Part shown: positions 1-7,091 of the stretch, piece by piece | Layout: the number at the start of each line of letters is the position of its first letter | Numbering within the stretch: position 1 is the first letter of the stretch | The notes under the pieces: generated by a model | What the model saw: only the letters and a program-made list of their open reading frames with translations | Told to the model about the DNA's origin: nothing | Databases searched by the model: none | Made by a program: the position numbers and the translations under genes | Source: Candidatus Odinarchaeota archaeon | Lineage (GTDB): Archaea > Asgardarchaeota > Odinarchaeia > Odinarchaeales > Odinarchaeaceae | DNA: 7,091 nucleotides | Assembly: GCA_038826135.1 (NCBI GenBank) | Contig: JAWBON010000059.1 | Coordinates: 1-7,091, forward strand | Direction: 5' to 3'

Positions 1-1076
1 ACTATGTTCCCTTCAGGTTTAATATATAGTTTAACCTCGTATTGGCCTGCAGAGAGCGTTGGGTTGAAAACAGCTTTAAATATAATATCCTGCGGATTAC
101 TTGTATCGTTTCCTGTCGGTGTGAAATAAGTATAGTTATCGAAGAATACTCTTTTAAGATAACTGTTAGAGGGCTGGCTAACCCAGTACTCGTATCCTTC
201 CGCCATGTAGACGCCGCTGCTATTATAAATCATGTAAATATATACTGGCAGTGTTTGATTTTCAACATCTATACTCTTGAAAATATCTATTTTTAACTCG
301 ATTTTTTCCAAGTTTTTATCTGACAATATGTGCAGCCAGACTTCTTCACCCCAGCGGATCATATGTTCCGGTATTAGCTGCCCGCTGGGTGTTCTGATTT
401 CAAAGTCTACGTTGGCGATTTCCCCTATTATATAAGTAGTGTACTGCTGTCCTTGTAAAAGCGAGTAACCGGCTGATTCATAGCCGACATTATCTGTATC
501 ATAGACTTCCCACCGAATTTGGTATCGAGCGGATATTGTCGAAGAGTTAAACACTCCTCTGAAAGTTATATAATAGTTTTCGTCAGTTGACTCTATTCTA
601 GACTCGTCTTGGTCGAGTTCAAAGAACGGGGATAGATCCAGCCCGCCCTGGTATTCGAATGTAGCGTACTTCCAGCTTTTAGCTGTAAAGCCTTTCTGTG
701 AATCGTATGATAATTCAAGCTGGGCTGTTATATAATCAATCCATCCAGAGAATACAATACATGCTGTACCGATTGTTCCTGATCTTATCCCTGCTTTAGG
801 TACTATAATAGTTATATTAACCGGTTCATTTAATGATATGACTCCTGTTCCATCATCTGGCAGCGGTGAACCCTCTGAAAGAGTTATTTGTACTTTAGGT
901 AAAGGACCGAAAATAAAATTCGCTTCATACCAAGTTCTGTTAAACGAGTCAGAGCTGGTTTTATCATTCCATTTGACTTGAAGATACTCATTTTCCTGGG
1001 CGGATACGGCTGAAACGGATATGAATGTGAACGATACTAGAATTATTAGTATAGCTAGTGCTAACGGTTTCTTCAT
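1..1076 (-). CDS. Secreted/cell-surface beta-rich glycoprotein (S-layer-like or surface protein), partial; C-terminus lies beyond the left edge
   Basis: My translation gives an open frame of 358 codons from ATG at 1076 to the window edge with no stop: MKKPLALAILIILVSFTFISVSAVSAQENEYLQVKWNDKTSSDSFNRTWYEANFIFGPLP...GQYEVKLYIKPEGNI. Sec signal peptide (KK, hydrophobic core, VSA|Q). SD GGTGA (1086-1082) 5 nt upstream. Seven N-x-S/T sequons (NRT, NIT, NSS, NQT, NSS, NYT, NDT). Absent from the ORF track because it has no stop in the window. Confidence 0.88.
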   Translation of the reverse strand, partial: MKKPLALAILIILVSFTFISVSAVSAQENEYLQVKWNDKTSSDSFNRTWYEANFIFGPLPKVQITLSEGSPLPDDGTGVISLNEPVNITIIVPKAGIRSGTIGTACIVFSGWIDYITAQLELSYDSQKGFTAKSWKYATFEYQGGLDLSPFFELDQDESRIESTDENYYITFRGVFNSSTISARYQIRWEVYDTDNVGYESAGYSLLQGQQYTTYIIGEIANVDFEIRTPSGQLIPEHMIRWGEEVWLHILSDKNLEKIELKIDIFKSIDVENQTLPVYIYMIYNSSGVYMAEGYEYWVSQPSNSYLKRVFFDNYTYFTPTGNDTSNPQDIIFKAVFNPTLSAGQYEVKLYIKPEGNI

Positions 1077-1140
1077 TCAATTCACCATTTATTATGTAAT
1101 ACAACAACAAAAAAATTACTATTAAATATTAAAAATGCAA

Positions 1141-1155
1141 ATATAAATTTTACTC
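1141..1155 (-). promoter_or_regulatory. Candidate BRE-TATA promoter for the surface-protein gene
   Basis: Minus strand reads GAGTAAAA-TTTATAT (purine-rich BRE-like segment plus TATA-like box) about 65 nt upstream of ATG 1076. The AT-rich context makes chance matches likely. Confidence 0.3.
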
Positions 1156-1166
1156 TAAAATTAAAA

Positions 1167-1679
1167 TTATGTGAACATGCCGTATAAGTGAGCTAAACTC
1201 TTATACTTCAAACGGGCTAGTTCATCATCCAGCTTTTGTTGGAGAATCCGCTGCTTGTATGATAAATCCTCTAGTTTTCTGGGTGTTAATATTACCGGTC
1301 CGTGTATGATGTAATCTTCATCGAGGCGTTCTAAAGATAGAGGGGGGATACTCATCATTATTTTAGCTGTTTTTAAAGCTTTTGCAACGGGATCCTGTAT
1401 TTCAAGTATTTCCAGCGCTGTTCTTTCAGGTATCGGTCTTAACCCGAAGCTTAAATAGTTAGGGTGCTCTAACACAGAGCTGTCCTTTGTCCGCCCACCG
1501 ACACCTATAGTCTTGTAAGGGTTAATCATGTATTCTTTAATCATCCACAGGTTTTGATCGTGTTGGAAAACCCATTGTAAATTATGCTGGGAGTCTTTTG
1601 TAGCCCAGGCTTTCCAGCCTTCAGGGTCCTTATTATATTTTTTAGCTATCTCTTTTTTCACTCGCTCAGCAGTTCTCAT
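1167..1679 (-). CDS. Hypothetical soluble protein (170 aa), probably a conserved archaeal family of unknown function
   Basis: ATG start, TAA stop, no overlap with other real genes, protein-like composition. Motifs DPEGWKAW and NPYKTIGVGGR recall uncharacterised euryarchaeal proteins (from memory, unverified). Confidence 0.8.
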   Translation of the reverse strand: MRTAERVKKEIAKKYNKDPEGWKAWATKDSQHNLQWVFQHDQNLWMIKEYMINPYKTIGVGGRTKDSSVLEHPNYLSFGLRPIPERTALEILEIQDPVAKALKTAKIMMSIPPLSLERLDEDYIIHGPVILTPRKLEDLSYKQRILQQKLDDELARLKYKSLAHLYGMFT

Positions 1680-1813
1680 CTTACCATACCACTGTTTAAA
1701 ATGTTACAAGTAAATTAAAACTGTTTTAAAATTTGAGTTAATATTGATTATTTAATCTGATTAGAAATATTAACCGTATATATTTAACTGTAACGTATTT
1801 TAAGGGAGGGTTC

Positions 1814-1856
1814 GGCCCCCGGGTGGGCGGGAGTTGTTGTTTTTTGACCGGGGGCC
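1814..1856. other. GC-rich inverted repeat (9-bp perfect stem, 25-nt loop) within a G-tract cluster
   Basis: GGCCCCCGG (1814-1822) is the exact reverse complement of CCGGGGGCC (1848-1856). It lies in an otherwise very AT-rich intergenic region. Confidence 0.7.
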
Positions 1857-1934
1857 TAAAACTAGTATTTACAATATGTATTTAATACAAACCAGTATTT
1901 ATATTTTTCGTAGCAGTGCAACATAAATTACTGC

Positions 1935-2774
1935 TTAAAATACTATTAAAATCAATGCGATAACGTTGATGTAATAGCAAATTAGGCCAATCATGGCCGC
2001 GTATGATCTTGCTACTTTCTTGGCATATTGTATACCGCGGGTAAATGTTGAGAGAAACCATATCTGAGTTAGTATTAACCCACTCATTGTAACCGGGTTG
2101 TGAAGCGGGTCCGGAAAAGTTATAAACTGGTTTAGTATGGTGACTATGATTAAAAATATGATAAATGGCGTCATTGACAGCGCGGTGTTTATTATAAGTA
2201 ATCTTAAGTTTTTTGATGTATGCAATGCTATTCTTGAGAAAGCTTCTGTGAAAAGTGTTAATCCAAGCCATGTTATTAGAACTATAACTATTTTTAGTAA
2301 TGGTTCTAATGAAATCATATCTGAATAAAACAAACCGAAGTTAGCCAAGCCGCTCTGGATTGTAAGATAAGATAATAAGCCGATAACTATTAGGGCTTCA
2401 GGTAAAAAACGCAACGGATTCTCGGCAACATATTTATACATCGGGCTGAGACTCACCACATCAAATAATTTACTTGATTTACTCTTAGTTTTGAAACTGG
2501 ATTTAATCACAAAATCGCCGTCATGTATTAGACGGTAGGCGGCTTTACCGAGTGAAGTTAGCCTATATCTTTTCTCTTGGTCCTGTTCCACATATTCTTT
2601 AAGATAATCTATATGATGATACAGTGTTCCCGGTTCAAGATTAACTTCCTTGGATATTTCAGTATACGTGCTTGTGCCAGAGTCCCCTATTAACTGGATT
2701 ATCTTCCTTCGAATTTTATGTGATAGAATTTTATAGATTTTCTCATCTTCACTGCCTTTTTGTTCGCCTGTCAT
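1935..2774 (-). CDS. Membrane-bound transcriptional regulator: N-terminal ArsR-like winged HTH plus about 5 TM helices (possibly Yip1-like)
   Basis: KILSHKIRRKIIQLIG...TYTEISKEVNLEPGTLYHHIDYL...RYRLTSLGKAAY is a typical archaeal ArsR/HTH_20 wHTH. Five hydrophobic segments follow in the C-terminal half. ATG 2774 is preferred over the track's TTG 2783 because AGGT(TG) at 2786-2781 then serves as the SD. Confidence 0.85.
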   Translation of the reverse strand: MTGEQKGSEDEKIYKILSHKIRRKIIQLIGDSGTSTYTEISKEVNLEPGTLYHHIDYLKEYVEQDQEKRYRLTSLGKAAYRLIHDGDFVIKSSFKTKSKSSKLFDVVSLSPMYKYVAENPLRFLPEALIVIGLLSYLTIQSGLANFGLFYSDMISLEPLLKIVIVLITWLGLTLFTEAFSRIALHTSKNLRLLIINTALSMTPFIIFLIIVTILNQFITFPDPLHNPVTMSGLILTQIWFLSTFTRGIQYAKKVARSYAAMIGLICYYINVIALILIVF

Positions 2775-2804
2775 TTCAATCAACCTATAATCCGCATTTA
2801 CAAT

Positions 2805-2812
2805 AAAAAAAA
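2805..2812 (-). terminator. Oligo-T (T8) archaeal-type terminator candidate after the anchored surface-protein gene
   Basis: Minus strand reads TAA-ACTCCCCA-TTTTTTTT directly after the stop at 2820. Confidence 0.45.
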
Positions 2813-2819
2813 TGGGGAG

Positions 2820-3875
2820 TTAAATTTTTCCATTCTTTTTAAGGATTAGCAAACCCCCGACTACGGAGACAGCTATTACTCCTCCCAGTATCATAACCAA
2901 TGTTATGAAGAACGGTACAGTTGTTAATATGTTTTCGGTTACACCTATTGTCGGGTCATGGATTAGTGTTCCATTCCATTTAGGATAGCATAGGTACAGT
3001 TTTATACCTGAATCTGTTGTTGAGTAGGATGATGTCACGTTCAATGGACCGAGGTCATCCTGAGCTACATCAACGAATTTGAAGTACGCTAAGGTTGAGT
3101 TGTCTGTTCCTGTGAAGTTTAGCTGCTCTTGTATTTCAGCTGTGTTAATTATTTTCTGCTCCTCTCCTTGATTTATTATTGTTCCCACATCTACACTGTT
3201 ACCTCCAGGTAAGCCTATTCTGAGCTGTGCTTCAGCACCTGTCTGCCATGTGAGATCAAGCCGTAGAGCTAGCATAGTGGCTGGATCGCTGGTCTGCCAG
3301 TCCCATCCGCTCATTATTATATCTACTTTTACTTCATATAAGCCGTGGACAGTAGTGTTTTCCCCATTAACTGTGATTTGTTGATCTATACTATATATGT
3401 GGACTGTCAAGATCATTGTAAAATCTGATAGATTCAACCCGCCTACTGGTATTTTACTGGAGTCTAAGGTGAAATTGCAGCTTACACCATACTCCTCTTC
3501 AACGAATCCGCTGAAATTCCATTGAGAGGAGGCGAAGGAGAATACAGGGTTTCCTGTAGCGGTTTCATTATATTGGAAAACTTGGTCCCCGTTTTCATCT
3601 ATGAACTCTACTAACTGTATAAATTTAAGATGATATATGGTGTTGTTGTCATCCGGGTTCCAGAAGATAATATGGGGCATGTTATCTGAACCGGTACCAG
3701 ACAAGCCTGTGACTCTGACAGTTATTTTATCTGTTTGAAGTGTAAGCTGGCCGCTCTGGTAACTATAAGATATAGGTGAAGGCTGCGCTAATGTGTTGGC
3801 TATAATGGGGGAGACCGTTAATAACGCCATGATGAGAAATCCTAAAACCATAATATTTCTGGTTGTTTTTTTCAT
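2820..3875 (-). CDS. Type I membrane-anchored surface glycoprotein (signal peptide, beta-rich ectodomain, C-terminal TM helix and short basic tail)
   Basis: MKKTTRNIMVLGFLIMALLTVSPIIANTLA signal peptide. GGTGA (3885-3881) lies 5 nt before ATG 3875, so the start is 3875 rather than the track's 3887. Ten N-x-S/T sequons. C-terminal FFITLVMILGGVIAVSVVGGLLIL-KKNGKI anchor. Confidence 0.9.
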   Translation of the reverse strand: MKKTTRNIMVLGFLIMALLTVSPIIANTLAQPSPISYSYQSGQLTLQTDKITVRVTGLSGTGSDNMPHIIFWNPDDNNTIYHLKFIQLVEFIDENGDQVFQYNETATGNPVFSFASSQWNFSGFVEEEYGVSCNFTLDSSKIPVGGLNLSDFTMILTVHIYSIDQQITVNGENTTVHGLYEVKVDIIMSGWDWQTSDPATMLALRLDLTWQTGAEAQLRIGLPGGNSVDVGTIINQGEEQKIINTAEIQEQLNFTGTDNSTLAYFKFVDVAQDDLGPLNVTSSYSTTDSGIKLYLCYPKWNGTLIHDPTIGVTENILTTVPFFITLVMILGGVIAVSVVGGLLILKKNGKI

Positions 3876-3917
3876 TTTGATCACCATATTTATTTTTACG
3901 ATTATTTTAATAATTAA

Positions 3918-3935
3918 GACTATTTATAAATGTTC
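3918..3935. promoter_or_regulatory. TATA box (TTTATAAA 3923-3930) embedded in an 18-bp imperfect palindrome; candidate promoter/operator
   Basis: GActATTTATAAATgtTC: a 10-bp perfect palindromic core plus outer GA/TC pairs, about 45-55 nt upstream of ATG 3875. A second TATTTATA copy occurs at 3943-3950. Confidence 0.45.
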
Positions 3936-4264
3936 AGTTCGATATTTATAGAAATCCAACTTCGAGAAAAACCGAACTAAGTAAAAAAGGAGTCAACTAA
4001 CAACTTCATATTTCACCAACACTGCAAAACTCACCGAAAAACAATAGTAAAATTATAGCATTTACTATAAACCCCACCTACTCATACTACATCTTAATTC
4101 ATCAGTTAGCTCATCGCTCTCAGAATTTCAACTAATAAGTATTTTTTACATTAATTAAACTAAAATTTGCTTTGAATTAATCCTAATGCAATAAGCTTTA
4201 ACTTAACATGAAATCTATTAATATTATAGGAGCATATGAATAAGAATAAGAAAGGTGAGATTTT

Positions 4265-4558
4265 ATGGGTGGTATAATGGAATTTAAAAAAATAATTTCA
4301 CAGCATAGAAAAGAGTTAGAGAATAGATTTAACGTGGAAAAAATTGGTTTATTCGGCTCTTATGTTAGAGGGGAAGAAAGTGAAGAAAGCGATTTAGATA
4401 TTTTAGTTGAATTTAAAGAACCTATAAGTTTATTTGAATTCATGGAGTTAGAAGAATACTTGGAAGAGATTCTTAAAATTAAAGTTGATGTTGTTTCAAA
4501 AAAAGGTTTAAACCCCTATATCGGGGAGCAAATACTTAATGAGGTAGTTTATGTATGA
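4265..4558 (+). CDS. mntA: Minimal nucleotidyltransferase (MNT) antitoxin, MntA family
   Basis: GLFGSYVRGEESEESDLDILVEF matches the GS-X10-DXD catalytic motif; C-terminal KVDVV. SD GGTGA at 4254-4258. Stop overlaps the next start (ATGA, 4555-4558). Confidence 0.93.
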   Translation: MGGIMEFKKIISQHRKELENRFNVEKIGLFGSYVRGEESEESDLDILVEFKEPISLFEFMELEEYLEEILKIKVDVVSKKGLNPYIGEQILNEVVYV

Positions 4559-4905
4559 AAAAACGTGATTACAAAAACTATCTCAAAGATATTATAATGA
4601 ACATAGAAGATATTGAAGGTTTCATAATAAATATGGATATGGAGGAATTTAAAAAAGATAAGAGAACCAGTAATGCGGTTATTAGAAGCTTGGAGGTAAT
4701 AGGGGAGGCGGCTAAGAAAATACCCCAAGAAATAACTAGTCAATATCCTCAAATACCTTGGAATAAAATTACTGGTATGAGAGATAGATTGATACACGAG
4801 TATTTCGGAGTTGACTTGGAAATAGTATGGAAGACTGTGAAATCTGATTTGCCAGCCCTTAAAATCTTGCTAGAGAATTTACTTAAAAATGATCTAAATT
4901 TATAG
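4555..4905 (+). CDS. hepT: HepT-like HEPN ribonuclease toxin (DUF86 family)
   Basis: AVIRSLEVIGEAAKKIP...IPWNKITGMRDRLIHEYFGVDLEIVW, containing the RX4HXY motif (RDRLIHEY, 4780-4803). Coupled to the MNT gene by a 4-nt overlap. Confidence 0.93.
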   Translation: MKKRDYKNYLKDIIMNIEDIEGFIINMDMEEFKKDKRTSNAVIRSLEVIGEAAKKIPQEITSQYPQIPWNKITGMRDRLIHEYFGVDLEIVWKTVKSDLPALKILLENLLKNDLNL

Positions 4906-4928
4906 TTTTTCTTAACGTTATATTTTTT
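4906..4928 (+). terminator. T-rich terminator candidate after hepT
   Basis: TTTTTCTT immediately after the TAG stop, and a T6 run at 4923-4928. Confidence 0.4.
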
Positions 4929-4944
4929 AAATATTGAATTCTGA

Positions 4945-5256
4945 AAAAACAAAAATGGAAAGTTAGGGTTTAATTATTTCAGGCAGTATACAGCTGGAGC
5001 AGCTATTATCACAGCGTCAATCGAAAAACAGTATGCTATAATTCGAAGACTATTAATTACAGGCGGGATTGTTAAAAATCTAAGAGATGAAATAAAAAAT
5101 TTACCCCTAACATTCTATAAAGGTAAATCCGGTATGAGGGATGTACTAGTGCATGAATATTTCGGCATAGATACTGAGCTCATCTTGAATGTGATAACAC
5201 GTGATTTACCGATTTTTAAAGAACATGTTTTAAAACTATATTCTGGTTTTACTTAA
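4945..5256 (+). pseudogene. Degenerate second HepT/DUF86 copy lacking its N-terminus and start codon
   Basis: Frame open from 4945 to TAA 5254-5256: ...EKQYAIIRRLLITGGIVKNLRDEIKNLPLTFYKGKSGMRDVLVHEYFGIDTELILNVITRDLPIFKEHVLKLYSGFT*. It aligns with the upstream HepT (AVIRSLEVIGEAAKKIP...GMRDRLIHEYFGVD). The conserved IGE and IPW motifs are eroded, and there is no in-frame ATG/GTG/TTG before ATG 5134. Confidence 0.78.
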
Positions 5257-5923
5257 TCCAGATCAGGCGGCTGTCATCCATTATATAGAAGCATTTGCAA
5301 CCGTATTCATGAGCTAACCCGTAGAAGGCCATCGCTGTAAACCGGCTGCCACAGGTTACATCAAAAACGATCTCATTTTTACGCAGATATTTCTCCACCT
5401 CCACTCGAACCGCTTCATACACGCCGTCGAAACTGTAGTTAATAATCCGATCCGGTAAAACCATTATTTGAACATCCTCTGTCAAACCTGAAACCTTGCC
5501 CTTCACAGACTCCGTTCCCAGAAACATATAATTTACCGGTTTAACCCTACTGTTATCTAAAAGAACCTGCCGAATCCTTCTAATAACGTAAGGATCCTCC
5601 TCTAAGGCCCCCATATACATCACAGGCGCTTTAATCCCAAGGTAATCCCGAACAGGCTGAACCATTTGAGGAATGATCTCAGCGAACTTATCCTTCCACT
5701 CCCTTCTACGACGGATAAGACCGGCCTCCTCCAGCTGACTGATATTATGATAAAGCCTAGCATCACTAACCTCATCCAATCCAACCCCGAAACTCTTAGC
5801 CAGCGCGTACCTTAACTGTAAACCAGTCTTCTCCCCCTCTAAGAGCTCCTCTAAAAGAACCCGACGGCTCTCAACCCCACCGATAGCCCGCTCTATAACC
5901 TCAACAGCACTCAACGCAAACAC
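5249..5923 (-). CDS. Transcriptional regulator: N-terminal PadR-like winged HTH plus C-terminal CARF-like (Rossmann) domain
   Basis: wHTH: RRVLLEELLEGEKTGLQLRYAL...SDARLYHNISQLEEAGLI. CARF-like: b1 VMYMGAL, b2 KPVNYMFLGT, helix SFDGVYEAVRVEV, signature IVFDVTCGSRFTAMAF (5342-5362; compare the CARF D-[LIV]-T-x-G-x-[KR] motif, Csa3 DLTMGMR), then CFYI. Start is GTG 5923, or TTG 5914 preceded by GGGTG. Confidence 0.82.
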   Translation of the reverse strand: MFALSAVEVIERAIGGVESRRVLLEELLEGEKTGLQLRYALAKSFGVGLDEVSDARLYHNISQLEEAGLIRRRREWKDKFAEIIPQMVQPVRDYLGIKAPVMYMGALEEDPYVIRRIRQVLLDNSRVKPVNYMFLGTESVKGKVSGLTEDVQIMVLPDRIINYSFDGVYEAVRVEVEKYLRKNEIVFDVTCGSRFTAMAFYGLAHEYGCKCFYIMDDSRLIWIK

Positions 5924-5933
5924 CCATTACAAG

Positions 5934-5958
5934 TCAACTACATATACAATATAGTCGA
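5934..5958. promoter_or_regulatory. Imperfect 25-bp palindrome just upstream of the wHTH-CARF gene; candidate autoregulatory operator
   Basis: TCaACTAcATatacaATaTAGTcGA: pairs TC/GA, ACTA/TAGT and AT/AT are symmetric. Confidence 0.35.
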
Positions 5959-5980
5959 TATCACTTATAATATTTATCCA

Positions 5981-5997
5981 AAAAAATCCTTAAATAA
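5981..5997 (+). promoter_or_regulatory. Candidate BRE-TATA promoter for actin
   Basis: AAAAAATCC-TTAAATAA about 100 nt upstream of ATG 6096. Confidence 0.35.
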
Positions 5998-6020
5998 TAA
6001 TTTTTCGCAAATATTATGTA

Positions 6021-6068
6021 GCTAAATTACGAAAAAAATAAATTTAGCCCGCGGAGGTTAAAAACCTC
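6021..6068. promoter_or_regulatory. Two tandem perfect inverted repeats in the actin promoter/leader
   Basis: GCTAAATT-N12-AATTTAGC (6021-6048) and GAGGTT-AAA-AACCTC (6054-6068). Confidence 0.5.
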
Positions 6069-6095
6069 AAATAAAAATAAATAAAGGTGAAAAAA

Positions 6096-7091
6096 ATGGC
6101 GCAAGCACCCAAAACTGAAGTAGAACCCGCGCCGATAGAGGAAATGGTAACCGGCAAACCCGTAGTAGTAGACAACGGAACCGGCCTCACTAAAAACGGC
6201 TACGCAGGCGAAGACAGACCCAGATCCGTATTCCCCACAATCATCGGTTATCCAAAATACACCTCAATCATGACAGACGTAGAACACTACACAAGAGAAT
6301 ACTATATCGGCGAGGAAGCCCTCGAACTCCGAGGCGTATTAAAACTAGTCTACCCTGTCGAACACGGCATAATAAAAAGCTGGCCCGCCATGGAGAAAAT
6401 ATGGCACTACACATTCTACACAGACATGAGAATAGACCCATCCGAACACCCCATCCTATTAACCGAACCACCCATGAACCCCAGAACAAACCGTGAAAAA
6501 ATGGCTGAAATCATGTTCGAAACCTTCAACGCACCCGCCATATACGTAGCCATGCAAGCCGTCCTATCACTATACGCATCCGGCCGAACAACAGGCCTCG
6601 TAATCGACTCCGGAGACGGAGTAACCCACATCGTCCCCATATACGAAGGATTCGCCCTCACACACGCAATCACAAGAGTCGACCTAGGCGGACGCGACAT
6701 AACCGAATACCTAAGAAGACTCCTCAGACAAAGAGGATACACCCTACAATCCAGCGCAGAAAGAGAAATCGTCCGAGACATAAAAGAAAAACTCTGCTAC
6801 GTAGCCCTAGACCCTGAAAAAGAACTCAAACTAGCACAAAAAGTCAGCGAAATGGAAAAAACCTACATGCTACCAGACGGAGCACCCCTAACAATAGGAG
6901 CTGAAAGATTCCTAGCACCAGAAGTCTTCTTCAACCCAGGAGTAATAGGACTCGAAGCCCAACCACTAGACGAAGTAATCGTCCAAACAATCGAAAAATG
7001 CGACGTAGACCTAAGACGAGACCTATACAGCAACATAGTCCTATCCGGCGGCTCAACAATGTTCCCAGGACTAAAAGAAAGACTAACCAAA
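6096..7091 (+). CDS. Asgard (Lokiactin-type) eukaryote-like actin, partial (332 codons; C-terminus beyond the right edge)
   Basis: My translation: [53 protein letters not shown]...[19 protein letters not shown]...[69 protein letters not shown]...[19 protein letters not shown]...LPDG...IGAERF...[24 protein letters not shown]. All actin ATPase motifs are present, with long stretches identical to eukaryotic actin. SD GGTGA (6086-6090) 5 nt upstream. Missed by the ORF track because it has no stop in the window. Confidence 0.98.

Follow-up and report, generated by a model that had tools for sequence, protein, structure and literature searches.

The window, which is the whole 7,091-nucleotide stretch of DNA that was analysed, ends in two divergent genes. 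The regulator gene (5249-5923, minus strand) starts with GTG and encodes 224 residues up to a stop at 5249-5251, and the actin ORF on the plus strand has starts at 6087 or 6096 and is still open at the contig end at 7091. We assigned the actin start to the ATG at 6096 because a Shine-Dalgarno sequence sits five nt upstream and because the sister genome L003 has this ATG only. The intergenic region is therefore 5924-6095, which bears out the original prediction of divergent wHTH-CARF and actin genes 172 bp apart.

5249-5923, minus strand: wHTH-CARF gene of the CARF_m5 family (ORF call, full-length match to PADLOC PDLC01987, AF2 model; single copy)
5252-5635, minus strand: C-terminal CARF domain, residues ~97-224 (Foldseek, conserved columns, dimer model)
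5672-5881, minus strand: N-terminal PadR/ArsR-like winged helix-turn-helix, residues ~15-84 (sub-threshold Pfam match, RosR profile match, Foldseek)
5924-6095, no strand: intergenic region common to both divergent genes, 172 bp
5950-5969, no strand: 20-bp box TATAGTCGATATCACTTATA, palindromic around GATATC at 5957-5962 and a candidate operator; kept in families f1, f2, f19 and f15, weaker in f8
5980-5997, plus strand: A-run (5980-5986) and TATA-like TTAAATAA (5990-5997), putative BRE/TATA of the actin promoter
6021-6068, plus strand: two small hairpins in the putative actin leader, with arms 6021-6028/6041-6048 and 6054-6059/6063-6068
6086-6090, plus strand: Shine-Dalgarno sequence GGTGA, 5 nt 5' of the actin ATG, seen in the sequence and kept in relatives
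6096-7091, plus strand: lokiactin-type actin gene, first ~332 codons, truncated where the contig stops (Pfam Actin, E 2.7e-106)

The neighbours of the regulator gene in the window are actin and an MNT/HepT pair; the genes around the divergent pair are housekeeping genes, and cas genes are absent from the neighbourhood. Scans of the window for tRNAs and Rfam families gave no matches, and a sigma-70 promoter and terminator scan was set aside as inapplicable to archaeal promoters.

The actin ORF scores 356 bits against Pfam Actin, compared with 46.7 bits for crenactin and 20 bits for MreB, and is thus a eukaryote-type actin of the lokiactin kind rather than a crenactin or MreB. It is the sole actin gene of its own genome; over 335 aa its product shows 100% identity to the actin in a Candidatus Odinarchaeota archaeon record, and with the main actin of related Asgard genomes it shares 72-100% identity in 36 of 41 cases. 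Of all eukaryotic signature proteins in Asgard archaea, lokiactin shows the strongest conservation and the highest expression (PMC12993045).

The wHTH-CARF identity proposed for the product of 5249-5923 was confirmed by profile and structure comparisons. The PADLOC model PDLC01987 ('CARF_m5--CARF') matches residues 6-223 with an E-value of 7.6e-77, and the CARF4, CARF3 and Csx1 models match more weakly; Pfam gave no match to the CARF domain. An AF2 model with a pLDDT of 90.8 allowed both halves to be compared with known folds. For the CARF part, Foldseek returned Can2 (7bdv), Cam1 (8t66), Cdn1, Card1 and Csm6, all with probability 1.00 and E-values of 1e-5 to 1e-4, and for the wHTH part it returned the ArsR/SmtB-type proteins CzrA, SqrR and SmtB (E 2e-4). 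Sequence profiles match the wHTH weakly: Pfam PadR is sub-threshold (E 7e-4, 19.9 bits where the cut-off is 27), as is HTH_20, and NCBIfam ArsR lies below its cut-off (E ~0.1). A profile built from the regulator found the wHTH of haloarchaeal RosR in the PDB (E 0.004); a PDB search with the single regulator sequence returned noise only. The family is small and restricted, with 14 representatives at E <= 1e-30 among 1.84 billion.

In an alignment of orthologues the recognition helix carries nearly invariant residues (S53..Y58.N60..L64). The CARF loop reads D188-V-T-x-G192-x-R194; at least 90% of orthologues have D188 and G192, and most have R or K at 194; retention of these residues at an overall identity of 24-58% argues for a retained ligand site. 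Modelled as a homodimer, the regulator scored 0.56 versus 0.02 for the best of three controls; of proteins solved as same-chain pairs 20 of 30 attain this mark, and of those solved as single chains 1 of 23. Across homodimer runs at least 77% of contacts agree, with a partner pLDDT of at least 85. The predicted interface (residues 189, 194, 197-198, 201-202 and 205) is formed along the helix that follows the D-V-T-x-G-x-R loop. The model combines a CARF-type loop (D/N-x-T/S-x-G-x-K/R after the fourth strand) with a predicted two-fold homodimer. As CARF dimers have already been solved, the score may reflect likeness to them.

The original prediction had proposed asking whether the divergent pair is conserved across Asgard lineages, and the answer is strongly positive. 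Counting genomes in which both genes were located, regulator and actin are divergent neighbours in 85 of 96 Asgard genomes spanning 10 GTDB families, and two more genomes, of family f25, carry them in tandem. Among relatives with a homologue, the regulator is divergent from and adjacent to the best actin match in 20 of 22. Named loci show the arrangement in 28 of 33 cases, covering Odin-, Jord/Frey-, Baldr-, Hermod- and Atabeyarchaeia (class names from record titles), and a phylum-wide search with 80 further genomes found it in 65 of 74, with 52 of 53 in family f6. The genes lie apart in families f26 and f27 and in the Jordarchaeales family f7. Actin is present without a regulator gene in the large families f4 (0 of 31) and f9 (0 of 135 full-length) and in f14, f24 and f29; we looked upstream of actin in regulator-free families for a hidden homologue and found V-ATPase subunit I, an AAA ATPase, an LRR protein, THUMP and DUF1028 instead.

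The spacer had been described as containing three palindromes. It is AT-rich and holds 11 inverted-repeat pairs with a 6-nt seed, a number that by itself is not above chance; only the GATATC-centred box at 5950-5969 is conserved beyond the genus. This box is an imperfect palindrome in which 7 of 10 positions pair, and its consensus, TATAGATGATATCATCTATA, recurs in the otherwise unalignable spacers of four to five families, with one GATATC-centred palindrome per spacer in f1, f2, f19, f15 and f8. Exact k-mer sharing between spacers was uninformative, as A-rich words dominate and shuffles share as many, and we therefore used leave-one-family-out matrices. These recover the box in four families (p <= 0.001 versus shuffles). 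In f8 the matrix chose a site other than the GATATC palindrome and the actin start is ambiguous, so this family counts as weak support only. With our own genus left out of the matrix, 5950-5969 ranks first in the 1.26-Mb genome (19.0 versus 16.9 bits). Hermodarchaeia keep the half-site ATAGAGATGA within an 11-nt inverted repeat. The two hairpins at 6021-6048 and 6054-6068 are kept within the genus only, and compensatory changes in 2 of 14 pairs among four closely related sequences are weak evidence for them.

The position of the box is conserved as well. In the window a TATA-like element begins 27 nt after the GATATC core, and in f2, f19 and f15 an A-run followed by TTTATAAA, TTTAAAAG or TTATTATATAAAG lies 26-27 nt past the core; in all, the core and the TATA-like element on the actin side are 26-27 nt apart in four families and 33 nt apart in one. 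From archaeal promoter architecture, the A-run and TATA-like element would form the actin promoter. Across families the core is 93-205 nt from the actin ATG, but anywhere between 33 and 398 nt from the regulator start. Given the conserved pair and a box at fixed spacing from the TATA-like element, the earlier proposal that the regulator controls its divergent neighbour is well founded, and we infer such control on these grounds.

Could the box serve the regulator alone, with actin sharing the spacer through side-by-side inheritance and its transcription unaffected? In Odinarchaeia the box, 27-46 nt from the regulator GTG, overlaps a TATA-like stretch on the regulator's strand, and most Asgard families express actin without a regulator gene. 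ComB/ComA-type genes on the regulator's other side are also conserved in several classes, and the adjacency may thus be partly plain inherited synteny. Yet families with long spacers hold the box 26-27 nt from the actin-side TATA-like element and 190-400 nt from the regulator start, Hermodarchaeia have a separate conserved TATA-like block near the regulator and away from the box, and the actin-regulator adjacency outlives the remaining synteny, as in Odin, which keeps it although ComB/ComA are gone. We therefore consider it unlikely that the box is an autoregulatory operator only.

Family f7 bears on whether the box belongs to this regulator at all. It keeps the regulator at ~43% identity, with the recognition-helix motif of f19, away from actin; the box was found at neither gene, and the region upstream of the regulator carries a different conserved promoter that has no GATATC. 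With the genes apart and lacking the box, the link must be dispensable or rewired in f7. Matches to the f19-type box in two f7 genomes with separated genes were attributed to chance, as the exact and near matches all lie within coding sequence, at positions that are not homologous. One of these matches sits in a larger ORF that by eye resembles the metallo-beta-lactamase HxHxDH motif.

The f7 arrangement would suit a reading in which the box belongs to another factor or to actin promoter architecture and the wHTH-CARF protein either is a ring nuclease or other nucleotide-processing CARF protein or regulates distant genes. Some proteins that combine CARF and wHTH domains are indeed enzymes, for example Crn1-type ring nucleases. 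Against this, the GATATC box occurs in families whose helix reads S-D-A-[RKM]-L-Y-x-N and is different or absent where the helix differs, as in the spacers of f6, Atabeyarchaeia (f13) and f5; there is no second strong site in the own genome to suggest a distant regulon; and a two-fold dimer, as predicted, suits a palindrome. We regard this reading as highly improbable.

The signal was originally suggested to be a cyclic oligonucleotide or antiviral alarm, and here the evidence runs mostly the other way. In its specific form, the CARF domain would sense cyclic oligoadenylate from a type III CRISPR system or another antiviral cyclase, so that infection would reprogram actin expression and cell shape. 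The nearest structural matches are CARF effectors that bind cA3, cA4 or cA6, the ligand loop is conserved, and Cas10 is present in some carriers of the pair: G009, G020, G031, G039, G040 and the same-genus sister genomes G002 and G003. On the other hand, Cas10 went undetected in 13 of the 20 pair-carrying genomes examined, including the closed genomes G017 and G027, G001 (97% complete, six contigs), G010 and G030 (98%) and the own genome (93%). SMODS or DAC cyclases were not found in the own genome, G012 or G027, and in the examined loci the regulator gene never adjoins cas genes, unlike the canonical CARF genes of G011, which sit beside Cas10. The pair is thus independent of Cas10, and because most carriers lack Cas10 the ligand need not be a Cas10-made cyclic oligoadenylate. 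An infection alarm as the input is improbable, and the regulator probably serves as a dedicated switch of actin expression that is independent of CRISPR.

The reading that we favour, at a probability of roughly 0.6 for the model as a whole, is that of a dimeric, putatively ligand-gated one-component regulator acting locally on actin transcription from the box at 5950-5969. The product of 5249-5923 would be a homodimeric transcription factor whose N-terminal PadR/ArsR-like wHTH binds the 20-bp palindrome and whose C-terminal CARF domain dimerises and may hold, on the two-fold axis, a small ligand of nucleotide type. With its centre ~30 bp upstream of the actin-facing TATA-like element, the box lies at about -60 from the putative start site, and a regulator bound there would adjust how strongly the single lokiactin gene is transcribed; because the site is upstream of the BRE/TATA, activation is the likelier mode. 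In the compact Odinarchaeia spacer the regulator would also be expected to control itself, since the box overlaps its own putative leaderless promoter. Across much of the Asgard phylum, regulator and actin have been passed on as one unit. A broader version, which we put forward tentatively as possible but not probable, is that Asgard archaea have a housekeeping CARF branch in which the CARF domain reads an endogenous metabolite or nucleotide messenger from a source other than Cas10 and sets the actin level accordingly, with the unit going back to an early Asgard ancestor.

We know of no account of how lokiactin expression is controlled. The literature searched, with the source paper of the CARF classification outside its scope, held nothing relevant on CARF proteins with actin in Asgard archaea, on CARF_m5 function or on the lokiactin promoter. 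Protein (224 aa), site (20 bp) and promoter together make the regulator-operator-actin unit a cloneable handle on this question, amenable to in vitro tests with no need to culture the organism. The unit would also be a case of CARF sensing apart from CRISPR defence, present in this genome and in many lineages in which Cas10 was not detected, which raises the question of its ligand. If the ligand is an endogenous nucleotide, the scope of CARF signalling would widen and, in the closest lineage to eukaryotes, cell state would be tied to the cytoskeleton. Should the housekeeping-branch reading be true, this would be the first dedicated cytoskeleton regulator in the archaeal relatives of eukaryotes.

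Among known systems, Csa3 of Sulfolobales (Csa3a/Csa3b) is similar in design: it joins a dimeric CARF sensor to a winged-helix DNA-binding domain, as is predicted for our dimer, and it binds palindromic sites in the promoters of neighbouring genes, as the regulator would. The regulator wHTH gives weak PADLOC matches to Csa3, whereas its CARF part matches no Csa3 model. The domain order is reversed, since Csa3 has its CARF domain at the N-terminus and its wHTH at the C-terminus, and Csa3 is associated with CRISPR-cas loci whereas the regulator is unlinked to cas genes or arrays and its probable target is a cytoskeletal housekeeping gene. The CARF_m5 group (PDLC01987) is the family to which the regulator belongs, but the model only catalogues that family. 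The CARF domains of Can2, Card1, Cam1, Cdn1 and Csm6 share the fold over ~130 residues (E ~1e-5) at 10-19% identity, and a two-fold dimer like theirs, through the helix after the ligand loop, is predicted for the regulator; unlike these effectors, its output is a wHTH, and it has no nuclease or membrane effector domain. The wHTH itself matches the fold of CzrA, SqrR and SmtB and aligns with PadR/RosR in both fold and recognition-helix pattern (L-Y-x-N-L), although its Pfam and NCBIfam scores stay below the cut-offs. A divergent gene with a palindromic operator is the layout typical of PadR, RosR and ArsR-SmtB regulators, and the layout here is alike, but where those proteins sense through a metal, redox or phenolic-acid site, the sensor of this regulator is a CARF domain.

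The window is a complete 7,091-bp contig of a 1.26-Mb genome (105 contigs; completeness 93%) and holds a wHTH-CARF regulator gene divergent from an actin gene, with the following features.

5249-5923 (-): regulator ORF, 224 aa, GTG start
5924-6095: spacer between regulator and actin, 172 bp
5950-5969: 20-bp palindrome (core GATATC, 5957-5962), the candidate operator or "box"
5980-5986: A-run, on the inferred actin promoter side
5990-5997: TATA-like TTAAATAA, facing actin
6087/6096 to contig end (+): actin, an open reading frame cut by the contig end

The actin starts at ATG 6096, since it is preceded at 5 nt by a GGTGA RBS (6086-6090) and is the only one of the two starts present in a sister genome; the spacer is therefore 5924-6095, and the 172 bp of the original prediction is exact given this start. 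The actin (Pfam E 2.7e-106) scores far above crenactin or MreB, is the one copy found by a search of its own genome, and shares 72-100% identity with the main actin in 36 of 41 related genomes. For the regulator, Pfam gives only a PadR/HTH_20 wHTH below threshold, and residues 6-223 match PADLOC PDLC01987 'CARF_m5--CARF' (E 7.6e-77). In Foldseek comparisons of an AF2 model built with 20 orthologues as input (pLDDT 90.8), the C-terminal 130 residues resemble cOA-binding CARF domains of Can2, Cam1, Cdn1, Card1 and Csm6 (E about 1e-5) and the N-terminal 90 residues resemble ArsR/SmtB-type wHTH repressors; in an orthologue profile, the recognition helix aligns to haloarchaeal RosR and PadR proteins. 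Because the PADLOC, Foldseek and profile matches agree, the "wHTH-CARF" designation is correct.

A regulator homodimer was predicted with a score of 0.56 vs 0.02 for the best of three controls, a mark reached by 20/30 proteins solved as pairs of one chain and 1/23 solved as single chains; the runs had at least 77% contact agreement and a partner pLDDT of at least 85. As CARF dimers have already been solved, this may reflect likeness to them only. The predicted interface (residues 189, 194, 197-198, 201-202 and 205) adjoins a conserved D-V-T-x-G-x-R loop, and the modeled dimer is compatible with palindromic DNA and with a ligand pocket lying on its two-fold axis. Since the ligand loop is conserved across orthologues, the regulator is predicted to be likely to have a ligand.

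The head-to-head arrangement itself is confirmed, and its conservation across Asgard lineages, proposed as a check on the original prediction, is strongly evident. A regulator homologue is present in 21/40 relatives, and in 20 of the 22 homologue-bearing genomes, counting its own, it is divergent from and adjacent to the best actin match. A separate scan found this layout in 28/33 named loci, from Odinarchaeia, Jord-/Freyarchaeia, Baldrarchaeia, Hermodarchaeia and Atabeyarchaeia; four loci, all Jordarchaeales, have no divergent pair and one is too short to judge. A search of 400 genomes across the phylum recovered full-length orthologues in GTDB families f1, f2, f5, f6, f7, f8, f12, f13, f15, f19, f25, f26, f27 and f33, none in f4 (0/31), f14, f24 or f29, and in f9 (11/135) partial matches only, to other CARF proteins. 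Among 80 further carriers in which the position of actin was determined, the genes are divergent and adjacent in f6 (52/53), f12 (6/6), f19 (4/4), f15 (2/2) and f33 (1/1), in tandem in 2/3 f25 genomes, and apart in f7, f26 and f27. In total, both genes could be placed in 96 genomes, and 85 of these carry the divergent pair, spanning 10 GTDB families. The tandem f25 genomes (G145:C6, G146:C170) have the regulator upstream of actin on the same strand with a gap of ~250-355 nt, and one f27 genome (G150:C5) has the two co-oriented with 3.5 kb between them. In family f3 the main actin match has one in-frame TGA (G007:C44:13404-14399, G018:C185:3713-4693) and further actin-like matches in both genomes are split inside 580-750-aa open frames, for which recoding, an intervening element or an assembly issue are possible.

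Regulator identity declines from 87-93% within the genus to 57-58% within the order and 24-46% within the phylum, as expected under vertical inheritance. Few proteins belong to the family: 1.84 billion proteins yielded 14 representatives at E <= 1e-30. The gene is absent altogether from several of the large families of Asgard archaea; where it is missing, the upstream neighbor of actin is a V-ATPase subunit I, AAA ATPase, LRR protein, THUMP or DUF1028, all unrelated. Part of the adjacency appears to be simple inheritance, because ComB/ComA-type synteny on the other flank of the regulator is also conserved in several classes. The arrangement across the loci covered (L011, L043, L045, L047, L066-L070) may go back to an older block of synteny, in which the actin-regulator pair has persisted best. 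ComB (2-phosphosulfolactate phosphatase) and ComA (phosphosulfolactate synthase) are convergent to the regulator in the scanned f7 loci L011 and L051, and a convergent gene resembling ComB in size and position only recurs in Jord/Frey-, Hermod- and Atabeyarchaeia. In the window this place is occupied by a typical HEPN/MNT toxin-antitoxin pair (4265-4905, +), convergent with the regulator: an MNT-type nucleotidyltransferase (4265-4558, +; NTP_transf_2, E 4.7e-19) overlapping by 4 nt a HepT-like RNase (4555-4905, +; E 6.8e-32). A 355-aa protein without a family (2820-3887, -) is followed by a second wHTH protein (1935-2783, -; 282 aa), whose N-terminus matches DUF7347, HTH_24 and HTH_20, with weak PADLOC Csa3/CasR wHTH matches and no family for its C-terminal 190 aa; ORFs 1167-1679 and 3-1076 have no match in Pfam or PADLOC.

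Evidence beyond adjacency comes from the spacers, which range from 117 to 594 bp and are not alignable between families. Exactly one GATATC with TATAG-type arms (consensus TATAGATGATATCATCTATA) occurs per spacer in f1, f2, f19, f15 and f8. Using leave-one-family-out matrices against composition-matched shuffles, the box was recovered at p <= 0.001 in f1, f2, f19 and f15, and f8 was ambiguous. A matrix from other families alone ranks 5950-5969 first in the 1.26-Mb genome (19.0 bits vs 16.9 for the next site), the spacer being 1.4e-4 of that genome; the same scan gave no second strong box pointing to a wider regulon. In Hermodarchaeia the box takes a variant form, with the half-site ATAGAGATGA retained in an 11-nt inverted repeat whose arms are 10 nt apart, and the GATATC box is absent from spacers of f6, f13 and f5, families with a differing recognition helix. 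Against the link to actin stands f7, a Jordarchaeales family that keeps the regulator with an f19-like helix away from actin, with no box detected at either gene; the separated genes of f26 and f27, the conserved ComB/ComA-type flank and the large families devoid of the regulator count on the same side. Ten Hermodarchaeia spacers (L055-L065) also carry, between box and actin ATG, a near-invariant ~35-nt block (GGGAATAC..CCAGCCTGG..GTATTCC) with nested inverted repeats downstream of the TATA-like element, which might act as a structured RNA leader or as another protein site, and a conserved GCATATAAAT block lies closer to the regulator.

The core lies 93-205 nt from the actin ATG and 33-398 nt from the regulator start, and in four families an A-run and an actin-facing TATA-like element come 26-27 nt after it. 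In archaeal promoters, TBP/TFB recruitment is the usual effect of a site located upstream of BRE/TATA, and repression that of a site over or after TATA; by this analogy, the placement would favor activation of actin. Autoregulation is also plausible in Odin, since in the compact spacer the box lies 27-46 nt from the regulator GTG and the gene, with no visible Shine-Dalgarno element, may be leaderless. Orthologues (window 5923; L003-L021) start mostly with GTG or TTG and rarely ATG, a pattern that, with the missing element, would fit an mRNA that is leaderless or poorly translated. The inferred actin leader has two small hairpins (6021-6068; compared in L003-L005); the sequence of the second varies among four Odin genomes with pairing retained, and 2/14 compensatory pairs in a four-sequence alignment are too few to call an RNA element.

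A regulatory link from regulator to actin is thus well supported by comparative evidence; the cyclic-oligonucleotide or antiviral trigger that the original prediction attached to it is not. Cmr2 and Csm1 models find no credible Cas10 in the genome itself, the sole match being a 245-aa ORF that scores 17.7 bits against the initial ~77 positions of the model, and none in 12 other pair carriers, including closed G017 and G027 and the near-complete G001 (97%), G010 and G030 (98%) and G012 (96%). SMODS and DAC cyclases were likewise not found in this genome, G012 or G027. Cas10 is present in seven carriers, and in G011 canonical CARF genes adjoin it and the regulator family does not. With no credible Cas10 found in 13 of 20 carriers and the regulator not beside it, the regulator is kept independently of type III CRISPR.

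Our literature search returned no paper connecting CARF to Asgard actin, though a passing mention in the paper naming CARF_m5 is possible. The domain order of the regulator is opposite to that of Csa3, and the protein is best read as a one-component CARF-wHTH regulator whose architecture is reversed, whose probable target is cytoskeletal and which does not depend on CRISPR.

What the first reader, a model, noticed from the sequence alone, without database searches (positions are those of the whole stretch)
5249..7091. Extreme strand-specific A/C versus G/T wobble skew spanning two oppositely oriented genes, with a gradient
By manual count only about 16 of 318 synonymous actin codons end in G or T (about 5%; only 2 in the last ~195 codons). 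The minus-strand CARF gene shows the mirror image: about 49 of its first 60 codons end in G or T, and the bias fades toward its 3' end near 5250. So the plus strand is A/C-rich at silent sites whichever strand is coding, which ordinary translational codon selection cannot explain. The skew is not evident in genes at 1-3900. This points to a localised, polar mutational or selective process, such as a nearby replication origin, persistent single-strandedness, or strand-biased repair or deamination.
Basis: partly seen in the sequence, partly recalled or inferred. Interest (0 to 1): 0.62.

Follow-up and report, generated by a model that had tools for sequence, protein, structure and literature searches.

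The report
Strand-bound mutation tract across actin locus
In this hot-spring Asgard archaeon, one DNA strand has been almost stripped of G and T at freely changeable sites for about 1.8 kb, across the actin gene and its oppositely oriented neighbour. This is one of dozens of short, one-directional mutation tracts in the genome, not a codon preference and not the mark of a nearby replication origin.

Summary
Only 16 of 318 synonymous actin codons end in G/T, and 49 of the first 60 codons of the minus-strand neighbour do. Plus-strand A/C at silent sites rises steadily from 0.46 at position 5250 to about 1.0 near 7091.

Actin ranks 1st and the neighbour 8th-lowest of 1,199 genes. The same pattern occurs genome-wide and in a closed genome of the same genus:
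- Silent-site composition follows the physical strand in domains of about 1-10 kb (opposite-strand neighbours, rho 0.35).
- It also shifts intergenic DNA and codon positions 1 and 2.
- Ferritin and thioredoxin show the mirror extreme, about 95% G/T.
- Sharp edges lie at gene junctions, with the G/T-rich strand running 5'->3' away from the edge.

EF-1α, EF-2, thermosome and ribosomal-protein genes are unbiased, so expression-linked codon choice fails. The nearest orc1/cdc6 gene is 31 kb away and the replichore-scale trend is weak, so a nearby origin fails.

My best reading is recurrent exposure, or error-prone resynthesis, of one strand in polar tracts that start at gene boundaries. The motor is unresolved: transcription with R-loops, or local DNA synthesis.

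A second Asgard genus shows a stronger version, and a control genome shows none. Earlier notes of this scan report similar patches on other archaeal and phage DNA.

The parts
5249..7091 (.). The skew tract as a whole. The minus strand is G/T-rich and the plus strand A/C-rich. The skew is strongest at the right end of the window and decays leftwards over at least 1.8 kb, across two divergently oriented genes and their shared promoter region.
   Evidence: Codon counts and gradient. It contains the most extreme 1-kb keto skew in the genome. It is single-copy in the genome.
6096..7091 (+). Actin gene (Asgard actin), cut off by the contig end about 55 codons before its stop. 95% of its synonymous codons end in A/C.
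   Evidence: Pfam PF00022, E = 2.6e-106. M3 0.909, rank 1 of 1,199. Orthologues 99-100% identical in protein but only 88% in DNA.
5924..6095 (.). Divergent intergenic region between the two genes. It is A-rich and skewed in the same direction, but less strongly.
   Evidence: Counted over 5924-6098: plus-strand A/C 0.62 (A 84, C 25, G 17, T 49).
5249..5923 (-). 224-aa regulator-like gene with an N-terminal winged helix and a C-terminal Rossmann-like part. 71% of its codons end in G/T, fading from 82% at the 5' end to 46% at the 3' end.
   Evidence: Weak PadR/HTH_20 hits below the Pfam cut-off. The nearest named Atlas clusters carry HFX_2341_N or Csa3_N at score 0.75-0.77, which is a lead only. 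Counts. The orthologue in the closed genome has only M3 0.43.
4945..5256 (+). Start-less HepT-like open frame (103 codons, stop to stop). It converges on the regulator gene and overlaps its stop by 8 bases. It is unskewed and marks the left limit of the tract.
   Evidence: Frame listing. The C-terminal residues resemble the HepT gene at 4555-4905. Intergenic A/C 0.50.
4265..4905 (+). MNT nucleotidyltransferase plus HepT toxin-antitoxin pair. It is unskewed and absent from this position in the closed relative, so it is probably a recent insertion.
   Evidence: PF01909 E = 4.7e-19 and PF01934 E = 6.8e-32. A/C3 0.52 and 0.50. In the relative, the regulator gene lies close to the orthologue of window ~3523-4138.
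6..3887 (-). Four minus-strand genes (secreted or membrane proteins and a winged-helix membrane protein) with a mild skew of the opposite sign.
   Evidence: Plus-strand A/C3 of 0.42, 0.41, 0.42 and 0.36. Pfam results.
6268..7090 (-). Three antisense open frames inside actin (6268-6489, 6416-6781, 6863-7090). They are by-products of the bias, not genes.
   Evidence: They lie in the antisense frame whose third positions coincide with actin's third positions. When those are A/C, only TAG can stop that frame (reasoning from the sequence).

Best explanation
The window holds one polar tract of a strand-bound mutational process.

Shown:
- The tract starts sharply just beyond the contig end, near the 3' end of actin, and runs leftwards. 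Along it, the strand that reads 5'->3' away from the start (here the minus strand) is enriched in G and T. This is what an excess of C->T and A->G on that strand would give.
- The enrichment decays over about 2 kb. It passes through actin, which is read antisense to that strand and so ends up with A/C-ending codons. It continues through the promoter region and into the neighbouring gene, which is read in sense and so ends up with G/T-ending codons.
- The same process acts at many gene junctions in this genus, and more strongly in a second Asgard genus.

Inferred: the G/T-rich strand is repeatedly displaced and left single-stranded. A motor that starts in AT-rich intergenic DNA and tracks the other strand 3'->5' would do this. 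The most likely motor is RNA polymerase making untranslated, divergent or antisense transcripts with R-loops. In hot water the exposed C and A deaminate. An R-loop feedback, in which a G-richer displaced strand favours more R-loops, could explain why some tracts run to about 95% saturation while most genes stay unbiased.
For: 1. The bias follows the strand, not the gene.
- M3 of neighbouring genes correlates positively on the same strand (+0.51) and negatively on opposite strands (-0.41 convergent, -0.37 divergent) in this genome.
- In the closed relative, the plus-strand silent-site composition of neighbours correlates at rho 0.54 (same strand) and 0.35 (opposite strand, p = 3e-16). This decays by 8-12 genes and is unchanged after removing the 60-kb trend.

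2. The cause is mutational, not codon-level.
- M3 correlates with positions 1 and 2 (r = 0.43 and 0.24).
- Intergenic DNA shares the skew (rho 0.40-0.50, p <= 5e-14).
- A thioredoxin gene and the adjacent winged-helix gene are almost entirely G/T at all positions; the winged-helix protein is dominated by Gly, Val, Leu, Arg and Trp.
- The implied rate multipliers on the G/T-rich strand are the same in both island types: C->T 1.6-4.4 and A->G 2.1-6.3.

3. The tracts are polar.
- Sharp rises in plus-strand G+T outnumber sharp falls: 20:7 in the closed genome and 49:22 in the second genus.
- 45 of 49 rises lie at gene junctions, of all three junction types. Falls are mostly inside genes.
- Flanks decay over about 1-2.5 kb.

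4. There is a metagene gradient. Coding-strand G/T3 in the first 60 versus the last 60 codons is 0.539 vs 0.400 (p = 5e-21) in the second genus. It is 0.511 vs 0.489 (p = 7e-9) in this genome.

5. There are links to transcription starts.
- On the tRNA-sense strand, G+T is 0.472 upstream and 0.513 downstream (paired p = 0.0009, n = 34). The extreme A/C 3' end of ValRS abuts a tRNA-Ala start.
- Two tracts abut CRISPR arrays.
- Ferritin and thioredoxin share an 85-nt upstream element at 98.8% identity in the closed genome.

6. In the closed relative the actin skew stops about 120 nt before the stop codon. In the second genus it flips sign at the same codon. So it is not a property of the whole mRNA.

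7. The skew is persistent and lineage-specific. Orthologue M3 correlates at r = 0.71 (n = 1,084) between two species with 78% median protein identity. Ferritin has M3 0.03-0.06 in all four genomes of the genus and 0.48-0.65 elsewhere. A control Asgard genome has sd 0.058 and opposite-strand rho 0.09, not significant.
Against: - Classic highly transcribed genes (EF-1α, thermosome, ribosomal proteins) show no G/T enrichment of the coding strand. The rRNA operon flanks are only mildly skewed. Promoter strength alone therefore does not predict a tract.
- Rises occur at convergent junctions, with gaps of 6-28 nt, as often as expected by chance. No promoter is expected there.
- No RNA gene or tRNA was found downstream of actin that could drive antisense transcription.
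- No transcript data exist, so the antisense RNA through actin is purely inferred.
- The polarity fits other processes equally well: lagging-template exposure at a fork moving away from the edge, or G·T-mispair errors in a strand resynthesised 5'->3' from the edge.
- A->G is at least as strong as C->T, whereas hydrolytic deamination favours C (Xia 2012, PMC3269012).
- In this fragmented genome the count of rises versus falls is 7:7.
Confidence: 0.45

Rival explanations
1. Local DNA synthesis rather than transcription. Tracts mark places where DNA synthesis repeatedly starts at AT-rich gene junctions: origin-like firing, recombination-dependent restart, or gap filling after a break. Either the lagging-strand template is exposed, or the strand resynthesised 5'->3' from the edge picks up G·T-mispair errors.
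For: The geometry is the same as observed: the G/T-rich strand has its 5' end at the edge, and some tracts have two arms. Edges lie at all junction types, including convergent ones with no room for a promoter. Tract length of 1-2.5 kb resembles resection or repair tracts. Tracts cluster at 1.2-1.4 Mb, around the maximum of cumulative keto skew. Highly expressed genes are unaffected. Polak et al. 2010 (PMC2927911) could not separate antisense transcription from bidirectional origins for the mammalian analogue either.
Against: The genome has only three orc1/cdc6 genes. Deamination of the 3' tails left by 5'->3' resection would give the opposite polarity (reasoning). The tRNA-anchored and CRISPR-adjacent signals point to transcription starts. 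There is no direct evidence of breaks or initiation.
Confidence: 0.25
2. One reading: a classical replication origin or replichore boundary lies next to the locus, and the skew is ordinary leading/lagging-strand asymmetry.
For: A weak chromosome-scale amino/keto trend exists in the closed genome. It has turning regions near 520 kb and 1,290 kb, and actin lies at 534.5 kb.
Against: The nearest orc1/cdc6 gene is 31 kb away. The regional trend has sd 0.022 against a local sd of 0.079, and removing it leaves the neighbour correlations unchanged. The skew collapses within 0.3-2 kb on either side. There are dozens of similar tracts of both signs.
Confidence: 0.04
3. Gene-specific codon selection. 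Actin is selected for A/C-ending codons, which are read by Watson-Crick pairing. Ferritin-type genes are selected for G/T-ending codons, for example for stress-dependent translation.
For: Actin is A/C-rich in two separate genera and ferritin is G/T-rich in all four species of the genus. M3 of orthologues is conserved (r = 0.71).
Against: EF-1α, EF-2, thermosome and ribosomal-protein genes are unbiased. The last ~40 actin codons are unbiased or reversed. Intergenic DNA and positions 1 and 2 share the skew. Opposite-strand neighbours show the mirror image. The multipliers are mirror-symmetric in both island types.
Confidence: 0.05
4. GRINS-type recoding linked to gene conversion between repeats (Nivina et al. 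2021).
For: The sequence signature is the same. GC and TA skews are intense, correlated and abruptly changing. They are strongest at third positions. Gly/Val/Cys/Trp are enriched on one strand and Pro/Thr/His/Gln on the other.
Against: The skewed 1.8 kb is single-copy in the genome and the window has no internal repeats. Actin and ferritin are single-copy conserved genes.
Confidence: 0.08
5. Artefact: genes called on the wrong strand, or an assembly error.
For: A/C-rich genes do generate long antisense open frames.
Against: All ten G/T-extreme genes tested have strong Pfam matches (E = 1.4e-15 or better) in the called frame, and most of the ten A/C-extreme genes tested do too. The same pattern appears in four independent assemblies, one of them closed.
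Confidence: 0.01

Closest known systems
Strand asymmetry of vertebrate mitochondrial DNA (deamination of the displaced heavy strand during strand-displacement replication; reviewed by Xia 2012, PMC3269012)
   Same: One strand gains G+T through C->T and A->G while the complement becomes A/C-rich. Genes on the two strands have mirror-image third positions. There is a positional gradient tied to time spent single-stranded. The strength is comparable, with near-loss of G and T at silent sites.
   Different: Here the tracts are 1-3 kb long and number in the dozens. They have both signs within one 1.4-Mb chromosome, start at gene junctions, and leave most genes untouched. No strand-displacement replication is known for this organism.
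Transcription-associated mutational asymmetry at mammalian gene starts (Polak, Querfurth and Arndt 2010, PMC2927911)
   Same: The non-template strand shows an excess of A->G and C->T. There is a local component confined to the first 1-2 kb. The sign reverses upstream of the start. The same unresolved choice arises between antisense transcription and bidirectional origins.
   Different: The mammalian effect is a few percent. Here it reaches about 95% of silent sites and alters proteins. Half of the extreme genes have the reverse sign relative to their own transcription, and the best-known highly expressed genes are unaffected.
[quoted passage not shown] 2021, PMC8256042)
   Same: Intense, correlated GC and TA skews that change abruptly, are strongest at third positions and distort amino-acid usage. 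The mechanism is unknown.
   Different: GRINS are defined as duplicated regions over 500 bp with over 80% identity to another region, and are linked to gene conversion. The tract here is single-copy, lies in an archaeon, and is polar with edges at gene junctions.
Replication-associated GC/keto skew of bacterial and archaeal chromosomes
   Same: Same direction of chemistry (one strand G/T-rich). A weak chromosome-scale version exists in the closed relative.
   Different: The scale is kb rather than replichore, the strength is several-fold greater, there are many sign changes, and there is no link to orc1/cdc6.

Membership tests
Replication-origin / replichore strand asymmetry | The skew changes sign at an origin or terminus and keeps one sign over a replichore. 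| tested here: not met
   Local domains decay within 8-12 genes. The regional trend has sd 0.022 against 0.079, and there are dozens of sign changes.
Replication-origin / replichore strand asymmetry | An initiator gene (orc1/cdc6) or origin lies next to the switch. | tested here: not met
   In the closed relative, the Cdc6_C matches lie at 503, 606 and 625 kb and actin at 534.5 kb. ORB boxes were not searched.
Expression-linked translational codon bias | Highly expressed genes share the preferred codon set. | tested here: not met
   EF-1α 0.47, EF-2 0.53, thermosome 0.56 and 0.53, ribosomal proteins 0.48-0.55, against actin 0.80-0.91 and ferritin 0.05.
Expression-linked translational codon bias | The bias is confined to synonymous coding sites and is uniform along the mRNA. 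| tested here: not met
   Intergenic DNA and positions 1 and 2 shift as well. The last ~40 actin codons are unbiased or reversed in relatives.
Transcription-associated mutational asymmetry | The non-template (coding) strand is enriched in G+T downstream of the start, decaying within 1-2 kb. | tested here: inconclusive
   Met for ferritin, thioredoxin and FKBP-type genes and downstream of tRNAs. Actin and other A/C-type genes have the reverse sign unless an unseen antisense transcript exists.
Transcription-associated mutational asymmetry | The sign reverses upstream of the start. | tested here: met
   tRNA-anchored profile 0.472 upstream versus 0.513 downstream, p = 0.0009. The rises are two-armed.
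Transcription-associated mutational asymmetry | Strength scales with transcription level. | tested here: not met
   Using gene identity as a proxy only: EF-1α, thermosome and ribosomal proteins are unskewed and the rRNA flanks are mild. No expression data were available.
Mitochondrial-type displaced-strand deamination | Both C->T and A->G accumulate on the same strand, with a positional gradient. | tested here: met
   Composition-derived multipliers of 1.6-4.4 and 2.1-6.3 on the G/T-rich strand in both island types. Monotonic gradient in the window. This rests on composition, not on observed mutations.
Mitochondrial-type displaced-strand deamination | A strand is physically displaced and single-stranded for long periods. 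| not testable with these tools
   This needs ssDNA, R-loop or replication-intermediate mapping.
GRINS (Nivina et al. 2021) | Mean absolute GC and TA skews above 0.15, and correlated. | tested here: met
   Window 5601-7000: GC skew -0.09 to -0.44 together with AT skew +0.17 to +0.46.
GRINS (Nivina et al. 2021) | A region over 500 bp with over 80% identity to another region (a repeat). | tested here: not met
   The only match in the genome is the region itself. The window has no repeats.

The most novel reading that the evidence does not exclude
In at least two Asgard lineages, essentially every intergenic region is a two-way start site for a process that unwinds DNA outwards. That process could be pervasive divergent transcription with R-loops, or origin-independent DNA synthesis. 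The kb-scale amino/keto sawtooth at silent sites would then be a fossil map of those starts. The map would be strong enough to rewrite protein composition and could be read from sequence alone in uncultured relatives of eukaryotes.
Probability: 0.3. Interest if true: 0.85.

Novelty: new variant of a known kind. Interest (0 to 1): 0.66.

Why it matters
If the tracts record where a polymerase repeatedly starts, they give a map of transcription or DNA-synthesis initiation in Asgard archaea that cannot yet be grown easily. Bidirectional initiation from gene-free regions is a eukaryote-like trait, so this bears on eukaryote origins.

There are also practical consequences:
- Silent sites in these genomes are far from neutral equilibrium and differ by strand and by place. 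This distorts codon-usage indices, dS estimates, HGT detection, binning by composition, and phylogenies built on affected proteins.
- The bias creates long spurious antisense open frames.
- It may cause contig breaks.
- It shows that mutation pressure can drive a functional protein to a Gly/Val/Leu/Arg/Trp-dominated composition.

Tried and rejected
- **Wrong-strand gene calls.** Rejected: all ten G/T-extreme genes and most of the ten A/C-extreme genes tested have strong Pfam matches in the called frame.
- **cDNA or reverse-transcriptase route** (deaminated first-strand cDNA converting the gene). PF00078 was not found in either skewed genus.
- **Loss of uracil-DNA glycosylase as the common cause.** PF03167 was not found in the four genomes of this genus, including the closed one, but it is present in the second skewed genus. 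Endonuclease V is present in both.
- **Hyperthermophily marker.** Reverse gyrase was found in the second genus and in several unskewed genomes. It was not found in this genus at E <= 1e-50. There is no simple correlation.
- **A hidden RNA gene downstream of actin driving antisense transcription.** No Rfam or tRNA hit in the window or in the relative's locus.
- **tRNA-type mini-intron sites as general tract starts.** In the closed relative, the actin tract ends at such an insert. The kae1 and gcvPA intron sites there show no amino/keto skew or jump.
- **Edge-steepness test on 114 weak islands.** Not significant. I replaced it with the count of rises versus falls.
- **Junction type of the rises.** It matches the background, with no enrichment for promoter-bearing junctions.
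- **rRNA operon flanks.** Only mild skew.
- **GRINS membership.** The repeat criterion is not met.
- **Shared ferritin/thioredoxin upstream element.** It is present as 85 nt only in the closed relative; this genome keeps a 23-nt match.
- **Literature.** Searches for Asgard or archaeal reports of such local skew found none in the held library.
Full report
**What is in the window.** The window is a whole 7,091-bp contig (C59) of a 1.26-Mb, 105-contig genome.
- Earlier notes of this scan call the organism an Odinarchaeia (Asgard) archaeon from a hot spring. I did not test that name. The actin gene and the 30 related genomes are consistent with an Asgard archaeon.
- Gene content: four minus-strand genes at 6-3887; an MNT/HepT toxin-antitoxin pair at 4265-4905; a start-less HepT-like frame at 4945-5256; a 224-aa winged-helix regulator on the minus strand at 5249-5923; and actin on the plus strand from 6096 to the contig end.
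Pfam gives sub-threshold PadR and HTH hits, and the Atlas gives Csa3_N or HFX_2341_N clusters at scores of 0.75-0.77.

- 16 of 318 synonymous actin codons end in G/T, two of them in the last 195. 49 of the first 60 codons of the regulator end in G/T, and the fraction fades 0.82, 0.77, 0.67, 0.46 toward its 3' end.
- On the plus strand, silent-site A/C climbs without a break from 0.46 at 5250 to about 1.0 near 7091. The climb crosses the divergent promoter region, which is itself skewed (A/C 0.62).
- I call the A/C fraction at third positions M3. It is almost purely synonymous, because A<->G and C<->T changes at the third position rarely alter the amino acid.
- Among 1,199 genes called with my own simple caller, M3 has mean 0.50 and sd 0.079, where binomial sampling would give 0.033. 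Actin is the highest (0.909, z = +5.2) and the regulator the 8th lowest (0.29).
- The 1-kb window 6001-7000 has the most negative keto skew of the genome.
- The genes at 1-3900 carry a mild skew of the opposite sign.

**It is not an annotation or assembly artefact.**
- A/C-rich genes do create long antisense frames, such as the three inside actin, so I checked both tails. All ten G/T-extreme genes tested have strong Pfam matches (E = 1.4e-15 or better) in the called frame, and most of the ten A/C-extreme genes tested do too.
- On the G/T side these include ferritin (M3 0.058), a CoA-binding protein (0.12), an amino-acid permease, FKBP, NUDIX and CYTH. On the A/C side they include an aconitase-family pair, a class I aminoacyl-tRNA synthetase and a P-type ATPase.
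- The pattern recurs in four assemblies of the genus, one of them a closed 1,418,269-bp chromosome that I fetched in full.

**The bias follows the physical strand in local domains.**
- In this genome, M3 of adjacent genes correlates at +0.51 on the same strand, -0.41 for convergent pairs and -0.37 for divergent pairs.
- In the closed genome, the plus-strand silent-site composition of neighbours correlates at rho 0.54 (same strand) and 0.35 (opposite strand, p = 3e-16). It fades by 8-12 genes and is unchanged after removing a 60-kb trend.
- That chromosome-scale trend exists but is small (sd 0.022). Its turning regions lie near 520 kb and 1,290 kb.
- Forty of the 65 most extreme genes lie at 1.2-1.4 Mb. 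Gene-by-gene maps there show a sawtooth pattern.

**It acts on DNA, not on codons.**
- M3 correlates with the A/C content of positions 1 and 2 (r = 0.43 and 0.24).
- Intergenic DNA shares the skew of its flanks (rho 0.40-0.50).
- In the closed genome a thioredoxin gene and the next winged-helix gene are nearly pure G/T at all positions. The winged-helix protein is dominated by Gly, Val, Leu, Arg and Trp.
- I compared equilibrium odds at third positions with unbiased genes. The implied multipliers on the G/T-rich strand are 1.6-4.4 for C->T and 2.1-6.3 for A->G. They are the same whether that strand is the coding or the template strand.
- Codon selection would not produce this mirror symmetry.

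EF-1α (0.47), EF-2 (0.53), two thermosome subunits (0.56, 0.53) and the ribosomal-protein cluster (0.48-0.55) are unbiased.

**A nearby origin also fails.** The three orc1/cdc6 genes of the closed genome lie at 503, 606 and 625 kb and actin at 534.5 kb. The skew also collapses within 0.3-2 kb of the locus.

**The tracts are polar.**
- The change in plus-strand G+T across a point keeps the same value when the sequence is reverse-complemented. Rises and falls can therefore be compared fairly.
- Sharp rises outnumber sharp falls 20:7 (21:5 with 500-nt windows) in the closed genome. In 393 kb of a second genus the counts are 49:22 and 25:7. In this fragmented genome they are 7:7, and in a control 7:1 on few events.
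- So the G/T-rich strand has its 5' end at the sharp edge and the skew decays 5'->3' over about 1-2.5 kb.
- Rises lie at gene junctions: 45 of 49 within 120 nt of a junction, against 36% of the genome. All three junction types occur in background proportions. Falls are mostly inside genes.
- At 5' ends of genes, the tract makes the gene G/T-coding (ferritin, thioredoxin). At 3' ends, it makes the gene A/C-coding (a DUF1616-like gene, ValRS, actin).
- The metagene profile agrees. Coding-strand G/T3 in the first versus the last 60 codons is 0.539 vs 0.400 (p = 5e-21) in the second genus. It is 0.511 vs 0.489 (p = 7e-9) in this genome and 0.490 vs 0.475 in the closed relative.

**Where the window's tract starts.**
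- The contig ends before the edge, and the rest of actin is not in this assembly.
- In the closed relative the A/C bias stops about 120 nt before the actin stop codon. It stops exactly at a frame-shifting, hairpin-forming insert of 31-34 nt that looks like a tRNA-type mini-intron. A sister species lacks the insert.
- In the second genus the skew flips from A/C to G/T at the same codon, without an insert.
- The last ~40 codons of one mRNA thus escape or reverse the bias. This again excludes selection on the message.
- The intron is probably a coincidence. The kae1 and gcvPA mini-intron sites show no skew.

**Links to transcription.**
- On the tRNA-sense strand, G+T is 0.472 in the 250 nt upstream and 0.513 downstream (paired p = 0.0009, n = 34). 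The effect fades by about 1.25 kb.
- The extreme 3' end of ValRS abuts the start of a tRNA-Ala gene. Another tract abuts tRNA-Cys, and two abut CRISPR arrays.
- In the closed genome, ferritin and thioredoxin share an 85-nt upstream element at 98.8% identity.
- Against a simple transcription model: highly expressed protein genes and the rRNA flanks are little affected. Convergent junctions with gaps of 6-28 nt also carry edges. No RNA gene lies downstream of actin.

**Distribution and persistence.**
- Actin has M3 0.79-0.91 in this genus and 0.90-0.94 in a second genus. It is 0.43-0.62 in 15 other Asgard genomes, including the sister genus of the same order.
- Ferritin has M3 0.03-0.06 in all four genomes of the genus and 0.48-0.65 elsewhere.
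- Orthologue M3 correlates at r = 0.71 across 1,084 pairs at 78% median protein identity. Tracts are also gained or lost: the regulator has 0.29 here and 0.43 in the relative, and a 3-kb tract on contig C11 is absent from the relative.
- Between species, actin differs mostly by A<->C changes at third positions (47 of 90 differences). This is expected if G and T are not tolerated or do not persist there.
- The second genus is more extreme (sd of M3 0.134, opposite-strand rho 0.50). A closed control genome shows sd 0.058 and rho 0.09, not significant.
- No gene-content correlate emerged. UDG was not found in this genus but is present in the second. Reverse gyrase shows the reverse pattern. Reverse transcriptase was found in neither.

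**Interpretation.**
- Shown: a strand-bound, polar, kb-scale pressure of the transition type, seeded at gene junctions, persistent and lineage-specific.
- Inferred: its physical cause. The geometry fits any motor that starts in AT-rich intergenic DNA and tracks one strand 3'->5', displacing the other.
- I favour RNA polymerase making untranslated divergent or antisense transcripts with R-loops. In hot water the exposed C and A deaminate, and the growing G-richness of the displaced strand may reinforce R-loop formation.
- DNA synthesis starting at the same sites remains a serious rival.

**Closest described phenomena.**
- Vertebrate mtDNA strand asymmetry (Xia 2012, PMC3269012).
- The asymmetry at mammalian transcription starts, with its reversed upstream arm (Polak et al. 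2010, PMC2927911).
- Bacterial GRINS (Nivina et al. 2021, PMC8256042). The repeat criterion for GRINS is not met here.
- I found no paper in the held library describing such tracts in archaea.

**Earlier notes of this scan.** They report similar patches on other contigs of this genome and on other archaeal and phage DNA. I treated them as leads only. I took two leads from them: the GRINS paper and the idea that tracts centre on intron or homing sites. I tested both.

**Limits.**
- Gene calls come from a simple caller of my own.
- Mutation directions are inferred from composition, not from observed mutations.
- No expression or replication data were available.

Noticed in passing
L016:2553-2586 (closed relative G002, about 60 nt beyond the homologue of window 7091): The actin gene of the closed relative carries a 31-34-nt hairpin-forming insert between the codons for ...PPERMYS and VWIGGS... 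that shifts the frame. A sister species (L015) has no insert there. It looks like the tRNA-type mini-introns reported for other genes of this genus. The actin skew ends exactly at this point.
   Followed up: partly
window 7091 (contig end); also G003:C3/C8 and G018:C185: Three independent draft assemblies break inside or just after actin. The last ~55 codons of this genome's actin are missing from the whole assembly. The cause may be intron presence/absence, variable toxin-antitoxin cassettes downstream, or the extreme composition.
   Followed up: partly
window 4265-5256: An MNT/HepT toxin-antitoxin pair plus a second, start-less HepT-like frame lie between the regulator gene and its upstream neighbour. 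In the closed relative this spot is empty, and an MNT/HepT-like pair lies downstream of actin instead. The cassette is therefore mobile around the actin locus.
   Followed up: partly
G002:C1:1279423-1280772 (L097/L098): A thioredoxin gene and a 319-aa winged-helix gene are built almost entirely of G and T on the coding strand (M3 0.04-0.06; positions 1 and 2 only 24-32% A/C). The second protein is dominated by Gly, Val, Leu, Arg, Trp and Phe.
   Followed up: partly
G002:C1:1279348-1279431 and 1320274-1320358: An 85-nt upstream element is 98.8% identical in front of thioredoxin and ferritin, which are among the most G/T-extreme genes. It is a candidate shared promoter or regulator site, or the result of a recent conversion. 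This genome keeps only a 23-nt match in front of ferritin (C6:20644-20666).
   Followed up: partly
G000-G003 (whole genomes): No family 4/5 uracil-DNA glycosylase (PF03167) was found in any of the four genomes of the genus, including the closed one. It was found in 22 of the 27 other Asgard genomes searched. Endonuclease V is present.
   Followed up: partly
G002:C1:~1349640 and ~1363099: Two CRISPR arrays with the same repeat in opposite orientation flank a ~13-kb block. A G/T-rich tract begins right at the end of each array.
   Followed up: no
G002:C1, cumulative skews: Cumulative amino/keto skew falls from about 1,290 kb, across position 1, to about 520 kb. It is flat to about 1,080 kb and then rises to 1,290 kb. 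The three orc1/cdc6 genes lie at 503-625 kb. So the start coordinate of this closed genome is not supported as an origin by this measure.
   Followed up: no
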